Assembly: GCA_965208125.1 (NCBI GenBank)
Contig: OZ242320.1
Span: forward strand, 3,072,001 to 3,136,000
Direction of reading: 5' to 3'
DNA from: Candidatus Latescibacterota bacterium
GTDB lineage: Bacteria > Latescibacterota > UBA2968
DNA length: 64,000 bases
Part shown: positions 1 through 64,000 of the stretch, one piece after another
Position numbering within the stretch: position 1 is the first letter of the stretch
Layout: every line of letters begins with the position of its first letter
Notes under the pieces: model-generated
The model's input: the letters and a program-made list of their open reading frames with translations, nothing else
Database searches by the model: none
Told to the model about the DNA's origin: nothing
Translations under genes and position numbers: made by a program

Positions 1-47
1 GCTTGAAACACAAGCCCTAAACTCTCCACCGAAGCGGGGTAACTCCA
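1..47 (+). mobile_element. Right end (IRR) of a probable IS3-family element running in from the left of the window
   Basis: GCT TGA (candidate transposase stop at 4-6), then ...CTCTCCACCGAAGCGGGGTAACTCCA ending in CA-3'. The reverse complement TGGAGTTACCCCG...GGTGGAGAG resembles IS3-family IRs. A second diverged copy lies at 22619-22665. Confidence 0.6.
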
Positions 48-329
48 GTAGCGGTAGAAAACATCTTCTTGTCCGTTCCATATTTCTCTCTTCTTTTTTC
101 CAACTTGTAATACAACGTGTTAAATTTTATAGCATTTAACCTCCTTTTACCGAAAGACCCGATGAGGTATCTTCTAAACAGGACAAGGGGTTATCGGTTG
201 GCAATTTTTGTTTATAGAAACGTTTGCATAATTGAATACTAATCGTATGAATGAACTTTGACTGGTCCGTTGTTTGCTGAAGCCGTAGCAGAGTCAGAAA
301 ATCCTTTTTCCGACTGCGAATTGCTTACT

Positions 330-354
330 GTGGGAGCGGCATTCCTGCCGAGAT
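330..354 (+). repeat. REP-like palindromic unit (GTGGGAGCGGC...GCCGAGA)
   Basis: GTRG head followed by a short GC palindrome, intergenic. Confidence 0.35.
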
Positions 355-486
355 CGCCCAGTCAAGGTTCTATATATAATTAGTATAATTTAATGAAATA
401 AAAAGTTTCTTTAGTAAATATATTAAATTTTATTTAATATTGCAATTAGAAAATATTAATATTTTATTTTTTTCCTATGGTTTGCT

Positions 487-514
487 TTTATGGCGGGCAG
501 TATCGGATTCAAAC
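487..514 (-). repeat. Degenerate duplicate of the tRNA-Val 3' end
   Basis: TTTATGGCGGGCAGTATCGGATTCAAAC vs TTTATGGTGGGCGATACTGGATTCGAAC at 552-579; 22/28 identical by manual alignment. Confidence 0.6.
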
Positions 515-548
515 AAAAAAAGGCCTACGATTTTCTCGTAAGCCTTTC
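515..548 (-). terminator. Intrinsic terminator after tRNA-Val
   Basis: AAAGGC-TACGA/TCGTA-GCCTTT stem with an adjacent A-run (U-tail on the minus strand). Confidence 0.6.
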
Positions 549-555
549 TTCTTTA

Positions 556-632
556 TGGTGGGCGATACTGGATTCGAACCAGTGACCTCCTGCTTGTAAG
601 GCAGGCGCTCTAACCAGCTGAGCTAACCGCCC
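556..632 (-). tRNA. tRNA-Val(TAC)
   Basis: Reverse complement GGGCGGTTAGCTCAGCTGGTTAGAGCGCCTGCCTTACAAGCAGGAGGTCACTGGTTCGAATCCAGTATCGCCCACCA; cloverleaf, TAC anticodon, encoded CCA. Confidence 0.97.
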
Positions 633-644
633 GGATAATGAAAC

Positions 645-899
645 CTATCTCACATCGGTTGATGGCTCCTCTTCTTTCTGCCTGCTGAGCAGGGCTATTG
701 GGATGAATACACAGTAACCGAGCACGAGCAGCAGCGGGGCAAGCGTGAGTGACATAAAACCATCGACTGGCGGTAGGGAGAGAAAAACATAGCCCAGTGC
801 AATGGTGGCAAGCCCAAGTCCAAAAAGCCACATATTCCGTTCTGTATAGGGCAACTTTGGCCGGGGTTTGGGACGTTGTCGCGCTCGGCGAGGAGGCAT
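645..899 (-). CDS. Small two-TM membrane protein (DUF3098-like)
   Basis: Basic N-terminus, two hydrophobic helices, ...GF.SLTLAP.LL..GY pattern; start moved to ATG at 899, just after rplS. Confidence 0.65.
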   Translation of the reverse strand: MPPRRARQRPKPRPKLPYTERNMWLFGLGLATIALGYVFLSLPPVDGFMSLTLAPLLLVLGYCVFIPIALLSRQKEEEPSTDVR

Positions 900-909
900 A
901 ATAGAATTC

Positions 910-1257
910 CTATCGACGTTCTGCAATGCGGGCAGCACGACCGCGCAGATTGCGCAGGTAATAAATTTTTGATCGCCGCACTTTACCGCGACGCAGTACT
1001 TCAATTTTAGCTATGCGAGGCGTGTGCAGCGGAAAGATGCGCTCTACCCCAACGCCACCCGTGCTAATTTTGCGAACCGTAAATGTCGCGTGAATGCCCG
1101 ATCCCCGGTGCTGGATGACCACGCCCTCAAAAAGCTGAATGCGTTCTTTTTCACCTTCTACCACGCGCACCTGCACGCGCACGGTATCGCCGGCTTCAAA
1201 CTCGGGTACGTCATCGCGCAGTTGTGCTTCGGAAACAGATTTCAAAATGGCATCCAT
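910..1257 (-). CDS. rplS: 50S ribosomal protein L19
   Basis: GDTVRV...[11 protein letters not shown]...[16 protein letters not shown]...RRGKVRR; follows trmD. Confidence 0.98.
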
Positions 1258-1301
1258 GATTTACATACTCCTGAAAAAAATTAACGTTCAAACAAAGTTG
1301 G

Positions 1302-1967
1302 TTATTCCAACAAATCGGGGCGTCGCTCAAGCGTGCGTTGTCGCGCGTTGTCGCGTCGCCATTGGGCGACTTTTTTGTGATTTCCGCTGAGCAATGCCTC
1401 TGGCACGGTCAAGCCTTCAAATTCACGAGGCCGCGTGTACCACGCACAATCCAACAGGCCATTTTGAAACGAGTCTTCAAGTGCTGACTCGGCATTGCCA
1501 ATAGCTCCGGGAATTAACCGGATCAATGCATCGATTAAAATGAGGGCGGGCAATTCGCCGCCGCTGAGGACATAATCGCCGATTGAAATTTCATCATCGA
1601 CATAGTTTTCGCGAATGCGCTCATCAATGCCGCGATAGTGACCGCACAATAATACGAGATGATCCGACAAAGACAATTCATTGGCCACAGTTTGCGTAAA
1701 TAACCGCCCTTGAGGCGTGAGAAAAATCACGCGACCACCTGTGGGGAGTGCTTCTATCGCGCGTGCAATGGGTTCGGGTTTGAAGATCATTCCCGCGCCA
1801 CCGCCGTAAGGCGTATCGTCGATTGTTTTGTGCTTGTCGTCTGCGTGGTCTCGAAGGTCGTGCGCCAAAACGTCGATCAATCCCTCATCAATGGCGCGTC
1901 GCGGGATACTGTATTTCAGTACATCCCGAATCAGATCGGGAAAAATTGTGATCACGTCTATTCGCAT
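1302..1967 (-). CDS. trmD: tRNA (guanine-N1)-methyltransferase
   Basis: DDTPYGGGAGM, LLCGHYRGIDER, SIGDYVLSGGE motifs. Confidence 0.98.
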   Translation of the reverse strand: MRIDVITIFPDLIRDVLKYSIPRRAIDEGLIDVLAHDLRDHADDKHKTIDDTPYGGGAGMIFKPEPIARAIEALPTGGRVIFLTPQGRLFTQTVANELSLSDHLVLLCGHYRGIDERIRENYVDDEISIGDYVLSGGELPALILIDALIRLIPGAIGNAESALEDSFQNGLLDCAWYTRPREFEGLTVPEALLSGNHKKVAQWRRDNARQRTLERRPDLLE

Positions 1968-1981
1968 CACAGATGGTCGTC

Positions 1982-2515
1982 CTACAAAAGTCCTTCGATT
2001 TCCTGAACGACAATTTTACCGGCTTTTTGATCTACGTGGACAATCTCGCGTACGGCCGGGATCAATACGTCTTCGCCATTGCGATCTACCACATACACAT
2101 CGTTGGCCGGGTACGACAAGACTTCTACGATATGTCCCACCATTGTGCCGGACGCTGTTTCAACTGGCAATCCCTCGAGTTCAAAAACGTAAAACGAATT
2201 GTCGGGCAAGGGATGCACGGCATCGCGGGGCACTAAAATAAAGTGTTCGCGCAATCGCCCCACATGTTCAGGGGTGTCAATGTCTTGAAATTTGATTGCC
2301 AGGCGCGAACCATAAGCGCGTACATAAGCCACATTCAATACAGAATATGTGCCATTGGGCGCTTCGACGCGCACAGAGTCCAAATCGTCAAATCGTTGCG
2401 GAAAATCGGTCAGCGGCAGCAAAAAAGCTTCACCCCGAATGCCTCGGGGTTTCATAATTTTGCCAACCGTGACAAAGCCTGTGCTGGAGTGGTTTAATTC
2501 AGTATCCGGCTCCAA
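1982..2515 (-). CDS. rimM: Ribosome maturation factor RimM
   Basis: VGKI..PRGIRGE, ANDVYVV, LIPAV; located between rpsP and trmD. Confidence 0.95.
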   Translation of the reverse strand: MEPDTELNHSSTGFVTVGKIMKPRGIRGEAFLLPLTDFPQRFDDLDSVRVEAPNGTYSVLNVAYVRAYGSRLAIKFQDIDTPEHVGRLREHFILVPRDAVHPLPDNSFYVFELEGLPVETASGTMVGHIVEVLSYPANDVYVVDRNGEDVLIPAVREIVHVDQKAGKIVVQEIEGLL

Positions 2516-2518
2516 GAC

Positions 2519-2821
2519 TTATTCCTCAGATGGGGCGTCTGACTCAGCATCCTCAGGTTGTGCGTCCTCATCGGGATTTTGTTTGAGCAGACCCTTTTGG
2601 CGAAATAAACTGCGCACTGTATCGGAGGGCTGTGCGCCTACGTCCAACCAATACCTTATGCGGTCTTCTTTCAATTCGATAATCTGGGGATCTTTTGTCG
2701 GATTATAATGCCCCAGGACCTCAATGAACCGACCGTCGCGAGGTGAAGTGGCATCAGCCGCTACCACGCGGTAGAACGGTGCTTTTTTCGCGCCCATACG
2801 ACGTAAGCGAAGTCGAACCAA
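2519..2821 (-). CDS. rpsP: 30S ribosomal protein S16
   Basis: [27 protein letters not shown]; probable TTG start at 2821 after a GGAG RBS. Confidence 0.97.
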
Positions 2822-2834
2822 ATCAAACTCCTTT

Positions 2835-2863
2835 GTTGGGGCGGGTTTCAAACCCGCCCGTAC
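2835..2863. repeat. REP-like palindrome GGGCGGGTTT-C-AAACCCGCCC
   Basis: Inverted repeat in the ffh-rpsP spacer; a near-identical palindrome lies at 60730-60758. Confidence 0.7.
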
Positions 2864-2886
2864 ATTGGGCGAAAGATCTTTCGCCC

Positions 2887-4212
2887 CTATCCGAACATCG
2901 GAATTGCCATTTTGCCCTGTTTTTCCATACGGGACATGCGTTTCATCATTTTTTGCATCATGCTGAATTGTTTGAGCAATTTGTTGACATCTTGAATGCT
3001 GCGCCCGCTGCCATTTGCAATGCGTTTGCGCCTGCTGCCATTAATAATATGCGGTTTTTCGCGTTCTGCGGGTGTCATTGAATAGATGATGGCCTCAATA
3101 TGCGAGAAGGCCTTTTCATCTACCTGCAAATCCGGCATGGATTTGCTCACTCCGGGAATCATTTTCATCAGTTGATCTAAGGGTCCCATTTGCCTGATTT
3201 GCGCCATTTGCTCGAGAAAATCGTCAAATGTGAACGATGCCGAGCGGAGCTTTTGCTCGACTTTTTTGGCCTGTTCATCGTCAATGGTCGCCTGTGCTTT
3301 TTCCACCAGTGTAACCACATCGCCCATGCCCAATATGCGAGAGGCCATGCGGTCGGGATGAAATGCTTCCAGACCATCGACTTTTTCGCTGACGCCGATG
3401 TATTTAATCGGAACGCCCGCAACCTCGCGGATGGATAAGGCCGCACCGCCGCGGGTGTCGCTGTCCATGCGCGTGAGTATCACACCCGAAAAATTGAGTT
3501 TTTCGTAAAAGGCAGAAGCTGACGATACGGCATCTTGCCCGGTCATGGCGTCGCACACAAACAGAATTTCTGAGGGCGATACGGCTTCGCGGATGCGAAA
3601 TACTTCATCCATTCGCTCGTCATCAACGTGTAGCCGACCCGCCGTGTCGAGAATTACCACATCGAAATTTTCATTTTGCGCCCGATCCATCGCTTGCGTG
3701 CAAATATCGACCGGATCGGTGCCTTCTGACGCCCGATGCACGGGTGCGCCTACTTGCTCGCCGAGTACGCAAAGTTGATCAATTGCTGCGGGACGATAAA
3801 TATCAGCCGCTACGAGCAGGGGTTTTTTGTTTTCCGATACCAATAATCGGGCCAATTTTGCTGCGGCTGTCGTTTTACCCGATCCTTGAAGCCCGACCAT
3901 CATTATTGCTGAGGGCGGCGATTCTGCAAATTGCAATGCGGCATTTTGATTGCCCATCAACGCGATCAATTCGTCGTGGACAACTTTTACAACTTGCTGC
4001 CCGGGCGTGATGCTTTTGAGCACTTCCCGCCCTATGGCGCGGTCTTTGACTCGCGCGATAAACGAGCGGGCGACCTTGTAGTTGACATCTGCCTCGAGCA
4101 ATGCCCGGCGCACCTCTCGCATGGCGTCGTCAATGTTCGATTCGCTCAATCGACCGCGGCTGCGAAGTTGCTTAAATACGCCATTGAGGCGCTCTGTCAA
4201 CATTTCAAACAT
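2887..4212 (-). CDS. ffh: Signal recognition particle protein
   Basis: [21 protein letters not shown], Met-rich M domain. Confidence 0.98.
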
Positions 4213-4305
4213 AAAAAACCCTTAAAAATGGCGGGGCAAGACGGAGAAATATAGAAGATTCGTCAATTTTATGCAAGAAATAAGCTGACGAAAACCCCCT
4301 CCTGG

Positions 4306-4962
4306 CTATCCTATTGCCGCCTGGCGAATGGCCTGTACGTTTTTTGCAATAGCCCCGTCGCGAAATACTGCCGAACCCGCTACGAGCACTTGCACGCCGG
4401 CCTGGACCACCCGATGTGCGTTTTCCACGCCAATGCCACCGTCTATTTCTATTTCTACATCTAATTTCTGACGCACAATTTCGGCTTTTAATGTCCGCAC
4501 CCGATCGAGAGATGCCGGCATAAACGACTGACCACCAAAGCCCGGTTCGACCGACATAATGAGTGCGAGGTCCAATTTGGGTAGCAGCGGGAATAACGCC
4601 TCGATCTCCGTGCCAGGGCGCAGGGTAGCACCGGCTTTCATATTGGCTTTTCGGATGTGATCCAACAGTGCGGGTACATCTTCTTCGATCTCGACATGAA
4701 CGGTCAAAATATCTGTGCCCGCATCGGCAAAATCTTGCAGATATTTACCGGGTTCAGAGATCATGAGATGCACGTCCAGCACCAGGTCTGTGGTTTTGCG
4801 AATGGCTTCGACGACCAGCGCACCAAATGTGATATTGGGCACAAAATGCCCGTCCATAATGTCCAGATGGATGTATTCGGCACCGGCCTCTTCGACCAGG
4901 CGCACCTGATTTTCGAGCGTGCGAAAATCGGCAGAGAGAAATGATGGGGCGATTTTTACCAT
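4306..4962 (-). CDS. rpe: Ribulose-phosphate 3-epimerase
   Basis: IAPSFLSADF, HLDIMDGHFVPN, MSVEPGFGGQ, DGGI. Confidence 0.97.
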   Translation of the reverse strand: MVKIAPSFLSADFRTLENQVRLVEEAGAEYIHLDIMDGHFVPNITFGALVVEAIRKTTDLVLDVHLMISEPGKYLQDFADAGTDILTVHVEIEEDVPALLDHIRKANMKAGATLRPGTEIEALFPLLPKLDLALIMSVEPGFGGQSFMPASLDRVRTLKAEIVRQKLDVEIEIDGGIGVENAHRVVQAGVQVLVAGSAVFRDGAIAKNVQAIRQAAIG

Positions 4963-4984
4963 TTTAACCTCAAATAAGACTTTC

Positions 4985-5725
4985 TCACAGTTTACTCACA
5001 ATCAACAGCACAGAAGCCCCGCGTTTTATTGGCGTGCCCGTTTCTGGCTCCTGGCGGATTACGACGTCGGGTTCATAAGCGGTGCTAAATTCGTATCGGA
5101 TATTATTTGGCTGCAGATCGAGCGACAATAACAAACGCCGGGCTTCGTCTAATTTTAGCTCGGTAACCCGGGGCATATTGACAAATGCGCGAGGAGGACC
5201 CGTGCTTACAATCAGTTCGATCTGCGTCCCCTGGGCGACTTTCTCGCCAGCTTTGGGTTTTTGATCAATAATATTGCCCTCTTTTATTTCTGAAGATGAT
5301 ATTTCGATGACTTTACTGACGGTCAAATCTGCCTGTGCTATCCACAACTGAGCCTGTCGCAAAGGGCGGTTGAGAAGATCGGGTACGGCGTGGAGACGCT
5401 GTCCCAGGCTCGGCGCGACATAGACCGTGCGATTGGGTTTTACATGCGAGAGAGCAGACGGATTTTGCCATATAATTTGTCCTGCAGGCACAGAAGCATC
5501 CCAGCGCGGTTCTCGTTCTTTCATGCGCAGGCCCTTGTCTTGCAATTTCGCCTGTGCCTGTGAGGGGGTAAGTCCGATGAGATCGGGAACAGCGACTTCT
5601 ACGCCTTGCCGCACATAGATGGGCATTGCAATTTGATTGACTACAATCAATCCAATTATTGCCGTAAATATGGCACATGCTCCAAAAAGGACGATTTCGC
5701 GCAAAATTTTCAAGGGCAAATTCAT
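4985..5725 (-). CDS. Membrane-anchored triple PASTA-domain protein
   Basis: N-terminal TM helix, then three VPDL...Q.P..G...L.VS repeats; adjacent to rpe. Confidence 0.88.
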   Translation of the reverse strand: MNLPLKILREIVLFGACAIFTAIIGLIVVNQIAMPIYVRQGVEVAVPDLIGLTPSQAQAKLQDKGLRMKEREPRWDASVPAGQIIWQNPSALSHVKPNRTVYVAPSLGQRLHAVPDLLNRPLRQAQLWIAQADLTVSKVIEISSSEIKEGNIIDQKPKAGEKVAQGTQIELIVSTGPPRAFVNMPRVTELKLDEARRLLLSLDLQPNNIRYEFSTAYEPDVVIRQEPETGTPIKRGASVLLIVSKL

Positions 5726-5784
5726 TATTCCAAAATAGCCGGAGGCCCAAATCCTGTCAAGCGCGAATCCCTTGAAGCAAGGGG

Positions 5785-6687
5785 TCAATGCTCAAAGATC
5801 ACCGAAGCGCGATGCGTGATTCCCAGTACTGTATGCCATACTGCGGCATAGTCGATCGCAAAGCCACTTTTTCGTACGCCAAATCCCGCACTCAATCTTT
5901 CCGGGCGGCCGCCTGCACCCGTGCGTAACACGAGTTGGGGGTGGATATGATATATTACCCCTATGCCCGCACCTGTGGAGAAATTCGCTTCTTTCTGTAT
6001 ATCTGCCACCAGCGCGACCCGTGGCATGATGGCAATACCTATTCCCACGGTGCCACTCTGTCCCAAAAGCGATGTGTGCCTGCTACCTGCATTCCAGATT
6101 GTTGCGCCCAGAAAGACGCTTTTGCGCATTTGCAATTTTATCCCCGCATCGAATACCACCCAGTGTTGTGTGGGTATTCCCGTTGTGTTCAGTTGCAAGG
6201 CGCGTATGCCAACGCCCAGGCTCAGTTGTTGAAATACGCGCAGTCCATAACCGAGACCAAATACCTGCTCTTTGTATAGCGCGAATCCAAATCCCGTATA
6301 TCTCACGCCCAGGCCATGGCGCCCAATCCGCAGGCCAGCACTGAACGCATGAGTTGCCAGTTCGGCTATTCCAAAGGGCCGATCATACATGCCAAATAAG
6401 CTTATTCGCTTGCCCCAGACCAGTGCTGCGGGATTCCAATATGCGCCCGAGGCACCGGCTGCCAGTGCCACGCCTGCATCGCCAGTACCTGCTGTATGGG
6501 CGCCAATGGGTTGAAATTCAAAGGCTGCGAAAGATGATGATGGGAGGAGTGAGAAAAGTAAAACAAGGACAATCTGACGATATTTTGTTCGTATAAGCGA
6601 ACTGAGATACAGTTGATCTGGCATGTGAAACCACGTGTGGAATGGGTTGGGAATGTGCGTTTTTTGCAGTTTATCTGCAAATGACAT
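5785..6687 (-). CDS. Outer-membrane beta-barrel protein, PorV/PorQ-like
   Basis: Signal peptide ending SSFA, GA...G.G.A...YWNPA.L motif, amphipathic strands, C-terminal LG.THR.S..F; true start probably downstream of 6687. Confidence 0.65.
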   Translation of the reverse strand: MSFADKLQKTHIPNPFHTWFHMPDQLYLSSLIRTKYRQIVLVLLFSLLPSSSFAAFEFQPIGAHTAGTGDAGVALAAGASGAYWNPAALVWGKRISLFGMYDRPFGIAELATHAFSAGLRIGRHGLGVRYTGFGFALYKEQVFGLGYGLRVFQQLSLGVGIRALQLNTTGIPTQHWVVFDAGIKLQMRKSVFLGATIWNAGSRHTSLLGQSGTVGIGIAIMPRVALVADIQKEANFSTGAGIGVIYHIHPQLVLRTGAGGRPERLSAGFGVRKSGFAIDYAAVWHTVLGITHRASVIFEH

Positions 6688-6925
6688 GCCAGAGTTATGG
6701 TTTAGCCCATAACTCTTTGATATTACACGCCAAAATCTGTTTGTTCTCAGTCAAAACAGGCGTATAACTGTCGGTAATTATGCGACAGAATATTTCAATC
6801 TGTCGCTTGTTATTAGACAAAAAAATTTTTCAATTGCGTGCGTTGATCGCAGTTGCTTTATGGAGAAAAAGAACCGATATTTTGTCTGTCCGGTTTCTGC
6901 GAATCTTTACTGGGGAGAGAAGGCT

Positions 6926-7663
6926 ATGGCTTATTTTACCGACGAAGAAAAATTGCATTTTAAAGAACAGGGGTATGTTGTCAAACGCGATGTGGTGCCG
7001 ATGCATTTGATCGATAAGGCGGTGGATGTGTTGTGGGAGGAGATTGAGGCAGATCGCAACGATCCCGAGACGTGGATCAACGCGGGGCCGAAGGGAAATT
7101 TGAAATGCAGCAGTCATCCCGATGTGCGGGCGACGTTGACGGAAACACCGATTCAGGATATGTGCGAAGAGATGGTGGGTAAAGGGACCCTGGCGGTGTC
7201 GAATTACACATTTGCCAAGATGATTTATCCCGAAGGGCACGACAATTGGACGCCGGCCAGGCATATGCATCTGGATGGCTATACGTGTGAAGGCGTGGTG
7301 GATACCTTTGCGATTGCGGTGACGGTGAATATCAATCACGTCAAGCCTCGCTCGGGTGGGTTTTCGATCTGGCCGGGTGCGCACAAGCGGGCGTATGAGT
7401 ATTTTAAGACGCACAGTCTGGTGAATGGGTTAGATGCATTTCGCAATGAGCAGGGGGAGTATTACGACCTTCCCACGCCGGTCGATGTTACGGGACCGCC
7501 GGGTACGGTGACGTTCTGGCATCATCTGATGTTGCACAGCCCGGGGGTAAATTGCGGGCGGGATATTCGCATGGCGTTTGTGAGTCGATTTCGGCGAAGG
7601 GATAATAACGAGATGCGCTTTGAGACGCCGGATGATATGTGGGCGTATTGGGATGGATTATAA
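6926..7663 (+). CDS. Phytanoyl-CoA dioxygenase (PhyH) family Fe(II)/2OG oxygenase
   Basis: F.EQGYVV, HLD, WPGAH, H(SPGVN)...R facial-triad pattern. Confidence 0.85.
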   Translation: MAYFTDEEKLHFKEQGYVVKRDVVPMHLIDKAVDVLWEEIEADRNDPETWINAGPKGNLKCSSHPDVRATLTETPIQDMCEEMVGKGTLAVSNYTFAKMIYPEGHDNWTPARHMHLDGYTCEGVVDTFAIAVTVNINHVKPRSGGFSIWPGAHKRAYEYFKTHSLVNGLDAFRNEQGEYYDLPTPVDVTGPPGTVTFWHHLMLHSPGVNCGRDIRMAFVSRFRRRDNNEMRFETPDDMWAYWDGL

Positions 7664-7695
7664 GCCGATTCCGCGTTGGAATATCGAAGGATAGG

Positions 7696-10600
7696 ATGGC
7701 GAGTAAAAACGAACAAATAAAAAAACGCAGATCGCGTAGAAAGCGGCCGAGTCCGATGTCGTCAGTGTGGTCGCTGCTGCCCGCGTGTATGCTCAAAGAT
7801 GGCATGGAGATTGCGCGGCAGTTGCGGCAAATACAGCGGCAAAAGCGGCGCGATACAACGCGGTTGAAGAAGCTGAAGGTGCAGGCGGAGCGGTCGGCGG
7901 CGTTGCGGAAAGACCGGGGGGAGAATCCGCTGCATCTGACGTATCCAGAAGCGTTGCCGATTACAGCGCGGAAGGATGAGATTGTCAGGGCGATTCGAGA
8001 ACATCCGGTGGTGATTGTGGCGGGTGAGACGGGGTCGGGGAAGACGACGCAGTTGCCCAAGATGTGTTTGGAGGCCGGTCGCGGTGTGGCGGCGAAAATT
8101 GCGTGTACTCAACCCCGGCGCGTGGCGGCATTGTCGGTGTCGCGGCGGATTGCAGAGGAGTTAAATGTCGCGTGGGGTGCTGAGGTGGGGTGCAAAATAC
8201 GGTTTAAGGATGAGACGGCGCCCGAGACGCGGATCAAGATGATGACGGATGGGATGTTGCTCGCGGAGATCCAGGGCGATCCGAATTTGTATGAGTACGA
8301 TACGGTTATTGTTGATGAGGCGCACGAGCGCAGTTTGAATATCGATTTTTTGCTGGGATATTTGCGCCTGTTGCAAAAGCGTCGCCCCGAGTTGCGAATC
8401 GTGATTACATCGGCGACGATTGATACGGAGGCGTTTTCAAAGGCGTTTGACAATGCGCCTATTATTGAGGTGTCCGGGCGGATGTATCCGGTGGATGTGC
8501 AATACTGGCCTCTGGAAGATCTCGCTGGGGAGACGTATATCGATGCGGCGGTGACCGCAGTGGATATGGTGGTTGATGCAGGGCGAGGCGATGTTCTGGT
8601 CTTTATGCCTACGGAGAAGGATATACACGAGACGCGCAGGCGTTTGGAGGGGCGACACTTCCGCTTTACAGAGGTTTTGCCGCTGTTTGGGCGGTTGACA
8701 GCGGGCGATCAGCAGAAGGTGTTTCACAAGCAGAGATATCGGCGCATTGTGGTGGCGACGAATATTGCGGAGACGTCGATTACGATTCCGGGGATTCGAT
8801 ATGTGATCGATACGGGGCTGGCGCGAATCAGCCGGCACAATCCGCGCAATCAGACGCATCGGCTGCCGGTGGAGGAGGTTTCTCAAAGCAGTGCCAGGCA
8901 ACGGGCAGGGCGGTGTGGGCGCGTGCAAAATGGGGTGTGTATTCGTCTGTACGATGAGAAGAGTTTTCTCGCGCGACCAGAATACACGCAGCCCGAGATT
9001 CAGCGGTCGGATTTGGCCGAGGTCATTTTGCGGATGATTGCGCTGCGGTTGGGCGATGTCGAGACGTTTCCGTTTATTGATCCCCCCCGTTCTCAGGCGA
9101 TTCAGGGGGGTTTTAATGTGTTGAGGGCGTTGGACGCGATTGATGATCACAAGCGTCTGACACCGCTGGGGCGCGATATGGCGCGTTTGCCGCTTGCGCC
9201 GACGGTATCGCGGATGATTTTGCAAGCGCGGAAAGAACGCGCTTTGCGCGAGGTGCTGGTTATTGCGTCGGCAATCAGCATTCAGGACCCGCGCGTGCGA
9301 CCGCTCGAGCAAGAGAAGGCGGCAGACCAGGAGCACCGGCGGTTTGTGGATGGAGAATCGGATTTTATCGCGTTGCTGAATATCTGGAAAGCGTATCACG
9401 ATACGTTTGAGAAATTGAGAACGCAGAGCCAGATGCGGAAGTTTTGCAAGCAGCATTTTTTGTCTTTTAATCGCATGCGCGAATGGCGCGACATTTATAT
9501 GCAGATTCGACACACTCTGCGCGAGATGGGCGATTTTCGGATGAATCGGGACGATGCGGGATACGATGCGATTCATCGGTCGGTGGTGAGCGGGTTGTTG
9601 GGCAATGTGGCGCAAAAGAAGGAAGGCAATATGTATCGCGCGGCGCGCGGGCGCGATGTGATGTTGTTTCCGGGGTCTGGTCTGTTTCAGCGGAAAGAGG
9701 GAAGAGAGAAAGACAAAAAGAGTACGCCTGGTTGGGTGGTGGCTGCGGAGGTGGTGGAGACGTCGCGTTTGTTTGCGCGCACCGTGGCTCGCGTACAGCC
9801 GTCGTGGTTGGTGGAATTGGGCGCGCATTTGTGCCGGGCGTCTTATAAGGAGCCGTTTTACAGCATGCGGTCGGGGCGGGTGCTGGCGACCGAGACTTTG
9901 ACGCTGCACGGTTTGCAGGTGGGGCAAAAGCGCGTGGGGTATGGAGGTGTAGATGCCAGTGCAGCGACGGAGATTTTTATCCGCGAGGCTCTGGTGAATG
10001 ATGAGGTGGCGTTGCCTTATGAATTTGTGGCGCAGAATCGGGATTTGCGCGCGCGCGTGGAAACATGGCAGATGCAACAGCGGTTGATGCAATTTCTGGA
10101 TCTGGACGAGGCTGCGTATCGGTTTTATGCCGAGCGATTGGAGAATATATCTTCTACGCACGATTTGAATCGCCTGATTAAGAGGAAGGGCGCAGATTTT
10201 TTGCTGATGTCCGAGAAGCATCTGGCGGGTGAGCAGGTGGATTTTGATCGGGATGCGTTTCCCAATTTTTTGGAGGTGGATGGCGAACGGGTGCCGCTTT
10301 CTTATGCGTATCGGCCCGGACAGGATCGGGATGGTGTGACGTTGCAACTGCCGTACAAGCTGGTGCATTTTGTACAGTCCGAAGTGCTGGACTGGCTGGT
10401 GCCGGGGTTGTTGGAAGAAAAGATCACGCATTTGTTGCGCGGGCTTCCAAAGAGTATTCGCAAGCGGTTTGTTCCCGTGCCGGATAAGGCGCGAGAGATT
10501 GCCGCGATTTTGCAACCGACGCATGGTGCGTTTTTGGATTCGCTGTCTGCCCATATTTTGAGTCATTATGGTATTGAGATTTCTCAAGGCGATTGGAATG

Positions 10601-11589
10601 TGCGCGATTTGCCGGAACATTTGCAGATGCGCGTGGAAGTTCGGGATGAGAAAGAGAAGGCGATTGTGGCAGCGCGGGATTTGCGCGTGTTGCGCGAGCA
10701 GTTAGATGCGCGCGAAGAAGATGTGCAGTCCGATGCGTGGGTGCGGGCGCAAAAGCAGGTGGCGCGCCGAGATGTGACGGGGCAGACGATAGGTGAATTG
10801 CCCGAGCGCGTAGAGGTGATGCAAGCTGGTGGGATGCCGGTGTTTGGCTATGTGGGGTTGAGGCGCGAGGGGGATCGCGTGGATGTGTGTTTGTTTAAGC
10901 GCGCAGACGAGGCAGAACGCGAGACTCAGGCGGGTTGGATGCGGTTGTGCGAGCGCGAAATGCGGGATGAGATGCGGGCGTTGAGACGGTCTTTGGGCGA
11001 TTTGGCGCAGTTTGAGGGCGGGCGCGAGGCTTTGCGCGAGGGCGCGTACGCAAATTTAATGGCGCATCTGTTCACGCGCGACACGGCGTTTCCCATCACG
11101 CGCCAGCGCTTTGATTCGCGCGTTCAACAGGCGCGGTTGTATTTGCAGCATCTGGCGCCGCAATTGATTCAGGCGATGGAATCGCTGTTTGAAACGCATC
11201 GAGAAATTCGCCTGTTGCGCAGTGGATATCCCGAGATGGAGGCCGATCTCGCGCGTTTGATGCCGACGGATTTTTTGCGACAAACGCCTTATGATCAGGT
11301 GTTGCATTTGGGTCGGTTTTTGAAGGCGATTGTGATACGGGCCGAACGCGCGATGCTCGATCCTATGAAGGACCGACAAAAGGCCGAGCAGGTTCAACCC
11401 TTTCAAGATGCGGTGGATGAATTGATGGATTCGGAGTTGACGGGGGCGAAGCGCGATGCCGTGCAGGCGTTGCGGTGGATGGTCGAGGAGTTTCGGGTGT
11501 CGGTTTTTGCACAGGAACTCGGTACGGCGCAAAAGGTGTCGCCAAAGCGATTGTACGATAAATTGGAGCAGGTGAGAGGGATGGCGTAG
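7696..11589 (+). CDS. hrpA: ATP-dependent RNA helicase HrpA
   Basis: GETGSGKTTQLP, DEAH, SAT, QRAGRCGR, C-terminal RWMVEEFRVSVFAQELGT (DUF3418). Confidence 0.95.
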   Translation: MASKNEQIKKRRSRRKRPSPMSSVWSLLPACMLKDGMEIARQLRQIQRQKRRDTTRLKKLKVQAERSAALRKDRGENPLHLTYPEALPITARKDEIVRAIREHPVVIVAGETGSGKTTQLPKMCLEAGRGVAAKIACTQPRRVAALSVSRRIAEELNVAWGAEVGCKIRFKDETAPETRIKMMTDGMLLAEIQGDPNLYEYDTVIVDEAHERSLNIDFLLGYLRLLQKRRPELRIVITSATIDTEAFSKAFDNAPIIEVSGRMYPVDVQYWPLEDLAGETYIDAAVTAVDMVVDAGRGDVLVFMPTEKDIHETRRRLEGRHFRFTEVLPLFGRLTAGDQQKVFHKQRYRRIVVATNIAETSITIPGIRYVIDTGLARISRHNPRNQTHRLPVEEVSQSSARQRAGRCGRVQNGVCIRLYDEKSFLARPEYTQPEIQRSDLAEVILRMIALRLGDVETFPFIDPPRSQAIQGGFNVLRALDAIDDHKRLTPLGRDMARLPLAPTVSRMILQARKERALREVLVIASAISIQDPRVRPLEQEKAADQEHRRFVDGESDFIALLNIWKAYHDTFEKLRTQSQMRKFCKQHFLSFNRMREWRDIYMQIRHTLREMGDFRMNRDDAGYDAIHRSVVSGLLGNVAQKKEGNMYRAARGRDVMLFPGSGLFQRKEGREKDKKSTPGWVVAAEVVETSRLFARTVARVQPSWLVELGAHLCRASYKEPFYSMRSGRVLATETLTLHGLQVGQKRVGYGGVDASAATEIFIREALVNDEVALPYEFVAQNRDLRARVETWQMQQRLMQFLDLDEAAYRFYAERLENISSTHDLNRLIKRKGADFLLMSEKHLAGEQVDFDRDAFPNFLEVDGERVPLSYAYRPGQDRDGVTLQLPYKLVHFVQSEVLDWLVPGLLEEKITHLLRGLPKSIRKRFVPVPDKAREIAAILQPTHGAFLDSLSAHILSHYGIEISQGDWNVRDLPEHLQMRVEVRDEKEKAIVAARDLRVLREQLDAREEDVQSDAWVRAQKQVARRDVTGQTIGELPERVEVMQAGGMPVFGYVGLRREGDRVDVCLFKRADEAERETQAGWMRLCEREMRDEMRALRRSLGDLAQFEGGREALREGAYANLMAHLFTRDTAFPITRQRFDSRVQQARLYLQHLAPQLIQAMESLFETHREIRLLRSGYPEMEADLARLMPTDFLRQTPYDQVLHLGRFLKAIVIRAERAMLDPMKDRQKAEQVQPFQDAVDELMDSELTGAKRDAVQALRWMVEEFRVSVFAQELGTAQKVSPKRLYDKLEQVRGMA

Positions 11590-11592
11590 TTT

Positions 11593-13371
11593 ATGAGTCT
11601 CAATTTTTTTAAACCCTTTGCGGAGTATGTGTATCCCCATCGATGGAAGATTTTCTGGGGATTGGTGCTGTTGCTGGGTACGCAGGTGGTTCAGGCGCTC
11701 GTTCCGTTGTTGATGAAATGGGCGATTGATACGGCTAAAGCGGGGCTGGATGCTGGAGATCTTACAGGCGATGTGGTCGATACAATCACGGGCAGCCCGA
11801 TGGGCGATTTGCAGATGTACGGGGCGCTCATGGTTGCACTTGGCATCGCGCAATGGGGCATGTCATTTGGGATGCGCTGGTTTATTGCCAGTGCGTCTCG
11901 TTTTATAGAGCGCGATATTCGCACGATTTATGTGCGACATATTGTGCGGCTACCGCTGAGTTTTTTTCAGGCGCAGCGCGTGGGCGATTTAATGGCGCGG
12001 GCGACCAATGATGTGGAAGCGATTCAGCGGTTTTTTTATTTTGCGTATCGCCTGTCGCTACAGGCGGTTTTGAGTTTTGTGCTTAGTCTCATTTTGATGT
12101 GCATCATTGACTGGCAGTTGGCTCTTTTGGCACTGGCTCCTATGCCCGTGATGGCTTTTTGTGCTCGGTGGGTCGGGCAAAAGGTGCGCGTGGGATACCG
12201 CCGGGTTCAGGAACAATTTGCCGCTGTCAGTTCAAAAATTCAGGAGAATTTGACGGGTATGCGAATGGTCAAAGCCTTTGCCATGCGCCCGCTCGAGATT
12301 GTGGATTTCGGGATTCTCAATGAAGAATACGTCACGCGCAATCGCCATTTGATTAAAATCCGCAGTCTGTATTATCCGTTCACGTTTTTGTTGAGCGGTG
12401 TTTCTATGATTGTGATTTTGTGGCTGGGCGGTCTGCGGGTGATTGAGGGGAGTTTGAGTCTGGGGGCATTTGTGGCGTTCAATGCGTATTTGCTGCGTAT
12501 GAGTCGCCCGATGTCGATGTTGGGGCGAATTGTCGATGAGTATCAACGCGCTGTGGCTTCGCTGAGGCGTATTGAAGAGGTTTTGAAAATATCGCCGCAA
12601 CCCGATGTGAAGGGTGGTACAACAGATGGTATCACGGGGGAGATCGAGTTTCGCAACGCAAATTTTTCGTACAATGGTCGGCGCGTGCTCAAAGATATCA
12701 ATCTTCGGATTCCAGCGGGGAGTACGCTTGCCGTGGTGGGACGCGTGGGTTCGGGAAAATCCACGCTGGCGCGGTTGATCCCCAGGTTGATTCAGGCGAA
12801 TGAGGGACAGGTTTTGATCGATGGCAAGCCGGTGGAAGATATACCGCTTCAGACCATTCGTGACGCGACCGGATATGTGCCGCAGGATGCTTTTTTGTTT
12901 TCGGATACGATTCGGGAAAATGTGGCTTTGGGCACGCGGGCAGAGGGCGATGTTGCGCGCGCGACCGAGATTTCGCAATTGGCTCCGGATTTGCACCTTT
13001 TTCCCGAGCACCTGGAGACGATTGTGGGAGAGCGAGGGGTCACGCTTTCGGGGGGACAAAAACAGCGCACGGCAATTGCGCGTGCGGTGATCCGGGAGCC
13101 GCGGATTCTGATTATGGACGATGCTTTGGCCAGCGTGGATACGCGGACTGAAGAAGAGATTCTCAAACATTTGCGCGAAATTATGGCTTCGCGTACGACG
13201 ATTTTGATTGCCCATCGCATTTCGACTGTGAAAGATGCCGATCATATTATTGTGCTGGATGAGGGGCGCATTGTAGAGCAGGGGTCACACGACGATTTGG
13301 TTGAGCACGATGGGATTTATGCAGATATGTTTCGACGCCAGCATCTGGCTCAAGAATTGGAAATATTGTAA
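11593..13371 (+). CDS. ABC exporter, fused permease/ATPase (heterodimer subunit 1)
   Basis: TM domain, GRVGSGKST, LSGGQKQR, degenerate Walker B IMDDA. Confidence 0.92.
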   Translation: MSLNFFKPFAEYVYPHRWKIFWGLVLLLGTQVVQALVPLLMKWAIDTAKAGLDAGDLTGDVVDTITGSPMGDLQMYGALMVALGIAQWGMSFGMRWFIASASRFIERDIRTIYVRHIVRLPLSFFQAQRVGDLMARATNDVEAIQRFFYFAYRLSLQAVLSFVLSLILMCIIDWQLALLALAPMPVMAFCARWVGQKVRVGYRRVQEQFAAVSSKIQENLTGMRMVKAFAMRPLEIVDFGILNEEYVTRNRHLIKIRSLYYPFTFLLSGVSMIVILWLGGLRVIEGSLSLGAFVAFNAYLLRMSRPMSMLGRIVDEYQRAVASLRRIEEVLKISPQPDVKGGTTDGITGEIEFRNANFSYNGRRVLKDINLRIPAGSTLAVVGRVGSGKSTLARLIPRLIQANEGQVLIDGKPVEDIPLQTIRDATGYVPQDAFLFSDTIRENVALGTRAEGDVARATEISQLAPDLHLFPEHLETIVGERGVTLSGGQKQRTAIARAVIREPRILIMDDALASVDTRTEEEILKHLREIMASRTTILIAHRISTVKDADHIIVLDEGRIVEQGSHDDLVEHDGIYADMFRRQHLAQELEIL

Positions 13372-15125
13372 TGGAAGAAGAGGAAATTGGTCATAAGGGT
13401 TTTGATCTGCGTTTGATGGCGCGGTTGATGAACTTTCTCAGGCCCTACGCCTGGTGGGTTGTTCTCACGTTTGTGCTCATCATTGTCGCATCGGTTGTGC
13501 GGCAGGCCGGGCCTTATTTGACCAAGATTGCGGTGGATGATTATATCGTGCCGGGAGATGTGGATGGGTTGACCTATCTGGTCATGATCTATGTCGGTTT
13601 GCTTGTCGCGCAATTTGGCGTGGGGTATTGCCAGAGTTGGACGACCAATATGATCGGGCAATGGGCTATGCACGATGTGCGGTTGCAGATTTTTATGCAT
13701 TTGCAGCGGTTGCCCATGCGATATTTCGACCGCACGCCTGTGGGCCGTTTGATGGCGCGCAATACAAATGATGTGGATGCCCTCAACGAGTTGTTTACCG
13801 ATGGCATTGTGTCGATGATCAGCGATATTTTTACGATTATCACGATTCTCGCATACATTTTTTATATGGATGTCACGCTCGGTTTGATGATCTGTCTCGC
13901 ATTGCCGGTGGCTTTTGTCGCAACCGTGTGGCTTCAGAATAAGACCTTTTTTGCGTATCGCGTTGCGCGCACGCTGTTCGCGCGATTTAGTTCTTCGTTG
14001 CAGGAGACCGTGTCCGGGATGGAGGTGGTGCAGTTATTCGGTTGCGAAGATCGCTGTGTGAAGCGGTTTGAAGATCCGAATAAAGAGTATCTGGATGCGC
14101 GGCTAAAGAGTACGTATTACCATGCGATTTATTTTCCGATTATGGAGTTGGGCGGTGTTTTGTTGTCTGCATTGGTGTTGTGGTATGGCGGCGCGCGCGT
14201 GCTGGACGAGGAGATCCAGTGGGGCGTGCTCGTGGCGATGTTGCAGTATGTTCCGCGGTTTTTTATGCCTCTCCGCGATATTGCCGATCGCTTTACCGTG
14301 CTTCAGGTTGCAATGGCGTCTTCAGAGCGCATTTTTGAATTGCTGGATGCGGAGCCTGAATCGCCTGGTGGCTCTGTGACGGCCGATCATCTGAAGGGTG
14401 AGATCGAGTTTCAAAATGTCTGGTTTGCGTACAATGAAGGCGAATGGGTGTTGCGCGGTGTGTCTTTTCGCGTTGCGCCAGGGCAGAGTTTGGCATTGGT
14501 CGGGGCAACGGGCGCGGGTAAGAGTACGGTGATTGGTCTGGTGTGTCGGTTTTACGATATTCAGCGGGGTGCGATTCTGGTAGATGGTGTCGATATTCGC
14601 GAGTGGGATGTCGAGGAGCTTCGCAGGCGCATTGGGGTTGTGCAACAGGATGTTTTTCTTTTTGCTGGCGATATTGAAGCCAATATCGGTCTGGGACATC
14701 CGCGCATTAGCCGCCAGGAGATTGAGCAAGCCGCACGGGATGTAAATGCGGACCGGTTTATCGATAAATTGCCCGATACCTATCAGCACGATGTGCAGGA
14801 GCGGGGGAGTTCGCTTTCGGTCGGGCAGCGTCAGTTGATATCTTTTGCGCGTACGCTGGCTTCTGGACCGGATATTCTCATTCTTGATGAGGCGACGGCG
14901 AATGTGGATACGGAGACCGAGATGTGGATTCAGGATGCGGTGGCAAAATTGATGCGGTCGCGGACTTCGATTGCGATTGCACACCGTCTTTCTACTATTC
15001 GAAATGCGGATAATATTCTGGTGATGCACCGCGGTCAAATCCGCGAGGAAGGCGACCACGATACGCTGCTCAAGCAGAATGGGATTTATGCCCGGCTTTA
15101 TCAGTTGCAGTATCAAGAGGAATAG
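13371..15125 (+). CDS. ABC exporter, fused permease/ATPase (heterodimer subunit 2)
   Basis: TM domain, GATGAGKST, LSVGQRQ, LDEAT; start overlaps the previous stop. Confidence 0.92.
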   Translation: MEEEEIGHKGFDLRLMARLMNFLRPYAWWVVLTFVLIIVASVVRQAGPYLTKIAVDDYIVPGDVDGLTYLVMIYVGLLVAQFGVGYCQSWTTNMIGQWAMHDVRLQIFMHLQRLPMRYFDRTPVGRLMARNTNDVDALNELFTDGIVSMISDIFTIITILAYIFYMDVTLGLMICLALPVAFVATVWLQNKTFFAYRVARTLFARFSSSLQETVSGMEVVQLFGCEDRCVKRFEDPNKEYLDARLKSTYYHAIYFPIMELGGVLLSALVLWYGGARVLDEEIQWGVLVAMLQYVPRFFMPLRDIADRFTVLQVAMASSERIFELLDAEPESPGGSVTADHLKGEIEFQNVWFAYNEGEWVLRGVSFRVAPGQSLALVGATGAGKSTVIGLVCRFYDIQRGAILVDGVDIREWDVEELRRRIGVVQQDVFLFAGDIEANIGLGHPRISRQEIEQAARDVNADRFIDKLPDTYQHDVQERGSSLSVGQRQLISFARTLASGPDILILDEATANVDTETEMWIQDAVAKLMRSRTSIAIAHRLSTIRNADNILVMHRGQIREEGDHDTLLKQNGIYARLYQLQYQEE

Positions 15126-15156
15126 GGGATCGTTCTTTATTTTAAGGAGGTACACC

Positions 15157-16038
15157 ATGCTGTTCGGAGAAGGCGATTATCGGTACGAGGAAGTTGAGGG
15201 TTGGGCGAAGTTGCCCGAGGGATGGGTGTTTACACAGGTGTCGGATGCTGCGGTGGATTCACAGGGCCGCATTTACGCCTTTACGCGCGGGATTCATCCC
15301 GTGGTCGTGTTTGATAAGGATGGCAATTTTATTACGTCGTGGGGGTATGGCGATTTTGGTATTTCGCCGAATTTGATCAGTCAGTCACACGGTATTTTTA
15401 TCGATCCGGACGATAAGGTGTTTTTGACCGATTCGTTTCAGCATATTGTCAGGCGTTATACCCGTTTGGGCGAATTGGAGCGCGAATGGGGCAATCGCGG
15501 GGTTCCGGGTCCGACGTTTCACCGCAGGGAATACAATATGCCTACGGGTGTTGCTTATGCGCCAGATGGCAATTCGTTTTACGTGTCGGATGGGTATGGC
15601 AGCCGGTGTGTTCACAAGTATTCGCGCGAGGGCGAGCATATCGGGGTGTGGGGCGAAGGGGGGAGTGGACCGGGGCAGTTTGCATTGGTACACAATATTG
15701 GATGCGATAAGACCGGGCGGGTTCTGGTGTGCGACCGGGAGAATAGCCGCATTCAGATTTTTGATCCAGATGGCAAGTTTATGGAGATGTGGACCGATGT
15801 GATGATGCCGGGCGATGTGTGGATTACGGATGACAATACGATTTATGTGGCAGAGCAAGGGGGCGGGGGACGCATCAGTGTGTGGTCTGCTGATGGGGAA
15901 TTGATTTGCCGCTTTCAAGATCAGAGTGCTGTGCAGTCGCCGCACGGGCTTTGCGTGGATGACGAGGGTAGTATTTATGTGGCTGAGATCGGTATGGGTG
16001 GACAGGGACAGCGGTTGCAAAAATTTGCGAGGGTTTAG
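15157..16038 (+). CDS. NHL-repeat beta-propeller protein (peptidyl-alpha-hydroxyglycine lyase-like)
   Basis: Repeated HGI..D, YVSDGYG, G.GPGQF.L.H, DRENSRIQIF; AAGGAGG RBS. Confidence 0.85.
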   Translation: MLFGEGDYRYEEVEGWAKLPEGWVFTQVSDAAVDSQGRIYAFTRGIHPVVVFDKDGNFITSWGYGDFGISPNLISQSHGIFIDPDDKVFLTDSFQHIVRRYTRLGELEREWGNRGVPGPTFHRREYNMPTGVAYAPDGNSFYVSDGYGSRCVHKYSREGEHIGVWGEGGSGPGQFALVHNIGCDKTGRVLVCDRENSRIQIFDPDGKFMEMWTDVMMPGDVWITDDNTIYVAEQGGGGRISVWSADGELICRFQDQSAVQSPHGLCVDDEGSIYVAEIGMGGQGQRLQKFARV

Positions 16039-16072
16039 AGTTTTTAAGTAATCACAATATAGGGAGGGGTTT

Positions 16073-16816
16073 ATGGCTACACCAAATCGCATTCTCGAGC
16101 GTTATCGCAATGGCGAAAAAGCCGTTGGCGTGCAGATGAGTTTTGTTTCAGAAATTGTGATCGAAGTGGCGGCTAAGATGGGGATGGATTTTATTTCGCT
16201 GGATGGGCAGCACGGCGCATTGACGCTGCCGACTATTGAGACGGTCTGTCGCCTTTGCGATGCCTATGGTATGACGCCCACTATGCGGGTTGTGGATCAG
16301 TCTGAGGCGGCTATTTTGACGGCGCTGGACCGGGGTATGCAGATGATTACGGTGCCCAATTTGCAGACTGCTGAAGAGGCTGAGCGGATTGTCCAGTTTG
16401 GTTTTTACGGGCCTTTGGGTCGGCGGAGCGCGATGAGCCAGCGCGTGGCTTATGGTTTGAACGATACCAGTGATAGTCGGAAGATTTTTGAGTTTACAAA
16501 TGACAATACCATTATTGTGCCGCAGCTCGAGAGCAAGACGGCTTTTGACAATTTGGATGAGATTCTTCAGGTTGATGGGCTTATGTTTTTTGCGGGTGGT
16601 CCTCAAGATATTGCGCAGTCTATGGGGTATCCCGGAGAGCCGAATCATCCAGAGTGCATAGCGGCGTATGAGGCGGCGTGTGATAAGGTACGTGCGGCGG
16701 GGAAGCACATGAGTGGCGATGTGATGGTTAGTTTGGATGCCTTTGGGGCGATCTACGATGCGGGGAAGGCGTTGCTCGAAGCACACGGCCGCGAGTGTGG
16801 TATGAAGATTGGGTAA
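16073..16816 (+). CDS. HpcH/HpaI aldolase family protein
   Basis: DGQHG, P.GRRS, QLES, GPQD.A.SMG.PG. Confidence 0.88.
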   Translation: MATPNRILERYRNGEKAVGVQMSFVSEIVIEVAAKMGMDFISLDGQHGALTLPTIETVCRLCDAYGMTPTMRVVDQSEAAILTALDRGMQMITVPNLQTAEEAERIVQFGFYGPLGRRSAMSQRVAYGLNDTSDSRKIFEFTNDNTIIVPQLESKTAFDNLDEILQVDGLMFFAGGPQDIAQSMGYPGEPNHPECIAAYEAACDKVRAAGKHMSGDVMVSLDAFGAIYDAGKALLEAHGRECGMKIG

Positions 16817-16836
16817 AGATATCGGTGTACGATATT

Positions 16837-16863
16837 GTAGGGGCGGTGCCCCCGTGCCCGCCC
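16837..16863 (+). repeat. REP-like element GTAGGGGCGGTGCCCCCGTGCCCGCCC
   Basis: Near-identical copies at 38182-38208 and 38656-38681. Confidence 0.75.
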
Positions 16864-16882
16864 GCTTGGTGGCAGGGTGGGG

Positions 16883-16929
16883 TTCGTCTATTCGTTGATT
16901 CGTTGATTCGCTGATTCGTCTATTCGTTT
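16883..16929 (+). repeat. Degenerate 8-bp tandem repeat (TTCGTYKA, about 6 units)
   Basis: ttcgtcta ttcgttga ttcgttga ttcgctga ttcgtcta ttcgttt. Confidence 0.8.
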
Positions 16930-16934
16930 GCGAG

Positions 16935-18350
16935 GTGCATTTGTCTAAGGCACAGGTTGCATCCGGGGAGGCAGAACCGCTGTCTCCTCGGGCGGCTCGG
17001 CGCGTGTTGATTAGCCTGATGTTTTCGTCTATGCTGATGCCTATGGTGGCTGGCATGTCGCGGGTTGCACTGCCGGTTATTCGGGATGATTTTGGGATTC
17101 CAGCAGATTTGACGGCGTGGGTTCTGGCAGCTTTTATGCTGCCTTTTGTCGTTTTGATGCCGATTTATGGGCGTTTGAGCGATGGCGTTGACCGGCGGTT
17201 GTTGATTCTGCTGGGGACTGTGATTTTTGGCGTTGGTTCTGCGATGACATTTCTGGCACCGAATATGCGCTGGTTGATGGCTGGCAGAGCGATTCAGGGT
17301 ATTGGCGTGGGGGGGATGACGCCGATGGGTATGGCGTTGCTTGTGTCGATTTTTAGTGCGGGAGAGCGCGGGCGCGTCCTGGGTACGTGGAGTGCGGTGG
17401 GACCGGCGATGAGTTTTTCGTCGTCGTTTGTCGCGGGTCTTCTCATTGCGCTTTGGGGGTGGCGCGCCGCTTTTGTGCCGGGGCTTTTGCTCAGTGTTGT
17501 GACTTTTGTCGCGATTTACAGGGGGGTGCCTTCTCAGGTGATTGGGGAGGCATCTAAATTTTTGCGGCAGTTTGATTGGGGCGGGGTCGGGCTGTTGTCG
17601 GGTGGGATTGTGTTTTTGATGTTTTATCTGTCCAGTCGGTCTGTGACGGGGGTTGCCCCGTTTGAGGATTGGCGATTGCTTTTGGGCGCGGGAGTGTTTT
17701 TCGCGGGTTTCTGGTGGTGGGAAAGAGGGCGGAGAGATCCTTTTCTTCCGCTCAATTTTTTTGGCAATCGCATGTTTTGCCGGGTGACGTTTTGCGCTTC
17801 GATGCGGATGTTTGTGCAGGGCGGTATTGGGGTGTTGATGCCGCTGTATCTGGTCGATGTTCACCGCATGGGGCCGGCACTGTTGGGCGTGTTTTTGATT
17901 ATTAGTTCTGCGGCGATGACGCTGATTGTGCGGTTTGGCGGGCAGATGTCCGATCGTTTTCAGAGTCGGTGGCTGGTGATGATTGGGATGTTTGTGCAGT
18001 TGACGGTGATGCTGGGCTTTGCCCATTTGTCCGATTCGATTTCGACATGGGTTATTGCTGGCCTACTGGCGTACTACGGGCTTGGGGCGGGGTTGATGCT
18101 GGCTGCATTGCACAGTACGGTTATGGGGACTGTCGATTCAGACCAGATGGGTGCTGCTGCAGGGCTTTATAGTATGTTGCGGTTTATGGGTATGGCGATC
18201 AGTACAGCACTGGTCGGGGTGGTGTTGCAGTTTTTCTTCGATGCAAATCTGGCTACACTCGACGCGTACCAGAAGGTGTTTATGGTGCTTGCGATATTTC
18301 CCGTTCTGGGGATGATGGTGGGGTTTGGGTTGCGAGAAAATAGGGGATGA
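16935..18350 (+). CDS. MFS transporter (DHA2/EmrB-like, about 14 TM)
   Basis: GRLSDGVDRR motif A, GRAIQGIG, many TM helices. Confidence 0.92.
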   Translation: MHLSKAQVASGEAEPLSPRAARRVLISLMFSSMLMPMVAGMSRVALPVIRDDFGIPADLTAWVLAAFMLPFVVLMPIYGRLSDGVDRRLLILLGTVIFGVGSAMTFLAPNMRWLMAGRAIQGIGVGGMTPMGMALLVSIFSAGERGRVLGTWSAVGPAMSFSSSFVAGLLIALWGWRAAFVPGLLLSVVTFVAIYRGVPSQVIGEASKFLRQFDWGGVGLLSGGIVFLMFYLSSRSVTGVAPFEDWRLLLGAGVFFAGFWWWERGRRDPFLPLNFFGNRMFCRVTFCASMRMFVQGGIGVLMPLYLVDVHRMGPALLGVFLIISSAAMTLIVRFGGQMSDRFQSRWLVMIGMFVQLTVMLGFAHLSDSISTWVIAGLLAYYGLGAGLMLAALHSTVMGTVDSDQMGAAAGLYSMLRFMGMAISTALVGVVLQFFFDANLATLDAYQKVFMVLAIFPVLGMMVGFGLRENRG

Positions 18351-18475
18351 AATACGTCAATCATCACTCAATAGCCAAGGTTATATACGATAGTTAAAGA
18401 CTTGACGCTGTAGATAAAAAAAAGCCTCCAATTAAAAGGGGGTTATGTAGGATAGTGACCGGGCATATAGAGGCT

Positions 18476-19129
18476 TTACTGCCATTCTGGTGGTTTACGA
18501 AAAGTACCATTCGCATCAGTCAGTGTACCAGGAAGTTGACTGCGCTTAAGAATGCTGGGTCTAATTTCGCCTATAAACGTGGCGTATCTTTGAAGGTCTC
18601 TTGATTTTCTAATTATCTTTCGTGTGCCTGTATGTGGATCAATTGCACCAGTAGGAAATGCGACACCTACCTTCAGGTTTAGGTCTTGGGTCACAATTCG
18701 TAAGGCTTCTGATAAATCAGAATCATTTGATACAACAATAGCAACATCATAATCCTTTTTGTAAGCATCGTTTAACAGATGAACAGCCAAATTGACATCT
18801 GAACTTTTTTCTTCGGTTCTCAAAACTTCCACAGTGTTATGTGGTGGTGATGCTAATGGTAGTCTAACTTTGCGGGTCTGAAATCTTCCTTCAATAATTT
18901 CAATTTGTGAAAAAGTCCTTAAAGCCCGCAAATATATTTGTTGACGTACTGGTTTTCCCATGTCATCAGGGCGCGATTGTACAACCGAAGTGAAATACTT
19001 AATTTTATGAATCGTGTTTTGCGGGTATCTTTTTTGAACTAATTTAACTATATCCAACCACTTATAAGGCGTACCCTGAACGGCTCTATAATATAAATTA
19101 AGCCCATCAATATAGATATTTGTTTTCAT
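18476..19129 (-). CDS. NYN/LabA-DUF88 (PIN-fold) ribonuclease
   Basis: YIDGLNLYY, EEKSSDVNLA, VSNDSDL acidic catalytic motifs. Confidence 0.9.
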   Translation of the reverse strand: MKTNIYIDGLNLYYRAVQGTPYKWLDIVKLVQKRYPQNTIHKIKYFTSVVQSRPDDMGKPVRQQIYLRALRTFSQIEIIEGRFQTRKVRLPLASPPHNTVEVLRTEEKSSDVNLAVHLLNDAYKKDYDVAIVVSNDSDLSEALRIVTQDLNLKVGVAFPTGAIDPHTGTRKIIRKSRDLQRYATFIGEIRPSILKRSQLPGTLTDANGTFRKPPEWQ

Positions 19130-19139
19130 TAAATCCCCT

Positions 19140-19212
19140 AAAAATACAGGAGCCGTATAAAGATTCTATACGGCTCCGTGCCCTGCTCCCGAAGCAACAG
19201 GGGTGGTTAATT
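19140..19212 (-). ncRNA. Candidate ~70-nt structured leader or antitoxin RNA upstream of the NYN gene
   Basis: Hairpin CCCUGUU-G-cUUCGg-G-AGCAGGG, then terminator stem GGAGCCGUAUAGA/UUUAUACGGCUCC with U-rich tail; G-U pairs fit the minus strand. Confidence 0.6.
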
Positions 19213-19218
19213 ATTTGT

Positions 19219-19247
19219 ATTATACAAAAGTAATAGCATAATATCAA
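19219..19247 (-). promoter_or_regulatory. Sigma70-type promoter for the leader RNA and NYN gene
   Basis: TTGATA-17 nt-TATAAT on the minus strand. Confidence 0.75.
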
Positions 19248-19286
19248 GTTTTTTTGGTCACTATTCTACATAATCCCCTGTGGGAC

Positions 19287-20611
19287 GGTCAAGTCCGAAA
19301 AGTTCTGTAAAATTGTAGCTTCGTGATATAGGGGTCAGAGCGTTTATTTCCAATCCGTCATGTCCAGGTAGCGTCTGCCGGTGATCCACTCGTCAGACCA
19401 CTCCATACACAACGCGCCGATGAGACGTTCACAAGCCTTTTGATTGGGGAAGATCTGCACCACATCGGCACGTCTTTTGATCTCACGATTGAGTCTCTCC
19501 AACAGGTTGGTGGTACGAATGCGTCTTTGATGCTTTTGGGGAAAGTGGAAGCAGGCCAGACAATGGATAATATCCCGGTCTATTTTGTCCACTATATTGG
19601 GCAGTATCTCTTCATAGGTGTCCATCATAGAAGATAGGCGGTCTTGTGCAGTGGCAAGATCGGGGGCATTGAAAACGTCTTTGAGTGCCTGTGCGACTTC
19701 GCGTTGATGCTTCGGCGGTGTGATACCTTTGATATTTCGGTGAAAGTGTGTCTGACAATGCTGCCAAGCGGCCCCCTGAAAGTGTCGTTTGATGGCGTTT
19801 TGTAAGCCTTCGTGGTGGTCAGAGATGACGAGATGCACACCCTTTAACCCACGCTTTTTAAGGTCTTTAAACAAGTCCGCATACGTGGCTTCTGTCTCAG
19901 TGTGCGCCACGTCAATGGCCAAAATGTCTCGGTGCCCACTCCCTGCGATCCCAGAAACGATTAAGACGCCTTCACAGGCGACCTGCCCCAAAGATCGGAT
20001 GTGGAGATAGGTCGCATCAATGATCAGATAGGGATACGCCTGTTCGAGAGGTCGCCCCCGCCAGGCGTTGATGTCTGCATCCAGGTCTTGACAAAGCTGT
20101 GAGATGTGAGACTTTGAGACGCTGGTCCCACATAAGGCTTCTGTGATCTTTGTCACCCTACGTGTGGAGACCCCTTGCAAATACGCCTCTTGAAGGGCAA
20201 GAATGAGGGCTTTTTCACTGCATTGAAAGCGTGAGAATAACTCACTGCAAAATCGCCCTTCCCGATCTTGAGGCACGCTTAGCTCGATACGGCCTACGCG
20301 CGTCTTGAGTATCCGCGGCTTATATCCGTTACGGTAGCCCGTACGAGTGGTCGTTCTTTGATAGGGTTCGGCTTGTAAAAACGACGTGATCTCGGCTTCG
20401 AGGAACTGTTGCAGGAAGCGAGTCACGGCCTGATTGAGAAAATCAGGAGCATTCAAAAGTGCAAATTGCTCTCTTTGAGAAATTTTAATATCTTTGGGGT
20501 GAGTCATCGTAGCCTCCAAGTTAGGGTTTATATTTCGTTCACCCCTATTTTAAGATTTTTCTCGGAGCTACGGTGACTTTTTACTTCTTACAGAAATTTA
20601 AGGACGCTATC
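19287..20611 (-). mobile_element. IS256-family insertion sequence (1325 bp)
   Basis: Imperfect 24-bp terminal IRs (...GTCC...TTCTGTAA) and 8-bp target duplication TGTGGGAC at 19279-19286 and 20612-20619. Confidence 0.92.
19344..20507 (-). CDS. IS256-family (Mutator-like) DDE transposase
   Basis: RNGY, VPQDR, GVSTR, IDA, ISD, QHCQTH, RTTNLLERLNREIKRR; GGAGG RBS. Confidence 0.95.
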   Translation of the reverse strand: MTHPKDIKISQREQFALLNAPDFLNQAVTRFLQQFLEAEITSFLQAEPYQRTTTRTGYRNGYKPRILKTRVGRIELSVPQDREGRFCSELFSRFQCSEKALILALQEAYLQGVSTRRVTKITEALCGTSVSKSHISQLCQDLDADINAWRGRPLEQAYPYLIIDATYLHIRSLGQVACEGVLIVSGIAGSGHRDILAIDVAHTETEATYADLFKDLKKRGLKGVHLVISDHHEGLQNAIKRHFQGAAWQHCQTHFHRNIKGITPPKHQREVAQALKDVFNAPDLATAQDRLSSMMDTYEEILPNIVDKIDRDIIHCLACFHFPQKHQRRIRTTNLLERLNREIKRRADVVQIFPNQKACERLIGALCMEWSDEWITGRRYLDMTDWK

Positions 20612-20980
20612 TGTGGGACAGAGTATTTTGCTGGGTATGATAATAATATCGGCTTCTTTCAAAAGGCAATGCCAAAGATTCTAAACAAGATGATTGCCGC
20701 GCTTGGCGACAACCACGACGAGACAATCTTTCTTCTCGGATCAGATTATGAACAATGGAGCGTCTTGCGTTGTGGTAGCATCCGTCCAACATCCGGAGAG
20801 CCGGGAAAGGCAGACCGAATTGGTATAGACTTGCACAAGGATGGCAGTGACTACCGTAAGGGAAAGGGAAAGGCACTGATTGTCGAAGACCTTGCGGCCT
20901 ATCTTGCTCAGACCATTCACAGAGGCGATTTTTCAGTCTTTGAAAGGCAGATGCCCTTTCTATTCAATACACAATTTTAA
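20612..20980 (+). pseudogene. Probable 5'-truncated ORF of unknown function next to IS256
   Basis: Open frame to a stop at 20980. The annotated start lies inside the IS end, and the reconstructed pre-insertion sequence has no upstream in-frame start; an internal ATG near 20669 is possible. Confidence 0.35.
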
Positions 20981-21170
20981 GGAAAAAAGAAGGAGGGCCT
21001 ATGACTATGTGAAGCGTAGAAACGGAAAGCCCCAATTAAGTTTTTCATGAGGGAGAAACACGGTTTGTTGGGGCTTTCTGTTTTTTTATGCTCAACAGAA
21101 AGCCACGCACGCAGTATATTGTGCGCTGATATGCAAGGTCTTGCCCCTTCAACGCAGAAAGGATCTGACA

Positions 21171-21989
21171 ATGACAATATATTACTTATTAACAAATAGA
21201 GCAATGCCCGGGCTTGTGAAAATTGGACAAACAAATAAAACCGTAAATCAAAGAATAAAAGCTCTCTACTCTACAGGTGTTCCAACCCCTTTTGTTTGCC
21301 AATATGCTGTTGAAGTACCTTCTAATAACAAAGAAAATTATGAAAAATTGATGCATGATGCCTTAGACACATTACGGTATAATCCCGATAGAGAGTTCTT
21401 TGAAATTCCTGTAGATGATGCTATTAGCCTAATGAAAATGATACCAGGCACCCCTTTGCCTTTTCCCTCAACCGAAACACGCCCTATTGCTTTTGGACTT
21501 GGGGAAGAAATTAGTCCTGATGATCTCCAAACAAAGAAACAACGGCCTCAATTTCGGTTTTCAATGATTGGATTAAAAGTGGGGGATCCTGTGGCTTATC
21601 GTGATGATATATCTGTAGTTGCTGTTGTTTGTGATGACAAAAATGTAATGTATAATGAAACAAAGATGAGTTTAAGCAAAGCTGCGAAAATAATTGGAGG
21701 CTCAGATGTCTCAGGTCCAAGGATGTGGAAATACCATGGAGAAATCTTAGATAACATACGCACAAGAATGGAGAAAGAGGCAGAAGATAGCGAAACACGG
21801 CGAATAAATATACACGGCGATGTTGGGATAAACGGGAAAACAGGCGAGAAATGCCAAAGTAATGGACTATATCAAGCTGAGTGCTGCCACCAAGAAAATA
21901 TAGCAATTAAACAGAATGATTTTTTTCCTCCTTGCAGTATAGGATATCACGGTGTTTCTTGGAGACAGACAGGGACTTATCAGCCTTAA
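21171..21989 (+). CDS. GIY-YIG (T5orf172-type) nuclease with RAMA-like domain and C-terminal YjzC-like Cys motif
   Basis: IYYLLTN.AMPGLVKIG.T...LYSTGVPTPF...EFF; FRFSMIG...SLSKAA...GPRMWKY; TGEKC..NG.Y...C...FPPC...V.W. Confidence 0.8.
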   Translation: MTIYYLLTNRAMPGLVKIGQTNKTVNQRIKALYSTGVPTPFVCQYAVEVPSNNKENYEKLMHDALDTLRYNPDREFFEIPVDDAISLMKMIPGTPLPFPSTETRPIAFGLGEEISPDDLQTKKQRPQFRFSMIGLKVGDPVAYRDDISVVAVVCDDKNVMYNETKMSLSKAAKIIGGSDVSGPRMWKYHGEILDNIRTRMEKEAEDSETRRINIHGDVGINGKTGEKCQSNGLYQAECCHQENIAIKQNDFFPPCSIGYHGVSWRQTGTYQP

Positions 21990-22109
21990 AACGCAGTATA
22001 TTCTATTCGAGTGTGTAGCAAGATGTGCAAGGTCTTGCTCCTTCCCTTTACGTGGCGACGAAGAGGCGGAGCCATCCGGGTGCTCTACGCGAAGAGAAGG
22101 AGCAAGAAA

Positions 22110-22478
22110 ATGGAAGTAGAAATCAAACATGTGCCTGAGGGCTCCGCGACCGAAACCAGAACCATTATGTTTGATGTTTTCGTCAAAGGCGTAACCACCC
22201 CAATCTCAGAGGCAGAAATCATATTGAGCGTTAGTAATATGGCGAGTGAACGTCCGAGGACTGTCACCATCTGCGACACTAACTTTGAAAATTCAGCAAT
22301 AGAAAGGGAGGACATTCAACTCAGAAACAAAACGCCCAAAAAACTGCAAGCATCTGGCTTTCTCGCAAGAGTTGAAATTCCCCGAGTAGGCATTGTGCGA
22401 GTTGAGAAAGTTACGTTGACAGGATCACCTGAATATCCAAAAATTGTTCTTTCATCAAACATGACTCTCCGCTATTGA
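22110..22478 (+). CDS. Hypothetical protein (122 aa, predicted beta-rich)
   Basis: GAAGGAG RBS before ATG at 22110; followed by hairpin GGCAGACTT/AAGTCTGCC; no family recognised. Confidence 0.55.
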   Translation: MEVEIKHVPEGSATETRTIMFDVFVKGVTTPISEAEIILSVSNMASERPRTVTICDTNFENSAIEREDIQLRNKTPKKLQASGFLARVEIPRVGIVRVEKVTLTGSPEYPKIVLSSNMTLRY

Positions 22479-22618
22479 TAATTTTGTTCAATTGAGGAAA
22501 GAATATCTTGGCCACACTCAGGGCAGACTTTGCTGGAACACCTATCTAAGTCTGCCAATTTCCTTTTTCTCGATCGTTCCCGAAATTTCTTTATTTTATC
22601 TCGGGTGTAAGTACCTTT

Positions 22619-22740
22619 TGGAGTTACCCCGTTTTGGTGGAGTATTTAGGGCTTGGGTTTCAAGCCTGTGATTGATGCAGTTTTGCGTAAGCTATCGGCG
22701 CATGGTAGGCGATGGTATTGAGTCCTTTTGGAGACGTTTT
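22619..22740 (-). pseudogene. Remnant of an IS3-family element (IRR and eroded transposase 3' end)
   Basis: 42/47 identity to the reverse complement of 1-47; minus strand reads TIAYHAPIAYAKLHQSQA*, like the IS3 OrfB C-terminal H-S-x-x-G-Y-x-x-P motif. Confidence 0.65.
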
Positions 22741-22829
22741 AAGACGGAAAACAAAACTTTGCTTGTGTGCCACAAGAAGTGGTGCAGGCAATTCTTATGA
22801 GAAATATCACGGCTAATCCTTAGCACAAA

Positions 22830-22961
22830 TTAGCCTACAAATTGCTGGTTCAAATTTTGGGTCACAGATCCCTCGTCAACTAACTGGTTGTGCCATCTCA
22901 GCCAATCAGGGTGCAGTATTTCCCAATAAGTTGTCCTATGCACGCCAGAAACTAAATACAT
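22830..22961 (-). CDS. Candidate 43-aa small protein (or 5' remnant of a gene)
   Basis: AAGGAGG 5 nt upstream of ATG; MYLVSGVHRTTYWEILHPDWLRWHNQLVDEGSVTQNLNQQFVG*. Confidence 0.4.
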   Translation of the reverse strand: MYLVSGVHRTTYWEILHPDWLRWHNQLVDEGSVTQNLNQQFVG

Positions 22962-22976
22962 AAAATCCTCCTTAAA

Positions 22977-23026
22977 AAATTATCAAACTTGACAAAAAAT
23001 TATCAAGTTTAAAAAGAAATTGTCAA
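22977..23026. promoter_or_regulatory. Three AAATTRTCAA repeats at exact 20-bp period, with palindrome TTGACAAAAAATTATCAA
   Basis: Copies at 22977, 22997 and 23017; contain TTGACA on both strands. Confidence 0.6.
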
Positions 23027-23242
23027 ATTCACAAAATACAATACTTTATACAAAAAACACACTGGATTTGTCGTTAAACTGCAAGAAAAAAAGTGAGCGA
23101 ATTGGTCAAGAGAGATCTGCGGTTGGAAAAGCGGTTGTTTGTGGCCTGAATTCAGGTTCTGTAAGCCCTATGTTTATTGCATTGAGACAGAATTCGGAAT
23201 TCGGCAACATCATCCAAAACGGGTCAAGTCCACTTTTGCCCA

Positions 23243-23327
23243 AAGGTATTTATGGTGTTGTTTTCGATATTGCCCGTTCTGGGTATGATCGTTGGCTCTG
23301 GTTTGCAAGAAAATAGGGGGTGAAATA
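23243..23327 (+). pseudogene. Diverged copy of the 3' end of the MFS gene (18273-18354)
   Basis: KVFMVLFSILPVLGMIVGSGLQENRG* vs KVFMVLAIFPVLGMMVGFGLRENRG*, and the same TGAAATA across the stop. Confidence 0.88.
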
Positions 23328-23424
23328 GTTTGCGTGAGTGGAGGATTTTGGTTGTCATTGTGGCCTGTTTTAGCCGCCACGCGTAGCACAACGCCAGTAA
23401 TCCAGTTGTAAAATATTAAAATAG

Positions 23425-23457
23425 AAAAGCCGAAGGTCTAAAAACCCTCGGCTTTTT
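23425..23457. terminator. Bidirectional terminator downstream of dndE
   Basis: AAAAGCCGA-AGG...CCC-TCGGCTTTT. Confidence 0.7.
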
Positions 23458-23482
23458 GTTTTGATCTGATGCCTTCTAAAAA

Positions 23483-23848
23483 TCATTTCCGCGGTAAGAG
23501 TCGCTGTAGGTCACTTAAGTCCTTGCAATTTTGATAAAGTGTTAGAACCCCGCGATTAAGATGCGCTCGGAAATAGTCTTCTAAACCATTCTCAGTATCT
23601 AACCCGTCATTGAAACAGCGCTGTTTTAATAGAGCAACAAAGAGGCTGTCCCATTCACCTGTTAGTGTATATCGATTGAACTCCTGCCCATCTTCGGGAT
23701 AAACATCTGCGTTGGGCAGGCCACTCTCTCGAAGCGACAGGCAGAAACCGATCCGGCATAAGATATTTGGCGTTAATCCCGTTCTGCCTTTTAAATGTCT
23801 AAGCCGGTTGGAGGCTTCCAAGCAGAGCTTGATCTTGTTGAGTTTCAT
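23483..23848 (-). CDS. dndE: DNA sulfur modification protein DndE
   Basis: LK.RTGLTPNILCRIGFCLSL...FRAHLNRG; follows dndD. Confidence 0.92.
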   Translation of the reverse strand: MKLNKIKLCLEASNRLRHLKGRTGLTPNILCRIGFCLSLRESGLPNADVYPEDGQEFNRYTLTGEWDSLFVALLKQRCFNDGLDTENGLEDYFRAHLNRGVLTLYQNCKDLSDLQRLLPRK

Positions 23849-25871
23849 GATCGGACTCTCTGTGTTTCCAAAAATAACCTTCGGATGCTGCGGATGATTC
23901 AGTCTCGGGACTGTATTGCAAGTGGTATGCGTGAGAAATGAATGGATTCAGTGCTTTGATATACTTTTGATCAATTTCTGTGTCAGTGGAAAGAATGATA
24001 ACCTGGTGACTGGCTTTAGAAAAGTAGCACTCTATCAGGTTGTGGCGATGGTCACTGTCAAGTCGCCCGAGAGGTGTATCGATAATTACGGGTAGTGGGC
24101 GTCCTGATGTTTGTGCCAATGCCCAGAGCATGGATATGGCGTAGATTTGTTTTTCTCCCGCAGATAACTGCTTTTTGGGAATGGCTTGACCTTGACGGTC
24201 ATAAAGGGTTACAGAGAATGTTTTGGGATCAATTTCAATACGGCGTATCATATCGCTTTTGCGGCAAAGCAGGTCGAAACATTGAGCCACAGCATGCTCC
24301 AGTTTACGCACCTTTGTTTGTGCCAGTTGATCAAAGTATTCGCCCAGAACGCCCTGGACACCATTGATCAATTTGAGACGATGGTCCATGTCTTCTTCAA
24401 GGGATAGTTCATCCAGTGCTTTTTGATATTCTCGATTGGTCTCTTTAAGCTGGTATTCATGCTGGCGGATTTCTCTTTCAATGCGCTCTGATTTGGTATT
24501 GAGTGATCCCAGGGTCTGGTTTAGATCATTCATTTTTTTGATATGCGGAGCAATTGCATCATCATCGGGAATGCGCTGTAAGTTCGTTTCGACTTTTTCG
24601 AGTTCTGTCAATGCTTTTTCAAGTTGACGGGTCTTGGCAATTACAACGTCACGACTAACTGGCGCGCCGCTTTTGGCCCAATTAATCAATTGAGCACCTT
24701 CGTCCTGAGAAAAGTTGTGTAAAATTTTAATGGTTTCAAAGTCTTCAGGAGGTTGGAATGCCTCTATGATCATAGAACCAATTTGGTCTATCAGGTTCTC
24801 ATTGTCAGCAATTGGGGGTTTTAATATTCCGTTGTTGAGATTTTCTTTTATATCTTCCCAACGAGTCTGTGCAACATCCTCCACGATGTGCCATTTTTGG
24901 ACTTCATTCTCACCTTGAACTTGCTGCGTAAGTTGCTCACATAATTCGGGTACCAATGAAAAGGGGAATAGGCGTGAGCATTCTTCTCGAATGCGGCTTT
25001 TAAATTGTTCAATTTGTGTCTGCAAAGAAGCGTGTTGAGATTTAAATTCCTGCCGTCTTTGTGCGTATTTTCCACCCGCTACTGCAAATTCGGTTTCGGC
25101 TTCTTCAATTTTGGCTGTTACACGTTGCAAATGTGCTTCAATCTGTGCCCTGTCTTGCCTTAAGTCTGAGAGTTGTTCATCAAGCGCAAATTGTCTTTTT
25201 TCAATATCTTTTAAGTATTTTTCTGTTTTTCCGTCTTGTGCTTTCTTTTTTTGACGGTTTGAATAAGTAGTCAAATCAGATTTTAACTGTTCAATGATGT
25301 CCAGACTGAGCATTGATTTGACAGATTCCGCCAGGATAGTGCCACCCTCTTCTTCAGCGAGATTTTGAATTTTTTCACCATCAAAGAAAAAGAGCTGTGA
25401 AACACCTATAGGAACCAAATCATTCAGAAACTCTTGCACTTGTTCCGTCTCAAACAGTTCTTCTCCATTTTCTTCAAGCGTCAATTGTTCTTCTATCTCA
25501 TCTTTCATAGAGTCCAATTTTTTCCAGGCTCTTTTTACAGTATAAAGGTGCTGTTCTCCAAACTTGGCGTAGGAAAACACAAGCTGGATGCTTGTATTTT
25601 TTAACTTTACACCCCCACCGCCTCTGGGGCGATGTATGCGTCCTGAAATGTACTTGCAATAGTCTCGATTGCTCATTCGACGATCAAGCGCGTTTTTGCC
25701 ATAAAGACAAAGCAGGATGGCTTCGAGGAAGGTAGTTTTTCCAGCCCCGTTTTTGCCCCCAAAAAGAATAATCGGACTTGTCTTGCGATATTTGGTACGC
25801 GGTTCAAGATCAAAGTCATGTGAACCACAAAAAAGTCCAAAATTTTGGATGGATAGGGTTTTAAAAATCAT
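23799..25871 (-). CDS. dndD: DNA sulfur modification SMC-like ATPase DndD
   Basis: GKNGAGKTT, FFFDGEKI, long coiled coil, LSAGEKQ, IDTPLGRLDS.HR, GYFW; 3' end overlaps dndE by 50 bp. Confidence 0.95.
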   Translation of the reverse strand: MIFKTLSIQNFGLFCGSHDFDLEPRTKYRKTSPIILFGGKNGAGKTTFLEAILLCLYGKNALDRRMSNRDYCKYISGRIHRPRGGGGVKLKNTSIQLVFSYAKFGEQHLYTVKRAWKKLDSMKDEIEEQLTLEENGEELFETEQVQEFLNDLVPIGVSQLFFFDGEKIQNLAEEEGGTILAESVKSMLSLDIIEQLKSDLTTYSNRQKKKAQDGKTEKYLKDIEKRQFALDEQLSDLRQDRAQIEAHLQRVTAKIEEAETEFAVAGGKYAQRRQEFKSQHASLQTQIEQFKSRIREECSRLFPFSLVPELCEQLTQQVQGENEVQKWHIVEDVAQTRWEDIKENLNNGILKPPIADNENLIDQIGSMIIEAFQPPEDFETIKILHNFSQDEGAQLINWAKSGAPVSRDVVIAKTRQLEKALTELEKVETNLQRIPDDDAIAPHIKKMNDLNQTLGSLNTKSERIEREIRQHEYQLKETNREYQKALDELSLEEDMDHRLKLINGVQGVLGEYFDQLAQTKVRKLEHAVAQCFDLLCRKSDMIRRIEIDPKTFSVTLYDRQGQAIPKKQLSAGEKQIYAISMLWALAQTSGRPLPVIIDTPLGRLDSDHRHNLIECYFSKASHQVIILSTDTEIDQKYIKALNPFISHAYHLQYSPETESSAASEGYFWKHRESDHETQQDQALLGSLQPA

Positions 25872-27316
25872 CTTTGAACACTTGCCTTTCGAGATCGCCG
25901 CTTTAATTCCCGTTCAATAGCCTCTTCCTCATTTTGCCATTCCTCGGTGAGCACTGCTTCGAGCTCTTTAGAGATGTTTGAACGATAAGCCATCCCATTC
26001 ATGGAAAGTTCGACATCCAGTAGCTTCATAACAAGTTTGGGTGGAATATTTCGCTCCTCACAGATTTTCTCCAATATAGAACGATCCTGGGGAGTAAAAC
26101 TCCCGGTATCATCTTCGGCCCAGGTTAAGTCATCACCTATAACCTCCTGGTAGATCTTCGGTACACTGTCTTCCCAATCCTGTTCTTCCATCCGCCAGAT
26201 TCGTCTGATTTCCTGTAATTCTTCGGGATGAATGAGTGTGGCATTCGGATCAGGCCCATTTTCACGCACTGATTGTTGTGCTTGTAAAACCATGCGTAAA
26301 ATTTCTTGCCGAATTCTCAAAAAATAGGGGCCAGGAACTACTTTTTGTTCGTTGCTGCGATCCAGCATAATGCGTCCATTGCGACGTTTGTAGTCTCTGT
26401 ATTCTCGCTTCTTTTCCGGATCTTGAGTAGCTGCCAACCAGTCGCGTAATTCCAGTAGTGGCTCCATCCAGTATTCGCCATTATCAATCATTGACTCCAT
26501 TGCTTTGTCCTGGGTTACGACTGTACAGACCCAACAGCCAAAGCGACTGTTTCCACAGGAAGGCGTTGTGGTGTCAATAACAAGGGGACATTCACCTGCC
26601 TGGGAGTTCTTGTAGAGTGCAACGAGGTCTCGATTGTTATTGCCCCAGGGAGATTTCCACTGGAGCAAATAGGTCCAGACATCATTGGTTGTAAAGTTCT
26701 CAATTGGCGTGTACACGTAAGCGCGAGGCAGTGTTGAATGCCGCTTGAGGCGATTACCCGTAATTTTGTGCAAGCTCATAACCTGAGCACGCGTTGCACT
26801 TTCATCGCTACGCACGCCGAGTACCATAATGACTTCGCCGTATTCTGCAACTCGCTCTAAAATGAATCGATTGGCGGGATCAATTTTCATTCGCTCAGTA
26901 CACCAGCGAAATGTTGTGGTAGGTGCAGGATAGCCACGACCAATGAGGTTGGTCCAAAAGCTATCTTCCATCAACGGCATAACTTTTTCAGCCTGAAAAG
27001 GCATGCCCTGGATTTTGGCTGCTTCGTTAATTCGATTCAGTGTGTTGTCGATGTAATCCACGATAACAGGTGTTTCGACCAGTGTATCGGATGATATTAC
27101 AAAGATCATTTTTTCCCGTTTTTCGCGCGGTAGTTCAGAGATGGCATACCATATTGCTTGAAGGGCTGTGGTGGAATCCTTGCCGCCGCTGTAACCGATA
27201 ATCCAGGGACGGTCATCGGATAAGTAAAGGTCTCGGATTTCTTCGTATAGGTCTTTTAGACCTTCACCGCTTAGATTCGAGGCACCATTCAAATCCTGTT
27301 TTCTAATTTCTATCAT
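25868..27316 (-). CDS. dndC: DNA phosphorothioation sulfurtransferase DndC
   Basis: PWIIGYSGGKDST PP-loop, RWCTERMKI, ECP...SCGNSRFGCWVCT. Confidence 0.96.
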   Translation of the reverse strand: MIEIRKQDLNGASNLSGEGLKDLYEEIRDLYLSDDRPWIIGYSGGKDSTTALQAIWYAISELPREKREKMIFVISSDTLVETPVIVDYIDNTLNRINEAAKIQGMPFQAEKVMPLMEDSFWTNLIGRGYPAPTTTFRWCTERMKIDPANRFILERVAEYGEVIMVLGVRSDESATRAQVMSLHKITGNRLKRHSTLPRAYVYTPIENFTTNDVWTYLLQWKSPWGNNNRDLVALYKNSQAGECPLVIDTTTPSCGNSRFGCWVCTVVTQDKAMESMIDNGEYWMEPLLELRDWLAATQDPEKKREYRDYKRRNGRIMLDRSNEQKVVPGPYFLRIRQEILRMVLQAQQSVRENGPDPNATLIHPEELQEIRRIWRMEEQDWEDSVPKIYQEVIGDDLTWAEDDTGSFTPQDRSILEKICEERNIPPKLVMKLLDVELSMNGMAYRSNISKELEAVLTEEWQNEEEAIERELKRRSRKASVQR

Positions 27317-27321
27317 GGCGT

Positions 27322-28437
27322 TTACTTTCTGTTCCGATTTGGTTTTTCAAAGTTGGCTTCCAGAATAGCTTCCTCTTCATTTAGGGCAAGGCCAAGGCGT
27401 TTTTTCAGGACATTGGTCGTCAGCCTGATATTATCCTGAGACCGACGAATCTTGCCCAACTCCATCGCACGTCCTTCCCATAGTGCTTTATTACTGCGAG
27501 ACCAATTGACTCTTTTGAGCCGTTTTAATCGCGTTTTCCAGGCGTCCGGATAGTGTTTAAGCAAATCAGCACCTGCAATGCCCATGGCTTTGAGCGCGAC
27601 ACCGTGAACGTGAAGATAATTCTCTCGAAGCGTAGCAGCAACAACATCTCCATCTGCTATCTGTTGCCATTCAGAAATGTGAGTGGTCATTTCCATCCAG
27701 AACTCATAGGCAATGACTTCGTCTGCTTCAAAAACAGAATCTTTTCTATTTTTACGCAGGAGCATTTGAGTGGCTTGATAGATATTGCTCAGGGTGAAAA
27801 TTTTAGTAGATCGATTTGAAATCGTCGTTTTTTCGAGTTCTGTCTGTCCGTCGAATACGGGAACACTTTGCACCAGATTACGCACCATCCCGGCCATTGG
27901 GTCGCGTTGGTCGTAGAGTATTCCGAGTGACCGCGTGGGACGCACGGCGTGCTTGTTCAGATCAGCGAACATCTGCTGGCTACGCTTCAAGCCAGCGTCG
28001 ATAAACAACACGACAGCAATGGTTTCGTATGCCAATTCGGGACATTCTTCCAACGCCAATTGAAGTGCCGCCCGCCGATGTTGACCATCGTTCACAATAA
28101 ACCTGGCTTCCATCGGCACAATGAGTGTACCGATCTTGCGATTGCCACCCCGTTCTGCGGCGGGTACAAACTCGATATCCCCATCAACAGAGGCCGTGAT
28201 CGCCGAAAAACAATAATTATCTTTGTTTTCGATGATGTACCGCGCAATTTCTGGCACCCGTGATCGATTCAAAACACGCTGGGCACGCATCTCTGCGGGC
28301 ACTTCGCTTTTTTCATCAAAACAAAAAAACCTCGTGATGTCCCTAAGAGAACACATAACGAGGTAATATTCGCGTTTTGCTTGAATACCACGAATCGCAG
28401 GAAAAGGGATTTTACCCTCTAAATCCGTTAAGTTCAT
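27322..28437 (-). CDS. dndB: DndB, DGQHR-domain regulator
   Basis: FPAIRGIQA, RAQR.LN..R, DGQHR, QQMFADLN. Confidence 0.95.
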   Translation of the reverse strand: MNLTDLEGKIPFPAIRGIQAKREYYLVMCSLRDITRFFCFDEKSEVPAEMRAQRVLNRSRVPEIARYIIENKDNYCFSAITASVDGDIEFVPAAERGGNRKIGTLIVPMEARFIVNDGQHRRAALQLALEECPELAYETIAVVLFIDAGLKRSQQMFADLNKHAVRPTRSLGILYDQRDPMAGMVRNLVQSVPVFDGQTELEKTTISNRSTKIFTLSNIYQATQMLLRKNRKDSVFEADEVIAYEFWMEMTTHISEWQQIADGDVVAATLRENYLHVHGVALKAMGIAGADLLKHYPDAWKTRLKRLKRVNWSRSNKALWEGRAMELGKIRRSQDNIRLTTNVLKKRLGLALNEEEAILEANFEKPNRNRK

Positions 28438-28452
28438 GATTTTCAGGGCCTC

Positions 28453-28530
28453 TTGGAAGTTTGTTTATTCCATTTGGAAGTTTGTTTTGCTGTTGTGCTA
28501 AAGTTTAACTCCTATCTCTATAAAAGTCAA
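28453..28530 (-). promoter_or_regulatory. dndB promoter with two 14-bp direct repeats downstream
   Basis: TTGACT-17-TAAACT (28530 to 28502); TTGGAAGTTTGTTT at 28453-28466 and 28474-28487. Confidence 0.65.
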
Positions 28531-28568
28531 TAACAAAGATCAGGATGGTGAACCCACCTTACAATTTC

Positions 28569-30266
28569 TTATTTAGAAGTAAGATCATCTAATTTTTTTT
28601 CTATTGTACTTGATTTGAAGGTATTCATTACTCGAGACAGGTCTTTATCACTGAGTCCCCTAACTATGGGTTTCAATTCCTGGATAGCTTGGTCATAAGA
28701 TGCCTCTAGTGAATCTGGGTCTTGCTCTATTTGATTAATAAAATTTTCCAACTTAGAAGGACCACAATTTTTCCAATTTCCTAATTCATAATACCCAACT
28801 AAACGTGCCACATGAAAGTGACCATATTTCGCAATAGCACTCTCAATTCCTGTAATTGATGCATCTTTTTGTAATTGCTTATTCATCTGATAACATTGTT
28901 GATATAATAGATACGCTGCCAATAATATTTCGACTTCAGAACTAAAAATATCTTCATAAAAATCTAACCAGATTTTAGACTTTTGAGCCATTGCGATGGC
29001 AGGTTTTTTTTCGACCACAGACAAATATGCTTGTCCAACCTTTTCATTTGAAATAACCTTCTGCTTTTCTTGTCTGCTTAAGTCCTTAAATTCTCTTGGT
29101 TTTTTCTCATAGTGGTAGTTTCGGTTCTTGAAGAGTGTACTTAAGGTCGATTGGAGGGTATCATTAGAACGTAGATCACGACTTGACACGGCATTTTGAT
29201 TATTAGTTGTAAGTGTAATTTTATCCACAATTTTTCGATCTTGAGTTTCATAGATTTTCACTAACAAAGAAACATCATCTTGTAATTTGCCTTCGTTAAG
29301 CGCCTCGACAAGTGTTAGTGAGGTTTGCCCTCCATTTACAATTTGGATACCATCGAGTTGTACACAAGGGACTGATTCTTGTATTTCAAAACTATCGCAG
29401 GTAATCGTTATTCCGTTATTGTAAAACCAAAAATATCCAGATTGGGTATCGTCTTGCGATGTCTTCAGGATTTCCTTATTTACCTTTCGATTAACGCCGA
29501 GAAAAGTTCTTACGTTTTCCTCAAAAATCACATCAATATGCTTTTTAACTAATTCAGCCAAATGTATCCCTTTAACTGTGCAAATAGCTGCTCTTACTCC
29601 TTTTGATTGGAAACGTATAACAGATTTATTATTGGCATCATATTCAATGGGTAGCTTTTTGTTTCTTATCTTATCTTTCTCTTTTTTATTTTTATTTTCT
29701 TCTTCAATAAGCTCGTTGGGTCCTAAAGTATAAAATTCAAATTCTTGAAATTCTTCATTTTTAAACTTACTTCTCGTATCTGCAACTTCCTTTTCGTAAT
29801 AGGCAGAAGGTTCTTCTATACTGTTAGCTACATAATAGACTTTTATATTTAAATTTTTTTTCCCAAAGGCTCTTTCTATCAAATCTCTTATATCTCCAAT
29901 TTTTAGGACTAAATCTTCATTTGTTAGTGTTTTGTACTTTTCTTCTGGATGTTTAAATATCCAATCAAGACCATCTCTCATTTGTACTATTATAGTACTT
30001 CTAAAACTGGAACTTTTTACTTGAACAAGATGTACAGTTGCTTGTCTATCATTTGCCTCTATATGAATGATATCAAACTGCCTGTCATCACTACCATCAA
30101 CTAAGTCGGCTTCGAAATCTGTATCATTAAATTCAGTATTAAATAAAACACTATATACATATCTCAAAAAAGCTACATCTTTTGTAATCTTCATTGATTT
30201 TTCGATCTCTGAAATTTGGTCATCAATGATCTGCTTTTTTTGTTTTAATTGCGCTTGATTATTCAT
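28569..30266 (-). CDS. AIPR family protein
   Basis: DG.DD..FD...LVQVK N-terminal nuclease-like motif; FEENVR.FLG, FWFYNNGITI, QIVNGGQT, TNNQN, DLRSND; very AT-rich. Confidence 0.9.
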   Translation of the reverse strand: MNNQAQLKQKKQIIDDQISEIEKSMKITKDVAFLRYVYSVLFNTEFNDTDFEADLVDGSDDRQFDIIHIEANDRQATVHLVQVKSSSFRSTIIVQMRDGLDWIFKHPEEKYKTLTNEDLVLKIGDIRDLIERAFGKKNLNIKVYYVANSIEEPSAYYEKEVADTRSKFKNEEFQEFEFYTLGPNELIEEENKNKKEKDKIRNKKLPIEYDANNKSVIRFQSKGVRAAICTVKGIHLAELVKKHIDVIFEENVRTFLGVNRKVNKEILKTSQDDTQSGYFWFYNNGITITCDSFEIQESVPCVQLDGIQIVNGGQTSLTLVEALNEGKLQDDVSLLVKIYETQDRKIVDKITLTTNNQNAVSSRDLRSNDTLQSTLSTLFKNRNYHYEKKPREFKDLSRQEKQKVISNEKVGQAYLSVVEKKPAIAMAQKSKIWLDFYEDIFSSEVEILLAAYLLYQQCYQMNKQLQKDASITGIESAIAKYGHFHVARLVGYYELGNWKNCGPSKLENFINQIEQDPDSLEASYDQAIQELKPIVRGLSDKDLSRVMNTFKSSTIEKKLDDLTSK

Positions 30267-30291
30267 TTTATTTCTCCAATTAAGAACAGGA

Positions 30292-30759
30292 CTATACGGA
30301 TAGTTCCCCTATAGCTTGATCCAATCTCATCTTATATATCGGCAAAAACACCTCTATTGTTCTTGGCCGATCATCAAACCATTCATTCGCCAGCACATCG
30401 TATCCGCCATACGAATAACGGTTGATCTCTCGCATGCCATCATCGCTAAGCCAAGATGGTTCCTGTGGATTAATAAGACGTGCAATCTGATCATGCACTT
30501 GACTCTTCTCCGACATGCTGACACCCATCTCCTCCAATTCTTTGCTCAGAAATAGTGCAATAATGACTCCTCTCTGAGACCGATATAGGCCAGGAAAATT
30601 ATTTACTAAATCTGTTGCTTCTCCAGTAGATATATTTTTTTTACGGCCCATAGCCAATCCGGCCATGAGACAAAAGTAGTAAGTATCGAAATCAAGCTCT
30701 AACTTGGGCCTTATGTCTCTAAACCACTTCCGAGCGTCTTCGCGCAACCTAAACGGCAT
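30292..30759 (-). CDS. PbeD-like (DndE-related) small protein
   Basis: FD.YYFCLMAGL, Y..GG motifs; last gene of the helicase-small protein-ATPase module. Confidence 0.6.
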   Translation of the reverse strand: MPFRLREDARKWFRDIRPKLELDFDTYYFCLMAGLAMGRKKNISTGEATDLVNNFPGLYRSQRGVIIALFLSKELEEMGVSMSEKSQVHDQIARLINPQEPSWLSDDGMREINRYSYGGYDVLANEWFDDRPRTIEVFLPIYKMRLDQAIGELSV

Positions 30760-32728
30760 TTATAGGCTCCTCTTCAAGTTGGAATCCTTCAAAATACGTC
30801 TTGCCGTGTACACACCATCCGTCATCACTCTCTTCGGCGTGTTCACCATTTAAATTATCATCAGACTGCATATCTTTGCGAAACATCGTTATATATTGTA
30901 TATCACCATCAGCCGATGCTGCTTCAAGCGATGGTAAAAATCCTTCTCTTTCACTCGAAATCGTAAAGGCTATAAACTGATGAGAAAGTTTTGGCACTAA
31001 CTCTGCTACCTTGGCGCGTACTTTGAGATCAATTGGATTGGCCGGGCTATCTACAATAAACGGCAATTGATGCTCTGTCCTGTTAAACAGCGTTGCTAAG
31101 AAAGCATATCCAATAGATAAAGTCTCACCAACGCTGCCAGCTTCTTGGCCTCGTAGAACAAGCGATTGGGTAATTTTTTGAATGCGAATAGTATTTGATG
31201 GCATAAGTTCTTCAATGCGTTTATTAGCTTCCCGGCATAGATCAACACTAATTCCCTGCTTTGCCTTATTAAGTGCTCTCTCGATTATTTTGGTCATCAT
31301 ATCCCCCTTGGCTTTTAATTCCAATGTGTCCGTCGCCTTTGCCAATTGATGTTCTGCGTTCTTCAATCGGTCTTCCAATACCTGAATACCATAGGTATAT
31401 TGATCTCTTCGTGACGGATCAGGGTCCTCATACTTGCTCATATCATCCTTTAAGCTACGGCGTTCTTCCTCTAATTTGTTAATTTCTTGTTCGACTTTCT
31501 CCAGTTCAGGGTCATCGGCTACAGCTTTATTCTTTACGGCATCTCGCACTGTTTTCGCGTGTTCTTCTTTATCTCGAGCGTCATCAAGAACGGAGATTTT
31601 TTGTTTTAGTTCGGCTTCAGGTGAGTCTGCTTCAGGGCCCACGAAGTTTGCAACATCTCCCTTTAGCTGATTTAGTAGTGATACATCATCCGATCCCATA
31701 TACCGATCCGCCTGACCTTTTAGATGCGCACGTATGGCATCAGTAATGCATCGTCCACAAATACATTCTGCTTCGTCAGCTAATTCCTCAAAAAACTCTC
31801 GTGCTGCGCTTTCCGGTAACTTAGCTCGATCAAGGCTGTCTTTGAGAGTAATCATCCTTACAGCAAATGAAGATGACAAACTATGAGGATTTCGCATATC
31901 GATTAGGACATCGTGTGCTGCTGAAGCAACATGACGTTGTGCTTCTTTAAGGTTATCTTCTTCTTCTTGGAGTCGAGCCTTAATTTCTTTATGTTCAGTA
32001 AGTGCTTCTTCGAATTGTTCTTTCTTTATTTTTAACTCTTTCTCTACCTTTTTGTATTCGGTATTTATGTCGTCCTTCTCTTTCTTACGTTTTTCCAATA
32101 ATTTCTGTAGAGAGTTTACTCTATTACGACGTTGTGTAAGCCCTTTTTGTTGTGTGACACCTCCCTCACGAGATGTTTTTTCTTTCCAATATTCGTCAAT
32201 TCTATTAGTCATGTTTGGGAATAAACTTAGTTGGAATAAATCCTCAATAGCCAGTTGTGCCCGAGTATAATTTTGCTTGAGTAACTGATCTGCTAACTCG
32301 CCATCAAAAACAAAGAAATTGACAAATTGTGGCTGGCAGAACTTTTCTATTTTAGGGAAAGGGTGGAACCCTTCGCTATTTCCTAATGACGATGTTGTCG
32401 AATACCTAACGCTACCATCATCGAAGTCAAAATCCATTGTAATAGTGAGTCTGCGTGTATCACAAATCAGGATAACCTGAAATTGTCCACTACTGCACTG
32501 ATAATTTCTTTTTTTTAGCGACCGTACCTTATCAGCACTCCACTCTTCTGCATTCCCCGAAAGTGCTGCCCGAAGTAATTCAAGAGTAGTTGTTTTTCCC
32601 GTTCCATTAGGCATCTGAATCAATGAAATTGGATAAATGTTCTGTCCATCTTTTAGGAATGATACCTGATGGTCTGGACACCGCAGTCCTTCGGCACTCC
32701 ATCCAGCAACTTTGATGACTACAGCCAT
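30749..32728 (-). CDS. PbeC-like SMC/Rad50-type ATPase with CxC hook
   Basis: PNGTGKTT, FFVFDGE, coiled coil with CICGR, SVGE signature variant, IVDSP. Confidence 0.75.
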   Translation of the reverse strand: MAVVIKVAGWSAEGLRCPDHQVSFLKDGQNIYPISLIQMPNGTGKTTTLELLRAALSGNAEEWSADKVRSLKKRNYQCSSGQFQVILICDTRRLTITMDFDFDDGSVRYSTTSSLGNSEGFHPFPKIEKFCQPQFVNFFVFDGELADQLLKQNYTRAQLAIEDLFQLSLFPNMTNRIDEYWKEKTSREGGVTQQKGLTQRRNRVNSLQKLLEKRKKEKDDINTEYKKVEKELKIKKEQFEEALTEHKEIKARLQEEEDNLKEAQRHVASAAHDVLIDMRNPHSLSSSFAVRMITLKDSLDRAKLPESAAREFFEELADEAECICGRCITDAIRAHLKGQADRYMGSDDVSLLNQLKGDVANFVGPEADSPEAELKQKISVLDDARDKEEHAKTVRDAVKNKAVADDPELEKVEQEINKLEEERRSLKDDMSKYEDPDPSRRDQYTYGIQVLEDRLKNAEHQLAKATDTLELKAKGDMMTKIIERALNKAKQGISVDLCREANKRIEELMPSNTIRIQKITQSLVLRGQEAGSVGETLSIGYAFLATLFNRTEHQLPFIVDSPANPIDLKVRAKVAELVPKLSHQFIAFTISSEREGFLPSLEAASADGDIQYITMFRKDMQSDDNLNGEHAEESDDGWCVHGKTYFEGFQLEEEPINAV

Positions 32729-32925
32729 TACTTTTCTCCATCTATTAAGCAGTTTTCATACAGCAAATCGAGACGACGAGACACAGAATCTTTGTCGGTC
32801 AAACGTTCGTTGCCGTTTGCAACGGCTTCAAACCAAGCGATTAATTTGTTCGCTAATCCTTCATTTTGACCAAAGTCTGCAACAGCTTCTCTGATAGCTT
32901 CTTGTATTTTTGCATCAGTACTCAT
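32728..32925 (-). CDS. PbeB-like small protein (CxC ATPase DNA-modification-associated)
   Basis: 65 aa, AIREAV...GQ...LA.KL.AW; translationally coupled on both sides. Confidence 0.65.
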   Translation of the reverse strand: MSTDAKIQEAIREAVADFGQNEGLANKLIAWFEAVANGNERLTDKDSVSRRLDLLYENCLIDGEK

Positions 32926-34898
32926 AGTGAAACCTCAGATAATTTTTGGAGCCAGGTTTTTCTTTTTTGATCTGAATTGTCGGGATTTTGAGGATCAGGG
33001 GCACGTACGAAGTCAATAATATTAGCGCGTTTCTGAGGATTGGATGGATCAACTCTAAGACACCGTCCCATTCGTTGAATAGTTTCCAGCCGAGTACGGG
33101 CGGAGGAGAACAGGATAACCGTGGTTAAATTCTGGATGTCAATACCTTCAGATAACCGATGACAGGTTATGAGACACTCTAAATTTCCTCGCGCAAAGCG
33201 TGCTAATGTTGCTGCCTCATCCCCGTCATAGTAGGTATGGAAATCGTGGCGATATTGATGCACAGTTTCCAGTACCTCTTCACCATATTCTTTAGTTTCA
33301 ACAAAAATGATACATCGCGTTAGCAAATTGGGACGCTTGTCTATGAATGTTCTAAAGATAGGAAGTTTTGCCTTTGATGTTTTATAAACCCGCGCTAGAG
33401 CTATCCAAAGTTCTTCTCGTGACATAGGACTGTCTGAATGTTTGCTTGCCTCAAAGCGCCGGTGAATCGCTCGCAATTTTTGTCTATTTTCTTCACTCGG
33501 TTGATATGTTAGTGGATAATATGAGAAAGGTGCTAAAATTTCGCGCCGGATAGCATCCGCAATGTCAAATCTAAAAATCACGGGACCAATGTGGGTTTCT
33601 ATGAAGTCTGTTCCTTCCTGATCGTATTCACGTTCAGGAGTCGCGCTAAGCCCTAACCTGAAGCGAATGGAATCCGATAAACCGGATAGGTCTTCACGGT
33701 TCTTGGTACTCCCAAGTGCGTGGACTTCATCGTGAATAAGCATCGTTTGCTCTGCTATTTGCAAAGACCGGAGTGCAGGAGCTAAAGCTTGACGCGAAAT
33801 TAGTAAGATTTTTTGATGAGGCTTTAAATGGTATCGCTCGCGGTCGTGATATTTGTTGTAATGCCGCACAATACTATATGGTCTATCTAATTCTTGGCTG
33901 ACAGGAAGCAATTGTTCATACCATTGATTTAGAAGATCTGTCCCATCTGTTGCTACGATCAGCGATTCGATTTTGTGCTGTTGAACAAGCTCTTTAAAAA
34001 TTCGCAGTGCTGTTCGAGTTTTTCCCGTTCCTGTCGCCATTTCCAATACACCGCGTTCCTCCTTCAAAAAAGTATCAATTGCTTCATCCTGATGACGCCA
34101 GCGATTTGCGCTTCCCTCACGCACAAGGGGGGGCGGTTTGGGAAAATCTTCATCGGGTGCTCTTTCTTTAATATAACGTAAGGCTTTTGGAGACAATTTC
34201 AGGATTCGGAGTCCATGAGCTTGGTTTGACCATGCTTCGGCAAATTGTTCGCATTTAACTTTGACTCTCGTAGAATCCTCAGGCAACCAGTCCCGGAATA
34301 CATCAATTGATTCATGGTTTTTTGTATGTCCCATTATTGTTTCGTTTGCTGAGCCTGTGAAAGCTACAGTCCTACCCCACGGAAATTTAAATATTCCTAT
34401 TTTTTCATGGAAAATACCTGGATCTTCAACATGCGCTGGAAAAGCAAAACGAAGCTCAAGCTTCTTGGATGCTATTAACCAGGTAAGAAGTCTGAGCCTC
34501 AATTTTATATCTTCGGGAGATTGTGCAAAAGAAAGCGCGTCGAGAACGATTTTGTCAGCAGCCTTTTGTAGAAGGGCGTCCCGTTCATCAGGGATGACTG
34601 CTGAGCGAATGGCCTCTTTATCTTGTTCTGAAAGAAGCGGCGAAATAAGCAATTGGATTTTTATGGTGTCCAATTTCGCTATACGGGGAAGCACTTTAGC
34701 CCATGTTACGAGAACGGAACTGGAAAAATATCCTACCGCTCTCTTATAGGAGGAGCAATGCTCTAAACATGGAATAAAAAAATCACGAGCGAGATCAGAA
34801 GTTCCTGAGCGGTAATGTGAATTGAACCCTTCAATAGCTGCTTTACCGGTCTCTACCGTATAAGAATATTTAGCATGTTTCTGTATAGACCCTATCAA
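32922..34898 (-). CDS. PbeA-like PLD nuclease/SF2 helicase (PT-associated restriction protein)
   Basis: YKRAVGYFSS, FHEKIGIF...FTGSANET (PLD-like), MATGTGKT, DEVH, SAT, QRMGR; start uncertain. Confidence 0.8.
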   Translation of the reverse strand: MIGSIQKHAKYSYTVETGKAAIEGFNSHYRSGTSDLARDFFIPCLEHCSSYKRAVGYFSSSVLVTWAKVLPRIAKLDTIKIQLLISPLLSEQDKEAIRSAVIPDERDALLQKAADKIVLDALSFAQSPEDIKLRLRLLTWLIASKKLELRFAFPAHVEDPGIFHEKIGIFKFPWGRTVAFTGSANETIMGHTKNHESIDVFRDWLPEDSTRVKVKCEQFAEAWSNQAHGLRILKLSPKALRYIKERAPDEDFPKPPPLVREGSANRWRHQDEAIDTFLKEERGVLEMATGTGKTRTALRIFKELVQQHKIESLIVATDGTDLLNQWYEQLLPVSQELDRPYSIVRHYNKYHDRERYHLKPHQKILLISRQALAPALRSLQIAEQTMLIHDEVHALGSTKNREDLSGLSDSIRFRLGLSATPEREYDQEGTDFIETHIGPVIFRFDIADAIRREILAPFSYYPLTYQPSEENRQKLRAIHRRFEASKHSDSPMSREELWIALARVYKTSKAKLPIFRTFIDKRPNLLTRCIIFVETKEYGEEVLETVHQYRHDFHTYYDGDEAATLARFARGNLECLITCHRLSEGIDIQNLTTVILFSSARTRLETIQRMGRCLRVDPSNPQKRANIIDFVRAPDPQNPDNSDQKRKTWLQKLSEVSL

Positions 34899-34986
34899 TT
34901 GATACCACTCTTCCAGCCAGCATTCTTTAAATTATTTATCCGTTAAGTGAACAAGGCAAAATAATAATATAGAGTCAGGCAAATGT

Positions 34987-35190
34987 CTATTGATTTTTTA
35001 AGAATCGCGATTCCATTGCTGCTTTGCTTATCTCAGCGACATTTCTATCGGGCCAGAGGTTTTGCTGCCATTTCGTATAGTCAAATGGCTCGCGCAAGAT
35101 CAAGCTGATGAATTTTTCAGCTTCAACAATACCCAGAGCATCTACCAGAGCGCGTAGTCCATGTACTCGTATTTCAGTATCGGTTCTCAT
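34987..35190 (-). CDS. Small protein resembling PIN-toxin-associated antitoxins
   Basis: EIR..G..AL...LG.VEAE.FI..I....FDYT.W pattern; 67 aa. Confidence 0.6.
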   Translation of the reverse strand: MRTDTEIRVHGLRALVDALGIVEAEKFISLILREPFDYTKWQQNLWPDRNVAEISKAAMESRFLKNQ

Positions 35191-35249
35191 GTCTGATTTC
35201 TCGTTGCCAGACCGCCACGTGTACGCCGTATGTGACGGCTCAAAACCTT

Positions 35250-35281
35250 CTGGATTGCGGCTAAAACCATGCCGCAATGAC
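35250..35281 (+). repeat. Palindromic repeat CTGGATTGCGGC...GCCGCAATGAC
   Basis: Matches the general CTGGATT-stem-loop-stem-AATGAC class of intergenic palindromes. Confidence 0.5.
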
Positions 35282-35346
35282 GGGTGCAGCCCTATAAGTG
35301 GATAACCTGCACCAAAGGTTATTAGACAAGATTAACTGTGTTTAAA

Positions 35347-36207
35347 TCAATCATCACCCAATAACTTCTGTGCATTTTGATATGTTATTTTGTCGAATGC
35401 CTCTTTTGGTAAGTTCAAGCGCTGTAGATAATCCATCAGGCGCGTGTCGAAATAATCCCTTCCAAATAACAGGCTATCTTGAAAGTCGATCAGGAATTGT
35501 CTGCCAAATGCTTCATCTCTGCTGATTGCCGTGAGTCCCGATCCCGCGGAGAGGTCGGCGTATAGATTGTCGTATTTTTTGAGCATCTCGGGTACTTTGC
35601 CGCCCGGTTCAACGGGACCTGTGGGATAGGCTTCTTTGTCAAATTTGCCGTCGCCGGAAATGTGTGCCCAGAATCCAGGTGCATGGCCGATGAAGTTGGT
35701 TTCGGGACATGCGATAATCGCCCGTTCAAATGCTTCGATGCTGCCGCCATACCACCAGTTTGGTCGCGGGTAATCCCCGCGTCCGTGATCAATGGGGTAG
35801 TCGAGATGGATCGTGATTGGCAGGCCCATTTCACCACAGACGTGGTACAGTCTGAGGGCATCCGGGTCGTCAAATACGACTCTGACCTTTAATTCGCTGG
35901 CAACCCGTATTCCGTGAATTTCTACGGCTGCTTTCAAGCGGTCAATCGCGTCGGGTCGCTTTGGGTGTGGCATATATCCCAGTACAAATCGATCAGGGGC
36001 TGTGCGCCCCACCTGTATCACGTCTTCGAGGGGGATACACACGCCTGTTGGGGGCAATACGTTGTGATAACTGGGGCTGTATTCGTCTTCTGGCGCTTCC
36101 CAGGAAAAGAGCCATAGCTGGTCGATGTTTTGCTCATCCATGTTTTTTAAAATTTTTTCGGCGTTGAATCCGTGCCAGTTTGGGTGGTTGTGCGCGTCGA
36201 TTAACAT
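35347..36207 (-). CDS. Amidohydrolase family (amidohydro_2) protein
   Basis: IDAHNH, H in PITIH, IGH, LYADLS, LLFGRD, NAQKLL. Confidence 0.9.
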   Translation of the reverse strand: MLIDAHNHPNWHGFNAEKILKNMDEQNIDQLWLFSWEAPEDEYSPSYHNVLPPTGVCIPLEDVIQVGRTAPDRFVLGYMPHPKRPDAIDRLKAAVEIHGIRVASELKVRVVFDDPDALRLYHVCGEMGLPITIHLDYPIDHGRGDYPRPNWWYGGSIEAFERAIIACPETNFIGHAPGFWAHISGDGKFDKEAYPTGPVEPGGKVPEMLKKYDNLYADLSAGSGLTAISRDEAFGRQFLIDFQDSLLFGRDYFDTRLMDYLQRLNLPKEAFDKITYQNAQKLLGDD

Positions 36208-36219
36208 GTGAAGCTCCTT

Positions 36220-37293
36220 TTAGATCAGATACTCGCCATCCCGGATGATTTGGCGTGCCTTCCCGTCTGCTGAAATCAACAGGAGTGACGCTACTTGAAT
36301 CGGGCTGTCTTTAGCATAGACAATGTCTTCGTGAACAATATGTGCGGGGGATTTGAATTGTTCTGGCCCAATTGTGCCGCCGAGATGTTCGCTGCGTCCG
36401 TAAGCCCAGTGAAAACCCGCTTTTTCATCTTCTAAGACATTGCCCCAAACAACGGCTTTGGGATTACATCCCAGGGCGAGTTCGGCGATGTTGCCGCGCG
36501 TCGGATCTTCGGCGAAATAGGTTTTGAAGCTCGCGGCTTGTGTTGTTTCTCCCGCGACATCTACTATCCGGTTGTTCTCGACCCGAAATACGATGATATC
36601 GCCGTTGTCACTGACGGGTATTTCGCCTTCTGTGCGACTCGGTTCGCCCTTTCTTTCTCCTTCATAGGGGACCTGGAAACTTTCTCCACTCGGCAAGTTG
36701 ATGATGGGAAAGTCCGAGTTTGCCTTTTCTCGGGGCAGTTGTCCGTCGTCTTTGTGGGCTTCGCGGTAGCGCAGGTCAACGGTCCATTTGTGGCCGGTTG
36801 AAAAAATAACCCGTGCGTATTCTGCTTGGGAGAGGGCGTCCATTAATATCTGGCAGCGGCGCGCCACTTCGGTATAATCCGCAGAGAGCGCGGTTTCTTC
36901 CATGCGGCGAGCAACGCCTGGCAATGATGCGGCGCGAAAATCATCGTGTGAACGCGCCCACATAGATAGGGGTGCGGTGGCGGAGAATTGCGTGAGTGCA
37001 AGTGCTGTTGTCGCTCGCGCCAGGCCGTCGCGCAAGGGGATGGGGTCGCCTTTGTCGAGGGGCAAATTGCCATTGTGCGCGCCGGTGGCGGGAAAGGTGA
37101 TAAGGGGCAGGACGTCAAAGCCGATTTGTTCGCCGAGCGATATCCAGGCCGCACGCCATTCAGCGGCCATTTCTCTGCGCTCGCGCCAGGTCTCGCTATC
37201 GCGCAGTTCACCGTGCGGGACATCGGCAATGACGGCTATTGTTTCGTCGGGTTCGGGATGAAATACATCTGTGAATAATTTGTGTAAGTCCAT
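36220..37293 (-). CDS. M29/aminopeptidase T-like metallopeptidase
   Basis: NLPSGE...P, IAELALG.NP, EDEK..FH.A.G, H.D motifs. Confidence 0.72.
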   Translation of the reverse strand: MDLHKLFTDVFHPEPDETIAVIADVPHGELRDSETWRERREMAAEWRAAWISLGEQIGFDVLPLITFPATGAHNGNLPLDKGDPIPLRDGLARATTALALTQFSATAPLSMWARSHDDFRAASLPGVARRMEETALSADYTEVARRCQILMDALSQAEYARVIFSTGHKWTVDLRYREAHKDDGQLPREKANSDFPIINLPSGESFQVPYEGERKGEPSRTEGEIPVSDNGDIIVFRVENNRIVDVAGETTQAASFKTYFAEDPTRGNIAELALGCNPKAVVWGNVLEDEKAGFHWAYGRSEHLGGTIGPEQFKSPAHIVHEDIVYAKDSPIQVASLLLISADGKARQIIRDGEYLI

Positions 37294-38105
37294 TACAGGT
37301 TGTCCAGTACTGCGCGCAATTGCCGCACGCCTTTTAGCATGAGTTCTGGGGATCCCCAGTGTTCGATGCTCACGTTGCCCGTATAACCGTCTGATAGGAC
37401 CATTTTGAGCAGGTCTTCGTATTTTATATCGCTGTCGCGAATGGGGTCCAGTTCTTTGTCGGGGTTGGGTTTGACGTGCAAGTGGGTGATCCGCCCTTTG
37501 ATCTGTTCGTATCCATCGGGTATGGCTTGTTCACCACATCCGATGCCGTTGTTCACATCCCAGCAGAAGCTAAATCCCGATGTGTCTCCCAGAGCGTCGG
37601 CAACCATTCTCGCTTCCGCGCAACTGCCGGCAATGGTCGCGCCTTCGTTTTCCATTGATAGGGTGACGCCTTCGCGTTCGGCTGTTTTTGCAATGGGTTC
37701 GAGAAATGGCACGATGACATCGAGATAATTCTCAACGCCGGGTCGATTTGCCCGGTCTCCTTTTCGTCGATTGGGATTCCAGAGGGAAAATCCGCGGATG
37801 ACGGTTGTATCAAATGCTTTTGCGAGTTCGATCATGCGGTCAAACATGCGCTGGTGTTCGGATTTTTCTTCGTCGCTGTCGTGCGCGCATTTGCCCACGG
37901 GCGAGCCGACGGACATAACGGTTACATTGTACTTTGCCAGTACGTCCTGGACGCGCTGCAGTTCGTCGTTGTCGATTTCCTGGACGCGCTTGCCCCAGAT
38001 GCCGCCGCGCAGTTCAATTCCCGTTGCGCCCGCTTCTACGCCCAGGCGCACAGATTTATCAAAATCAGCTTTGTCGATTTCATCTGCAAAATAACACAGT
38101 TCCAT
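37293..38105 (-). CDS. Sugar phosphate isomerase/epimerase (AP-endonuclease-2 TIM barrel)
   Basis: FADEI, MENE, WD..N, HLHVK, SIEH. Confidence 0.85.
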   Translation of the reverse strand: MELCYFADEIDKADFDKSVRLGVEAGATGIELRGGIWGKRVQEIDNDELQRVQDVLAKYNVTVMSVGSPVGKCAHDSDEEKSEHQRMFDRMIELAKAFDTTVIRGFSLWNPNRRKGDRANRPGVENYLDVIVPFLEPIAKTAEREGVTLSMENEGATIAGSCAEARMVADALGDTSGFSFCWDVNNGIGCGEQAIPDGYEQIKGRITHLHVKPNPDKELDPIRDSDIKYEDLLKMVLSDGYTGNVSIEHWGSPELMLKGVRQLRAVLDNL

Positions 38106-38181
38106 CCGTTCCTCCTGTTAGTGGTTATACGAATCAACGGAGCGGTGTACAACTGACCGCCTCCCAGGTCAGTTCATCAAT

Positions 38182-38208
38182 GTAGGGGCGGTGCCCCTGT
38201 GCCCGCCC
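38182..38208 (+). repeat. REP-like element
   Basis: GTAGGGGCGGTGCCCCTGTGCCCGCCC. Confidence 0.75.
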
Positions 38209-38323
38209 GTAGGGTGGCTTGGCTACAATAAATATAATATCTCCCTTCACAGTCAAAGAAAAACGCGACCCACGCGAGTTTATTTTTCATTTTTAATTTT
38301 TGGTTTTTAATTATCATGGTCTT

Positions 38324-38644
38324 ATGAATGAACAGACGCGAAAGAAAATTCTGCAATCCACACCGCGCCCAAAGGGGATTCGCAAGGTGGATAGGAAACG
38401 CCTACTGGCACAGTTGGCTCGCACTGAGCCGCCGCCCGATTACGACCGGTATATACGATCCAAGTCATGGCAGATTAAAAGGCAGAAGTTTCTCGCCCAT
38501 TACAATTGCCAGTGCGTTTTGTGCGGGAGCAAAGAGCATTTGCACGTGCATCACTTACACTACAAGACGCTGGGGAATGAGGGTGTGGAGGATGTGATCG
38601 TTTGCTGCAGGCGTTGTCATTTTATAGAACACTTGAAAAAGTGA
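38324..38644 (+). CDS. Small HNH endonuclease
   Basis: Y..Y..S..W...R...C..CG....LHVHH..Y..LG.E...D....C..CH...H. Confidence 0.85.
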   Translation: MNEQTRKKILQSTPRPKGIRKVDRKRLLAQLARTEPPPDYDRYIRSKSWQIKRQKFLAHYNCQCVLCGSKEHLHVHHLHYKTLGNEGVEDVIVCCRRCHFIEHLKK

Positions 38645-38655
38645 TCCAGTATTTT

Positions 38656-38681
38656 GTAGGGGCGGTCCCCCGTGCCCGCCC
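38656..38681 (+). repeat. REP-like element
   Basis: GTAGGGGCGGTCCCCCGTGCCCGCCC. Confidence 0.75.
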
Positions 38682-38699
38682 GCATTTCCGGAGATTTTC

Positions 38700-39980
38700 A
38701 TGCCGAATATTATCATTATTACGACGCACGATACAGGTCGGCATTTTGGGTGTTATGGTGTCGATACGGTGCATACACCTGCGATTGATGCGATTGCCGA
38801 TGAGGGGTTCAAGTTTACCAATTATTTTACGACGAGTCCGGTGTGTAGTCCCAGCCGGGGGGCTATGCTTACAGGGCGCTATCCGCAGAGCAATGGGTTG
38901 ATTGGGTTGACGCATTCGCCGTGGGATTGGTGTTTTAATGAGGGGGAGCGACATCTTTCGCATATTTTGCGCGATGCGGGTTATCATACGGCTCTTTTTG
39001 GGTTGCAGCACGAGGCGTCTAATACTGAGGATTTGGGTTTTGAAGCGACTTTTGCACAGCGCGATGATAATGGTCGCCGCGCAAACGCGCTTGTGGTTGC
39101 CCAGGGTTTGGCGGATTTTCTCAGGACAGACGCGGGTTATAGGACGCCATTCTACGCACAAGTCGGTTTTTTTGAGACGCATCGTCCGCACGATTTTGGC
39201 GATGTGGGGCCTGATGATAGTAAGGGTATTGATGTGCCGCCCTATCTGGTTGACGACGAGACGTCGCGGCGGGAACTGGCTTTGCAACAAGGTGCGATCC
39301 GCCGCGTTGATGAGGCGATTCAGATTATTGCCGATGCGTTGAGAGAAAGTGGATTGGAAGACGATACGCTGCTGGTTTTTACGGTGGATCACGGTATTGA
39401 ATTTCCCAGGGCGAAGTGGTTTTGTTATGACGCGGGTATTGGCGTTGCATTGCTTATGCGCTGGCCCGGTGGGGGGGTTCGGGGTGGACAGAACTGTGAC
39501 CACTTGCTCAGCAATGTCGATTTTTTGCCCACGCTTATGGATCTCATAGACCATCCTATTCCGGATAATGTGGAGGGTTTGAGTTTTGCCAGTGTGTTCA
39601 AAAATCCGGATGCGGAACCCACGCGGGATGCGGCTTTTTCGATCTTTCAGGGTAGCGATAGTCGGAGTGTTCGCACCAATCGCTATAAGTTTATTCGCAA
39701 TTTCAGTCCGCGGCGCCTGATAGATGTGCCAGTTGATATGACTAATCCCCCAAGACCGCGCATCAAACAACCGGTGGCGCAACTCTACGATTTGGAAAAG
39801 GATCCCAACGAATTTGAGGATGTAGCCGATAAACCCGAATACCGGGATGTCTATAATGCGTTGAGCCAGCGCCTGTGGCAATGGATGGAAGATGTGAATG
39901 ATCCGTCGCTTAGAAGCCCGATTCCCACGCCGTATTATTGGGAGGCGATGGCAGAATATAACACGAGAAAGGAAAATTGA
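38700..39980 (+). CDS. Formylglycine-dependent sulfatase (sulfamidase-like)
   Basis: PNII, CSPSRGAMLTGRYP, DHG, LYDL.KDP.E. Confidence 0.93.
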   Translation: MPNIIIITTHDTGRHFGCYGVDTVHTPAIDAIADEGFKFTNYFTTSPVCSPSRGAMLTGRYPQSNGLIGLTHSPWDWCFNEGERHLSHILRDAGYHTALFGLQHEASNTEDLGFEATFAQRDDNGRRANALVVAQGLADFLRTDAGYRTPFYAQVGFFETHRPHDFGDVGPDDSKGIDVPPYLVDDETSRRELALQQGAIRRVDEAIQIIADALRESGLEDDTLLVFTVDHGIEFPRAKWFCYDAGIGVALLMRWPGGGVRGGQNCDHLLSNVDFLPTLMDLIDHPIPDNVEGLSFASVFKNPDAEPTRDAAFSIFQGSDSRSVRTNRYKFIRNFSPRRLIDVPVDMTNPPRPRIKQPVAQLYDLEKDPNEFEDVADKPEYRDVYNALSQRLWQWMEDVNDPSLRSPIPTPYYWEAMAEYNTRKEN

Positions 39981-41185
39981 TGTCCAGAGGAAAAATTGTA
40001 AATCTCGCGCTTGTCGGCTGTGGCGGTATTGCCGGTGGGCATCTTCGGCGGTATGGAGAGCTTATTGACAGTGGCGAAGACCGTTTTCGCATTGTGGCTA
40101 CGGTTGATAGCGATATCAGTCGCGCACAGGCTTATGCCGATCAGATCAACGACAAGACCGGATGGGAGGTCAATAGTTATCCCTCGGTTGAGGATCTGCT
40201 CAATTCAGAGTCCAATCTCGATGGGGCCGATATATGCAGCCCTCACGGTTTGCATCATGTGCTGGCCTGTGAGTTGCTCGAAGGCGGTGTGAATATTTTG
40301 TGCGAAAAGCCTATTGGTATAACGGTTAAAGCCACGCAAAAAATTATCGATACAGCCAAACGCTGCAATAGGATCGCCGCGAATGCCGAGCAGTGTCGCC
40401 GCAGTGTTGGGCAGCGCACGATTCACTGGGCGTTTAATGGTGGTCCGCTCGGCGAACCCAGGTTGTGGTACGCCATCAGGTCGGGATGGCAGGATCCCGC
40501 GAATTATCCCGACTGGCACTGGCGCGTGGATCGCAAACTGGGCGGTTGCGGGATGGTTATGGATAGCGGTGCGCACTGGGTGGATACGATGCGCTACTGG
40601 TTTGGGGAAGTGGAGAGTGTTTATGCGCGTGTGGAGCAAATGGAACAGCGTCCCCATAAGAAAGGCGAGGATCTGGTCGATGATAGTCGCGAGGATTTTT
40701 GGACCAGTATTTTCAATTTTGAAAGTGGTGTGATCGGCACGTGGTCGTGGACGGTTAGCGCGCCGGGGAAGGGTTTTACCCAACTCAATCTCACCGGGAG
40801 TAAGGGCACGATTGTCGAGAGCGATATTTTTCATCCGGCAGCGTCTCAGGCGCGCGGTGAATGCCATTTTATAGATGGCACGGCGTATGGCGTGTCCCAG
40901 CTTCAAGATATGTTTCTCGATTCACTGAGTCAGGGCGAAAAGAATCGCCTCTTTCCCTATGGGCTGACCGATGGCATGGCGATTGAGTTGTGGGATTTTA
41001 TCGATGCTCTGAGTGTTGGGCGCGATGTGGAAATTGACGCCGAAGAGGGTCTGAAGAGCAAGGCCGTGAGCGAGGCGATTTACGAGTCTGGAAAAAGCGG
41101 AGAGGTCGTCAAGGTGAGCGATGTGATTTCCGGCGAGGTTTGTGCGTATCAGGAGGATATTGATCGCATGTGGGGTTTGGTGTGA
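39980..41185 (+). CDS. Gfo/Idh/MocA family oxidoreductase
   Basis: GCGGIA, CEKP, D.G.H..D. Confidence 0.9.
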   Translation: MSRGKIVNLALVGCGGIAGGHLRRYGELIDSGEDRFRIVATVDSDISRAQAYADQINDKTGWEVNSYPSVEDLLNSESNLDGADICSPHGLHHVLACELLEGGVNILCEKPIGITVKATQKIIDTAKRCNRIAANAEQCRRSVGQRTIHWAFNGGPLGEPRLWYAIRSGWQDPANYPDWHWRVDRKLGGCGMVMDSGAHWVDTMRYWFGEVESVYARVEQMEQRPHKKGEDLVDDSREDFWTSIFNFESGVIGTWSWTVSAPGKGFTQLNLTGSKGTIVESDIFHPAASQARGECHFIDGTAYGVSQLQDMFLDSLSQGEKNRLFPYGLTDGMAIELWDFIDALSVGRDVEIDAEEGLKSKAVSEAIYESGKSGEVVKVSDVISGEVCAYQEDIDRMWGLV

Positions 41186-41202
41186 GAGGTGGGATGACTA
41201 CT

Positions 41203-41245
41203 AAAAAATAGGCCGCGATCCCTTGAGACCGCGGCCCGATTTTTT
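41203..41245. terminator. Bidirectional terminator
   Basis: GGCCGCG/CGCGGCC stem flanked by A and T runs between convergent genes. Confidence 0.65.
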
Positions 41246-41625
41246 CACGTATTTCCCGGACGACCTATTTCGATGAGGTTGCCATCCGGGTCGTGTACGA
41301 AAACATAGCGCGTGCCGTCGTGTGGACGCACGCCGGGACCGGAGGCAACGCGCACGCGTTCGCGGTCAAGCGAAGTGATGACGCGATCGAAGTCGGCGAC
41401 TTCAAAGGCGATGTGGCGGCGCGAAGGACGGGGGTATTCTTCGGCGAGGATCAGGTGGATTTCGATGTCGCCACAGCGATACCAGGCACCTGCAAAGTCG
41501 TAATCTGGCCGGGGAATGGGTTGCAGCCCCAAAAGCTTTTCGTAAAATGCCGATGCGCGCTCGAGGTTACCTGTAACCAATGTGATGTGGCTGACGCGGG
41601 TGATGCCCATGCCAGCCGATTCCAT
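41245..41625 (-). CDS. VOC/glyoxalase family protein
   Basis: HI.L.....A..FY..LLG, HIAF, DPDGNLIE; start uncertain. Confidence 0.88.
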   Translation of the reverse strand: MESAGMGITRVSHITLVTGNLERASAFYEKLLGLQPIPRPDYDFAGAWYRCGDIEIHLILAEEYPRPSRRHIAFEVADFDRVITSLDRERVRVASGPGVRPHDGTRYVFVHDPDGNLIEIGRPGNT

Positions 41626-41641
41626 GCGATTGGTCACCGGA

Positions 41642-42523
41642 TCAATTCTCCAGGAGTAAGGTTCTCATTTTTCGCATACGAGAAGGATGTTTGAGTGCCG
41701 CCAGAGCTTTGTCGCGTATTTGGCGCACGCGCTCTTTGGTCAGGTTGAGGATGTTGCCAATTTGCTCCAGCGTCATTGTTTCACCGCTGTTAATGCCAAA
41801 ATAGAGGCGCAATACGCGGGCATCGCGCGGTGCCAATGTGTTGAGCGCGGTGCGTATTTCCTCTGCCATAGAATTTTCGAGCATGGTCTCTTCAGGGGTT
41901 TCCTGATCGTTGTCTGACAACATTTCCAGCAAGCTGGTATCAGGACCGTCTTCAAGGGGCATGTCGAATGAGACATGCCACCGCGAAGCGCTGAGGAGGT
42001 CTTGCACTTGCTTGGGGTGCAATTCGGCCTGTGCAGCGATTTCTTCGATACGCGGTTCGCGCCCCAGCGATTGTTTGAGTTCTGAGGATATGCGTTCCAA
42101 TTTGCTCAGGTGTTTGATTTTGTTGACGGGCAGTCGCACCATGCGGGCTTTTTCTGCCAATGCAGATAAGATGCCCTGCCGAATCCACCAGACTGCATAC
42201 GTGGTGAATTTGACGCCAACGGTTTCGTCGTAGCGGGTGGCCGCGCGAACAAGACCCATGTTGCCTTCGGCAATGAGGTCTTCCAGGAGCAGGCCGCGTC
42301 CCTGATATTCTTTGGCTATGGTAATGACAAATCGCAAATTGGATTCGATCATTTTATTGAGGCTTTTGCGATCCCCTGCGCGGATGCGCTTGGCCAGATC
42401 AATTTCTTCTTGTGGCGTGAGCAATTCGCTATAGGCGATGTCTTTGAAATAGAGTTCCAGTGCAGAACTACTGCCTCCATTTGCTCTGGTTGAGGTGCTG
42501 GAACTCATGAGTGCGGCAGACAT
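41642..42523 (-). CDS. RpoD/SigA-family sigma factor lacking region 1.1
   Basis: NLRFVI..AK.Y, DLI.EGN.GL, KFTTYAVWWIRQ, TLEQIG...TKERVRQI. Confidence 0.93.
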   Translation of the reverse strand: MSAALMSSSTSTRANGGSSSALELYFKDIAYSELLTPQEEIDLAKRIRAGDRKSLNKMIESNLRFVITIAKEYQGRGLLLEDLIAEGNMGLVRAATRYDETVGVKFTTYAVWWIRQGILSALAEKARMVRLPVNKIKHLSKLERISSELKQSLGREPRIEEIAAQAELHPKQVQDLLSASRWHVSFDMPLEDGPDTSLLEMLSDNDQETPEETMLENSMAEEIRTALNTLAPRDARVLRLYFGINSGETMTLEQIGNILNLTKERVRQIRDKALAALKHPSRMRKMRTLLLEN

Positions 42524-43023
42524 GTATTTCCCCCGTGACTGAGAAAACGATTCTCTTAATCAAGTGTCTTGTGTTTCAACTCGTCAAAGGTTCACAATAA
42601 GCACTGCGATACCTTCCGACTCTTGTATGGGAGAGAATCGGTTGTTGCCAGAATATATGGGACATCGATCATGGGGAGACCAATGGCCTGATTATGTGAC
42701 AACCTGGTTTAGGGGAGTGTTACTTTGGGGAGTTGAGTTGATCTGGATGGGGAAACGATCACGGGCCGCAGGGGAGCGGTGTGCTCGACCAAATCATAGT
42801 GTGTGGGGCAAGTATTGAGGGGAAAAATAATACTTGGGCAGACAAGATAGCAGATTCAATTCTGTAATGCAACCCTTTTTCTATGCTCTTCTCCTGATAT
42901 TTTGAGACTCAAGGCCATATTTTTTATTTTTTTAATGAAATACTTATTGGCATATTGAGGGAAAATAATAAATAGAATGTCGTTTGTCAATAAATAACTC
43001 TTGTTTAACAAGTTACAGGCTTG

Positions 43024-43542
43024 CTATTGGCCCTCGGTAGTAGCGGTGCCGTTGAGTCCCCGCTGGGCGAGGTCGCGGTCGAGCAAGAACAAGCCATTGC
43101 CCTCCTGGCCAACCAGCTTGAGCGTGTCGATCAATTCTCTGACAATGGCTTCTTCTTCGACCTGTTCGGCAATAAACCACTGGAGAAAGGTATGGGTGGC
43201 ATGATCGCGTTCGGACAGGGCGAGATCGGCGATGTTGTAGATGCTTTGAGAGACTTTTTGCTCCTGGGCAAGGCTGTCTTCAAATACTTCCAGAGGGCTG
43301 TCCCAACTTTGTTTGGGGGTCTCAATGGCGCTAAAGCGTATATCGGCCTCCCGGTCGTCAAGGAAGTCGTATATTTTCATGCCATGGGTGAGTTCTTCCT
43401 GGGCTTGAACGCGCATCCAATGGGCAAAGCCATTGAGGTTTTGCGAGAGAAAATATGCGGACATTGCCAGATAACTATACGCCGAGTAGTATTCCATATT
43501 GAGTTGCTCATTGAGCGCGGCATTTATGTTTGTGTTGATCAT
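43024..43542 (-). CDS. ftnA: Non-heme ferritin
   Basis: LNEQLN.E..S...Y, EE..H, E, WFI.EQVEEE ferroxidase residues. Confidence 0.92.
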   Translation of the reverse strand: MINTNINAALNEQLNMEYYSAYSYLAMSAYFLSQNLNGFAHWMRVQAQEELTHGMKIYDFLDDREADIRFSAIETPKQSWDSPLEVFEDSLAQEQKVSQSIYNIADLALSERDHATHTFLQWFIAEQVEEEAIVRELIDTLKLVGQEGNGLFLLDRDLAQRGLNGTATTEGQ

Positions 43543-43802
43543 GGTGTCCTCCTGTTGCGAGGGGGAGAAAAAAGCTGTAACAAGGGGGGGATAAGTATAA
43601 AAAAAATATAGGTTTTGTCAACCTATTAAAATAATTGGTTGATTATACGATATTTAGAGTACGACATCTCCAATCGTGTACGGCATTTTTCTATTGATTC
43701 TTTTTGCGAAATTGCGTAAAACTTTAGCAACTTTTAGACGTGGAGCATTTGACTACCCCAGTGTGGCATATGAGCCACCCGACAGGAGGTTTGTTTTTTA
43801 TT

Positions 43803-44282
43803 ATGATTCCCAAAAAGGTCCTCATGGCCTTGAACGAGCAACTCAATTTTGAGTTTCATTCGGCATTTCACTATCTCGCCATGGAGACGTATTTTCACGG
43901 GGTAAATCTACCCGGGTTTGCCCATTATATGCGCGAGCAATACAAGGAAGAACGGCAGCACGCGCTCAAGATCGTGGATTATATCAATGCGCGAAACTGT
44001 CGGGTCCTGCTCAAGCAGATCGCCGAACCACCTTCTGAATGGGCATCACCTCTGGAGGTTTTTGAAGACGCTTACCAGCAAGAGCAGAAATCCAGTGGGA
44101 TGATCAATGACCTGGTCGATCTCTCACTGGATGAGCGCGACCATGCAACGGAGATTTTCTTGAAGTGGTTTATCGAGAAACAGGTAGAAGAGGAAGCCCA
44201 AATCGGGAGTATGGTGCAAAAGTTGAAGCTGGTGGGCGATGATGCTTATGGTCTGTTTTTACTGGATAGAGATATGGGGTGA
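43803..44282 (+). CDS. Second non-heme ferritin paralogue
   Basis: LNEQLNFE.HS..HY, EERQH, WFIEKQVEEE; GGAGG RBS. Confidence 0.9.
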   Translation: MIPKKVLMALNEQLNFEFHSAFHYLAMETYFHGVNLPGFAHYMREQYKEERQHALKIVDYINARNCRVLLKQIAEPPSEWASPLEVFEDAYQQEQKSSGMINDLVDLSLDERDHATEIFLKWFIEKQVEEEAQIGSMVQKLKLVGDDAYGLFLLDRDMG

Positions 44283-44301
44283 GAGATAAGGCGATGTACA
44301 C

Positions 44302-44336
44302 AAAAAGTGCCCTCAGTATCTGGGGGCACTTTTTTT
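44302..44336. terminator. Bidirectional terminator
   Basis: AAAAAGTGCCCTCAG/CTGGGGGCACTTTTT. Confidence 0.8.
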
Positions 44337-45090
44337 ATGTGCGACGACGCTTTCTGGTGCGCCACCATAAGATCAGGCCGGAGATGGACAGGCCGATCAG
44401 GCCCCAGGCGGCGATGTCGTAGAGATAGACAAACCAGTCGGCGAAGAAATAACCGGTGTGAATCTGGTGTATGATCGTGTAGAGGTCGCGTCCGGGTTTT
44501 GCGGATTGGGTGATAGAGGCCCAGGTTTTTCCGCTGTTGGAACTGGTGAGCAGACCGCCTGAGGTCCACAGGTTCAAATTTTGGGTGGAGCCAATGCCAA
44601 TGCGCTGGAGGCGAACGCCTTCGGCAAGGGGCATAAATCCGAGGCCGACTTGTTCCCAGACGATGCCGCCGTCGGTTGAGCGAATGAGGCCCAGGTCTTC
44701 GAGGACGACGTAAATGTGGTCGGGATTGTCGGGTGCATAGGCGATGTCAACGGCGCGTTCTGCAGCGAAGAGCATTGGGACTTCGGTCCAGGTTTTTCCG
44801 CCGTCTTCAGAAGAATAAAGGGCCGAGCGCGTGCCGCGATAGAGATGTTGGGGATCGCGGGGGTCAACGGCAAATGAGAGGGTGCGTTCAGAGGGTGCGC
44901 CGAGGAGGCCGGGGTGATTGAGCAAAAAGCCCGAGACGGCGAGAAGAGATAAAAATATGAGTGCACCGATGCCGATATAGCGATGGAGTTTGCGGGAAAA
45001 GCCGACGCGTTTTGTTTGCGTTTTGGGCTGTTCTTTGTGAAGCGGGATGGTTTTGCTCCGGCGTGTGGAGGCTTCAGGTGTAGCACTCAT
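44335..45090 (-). CDS. PepSY-associated TM protein with BNR-repeat periplasmic insert
   Basis: RKLHRYIG...SGFLLNH and IHQIHTG...SGL.LW TM motifs; three S.DGG.TW repeats. Confidence 0.8.
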   Translation of the reverse strand: MSATPEASTRRSKTIPLHKEQPKTQTKRVGFSRKLHRYIGIGALIFLSLLAVSGFLLNHPGLLGAPSERTLSFAVDPRDPQHLYRGTRSALYSSEDGGKTWTEVPMLFAAERAVDIAYAPDNPDHIYVVLEDLGLIRSTDGGIVWEQVGLGFMPLAEGVRLQRIGIGSTQNLNLWTSGGLLTSSNSGKTWASITQSAKPGRDLYTIIHQIHTGYFFADWFVYLYDIAAWGLIGLSISGLILWWRTRKRRRT

Positions 45091-45662
45091 TGGGATTCTT
45101 TTTCCGAGTAAATGACATTGAGGACGGTGAGAACTCTCTTGACGCCCGCATTTAAGGCGCGTACCGATAAGGTTGCGCCACTGATGCCGATGATGTCGCG
45201 GTTGAGGCGAATGTGATGATCGATGTTTTTGTTCCTGTATTGGGTCAAGAATCGCTGGCGTTTGACCTGGCCGCCTCGCGATTCGCGATAGACCATGATC
45301 CATACACCGCCAACGCTGTGGTCGGGTTTGACTTTGACGATAAAGGTGATGGGTTTGTAGAGGCCAATTTGATTTGTTATGATCGCGTATCCCTGATGTC
45401 GGTCATTTTTTTTTGCCTGAAAAATCGTGAAATCGGGTTCTTCGAGGCGCCACCCCAACCGCCGTTCAATGCGCCGCCGTTCTTGTGGGGTTGGGGTCCA
45501 GACTTCGCTCCAGAGCGTGTCTGCATCTGGGAAGGCTTTTTTTAGAGCTTGTTCTTCTGTGAGGTAAACAGTGATAGCCTCTGGGCCATCGGGACCCTGC
45601 GCGAATCCGAGTCCCGCCAGCAGGCAGACCATGATACAGAGCACGTACTTATTTTTTATCAC
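45087..45662 (-). CDS. Extracytosolic FMN-binding (flavinylated) domain protein
   Basis: Signal peptide, YRESRG, F..Q, ISGATLS flavinylation motif; GTG start after GGAG. Confidence 0.85.
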   Translation of the reverse strand: MIKNKYVLCIMVCLLAGLGFAQGPDGPEAITVYLTEEQALKKAFPDADTLWSEVWTPTPQERRRIERRLGWRLEEPDFTIFQAKKNDRHQGYAIITNQIGLYKPITFIVKVKPDHSVGGVWIMVYRESRGGQVKRQRFLTQYRNKNIDHHIRLNRDIIGISGATLSVRALNAGVKRVLTVLNVIYSEKESQ

Positions 45663-45718
45663 GGTTTTCTCCAGCCCGCCCAACCTCAGTTAGTCACAAC
45701 TCATCCGATCTCAGCATC

Positions 45719-46837
45719 TCAGAAATACGACGCAATCGAAAAGAAGAGGCGTCCAATGCCGTCGCCTTTGTCGCCATTTGCCGGCGTTTTGTAGGTGGCG
45801 TTGTAGTCCAGCTTGAAAGCCGTGTCTTCAACGGGGCGGAAGTTCAAGCCAAAGGTAATCCCGTATTCCGAGTCGCCGGTTATGGAGGTATCAAAATCGA
45901 CCCAGTCCCAGCGTGCTACGGCTGTGAACACGGATTCTGATAAGAAATGATCGTGCCCAAAATGAAAGTTGGTTTGCGCATAAGCACCGCGCTGATCGCC
46001 ATTAAATCCATCGGCGGTGGCTTGCGCGTATTCGCCCTGAAGTTCAAAGGGTCCCTGTGTAAATAGCGCGTCGGCACCGAAGATGGAGAGGCGATTATTG
46101 TTCGCATCGTCGTATTTGCCCGTGTGGAAAGATGCGCCGAGGTCAATGCCCAGGCGCGGGCTGAAGCCGAACCGTCCGACGAGTGCTTTGTCGTGGTTGT
46201 TGTCCGATTTTTGGCTGCCCCGTCCGCTTCGAATGCGGAGTTTGCCGCCGGAGTTGACTTTTTCGTTGAATCCGTTGACGAGGTAGATTTCATAAGTTGC
46301 TACGGAGAGTTCAGAGGGATAAAAGGTGCCAAAGAAGCCCATTCCCGCTTCTGAGAGGGTGGATGGCATGATCTGACGGTTCACGGTGGGGCGTTCAGTC
46401 AGGTCGTTGAGCGGGCTGTCGTGCAAGAGGTTAAAACGCCCGAGTGGGGAGAGTATGACACCGCCCCGATAGTTGAAGGCTTCTTTAAAGGTGAAGTCCA
46501 TGATGGCGAATTCGAGTTTGATTTCGCCATCGGTGTTGCTGCTACCTTTGACGAGACCACCGTGTTCAAATTCGATTTCGCACGAAACGTGAATTCGGTC
46601 GGTGATTTCCGAAAAGATGAAGGGGATGAAACGGTGCTGGTCAAAGGTGCTGTCTTTTCCTTCTGTCCATTCAAATTCGTGGTCAATATATCCGCCGATA
46701 GCTACATTTCTGCCCATGCGTTTGATATAGGGTTTGTCGTATATGCTGCCGGGCAATTCGGGTCGTTTGTCTTCCTCGGCTATGGTGGGTAGTGCGAGTG
46801 TGAGAGATAAGAACGAAGCGAGCAGTTTGAAGCGCAT
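45719..46837 (-). CDS. Outer-membrane porin-like beta-barrel protein
   Basis: Signal peptide, EIEFEH, GRFNLLH, C-terminal SIASYF. Confidence 0.8.
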   Translation of the reverse strand: MRFKLLASFLSLTLALPTIAEEDKRPELPGSIYDKPYIKRMGRNVAIGGYIDHEFEWTEGKDSTFDQHRFIPFIFSEITDRIHVSCEIEFEHGGLVKGSSNTDGEIKLEFAIMDFTFKEAFNYRGGVILSPLGRFNLLHDSPLNDLTERPTVNRQIMPSTLSEAGMGFFGTFYPSELSVATYEIYLVNGFNEKVNSGGKLRIRSGRGSQKSDNNHDKALVGRFGFSPRLGIDLGASFHTGKYDDANNNRLSIFGADALFTQGPFELQGEYAQATADGFNGDQRGAYAQTNFHFGHDHFLSESVFTAVARWDWVDFDTSITGDSEYGITFGLNFRPVEDTAFKLDYNATYKTPANGDKGDGIGRLFFSIASYF

Positions 46838-46912
46838 ACTTTTCTCCTGTGTGAAACACAAGACTATTCAAAGTGGGTTGACATGGTGCGTGGAATACCC
46901 TACTTTGAATAT

Positions 46913-46987
46913 GAGTTGTGCTTTTGGTGTGACTCAGACCATCTTCCGCCGGGCTGGCAGGCTCTTAAAGCGGGAGGTGGTTTTTTT
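46913..46987 (+). ncRNA. Candidate ~75-nt sRNA antisense to the porin operon upstream region
   Basis: TTGACA(46878)-17-TACTTT(46901) promoter; hairpin 46912-46936; 12-bp stem 46938-46949/46970-46981 that pairs fully only on the + strand (G-U), followed by T7. Confidence 0.5.
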
Positions 46988-47006
46988 GTTTGGCGGTCTA
47001 TAAAAA

Positions 47007-47024
47007 TGTTTTACTAATAAAACA
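47007..47024. promoter_or_regulatory. Palindromic operator candidate TGTTTTA-CTAA-TAAAACA
   Basis: Perfect 7-4-7 inverted repeat between a minus-strand TTGACA (47058-47063) and the porin gene. Confidence 0.5.
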
Positions 47025-47202
47025 CTCGCCCAATAAATAAAACAAATGTTGGGTATATGTCAACAAGTTTTTTAATTTTTTTCTTAAATTATGATAAGTC
47101 AGATTAATTTAGCTTTGGCGATCAACTGAAAAGGGTTGAATTTTCAGGGCAAGTACCTATTATAGCGCAGTGTTTTTTCGATCTCAATGCGAGGAGAGTT
47201 AA

Positions 47203-48180
47203 ATGCCTGATAGATTAAAAGTCGCTGTTATTGGCGCGAGTGGCATTGGGCAGCACCACGCGCGATGGCACCATTTGTCGGGGTCTCAGGTGGTGGCATT
47301 TGTGGGTACTTCGGAAGAATCGTGTGCAAAGACTCAGAAGCAATTGCAGGCGTATTTTGGATTTGATGGGCGCGCATATACGGATGTGGCGCAGATGCTG
47401 ACGACTGAACAGCCCGATGTGGTCGATGTATCAAGTCCTTTTTATCTGCATAAAGAGCATGCGATTGTGGCTCTGGAAAGCGGGTGCCATGTGGTGTGTG
47501 AAAAACCCCTGTGTTGGGATGTGGATAGGAGTCTGGACGATATTCTGGCAGATGGACAGGCTGTGGTGCGTGCGGCGGAACAGGTGGGTAGATCGCTGGT
47601 GATGTCTGCACAATATCCCGCGGGGATTTCAATTTATCGCGATTTTTACACGCGTGTGCGGGGGACATGGGATGCGATTGAATCGCTTGAGATGGAGATG
47701 GAGGTGAAGGGGCGCGGGGGACCAAAGGCGCGGGAAGATATCTGGATTGATGTGGCTTCCCATCCGTTGAGTTTGGTTTTGGGATTTTTGCCAGGGGGAG
47801 AAATCGATTGGGCAACGGCTTCGTGTGCGATAGATGAGCGGGAGAATCGCGCGGGTTTTGAGGTGGTTACGCCCGGGGGACGGTGCGATGTGCGGTTTGT
47901 TTTGCGCGATGTCGATGAGGGGGTTCCCGTGCGGCAATTTGGCGTCAATGGCTTTTTGGTGAATTGGGAGGGGTTTGCCGATGATGAGGGTATTTATCGC
48001 GCGCGATTGGTCCATGGAGACGAGGCTGTGGTTTGCGATGATTTTATGCATATTTTAATCGATGAATTTGGCAAGCATGTACGAGGGGAAGGTGGGCGGG
48101 TTGTTGTTTCTGGCGCGGATGCTTTGGTGAATTTGCAGTATCAAATTGCTCTGCTAAAGCAGGCGGATTGGTCTGTATGA
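47203..48180 (+). CDS. Gfo/Idh/MocA family oxidoreductase
   Basis: GASGIG..H, HVVCEKP. Confidence 0.85.
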   Translation: MPDRLKVAVIGASGIGQHHARWHHLSGSQVVAFVGTSEESCAKTQKQLQAYFGFDGRAYTDVAQMLTTEQPDVVDVSSPFYLHKEHAIVALESGCHVVCEKPLCWDVDRSLDDILADGQAVVRAAEQVGRSLVMSAQYPAGISIYRDFYTRVRGTWDAIESLEMEMEVKGRGGPKAREDIWIDVASHPLSLVLGFLPGGEIDWATASCAIDERENRAGFEVVTPGGRCDVRFVLRDVDEGVPVRQFGVNGFLVNWEGFADDEGIYRARLVHGDEAVVCDDFMHILIDEFGKHVRGEGGRVVVSGADALVNLQYQIALLKQADWSV

Positions 48181-48926
48181 GTGCGCGAGCAGACATTGGG
48201 GTGGTGATTACCACGCATAATTACGGGCATTATCTCGCCGCGTGTTTGGAATCGGTTTTGTCACAGACGCTTTTGCCCCGTCAGGTGCTGGTGGTTGATG
48301 ATGCGAGTGAAGACAATGCGGCAGATGTTGTCGCATCATTTTCCGGTGTGGCGTATTGCCGCGTGGATTTTCGCAATGGCAACCGCGCCCGGAATTTTGG
48401 TTTTTTGAAGGTTTCGACTTCTTATGTCGCGTTTTTTGATGCTGATAATGTGATGATGCCGAGCTTTTTAGAGGTGCTTTACGGTGCGTTGCAAGAGGTT
48501 CCCCAAGCGGCTTATGCTTATGGCGACCGCATTGTGTTTTCCGATGGCGATTTACAGCAGGGCGAACGCGAGGTGTCTGGTACGTTTGATGTGCGGCGAT
48601 TGCGCGCCGGAAATTATATCGATCTCGCCGCGTTGATTCGAGCTGATAGTTTTCCCGGATTCGATCCGGCTGTGCGCCGATATCAGGATTGGGATTTGTG
48701 GCTGAATATCGCGCTCAAACAGGGGGGGATTGGGCATTATGTGCCCGAGACATTATATTATTATCGGGTGCATGCTCACAGTGTAAGCCAGCGCGAAGAC
48801 CGGGATCGGGCTATGTGGCGTATCCGCAGAAAATATCGTCTCGGATGGGGCGCGCTACCCCTGCTGCGCCATTCTTTCAGGCTCTATCAATTCGCGCGGA
48901 AGACGAAGTCGTTTTGGACGGGGTGA
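48177..48926 (+). CDS. Glycosyltransferase family 2
   Basis: VVITTHN, VVDDAS.D, ARN.G, FFDAD, QDWDLW. Confidence 0.9.
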   Translation: MSARADIGVVITTHNYGHYLAACLESVLSQTLLPRQVLVVDDASEDNAADVVASFSGVAYCRVDFRNGNRARNFGFLKVSTSYVAFFDADNVMMPSFLEVLYGALQEVPQAAYAYGDRIVFSDGDLQQGEREVSGTFDVRRLRAGNYIDLAALIRADSFPGFDPAVRRYQDWDLWLNIALKQGGIGHYVPETLYYYRVHAHSVSQREDRDRAMWRIRRKYRLGWGALPLLRHSFRLYQFARKTKSFWTG

Positions 48927-49039
48927 GCGGTTGGGGTGACCTTTGACCGATGTCATCTTGACATGATGCGGTGCAGGCGTTACTTTTTCCGAGTGTGTTC
49001 ATATACTTAATAAGGGCATTAAGAAAAGTGGAGATTGCC

Positions 49040-51838
49040 ATGTCATTCGATATTGCTGCAATTGCCAATGCCGATTATATCGACGCGATGTATGAGAAAT
49101 ACAAACAAGACCCAGATCTGGTGGATGAAAGATGGCATATATTTTTTGCGGGGTTTGATTTGGGGATACAGCGCGATGGTGCCGACTTGACTCCAGATAC
49201 GTCAGATGAAAGCCAGGCGGAGGAAAATGTCCTGGCGTTTCTCGATGCTTATGACACGTTGGAGGAATATACCCGCATGGATGCGAATAGGCAGCAGGGC
49301 GCTCTGGCCCTGGTCAATGCGTATCGCACATGGGGGCACCTGGTCGCCGATATCGCGCCGATGAGTTATACGCGCCCACCGTATCCGCTGTTGGAGTTGT
49401 CGGAATACGGCTTTGCGGAAGAGGACCTGGATCAAATTGTCGGCGATGGCGGGTTCCTCGGTCCCACGGACGGGACGTTGCGCGACCTCGTTGCAAAGCT
49501 CAGGCAAACATATTGCGGTTCTGTGGCGGTAGAATACACGGATATTCCGTATAAGAGCCAGCACGAGTGGCTGGAGCAGCACATGGAGCCGATCTTAAAT
49601 TCGCCGAAATTCAGCGCGGAACAATGCCGGGATCTGCTTAGACAATTGATTGAGGCACAGGAATTTGAACAATTTTTGCATGTTAAATATATCGGGAAAA
49701 AGCGATTTTCTATTGAAGGCGGCGAAGCACTTATCCCGATGTTGCACGCGCTTATCGAAACGGGAGCTGCGTTAAATGTCGAAGAAATGGTGATGGGGAT
49801 GGCGCATCGCGGCAGGCTCAATGTGCTCACGCATATTATGCAAAAGCCCTATCCGGAGATATTCAGTGAGTTTGAGGGCGTTGAGATAGGTCGATCCGAG
49901 GGGTCGGGCGATGTAAAATACCACATGGGGTTCGCCCATGAGTATGTCACGCGCGATGGTCATACGGTGCATTTGGGTTTGACGCCCAATCCGAGTCACC
50001 TCGAGTTGGTCAATCCCGTGATTGAGGGCATTGTTTGTACGAAGCAAGAGACAAAAGGCGATGTTCAACACGAGCATATCGTACCGCTGATCATTCACGG
50101 CGATGCCGCTTTTGCCGGGCAGGGTATTGTGCCTGAGACGATTTGCTTGTCCCATCTGGATGGCTATGATAATGGGGGTACGATTCACATTGTTGTGAAT
50201 AACCAGATCGGTTTTACAGCACTGCCCCGGGAATCCCGTTTTACAGCGTATCCAACAGATGTGGCAAAGATTGTTAAGATGCCCATTTTTCACGTCAATG
50301 CCGATGATCCCGAAGCTGTGGTACACGCGGCGCGCATGGCTATGGCTTATCGCCAGGCGGTGAAGAACGATGTGATTATCGATCTGTGGTGTTATCGCCG
50401 ATACGGTCACAATGAATCCGACGATCCCGTTTTCACTCAGCCCCTGCAATCTGCTGAGATCGCCGAGCATCCAACGGTTGTCGATTTGTATGCGAGGCGT
50501 TTAATTGAGCAAAATATCGCAACAGAGGATGATGTCGATGCAATGAAGCAGGCTGTGCGTGAGAAGCTCGAGGCGGCATTCGTAGATGCCAAAAATCAAA
50601 AGACAAAACCGCGTGAGCCAGCATTTGGAGGCGCGTGGAAGGGATTTGGGAAGGCAGGTGCAGATCGCACGGCAAAGACTGCGGTGCGTAGAGAAAAATT
50701 GATTGATATTGCCGAAAAGGCGACGACTGTACCCGAGGGTTTTAACGCCTATCGCAAATTGATGCGCCAACTCGATTACCGCATGCAAATGGTCCACGGT
50801 AAGGTGGGAATGGACTGGGGCTGCGCGGAGATGCTCGCGTTTGGCAGTTTGTTGGTCAATGGATTTCCGGTGCGATTGGCAGGGCAAGATTCTCAGCGGG
50901 GTACATTTAGTCATCGACAAGCGGTGTGGCACGACGTCAAAAATGGCGCGATTTATTCACCGCTGAACCATCTATCGGATGGTCAGGGTGGTTTCAGGGT
51001 CTATAATACGATGCTGTCGGAGTTGGCGGTGCTGGGCTTTGAGTTTGGCGTGAGTTATGCCAATCCCAATAAATTGACGATCTGGGAAGCCCAGTTTGGC
51101 GATTTTGCCAATGGCGCGCAGATGATTATCGATCAGTTTATTTCCAGTTCAGAGGCCAAATGGCACAAGATGAGCGGGCTGGTGATGCTGTTGCCGCACG
51201 GGTTTGAAGGCCAGGGACCAGAGCATTCGAGTGCGCGGTTAGAGCGATTTCAGGCGCTGTGTGCCGAAGACAATATGCAGGTGGGCTGCCCCACGCTGCC
51301 CGCGCAGTATTTTCATTTGCTGCGCCGCCAGATGCTGCGCGCATTTCGCAAGCCCCTCGTTTTGATGATGCCAAAGAGTTTGTTGCGACTCAAAGAATCG
51401 ACCTCAACGCTCGAGGATTTGTCCGAGGGGGCGTTTTACCCTGTTTTAGACGATCCCGCACAGCCCGATCCCGGCGGTGTGAAGCGCGTTGTTTTTTGTA
51501 CGGGTAAGGTCTTTTTTGACTTAAAAGAGGGACGAGATAAAAAGGGCGAAGAGCGGCTTGCTCTGGTGCGGATTGAGGAACACTATCCCTTTCCGTGGGA
51601 TGAAGTGGGTGCTATACTCGAGACGTACGGCGATGCGGATATTTTTTGGGGACAAGAAGAGCCGCAAAATATGGGTAGTTGGGATTTTATGGAGCCAAAA
51701 CTTCGCAGGTTACTCGATAACAAAAAGCCGGTGCGCTATCTGGGACGAAAGCCCACGGCTGCAACGGCTACGGGTATTCAGTCGGTGCATTTGACCGAAC
51801 AGCAAGAGATCGTGGAGACGGCTCTGGATTTTTCTTAG
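49040..51838 (+). CDS. sucA: 2-oxoglutarate dehydrogenase E1
   Basis: GMAHRGRLN, GDVKYH, HGDAAFAGQG, WEAQFGDF, LLPHGFEGQGPEHSS. Confidence 0.97.
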   Translation: MSFDIAAIANADYIDAMYEKYKQDPDLVDERWHIFFAGFDLGIQRDGADLTPDTSDESQAEENVLAFLDAYDTLEEYTRMDANRQQGALALVNAYRTWGHLVADIAPMSYTRPPYPLLELSEYGFAEEDLDQIVGDGGFLGPTDGTLRDLVAKLRQTYCGSVAVEYTDIPYKSQHEWLEQHMEPILNSPKFSAEQCRDLLRQLIEAQEFEQFLHVKYIGKKRFSIEGGEALIPMLHALIETGAALNVEEMVMGMAHRGRLNVLTHIMQKPYPEIFSEFEGVEIGRSEGSGDVKYHMGFAHEYVTRDGHTVHLGLTPNPSHLELVNPVIEGIVCTKQETKGDVQHEHIVPLIIHGDAAFAGQGIVPETICLSHLDGYDNGGTIHIVVNNQIGFTALPRESRFTAYPTDVAKIVKMPIFHVNADDPEAVVHAARMAMAYRQAVKNDVIIDLWCYRRYGHNESDDPVFTQPLQSAEIAEHPTVVDLYARRLIEQNIATEDDVDAMKQAVREKLEAAFVDAKNQKTKPREPAFGGAWKGFGKAGADRTAKTAVRREKLIDIAEKATTVPEGFNAYRKLMRQLDYRMQMVHGKVGMDWGCAEMLAFGSLLVNGFPVRLAGQDSQRGTFSHRQAVWHDVKNGAIYSPLNHLSDGQGGFRVYNTMLSELAVLGFEFGVSYANPNKLTIWEAQFGDFANGAQMIIDQFISSSEAKWHKMSGLVMLLPHGFEGQGPEHSSARLERFQALCAEDNMQVGCPTLPAQYFHLLRRQMLRAFRKPLVLMMPKSLLRLKESTSTLEDLSEGAFYPVLDDPAQPDPGGVKRVVFCTGKVFFDLKEGRDKKGEERLALVRIEEHYPFPWDEVGAILETYGDADIFWGQEEPQNMGSWDFMEPKLRRLLDNKKPVRYLGRKPTAATATGIQSVHLTEQQEIVETALDFS

Positions 51839-51850
51839 GGAGGCGCGTAC

Positions 51851-53050
51851 ATGCCTGTTGATGTAGTTTTGCCCGAATTGGGAGAGTCAGTGACCGATGC
51901 CATTCTGGTCGAGTGGTTGAAATCGGATGGCGAGGCCGTGACGGTGGATGAACCCCTTGCAGTTATTGAAACGGATAAAGCCGATGTCGAATTGCCCGCG
52001 CCTTCGGCGGGTGTGTTGCATACACTGAAGGCCGATGGCGATACGATTGAGGTCGGCGAGACCATTGCTACAATCGATGAGGATGGCAAAGCCGTTTTAA
52101 AGGCCGAAGTATCGGAGAAGGTCGATGCGCCTGTAGAGCCTGTAGAGACAGATGGTTTGAGTCCGGCGGTGCGCCGATTAGTGACAGAGCACGACCTCGA
52201 TCCCGCGGCGATTACGGGTACGGGAAAAGACGGGCGATTGACCAAAGGAGATGTGCTGGCGTATCTCGATTCTGAAGTGTCTGAAGGACCGGATCCGCCG
52301 GTTTCTGAACCCGAAGTTCCTGCACCATCTCCTGCGCCCGCTACTTCGAGCGATGGCGAGCGGCGCGAACCCATGAGCCAAATTCGCACGCGCATTGCCG
52401 AGCGTCTGGTTTCTGCACAGCAGACAGCGGCGATGTTGACGACGTTTAATGAAGTCGATATGAGCGGTATTTTTGATTTGCGCGCGAAATACAAAGAGAT
52501 GTTTGCGGATGTGCACGGCATATCTCTGGGTTTGATGTCCTTTTTTGTGCGTGCCTGTGTTATTGCTTTGCAGGAATATCCCGATGTAAATGCCAGTATC
52601 GATGGTTCTGATATTGTCTATCGCGATTATGTCAATATGGGCATTGCAGTGGGTACTGATCGCGGTCTTGTCGTGCCGGTTTTGAAGTCGGCTGAGCGCA
52701 TGTCTTTTGCTACTATTGAGTCTGAAATTAAGCGCGTGGCTCTCTCTGCACGAGAAGGCAAGCTGGGGTTGGATGAGCTGAGCGGGGGCACGTTTACAAT
52801 TACCAATGGCGGGGTGTTTGGGTCGCTGTTGTCAACGCCTATTCTCAATCCGCCTCAGACGGGTATTTTGGGCATGCACGCGATTCAGAATCGGCCCATC
52901 GCCGTGGGGGATGAGGTGGTTGTTCGCCCGATGATGTATCTGGCATTGACTTATGATCACCGCCTGATTGACGGTCAGACTTCGGTCACTTTTCTCGTTC
53001 GCGTAAAAGATCTGCTCGAAGATCCCGCACGTATGATGCTGGAAGTGTGA
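51851..53050 (+). CDS. sucB: Dihydrolipoamide succinyltransferase E2
   Basis: Lipoyl [27 protein letters not shown]. Confidence 0.97.
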
Positions 53051-53062
53051 AAGGAGCATTTC

Positions 53063-54448
53063 GTGGCAGATAATACATTCGATCTCATTGTTATTGGTGC
53101 TGGACCGGGAGGGTATGTGGCGGCGATTCGCGCGGCGCAATTGGGCATGCGCGTGGCGTGTGTTGAGAAACAGGCATTGGGGGGTACATGTCTGAATGTG
53201 GGCTGTATTCCGAGTAAAGCCCTTTTGGAGTCGAGTGAGTTGTTTCATCAGGCGGAGTCTTCGTTGGGTCTTCACGGTGTGAAGACCGGTGGTGTGGAAC
53301 TGGATTTGAAGGGTATGATGAAGCGCAAGTCCAGTATTGTGCGGAGGATGACGGGCGGTATCCGCGGTCTGTTTCGGAAGAATAAGGTGACGCATATTTC
53401 GGGGCTGGGGCGGTTGGCTGGCGATGGAAAAGTCGATGTCGGAGGGGATGTTTATTCGGCTGAGCGCATTTTGATTGCTACGGGCAGTTCTGCTATTGAG
53501 TTGCCCAATTTGCCTTTTGACGGCGAGTATGTGATCAGTTCGACCGAGGCGTTGGCACTGGATGAGGTGCCCGGGAAGATGATTGTTATTGGCGCTGGTG
53601 CGATCGGTCTCGAGTTAGGGTCGGTGTGGCATCGCCTGGGTGCGGAGGTGCATGTGGTGGAATTTCTCGATGGGGTGACGCCGACGATGGACCGCGAATT
53701 GTCCCGCGGTTTGCAGAAGGTGCTGGAGAAGCAGGGGCTGAAGTTTTCGTTTGAAACGCGCGCGGAGTCGGCAGAGGTTCGCGATGGTAAGGTGATTGTA
53801 ACTCTCGCACAGGGCGATGAGACGACTTCTGAGACGTGTGACCGATTGCTGGTCGCTGTTGGGCGAAGACCAAATACCGATGGGCTGGGTGGCGAAGATG
53901 TGGGCTTGGAGATGGATGACCAGGGACGCATTCTGGTCAATGAGGTGTTTGAGACAAATTTGCCGGGTGTCTATGCGATTGGCGATGTGATTCCCGGTCC
54001 GATGCTGGCGCACAAGGCAGAGGAAGAGGGCGTGGCTGCGGTGGAATGTATGGCGGGAAGGGCGGGGCATGTGAATTATGGCGCGATTCCCAATGTGGTG
54101 TACACGCATCCAGAATTGGCATCGGTGGGGCTGACAGAGGAGCAAGTTGTAGCGGATGGCATTCCCTACAAGGTGGGTAAGTTTCCAATAGCTGCCAATG
54201 GTCGCGCGCATACGCTACAGGCAGTGGATGGAGAGGTGAAGATTATTGCCCACGAAGAGACAGATCGCGTTATGGGGATTCACATTTTGGCCGCACGCGC
54301 GTCCGATATGCTCGCCGAAGGGGTTCTGGCGATGGAGTTTTCCGCGAGTGCAGAGGATATTGCGCGAACGATGCACGCGCATCCCACGCTTCCAGAGGCG
54401 CTGAAGGAGGCCGCGTTGAATGTGGAAGACGAGGCGATTCATATTTGA
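53063..54448 (+). CDS. lpdA: Dihydrolipoamide dehydrogenase E3
   Basis: GAGPGG, GGTCLNVGCIPSK, HAHPT. Confidence 0.97.
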   Translation: MADNTFDLIVIGAGPGGYVAAIRAAQLGMRVACVEKQALGGTCLNVGCIPSKALLESSELFHQAESSLGLHGVKTGGVELDLKGMMKRKSSIVRRMTGGIRGLFRKNKVTHISGLGRLAGDGKVDVGGDVYSAERILIATGSSAIELPNLPFDGEYVISSTEALALDEVPGKMIVIGAGAIGLELGSVWHRLGAEVHVVEFLDGVTPTMDRELSRGLQKVLEKQGLKFSFETRAESAEVRDGKVIVTLAQGDETTSETCDRLLVAVGRRPNTDGLGGEDVGLEMDDQGRILVNEVFETNLPGVYAIGDVIPGPMLAHKAEEEGVAAVECMAGRAGHVNYGAIPNVVYTHPELASVGLTEEQVVADGIPYKVGKFPIAANGRAHTLQAVDGEVKIIAHEETDRVMGIHILAARASDMLAEGVLAMEFSASAEDIARTMHAHPTLPEALKEAALNVEDEAIHI

Positions 54449-54454
54449 AAAAAA

Positions 54455-56248
54455 ATGACCATTTTGGAATTACATCATATTGCAATGGCTTACGGTGCTC
54501 AGGATGTGCTGGTTGATGTGTCTTTTAAGATCAATAAAGGCGAAAAGGTTGGTTTGATTGGTGACAATGGCTGCGGAAAGACCACCATTTTAAAACTGAT
54601 TGCAGGTATTGAAAGACCCATTTCTGGCACTGTGAGTAAGGTAAAAGGCATATCTACGGGATATCTCGCGCAGCACCTGAAATTTCAGGCGGGAAGGCGT
54701 GTTGAAGAAGAAATCGCCTCGGTATTTGAAGCAGTCAATCGGATGCAGCGCAAAATGCGCAAACTGGAAGCTCAGATGGCAAATGGTGCGTCTGATCAGA
54801 TCAACGCTGTGATGGAACAGTATGGGCGCTTACAGGAGGCTTTTGAGCGGGCAGATGGCTATGCTTGTCAGGCAAAAATTGATGCGGTCATAGATGGACT
54901 GGGTATAGGAGCTTGGCGGGACCAATCTACCGATGTACTGAGTGGCGGTGAAAAGAATCTGGTGGGATTGGCAAAAATTCTGCTGGGCGAGCCCGATCTG
55001 CTGTTGCTGGACGAACCGGGCAATCACCTCGATTTTGAAGGGTTGGCCTGGTTAGAGACATTTTTGCAAAATTTGGACCGAACGGTGATTCTGGTATCAC
55101 ACGATCGCTATATGCTGGACCGGGTTGTGAATCGGGTCGTGGAAGTTGAAGCTGGAAAAGCCAGCACATATATGGGCAATTATTCGGCCTACCGCACAGA
55201 AAAATTGCGTCAATTGCTCCTGCAGAAAGCGGCATACGACAACCAGCAGAAGAAAATTCAACGACTGGAGGAAATGATCAAGCGTTTTGAATTGTGGGGT
55301 GGGGAAAAAAATATACGACGTGCGAGAAACAAGGAAAAAATGCTGGACCGCATAGATCGGATCCATCGGCCAGTCATGGATCGCCAGCGCATTGATCCTG
55401 CATTTGGCGCAATTCAGGGTAGTGGAAAAATTGCTTTGGAGTTGCGAAAGTACGGGCGCAAAGCAGGTCAACGCACGCTGTTTCGAGATGTTGATTTGCT
55501 GGTGCAATCGGGCGAGCGCGTCGGATTGGTTGGGGGTAATGGGACGGGCAAATCCATGCTCTTTAAGGATATTGTTGCCGAGGCTGCCTGGGAACACCCC
55601 ACAATGCGAATTGGTCCACGCATAAAATTGGGATATTACGCACAAGAACACGAGACCTTAAATGACAACCGAACGATTCTCGAAGAGATCTGTTTGTCGG
55701 GTGAGTTGAACCGCGATCAGGGAGGTGGAGTGTTGTCCAGGTTTTTATTTGGATGGCGTGATCTGGACAAAAAAGTCGGCAATTTAAGCGGTGGGGAAAA
55801 AAGCCGCGTTCAGTTGGCCTGTTTGATGGTGTCTGGGGCCAATATGTTGCTATTGGACGAGCCAACCAATCATCTGGATATCGCATCCCGCGAGCAAGTG
55901 GAAGATGCCCTTGAAGACTTTGACGGTACACTTATAGTGATTTCACACGATCGCTATTTCCTCGATAAAATCGCCGAGCGCGTGATTGAAGTGCGCGATC
56001 TGAATTTGGAATCCCATGTGGGCAATTTCTCAGATTTTTGGACAAAACGGAGATCAAATAAGACGCCAGATGGAGAGATCTATTCTGAGGTTGAAAAACA
56101 AATTGAGGCGTTGGAAGATGAAAAATTGCGATTGGAACGGGGGATGGCATCGGCTTTTAAAAAAAGAGATTTCAAGCGGGGAGACCGCCTCAGCCGTAGA
56201 TTGCGTCTGGTGGAACAGCAGATTGAAAACCTTTATGAGGCTTTGTAA
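54455..56248 (+). CDS. ABC-F family ATPase
   Basis: Two ABC cassettes (GDNGCGKT, GGNGTGKS; LSGGE twice; LDEP twice), no TM segments. Confidence 0.92.
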   Translation: MTILELHHIAMAYGAQDVLVDVSFKINKGEKVGLIGDNGCGKTTILKLIAGIERPISGTVSKVKGISTGYLAQHLKFQAGRRVEEEIASVFEAVNRMQRKMRKLEAQMANGASDQINAVMEQYGRLQEAFERADGYACQAKIDAVIDGLGIGAWRDQSTDVLSGGEKNLVGLAKILLGEPDLLLLDEPGNHLDFEGLAWLETFLQNLDRTVILVSHDRYMLDRVVNRVVEVEAGKASTYMGNYSAYRTEKLRQLLLQKAAYDNQQKKIQRLEEMIKRFELWGGEKNIRRARNKEKMLDRIDRIHRPVMDRQRIDPAFGAIQGSGKIALELRKYGRKAGQRTLFRDVDLLVQSGERVGLVGGNGTGKSMLFKDIVAEAAWEHPTMRIGPRIKLGYYAQEHETLNDNRTILEEICLSGELNRDQGGGVLSRFLFGWRDLDKKVGNLSGGEKSRVQLACLMVSGANMLLLDEPTNHLDIASREQVEDALEDFDGTLIVISHDRYFLDKIAERVIEVRDLNLESHVGNFSDFWTKRRSNKTPDGEIYSEVEKQIEALEDEKLRLERGMASAFKKRDFKRGDRLSRRLRLVEQQIENLYEAL

Positions 56249-56270
56249 GTTATATTGTCAGCGTTATAAG

Positions 56271-56303
56271 AAAACACCGCAGCAAATCTGCTGCGGTGTT
56301 TTT
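56271..56303. terminator. Bidirectional terminator
   Basis: AAAACACCGCAGCA/TGCTGCGGTGTTTT. Confidence 0.85.
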
Positions 56304-56326
56304 GTTTTAAGACTGTCCTGCTCCGT

Positions 56327-56632
56327 TTATTCCAGATCTTTGAGGGGTATTGATAGGGCGTCTCGCAGTATTTTGCCGGGTTTGAATCCGACTTTGCGAC
56401 GTGCAGGCACATAGACTTCTTCGCCAGTTCGGGGATTGCGCGCGCGAGGACGGGCATTGGTGCGTTTGACTTCCCAGCTTCCAAAGCCTCGAATTTCGAT
56501 CCGTTCACCTTCAATAATAGCTTCTGCAAGAGTTTCAAAGAGTACATCTACGGCTTGTTTCGCCATTGTGTTTTTGCAGTCGATTTCATCTGCAAGTATT
56601 TTTGCCAGATCTGCCTTGGTGATGGTTTGCAC
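56327..56632 (-). CDS. HU/IHF family DNA-binding protein
   Basis: TKADL, IEIRGFG, ARNPRTGE, FKPGK. Confidence 0.95.
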   Translation of the reverse strand: MQTITKADLAKILADEIDCKNTMAKQAVDVLFETLAEAIIEGERIEIRGFGSWEVKRTNARPRARNPRTGEEVYVPARRKVGFKPGKILRDALSIPLKDLE

Positions 56633-56763
56633 TCGCTACCCTCCGCAAAAAGTGCCAAACGCATTGAACAAAATAAAGCGTTTCAGGCGATTATCCAGAA
56701 AACAATGAAGCGACTATTCACAAAAAAACGGCGACCTCGCTGGATGGTCACCGCGATGATTTA

Positions 56764-56840
56764 TGGTGGGCGCACAGGGACTCGAACCCCGGACCAACGG
56801 ATTATGAGTCCGTCGCTCTAACCAACTGAGCTATGCGCCC
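56764..56840 (-). tRNA. tRNA with CAT anticodon, probably tRNA-Ile2 (lysidine-modified)
   Basis: GGGCGCATAGCTCAGTTGGTTAGAGCGACGGACTCATAATCCGTTGGTCCGGGGTTCGAGTCCCTGTGCGCCCACCA; G1-C72 pair and no 3 G-C anticodon stem, so not an initiator; elongator Met not excluded. Confidence 0.9.
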
Positions 56841-56918
56841 CAAATTTAGTTTGGCTAATCCAATGCGAAAAACAAAGATAAGGAACATAGATAAGTTGTC
56901 AACTGAAAACTGGATACC

Positions 56919-58700
56919 TCATGAAAGTTCTTTGGGTTCAACCATCGCTTTTCGCCGGGCTGTAAGGTGGCGGTGTTTTTCCAGCGTGGCGCGCAGGTCG
57001 TCGGAAGAAAGCGGTTGGCGCAATTGCTTTTCGATCAGTTCGATTTCGCGTTCGAGACTTTTGAGATGGAACTTGTGAATATAATCTTGAATGGGGATAT
57101 CGATGTTGGGATTCTCAATGCCGATTTCCAGAGATAGGTCGGTTAATATGCGGCTTAAGCGATTATCGTTGCACTGATTGATGAGGTGTGCGATCTCGAT
57201 AGATTGGTTCTGCTGTCGGTTGTGGGCAATCAGGGTAGCGATTTGCCGGTATGCACTATTTGTAAAGTTGTCGGGAGATATTTGTTTGAATACACTATCG
57301 GCGGTTTCGGGATGTTGCATCAGGTAGGTGAGCAGTTCGCGTTCGGAACGGGGCCGCGTATCATAAGTTTCGGGTTCTGGTTGTCCATTTTGTGGTCTTG
57401 TAGAGCTGCGTTGCGTTTGGGCAATGCCAATGAGGATTTCTTCATCTATTCCGATTTTTTCGGCGATGTCTTTGATGAGAAATTGTTTGAGCGCGTTGTC
57501 TGTGATGCGCCCAACGAGTTCGGCCAATGCGTGTGCTGTCCGGGTTTTGCCATCTACGGTGGAGAGGTCGTTTTGTTGAGCAAGTTGTTCTATGAGGAAG
57601 TCGATGGCGGGTGCGGCGTTTTCGGTGAGGCGCAGAAGGCCATTGGGTCCCTGGGCGCGCACATAGCTGTCGGGGTCGTGGTCTTCGGGCAGGGTGACAA
57701 CGCGCACTTCGAGGCCCACTTCAAAGAGCGATCCGATTCCCCGCATTGCCGCGGTTGCCCCGGCGGTGTCGCCGTCGAAGATGAGTATGGTTTTGGGCGC
57801 GTAACGCCTGAGCAGGCGCGCGTGGTCGGGAGTGAGTGCTGTGCCCGAGGATGCGACCGCGTTTTCAATGCCGTATTGCGATAGGGCAATGAGGTCCATA
57901 TACCCTTCTACAACGAGTGCTGTTCCCGCGTCGCGAATGGCATCTCTATTGCGCCACAAGCCGTACAGGGTGGCGCTTTTGTTGTACACAGGGGTTTCCG
58001 GAGAGTTGATGTATTTGGCCTGTTCGTTGGGGTCAAGGGCGCGCGCGCCAAAAGCGACGGGGCGTCCTGTGGCGGCGTGAATGGGGAAGGTGATGCGGTT
58101 GCGAAAGCGGTCGTAAAAACCGCCTCCTGTTTGCCTTGGTGTGACCAGTCCGGCGCGTTCGAGTATTTGCGGAGAGAATCCCCGGCGGGTGGCGACTTGC
58201 AAGAAGCCATCCCACTGGTCGGGCGCATAACCGAGGGAAAAGGCATCGATCACATCGCGGTTTATGCCGCGGTTCTCGAGGTAGGCCATTGCATCGGCGG
58301 CTTTCTCGTCTTGCGTGAGCAGGTGGTGAAAATATTTGACCGCGAGTTCATTGGCGCGGTAGAGTTGATCAAAGACTTCCTGCTGGTCCGAGTCTGCGGG
58401 TTTTGAATCGGGCAAGGCTATGCCCGCGCGATCGGCGAGTTGGCGAACGGCTTCGATAAAGCTGATGTTTTCTATGTCGCGCAGAAATGTAAAGCTGTTG
58501 CCGCCCGCACCGCAGGCGAAACACTTGTAGATCTGTTTTTCTTGCGAGACGTTTAAGGAGGGTGTGGAGTCGTCGTGGAAGGGACACAGGCCGACAAAGC
58601 TTTTGCCCCGGCGGGTCAGTGCAACGTGGTCGCCAACAACATCGACGATGTCAATGGACAGGCGCACTTGGTCGATGACAGTTTCTGGAATGCGCGGCAT
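56919..58700 (-). CDS. dnaG: DNA primase
   Basis: CPFH...C..CG zinc finger, KYINSPET, VEGYMD, FDGD.AG. Confidence 0.97.
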   Translation of the reverse strand: MPRIPETVIDQVRLSIDIVDVVGDHVALTRRGKSFVGLCPFHDDSTPSLNVSQEKQIYKCFACGAGGNSFTFLRDIENISFIEAVRQLADRAGIALPDSKPADSDQQEVFDQLYRANELAVKYFHHLLTQDEKAADAMAYLENRGINRDVIDAFSLGYAPDQWDGFLQVATRRGFSPQILERAGLVTPRQTGGGFYDRFRNRITFPIHAATGRPVAFGARALDPNEQAKYINSPETPVYNKSATLYGLWRNRDAIRDAGTALVVEGYMDLIALSQYGIENAVASSGTALTPDHARLLRRYAPKTILIFDGDTAGATAAMRGIGSLFEVGLEVRVVTLPEDHDPDSYVRAQGPNGLLRLTENAAPAIDFLIEQLAQQNDLSTVDGKTRTAHALAELVGRITDNALKQFLIKDIAEKIGIDEEILIGIAQTQRSSTRPQNGQPEPETYDTRPRSERELLTYLMQHPETADSVFKQISPDNFTNSAYRQIATLIAHNRQQNQSIEIAHLINQCNDNRLSRILTDLSLEIGIENPNIDIPIQDYIHKFHLKSLEREIELIEKQLRQPLSSDDLRATLEKHRHLTARRKAMVEPKELS

Positions 58701-58758
58701 GTTAAGGAACTCCCCGGGGAGAGGGGATGGAGGCTGTAACAGGTGTTGCAAGCTAATT

Positions 58759-60708
58759 TTATGCTGGCTCAACCCAATCGCCGCCAGCGCGTATCAGGTC
58801 AATCAGTTCGTCAACCGCACCTTCTGTGGGGATATTGCGTTTGACGATGTCTTTGCCCTTGTAGAGCGTGATTTTGCCAGGTCCACTGCCTACATAACCG
58901 TAATCGGCGTCGGCCATTTCACCGGGACCGTTGACAATGCAGCCCATAATGCCAATTTTGACGCCTTTGAGGTGGTTGGTGTGGCTGCGAATCAGGGCGG
59001 TGGTTTCCTGCAGGTCGAACAGGGTGCGCCCACAGGAGGGGCAGGATATGTATTCGGTTTTGGAGATGCGGGTGCGCGTGGCTTGCAAGATGCCGAAGGC
59101 CGTGCGGGTGAGGGTGTGGTCGTCTATTTGATTGGATGCATCAAGCCACAGGCCATCGCCGAGGCCATCGACGAGCAGTCCGCCGCAGTCTGTGGCGGCG
59201 TAGAGCATGAAGGCGTCATTGGCTGAGTACATTGTTTCGCTATATGTTCGGCGGATGACTACGGGTATGTCGCAATGCCAATCTGCAAGCAGGCAGAATG
59301 CGCGGCGCAGTTCGGGCATGGCGTGGGTGTTGTGGGTTTTCAGGATGAGTACTGCACGGGGATCGTCCTTGAGCGCATGGATAAGCGGTGCGTCGAGTTC
59401 GGCGAGTTCGGCACAGATAAAGGTGATGCGGTTGGCTGTGTGATTGGATTGCAAGTATGCAGCCGAAGAAAAAAGCGGGTATGCGGTGGAAGCGGGGGAC
59501 CAGGCCCGGGCATTTTGAATGACGCCAAGTGTGCCCGGTAGTTCAAAATCGAGGGAGCGATTGCCGATATTTATAAAATCAACGGCCATGTCGGCAATGT
59601 GCCATTTGTCGAGCGCTGCGTCGTACGTATAGCCAAAGGGGTGCAGGGATTCGGGGGTGATGGCGTCCTGTGGCGTGACAATGACGATTGGGACACTCGG
59701 TTTGCCGATTTTTTCGACCTGTCGCGTTGTGCGGCGGGTGTAAGAAAATGGGTCGATATGAGATGTTTGAATGTCCGGTATTGGCGCGTGATCGCTGCGG
59801 TTGCAATAGCGGGCGACCAGTGTTTGCGCCACGGGGATTTCGGCTTCGGGTTCTTCGGTGAGGGAGACGCGAATGGTATCGCCCAAACCATCTTCGAGCA
59901 GCGCGCCTATACCCACGGCCGATTTGATGCGCCCGTCTTCGCCATCGCCAGCTTCCGTGACACCCAGATGGAGCGGGTAGTTCATGCCTTCGGCTATCAT
60001 TTTGTTTACGAGGAGGCGGTAGGCTTGAACCATGATTTGCGGATTGCTGGCTTTCATGGAAAATACGATGTCGTGATAGTCGAGATCACTGCATATCCGC
60101 GCAAATTCGAGTGCGGATTCGACCATGCCGAGTGGGGTGTCGCCAAACCTGCTCATAATGCGGTCTGAGAGCGACCCGTGGTTGGTGCCAATTCGCATGG
60201 CTGTGCCGTATTCTTTGCAGATTTTGACCAGTGGTGCGAATCTGTCGCGGATGCGGTGCAGTTCTTCGGCGTATTGGGCATCGGTGTATTCGATGATCTG
60301 GAATTTTTTTTTGTCGGCGTAATTGCCGGGGTTCACGCGCACTTTTTCCACAATTCGAGCGGCGATTTCCGCAGCATTGGGGGTGTAGTGAATATCGGCT
60401 ATCAGTGGGGTGTGGTAGCCCGCGGCTCTGAGTTTTTTTTGGATATTTTCGAGATTGCGGGCTTCGTTCTGGCTGGGTGCTGTTATGCGCACGTATTCAC
60501 ATCCGGCGCGGATCATGCGGATGGACTGGGCGACCGTGCCATCGGTGTCCATGGTATCGGTTGTGGTCATTGATTGCACGCGGATGGGATTGTCGCCGCC
60601 GAGTGGCATACCTCCGATATCGACTTCGCGGGTTTTGAAGCGGGTGTATTCCGTGAGCGAATTGCAGTATTTGCCCTGGGAAACGAGCAGGTCACTGGTT
60701 ATGGACAT
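58759..60708 (-). CDS. ispG: HMBPP synthase, long three-domain type
   Basis: IRVQSMT, ADIH, RIGTNHGSLS, HLGVTEAG, CPSCGR...GCIVNGPGE; internal inserted domain. Confidence 0.97.
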   Translation of the reverse strand: MSITSDLLVSQGKYCNSLTEYTRFKTREVDIGGMPLGGDNPIRVQSMTTTDTMDTDGTVAQSIRMIRAGCEYVRITAPSQNEARNLENIQKKLRAAGYHTPLIADIHYTPNAAEIAARIVEKVRVNPGNYADKKKFQIIEYTDAQYAEELHRIRDRFAPLVKICKEYGTAMRIGTNHGSLSDRIMSRFGDTPLGMVESALEFARICSDLDYHDIVFSMKASNPQIMVQAYRLLVNKMIAEGMNYPLHLGVTEAGDGEDGRIKSAVGIGALLEDGLGDTIRVSLTEEPEAEIPVAQTLVARYCNRSDHAPIPDIQTSHIDPFSYTRRTTRQVEKIGKPSVPIVIVTPQDAITPESLHPFGYTYDAALDKWHIADMAVDFINIGNRSLDFELPGTLGVIQNARAWSPASTAYPLFSSAAYLQSNHTANRITFICAELAELDAPLIHALKDDPRAVLILKTHNTHAMPELRRAFCLLADWHCDIPVVIRRTYSETMYSANDAFMLYAATDCGGLLVDGLGDGLWLDASNQIDDHTLTRTAFGILQATRTRISKTEYISCPSCGRTLFDLQETTALIRSHTNHLKGVKIGIMGCIVNGPGEMADADYGYVGSGPGKITLYKGKDIVKRNIPTEGAVDELIDLIRAGGDWVEPA

Positions 60709-60729
60709 TGGTCGTCTCTGTGGTTGTTA

Positions 60730-60758
60730 GTAGGGACGGGTTTTAAACCCGTCCCTAC
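60730..60758. repeat. REP-like perfect palindrome GTAGGGACGGGTTT-T-AAACCCGTCCCTAC
   Basis: 14-bp arms; overlaps the cvpA stop codon. Confidence 0.8.
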
Positions 60759-61363
60759 TTGGATTCCTCAAGCATTTCGTTGATTTTTTTTCGCGCTTTA
60801 CCGGCTTCTTCGTTGAACTTTTCAATCAGAGGAGGCGTTTTTTCGATCTGAATGCCCAGTGCTTCGAGCAGGGTTTTTACGTTGGGAAACATGGCCTGTA
60901 CACCATCCGCAATCACCCGAGCGGATTTTTGAAGCGGTGCGCCTAAGGCGGAGTTGTCGATGAATTCGGGCACGCGGCTATGGATGGGCTTTGCATGTAA
61001 AAATATGGCGATCAGACCTAAAATCAATGCGCCTTGAACCAGCCCCAGAGCAATGCCACCAAATGCGTCAATCGCGCCGAGGGGAGAGGTCCTCAGCATT
61101 CCGTGAAGGGCGCGCCCGAGAAAATAGCAGGCGGCCAGGACGGCCGCAAATACCACAAAGAATCCGATTAGCGCGGTGCCCGTGCCGAGGTCTTCTGTTG
61201 TATCGAACAAAGCGCGCGCTGTCGTTTCGCCATAAGTGAGGGCAAAACCATAAGCCAATATCACGCTGAGTAGCATGATGAGGCTTTGTACCAGCCCAAT
61301 TTGCCATCCTTTTCGAGCGAACCAGAAGAGGCCGAGGGCAAAAATGAGATCGACGATGTTCAT
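60755..61363 (-). CDS. cvpA: CvpA family membrane protein
   Basis: MN.VD.I......G...G, D..GG..LG..G pattern. Confidence 0.85.
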   Translation of the reverse strand: MNIVDLIFALGLFWFARKGWQIGLVQSLIMLLSVILAYGFALTYGETTARALFDTTEDLGTGTALIGFFVVFAAVLAACYFLGRALHGMLRTSPLGAIDAFGGIALGLVQGALILGLIAIFLHAKPIHSRVPEFIDNSALGAPLQKSARVIADGVQAMFPNVKTLLEALGIQIEKTPPLIEKFNEEAGKARKKINEMLEESK

Positions 61364-61446
61364 TTGAAGTGCAAAATGGGAATGGATAAAAAAAAGCGAT
61401 AGCCACCCTGAGTGATTATCGCTTAATTCGAATAATTGCGAAAGAC

Positions 61447-61644
61447 TTAGCGGGTGTATTGCTGGTCCAATTTGATCCGCTTGCGTCTTGCTGCAGCAAT
61501 TTTGCGTTTCCGACGTTCACTCGGTTTTTCAAAGTGCTGATTTTTCTTCATGTCGGAAATAACACCGGCTTTTTCGCAGGCCTTTTTGAACCGTTTGAGT
61601 GCTCTTTCGAACGGCTCATCGTCACGTACGAGAACACCAGGCAT
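61447..61644 (-). CDS. rpsU: 30S ribosomal protein S21
   Basis: V...EPFERALKRFKK...EKPSERRK. Confidence 0.96.
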   Translation of the reverse strand: MPGVLVRDDEPFERALKRFKKACEKAGVISDMKKNQHFEKPSERRKRKIAAARRKRIKLDQQYTR

Positions 61645-61930
61645 GCCGGGACTCACCCCTTTCTTTATGAAAATGTGATGAATAACTAAGACGAATTTCA
61701 ATATAACATATAAAATGTCCCGCACTTTTGCAACCCGTTTTTCCCACATCGATTCATTTACTATGGCGCGTGTTATACGCCTTAAATTGGTTCGCCATAA
61801 AAAACGTCTTTGTTCATTTCAAGGCGTTTTTTATTTTTAATACGGAAATTGTGAGACTTTGGTTTTGAATGGGAACTCAAAAAAGTGTCGGGCGTTTTGG
61901 ATGGGGAAGGACCACCAGACGGAGGAGCGA

Positions 61931-63238
61931 ATGCAATCAAGAAATGAAAATGAGATCGACGACAAGCTTAAGAACTTACACGTACGCCTGTCCAGCCAGA
62001 GTTTTTTAACGGCTTATTTTTTTCTTTTAGCGGTCATTATTGTCATCGCATTCCTCATTTATACACAGCTCTATGTGGTGCAACCCATGCGGCAAGAAGC
62101 CAGGCGTATGGGAGAGTTCTACGCTTTTATGCACAGTGTGGTTACGTTGGAGAAAATTGAGTTCAAGGGATTTTACAAGAATGTCATTTTTCACACTGTC
62201 CAAAACCCCAATTTTCCGGTTGTAATCACAGACGCACAGGGTATTCCTCGATACTGGAAAGCGATTGACATTCCCCCCTTTGGTGACCGTACCCCCGAAA
62301 CCCTGGGCAAAGTGATGGACAAAGCTTACGCGCTCGATATGGAAAAAGATCCGTTGCCGTTTGAATGGCCCGGAACAGAATGGGGTCCAGATGGCAATCC
62401 CGTCAATCAGGAACCGGAAACCTGGCATTTGCACTGGGGGGCGTCCGCGCTGGAGAAGCGTTTGAACTGGTTGCCCTGGGTCGCTTTTGGGGTGACAATT
62501 TTATTTACTGGCGGTGGATATCTCGGATTTCGGTATATTAAGAATAGAGAACAGCGGTCTATCTGGGTGGGGATGGCTCGGGAAACAGCCCATCAGTTGG
62601 GTACGCCGCTGTCTTCACTGTACGGTTGGTTGGCGCTGTTGAAGGACGAGTTGGATGCAGAGGGTGATAAAGAGAGTAGTCAGAGGCTGAGAAGTATCCT
62701 GGAAGAAATGGATCGGGATACGAGCCGATTGGATAAGATCGCTTCTCGTTTTAGTCTGATTGGTTCCACGCCCGAATTGCGATTGGATCGGGTGCGCGAT
62801 GTGGTGGCTGAAACAGCGGGTTATCTGCGCGCACGCTTGCCGGATAATGTGCAAATTGTAGAGGAACTGGACGATGTGCCGGTTGTTCCGATCAATCGGG
62901 AGCTTTTGGGATGGGCGTTTGAAAATCTCTTCAGAAATGCCGCCGATGCAATGGAAGGGAGAGGGGGCCGCATTGATGTGTCGTCGCGCGTGGAGGAACA
63001 CCGGGTGGTTATTGAGGTACGCGATACGGGAAAAGGCATGCCTTCGCATATGTTTAAGCAGGTTTTTTTGCCGGGTACCAGTACCAAGAAACGCGGTTGG
63101 GGACTCGGTCTGGCATTTGTGAAACGCATTGTGGAAGACTATCACAGTGGAAAAGTATATATCAAAGAAAGTGTGCCAGATCAGGGCACGACATTTGTCG
63201 TCTTGCTGCCTTTGTCTCCGGCAGATATAGATGACTAA
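61931..63238 (+). CDS. Sensor histidine kinase
   Basis: Two TM helices, ETAHQLGTPLS H-box, N-box, DTGKG, GWGLGL. Confidence 0.93.
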   Translation: MQSRNENEIDDKLKNLHVRLSSQSFLTAYFFLLAVIIVIAFLIYTQLYVVQPMRQEARRMGEFYAFMHSVVTLEKIEFKGFYKNVIFHTVQNPNFPVVITDAQGIPRYWKAIDIPPFGDRTPETLGKVMDKAYALDMEKDPLPFEWPGTEWGPDGNPVNQEPETWHLHWGASALEKRLNWLPWVAFGVTILFTGGGYLGFRYIKNREQRSIWVGMARETAHQLGTPLSSLYGWLALLKDELDAEGDKESSQRLRSILEEMDRDTSRLDKIASRFSLIGSTPELRLDRVRDVVAETAGYLRARLPDNVQIVEELDDVPVVPINRELLGWAFENLFRNAADAMEGRGGRIDVSSRVEEHRVVIEVRDTGKGMPSHMFKQVFLPGTSTKKRGWGLGLAFVKRIVEDYHSGKVYIKESVPDQGTTFVVLLPLSPADIDD

Positions 63239-63317
63239 AGGTGAGACGAGAGAGGGGTGGAGTGGTCGTTTTACCTCTTGCGTCTTACTTCTTACCGCTA
63301 ATTGAAAAGAGGTGCCT

Positions 63318-64000
63318 GTGAATCAAACGCAAGAAGCCAAGCAGATTTTGTGGGCGGATGACGAGATCGATTTGTTGCGACCCCATCAAATTTTTCTCAA
63401 AGATCGGGGATATGATATAACTCCTGTGACCAATGGCGATGATGCTATTGCCATGATTCAGAAGCGCGGATTTGATGCGGTATTGCTCGATGAGATGATG
63501 GCTGGACGAGATGGGTTGTCAACTCTGGCGGCGATTAAGGATATCAATCCGCATATTCCGGTTATTATGATTACGAAAAACGAAGAAGAACGGTTGATGG
63601 AACAGGCTATTGGACAGCGGATTGACGACTATTTGACCAAGCCCGTGAATCCGAGTCAGATTTTGCTGGCGTGCAAAAAATTGCTCGATACACGTCAAAT
63701 TCAAAAGGACCGCATGGGTCTGGACTATGCGGCTGCATCCAACAGGTTGCGCGAATCTCTCATATTGGCGGAGTCATGGCGAGATTGGATCGATCTTCAC
63801 GTGCGCCTGTCTGAGTGGGATTTGGAATTGGACCGCTTTTACGATCCGGGCTTGCGCACCATGCACGACGATTTGCGCCGCGCCTGCAATTTGGGGTTTG
63901 GCAAGTTTGTAGAGGACAATTACAGCCAGTGGGTGCAAGATGAAGAGGATTCACCCACGCTTTCTGTGGATATTGTATCCGAATTTGTCGCGCCCTGCGT
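63318..64000 (+). CDS. PorX-like response regulator (receiver domain, probably followed by PglZ); partial, runs off the window
   Basis: GTG start after GAGG; ILWADDEIDLLRPH..FL...GY...LLDEMM...MITKNEEE..MEQAIG..I.DYL.KPVNPSQIL; absent from the ORF track because it has no stop in the window. Confidence 0.85.
   Translation, partial: MNQTQEAKQILWADDEIDLLRPHQIFLKDRGYDITPVTNGDDAIAMIQKRGFDAVLLDEMMAGRDGLSTLAAIKDINPHIPVIMITKNEEERLMEQAIGQRIDDYLTKPVNPSQILLACKKLLDTRQIQKDRMGLDYAAASNRLRESLILAESWRDWIDLHVRLSEWDLELDRFYDPGLRTMHDDLRRACNLGFGKFVEDNYSQWVQDEEDSPTLSVDIVSEFVAPC

Follow-up and report, generated by a model that had tools for sequence, protein, structure and literature searches.

The window analysed here is a stretch of 64,000 nucleotides from a Candidatus Latescibacterota bacterium (contig OZ242320.1). 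On its minus strand we found a small cassette, bounded by terminal inverted repeats, in which a promoter-like site and a small RNA gene precede the gene of a stand-alone NYN-domain nuclease. An insertion sequence of another family adjoins it. From left to right in the reading direction of the cassette, the features are the following.

19287..20610, minus strand: IS256/Mutator-family insertion sequence, context only (Transposase_mut, E 6.9e-121)
19256..19279: left terminal inverted repeat of the cassette, 24 nt, an IS1595-type end, GGnnATTATGTAG.ATAGTG
19247..19219, minus strand: promoter-like site TTGATA-17-TATAAT, matching at 11 of 12 positions
19140..19210, minus strand: small RNA gene as delimited by covariance model R1, with a C-rich 5' tail, hairpin 1, a short linker, a terminator hairpin and a U tail
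19202..19181, minus strand: hairpin 1, CCCUGUU-G-cUUCGg-G-AGCAGGG, with a cUUCGg loop and one G-G mismatch
19140..19177, minus strand: hairpin 2, intrinsic-terminator-like, a 13-bp stem (19177..19149) followed by a U-rich tail
18476..19129, minus strand: NYN-domain nuclease gene, 217 aa, PADLOC HEC-09 (Pfam PF01936, E 1.6e-10)
18437..18460: right terminal inverted repeat of the cassette, where the similarity to its second copy stops

The initial annotation, made from the sequence alone, had listed the minus-strand promoter, the cUUCGg hairpin, the 13-bp terminator, the ribosome binding site (RBS) and the NYN gene, and we recovered all of them in place. The match of model R1 to the RNA, G000:C1:3091140-3091210(-), corresponding to 19140-19210 of the window, scored 65.1 bits (E 1.3e-13). 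Directly 3' of the 13-pair terminator-like stem (19177..19149) lies UGUAUUUUUA, and the RBS AGGGGA precedes the NYN open reading frame. The TTGATA-17-TATAAT site, which is unchanged in the second genomic copy of the cassette, suggests a promoter for the small RNA and, by read-through, for the NYN gene too. In a 2.8-kb stretch we counted four promoter-like sites (4.4 +/- 2.0 in shuffled sequences) and four terminator-like sites (2.9 +/- 1.9 in shuffles), so that the promoter and terminator matches taken alone are at chance level; it is their conservation in relatives that makes them more than chance. The fold of the 90-nt leader was more stable than that of all 200 shuffles (z = -4.5). No tandem repeat array was detected by TRF in 18400-19400, and we found no repeats in the leader.

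The NYN protein matched a single Pfam family, PF01936 (42.1 bits, cut-off 24.2), and aligned over residues 4-217 with positions 5-203 of the 203 of the PADLOC model HEC-09 (PDLC04163, E 2.9e-38). The stand-alone NYN family is large, with 5387 proteins matching at E <= 1e-5. The AlphaFold2 model (pLDDT 87.7) had its best fold matches in 2qip and in the MARF1 NYN domains 5yaa and 6fdl, with a Foldseek E value of 2.6e-6 against the MARF1 NYN domain; a sequence search of the PDB with the family profile gave nothing at E <= 0.01. In the bacterial protein, about 60 aa at the C terminus form a conserved extension. Pfam and fold comparison both indicated that the type III (ToxN/AbiQ) fold is absent. 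The acidic motifs, described as intact in the initial annotation, correspond to D8, D111, D136 and D138, and the invariance of these Asp residues in 17 aligned homologues suggests that the nuclease is active. The same annotation had seen no protein antitoxin nearby, in agreement with our finding of no other credible open reading frame inside the cassette. As a side observation, one metatranscriptome run contains a contig, from a relative about 91% alike, that spans 18468-18931; it is no proof of transcription and is silent on the small RNA.

Sequence and fold of the small RNA

Among relatives within the genus, the 22-nt hairpin 1 was letter-identical in 16 places where the NYN proteins were only 66-90% identical. 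The terminator was altered there by compensatory substitutions, such as GGAGCC/GGCUCC to GAAGCC/GGCUUC in hairpin 2, or was swapped for another terminator. Across phyla, the stem base GCGAGRCC/GGYCUC-U-GC of hairpin 2 was kept. We scanned the region -160..+8 of the NYN genes for terminator-like hairpins and obtained 37 hits in 77 usable loci on the sense strand, versus 7/77 on the antisense strand and 41/1401 in control windows. The cross-phylum consensus of the RNA consists of the promoter, then AUAUCCCCCC and a 9-bp hairpin with a UUCG loop, followed by the linker YGCG, a long stem whose base AGRCC/GGYCU is conserved, and UGCUUUUU. The most conserved unpaired letters are those of the C-run at the 5' end, the tail being nearly uniform in all phyla.

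An alignment of 43 RNA sequences showed two hairpins, with compensatory changes in 17 of the 19 pairs. Paired cells made up 92.1% of the alignment versus 73.2% in shuffles, and none of 500 shuffles reached as high, a test in which the structure is somewhat favoured because it was derived from the same alignment as was scored. Double changes numbered 148 (45 in shuffles), and pairing fell to 35-49% when the registers were slid. G-U pairs were common on the RNA sense strand only; one pair, for example, was UG in 17 and UA in 12 of the 43 sequences. On this comparative evidence, hairpin and terminator together are a conserved structured RNA of about 66-70 nt with a predicted gene of its own.

Searches of Rfam 15 with window positions 18000-21000 gave rliA as the best hit over the RNA (20.6 bits versus a gathering score of 50), and with 12 homologous loci no match at the RNA. 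The small RNA would thus be a new family for the RNA databases, usable as a marker for finding such modules. The short structured RNA that the initial annotation had placed before the NYN gene turned out to be conserved (78/80 loci), covarying and without an Rfam 15 match; that annotation had allowed for the case that homologues share no upstream structure, and the structure is in fact kept among them.

Linkage, orientation and types of the RNA

We assembled 80 NYN loci from many phyla, in which the NYN protein, except that of locus L021, was at most 53% identical to that of the window. Model R1 gave exactly one strong match (E <= 0.01) in 77 of them, of which 42 had served to build the model and match by construction, so that the 35 other matches and the viral set described below are the independent ones. 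With the filters off, a weaker match was obtained in L100 (E 8e-5), bringing the total to 78/80. The two loci without a match, L051 and L053, are cut off by the end of the contig on the side expected to carry the RNA. In IMG/VR viral contigs, the RNA was present beside 33 of 52 NYN genes, mostly those with NYN at >=39% identity.

The RNA is located upstream of the NYN gene on the same strand in 55 loci, at a median distance of 13 nt from the start codon (52 placed by script and 3 by coordinates). One further locus has it far upstream, at about 550 nt. In 7 loci, all from Acidobacteriota, it lies upstream on the opposite strand (divergent), and in 15 loci, from high-GC Actinomycetota-type genomes, it lies just past the stop codon on the opposite strand (convergent), abutting the stop codon or overlapping it by up to 2 nt. 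Divergent and convergent cases were also present in the viral contigs. Loci of the same phylum are kin, and the divergent and convergent arrangements thus correspond to few independent rearrangements. A promoter-like site (at least 10/12) was found just 5' of the RNA in 29/78 loci, compared with 1/390 control places; the tandem gap between RNA and NYN is, with its median of 13 nt, too short for a promoter.

The initial annotation had named a role purely in cis, as an attenuator, as the outcome that would speak against its proposal. This role is ruled out by the location of the RNA on the opposite strand in 22/78 loci. The small RNA is, as predicted from these arrangements, a transcription unit of its own and a partner gene, not merely a cis attenuator. 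It accompanies the NYN family in nearly all loci examined and in any orientation, and the pair probably works together.

Several types of the pair were recovered. The genome of the window contains two copies of a type B RNA with its NYN (NYN-B) and a type A RNA, a different two-hairpin RNA, with a divergent NYN. Type A and type B RNAs stand in a row ahead of a type B NYN in many relatives, and two RNA units in a row were also noted in L096 and L213. A type C RNA, which again has two hairpins with covarying stems, a terminator and a tail rich in C at its 5' end, adjoins NYN genes of 35-40% identity from the same phylum and was on the opposite strand in 10/10 cases. It was recognised in 10 of 12 more distant loci examined, L166 and L169 being without the type C pattern. 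By eye, L169 has a hairpin and a terminator of its own. The coexistence of RNA/NYN types in single genomes suggests specific RNA-protein pairs, of which it has the expected look.

Within the genus, the RNA lies beside 10/10 intact NYN genes of the clade. Ten further RNA copies were found, four of them beside broken NYN genes and six without any NYN, and in two of the orphans the UUCG loop has already changed, as in decaying copies. We gave this excess of RNA over NYN little weight, since target size alone predicts surplus RNA copies, the NYN gene having about ten times the length of the RNA gene, and since these two orphans are already decaying.

The cassette and its surroundings

Beyond what the initial annotation contained, the unit proved to be a mobile inverted-repeat cassette, and the RNA-NYN pairing to be very widespread. 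The cassette measures 843 bp between its inverted repeats, whose 24-nt arms (19256..19279 and 18437-18460) are 92% complementary. A second copy in the same genome is 91% identical; its promoter and both stems are the same apart from one G-U pair that became G-C, and it has GGAGA in place of the RBS motif AGGGG of the window. In a third cassette with the same ends, the NYN gene is divergent and broken and is preceded by another hairpin and a strong terminator; two further elements of the genome with these ends have other contents. For the search of the genome with the terminal repeat pattern we used only the 7 matches with 0-1 mismatch; two mismatches added 5 matches, which is chance level compared with 10 for the reversed control (at most 2 mismatches).

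In two other genomes, the same terminal repeat directly precedes IS1595-family transposase genes (DDE_Tnp_IS1595, E 3e-37 with a zinc ribbon in L105, and E 2.6e-32 in L121). Our search of the window's own genome for an IS1595 transposase able to move the cassette yielded only a sub-threshold fragment of 34 positions. With ends shared with IS1595 transposase elements and only such a fragment in its own genome, the cassette is, by its sequence features, a non-autonomous IS1595-type element. Direct repeats of 8 bp were seen by eye at three other copies in the same genome, namely copy 2 (AAATGATT), copy 3 (TTAATAAA) and a 460-bp element in L014 (TTTAATTT); the window copy has no target-site duplication. 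Together with an 8-bp duplication, the end motif ggnnatTAT presumably marks the ISNwi1 group. In L105, the IS1595 element has a second inverted repeat of which only the last ~10 letters resemble the cassette end, and no clean duplication was seen. Of 76 loci of distant NYN homologues whose flanks were usable, one (L021) has inverted repeats of the window type. L062, flagged as a second such locus, is repeat-rich and has direct repeats too.

The IS256-family element abuts the left end of the cassette and is flanked by the 9-nt repeat GTCCCACAG (19278-19286 and 20611-20619). It is single-copy in the genome, and contigs of other runs break at 19287. We considered its transposase as the mobiliser of the cassette and rejected it, because its ends are unlike those of the cassette and it was inserted separately, with a 9-nt duplication of its own. 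The surroundings form a defence island, with a T5orf172 protein matching PDC-S57, dndBCDE, AbiU, PbeA and a PbeC-like gene. The NYN-RNA pair may move by several routes, including transposon ends, prophages and insertions beside defence genes.

Possible roles of the RNA and known counterparts

In type III toxin-antitoxin systems (ToxIN, CptIN, TenpIN, AbiQ/antiQ), a promoter, a non-coding RNA, a leaky terminator and an endoribonuclease gene follow each other, and there is no protein antitoxin. These systems reside in mobile elements and defence islands, and their RNA is a tandem repeat array cut by the toxin. The NYN loci resemble them in the order of the layout, in the predicted excess of RNA, in having no protein antitoxin and in their mobile or defence-island setting. 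The type III-like system proposed in the initial annotation thus holds for the succession of promoter, RNA, terminator and RNase (tandem in 55/78 loci) but not for the components: the NYN-linked RNA is a single two-hairpin unit instead of a repeat array, the nuclease has the NYN fold and not that of ToxN/AbiQ, and the RNA gene can also be divergent or convergent to the nuclease gene. Having neither tandem repeats nor a ToxN fold, the RNA-NYN pair is not a member of the ToxIN family. Literature keyword searches for an NYN-RNA pair (type III TA, RNA antitoxin, RNA motif, anti-phage ncRNA) found none.

We infer, with a confidence that stops just short of an even balance, that the RNA is the antidote of the NYN nuclease, as in type III systems, in a two-gene module. 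A strong promoter would drive an RNA of about 70 nt composed of an unpaired C-rich 5' tail, the 9-bp UUCG hairpin and the long terminator hairpin. Most transcripts would end at the terminator, giving much RNA in the cell, and only read-through would extend into the NYN gene, whose start lies 20 nt beyond, giving little nuclease. The RNA would bind its cognate NYN protein and keep the RNase inactive; if RNA synthesis halted, upon shut-off by a phage or loss of the element, the nuclease would be freed and would cut cellular or phage RNA. We favour this role of the RNA because the layout, in which the NYN gene lacks a separate promoter, gives much RNA and little protein, because no protein partner is present and because the module, with its transposon ends, its prophage contigs and its defence-gene neighbours, resembles a selfish or defence cassette in its behaviour. 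The broader proposal, of a widespread new class of RNA-protein toxin-antitoxin or defence systems in which a single two-hairpin RNA restrains an NYN nuclease, with several mutually specific types per genome and a minimal mobile cassette, is put forward a shade more tentatively.

An obligate RNA cofactor would produce equal linkage. The RNA and the NYN protein might form a ribonucleoprotein, or the RNA might be matured by NYN; as a subunit, guide or substrate that the enzyme requires, the RNA would then activate or direct the nuclease, the C-rich tail or the UUCG hairpin supplying the recognition of a target or partner. The near-obligate linkage, the independence of orientation and the cognate RNA types fit this equally well. 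So does the C-run as the most conserved unpaired stretch, such runs being characteristic of the seeds or contact regions of small RNAs. The tail is nearly alike in all phyla, however, and is thus not a variable guide, and much RNA, little protein and a terminator between them form a design known from antitoxin RNAs; we consider this possibility somewhat unlikely. A role mainly as a cis leader, in which a constitutive terminator throttles NYN, the hairpin possibly serves autoregulation, being bound or cut by NYN in its own mRNA, and the cases on the other strand are secondary, appears less probable still. It would account for the RNA being directly upstream on the same strand in 55/78 loci (median gap 13 nt) and for the C-run that can pair with AGGGG of the NYN RBS in the read-through transcript of the window. 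Attenuator leaders and autoregulatory leaders such as those of rne and rnc likewise have a terminator between promoter and gene, as in most NYN loci. Yet the NYN-linked RNA differs from them in having no conserved alternative fold or antiterminator pairing and in lying on the opposite strand in 22/78 loci, with one further locus ~550 nt upstream and all ten type C examples on the other strand. The pairing with the RBS is not general either, the second copy in the same genome having GGAGA.

The same complementarity between the C-rich tail and AGGGG at the window RBS could point to a base-pairing antitoxin of type I, whose tail would pair with the G-rich RBS of NYN; in the convergent loci, the whole RNA would base-pair to the mRNA's 3' end, blocking translation or triggering decay. 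The 15 convergent loci, with an RNA gene that touches the NYN stop codon or overlaps it by <=2 nt, agree with this, and their layout resembles the txpA/RatA-type systems of Bacillus. We nevertheless regard such a mechanism as very unlikely, as GGGG was not enriched in the interval -22..-3 (8/77 NYN starts versus 23/240 control ORF starts), several NYN genes have no recognisable Shine-Dalgarno sequence and the RNA of tandem loci is sense, not antisense, to the mRNA. A function of the element at the DNA level, as a folded single strand that serves in recombination or mobilisation like attC or the ends of IS200/IS605, is hardly credible. Covariation is possible for DNA hairpins also, and the module is mobile, but a promoter just 5' and a U-tract just 3' always have the same sense, G-U pairs are frequent only on the sense strand, and the mobility in the window is explained by IS1595-type inverted repeats located elsewhere. 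The C(UUCG)G loop, moreover, is a stability motif of RNA, not of DNA.

To our knowledge, RNA-antitoxin systems have so far come from few families. If the RNA is an antidote, as we favour, the NYN pair would add to them a new toxin fold and a repeat-free RNA architecture. Among NYN ribonucleases, those of the MARF1, Regnase and PRORP type share the catalytic fold and the acidic active-site residues with the NYN protein of the window; they are eukaryotic multidomain enzymes without a dedicated small RNA gene. As for the cassette, it is close to IS1595-family elements with passenger genes and to their derivatives that have lost the transposase (mobile insertion cassettes, MITEs); the window cassette is itself without a transposase.

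Another close counterpart is HEC-09, a Hma-embedded candidate defence gene for a stand-alone NYN protein with a MARF1-like fold, found in or beside defence systems (10.1101/2024.01.29.577857; PADLOC-DB 2.0). According to the same preprint, which has the only published test of this family, HEC-09 cloned with its native promoter region gave no protection against any phage tried in E. coli (10.1101/2024.01.29.577857). Its passages on this candidate describe a protein and do not mention an RNA partner (Payne et al., bioRxiv 10.1101/2024.01.29.577857). The NYN protein of the window belongs to the same protein family as HEC-09 and has an RNA partner gene. A dedicated small RNA gene changes how the NYN family should be cloned, tested and annotated, and experiments that omit or overexpress the RNA may miss an NYN phenotype.

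A possible islet around the NYN cassette

The NYN cassette, a transposase-less IS1595-type unit carrying a small RNA gene and an NYN nuclease gene, lies in the window among the following features:

18283–18354 and 23256–23327, 72-nt direct repeat (83% identity)
19287–20610, IS256/Mutator-family insertion sequence encoding a 391-aa transposase
23483–34898, minus strand, defence cluster (PADLOC matches)

The sequence duplicated by the 72-nt repeat corresponds to the 3' end of an MFS transporter gene, and the block of about 4.9 kb between the two copies contains the NYN cassette, the IS256 element, a T5orf172/PDC-S57 gene and two ORFs that could not be assigned to a family. This block looks like an inserted islet; no integrase gene was seen. 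The IS256/Mutator-family insertion sequence, which is bordered on both sides by the 9-nt repeat GTCCCACAG, abuts the cassette on the outside of its left inverted repeat. It is present as a single copy in its own genome, besides one 62-nt fragment found elsewhere. The defence cluster comprises dndE, dndD, dndC, dndB, an AbiU-like gene, a PbeC/DndD-like ATPase gene and PbeA.

Short elements and a possible second insertion route

Two other elements of the same genome share the IS1595-type ends of the cassette:

L012:1495–1860, small element with a 65-codon ORF inside and an adjoining tRNA gene
L014:1500–1960, 460-bp element without obvious gene

Many short forms with these ends were also recovered in related genomes, a terminator-like hairpin being the first feature past the end.

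Among distant homologues, the RNA-NYN module (the two-hairpin small RNA and the adjoining NYN gene) was enclosed by direct repeats of 50–110 nt in at least 7 of 76 loci (L040, L058, L064, L078, L100, L027, and L062). In L078 and L040, the flanking repeat duplicated the downstream gene over its first ~100 nt. Such arrangements suggest that the module has a second insertion route, one that would spare the start of the target gene.

Variation in RNA and NYN arrangements

Some distant NYN genes were surrounded, both upstream and downstream, by several copies of the type C element, the third type of two-hairpin RNA (L170–L178, L184, and L185). Read on the NYN sense strand, this element consists of an A-run, a GC hairpin, a second hairpin and a G-run. 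In the genomes of these loci, type C may in addition represent a dispersed repeat.

An insertion of about 1.2 kb interrupted each of two NYN genes (L182/L163 in genome G089 and L183/L164 in genome G088); in the protein match, the two halves shared an overlap of 5 to 23 residues. At each of two loci (L096:1360–1500 and L213:1059–1188), a single NYN gene was preceded by two family RNA units in tandem. Finally, the RNA unit at L258 (genome G072) was an orphan whose loop was altered; the place behind it, occupied by the NYN gene in relatives, was taken by an XRE/HigA-like helix-turn-helix gene.
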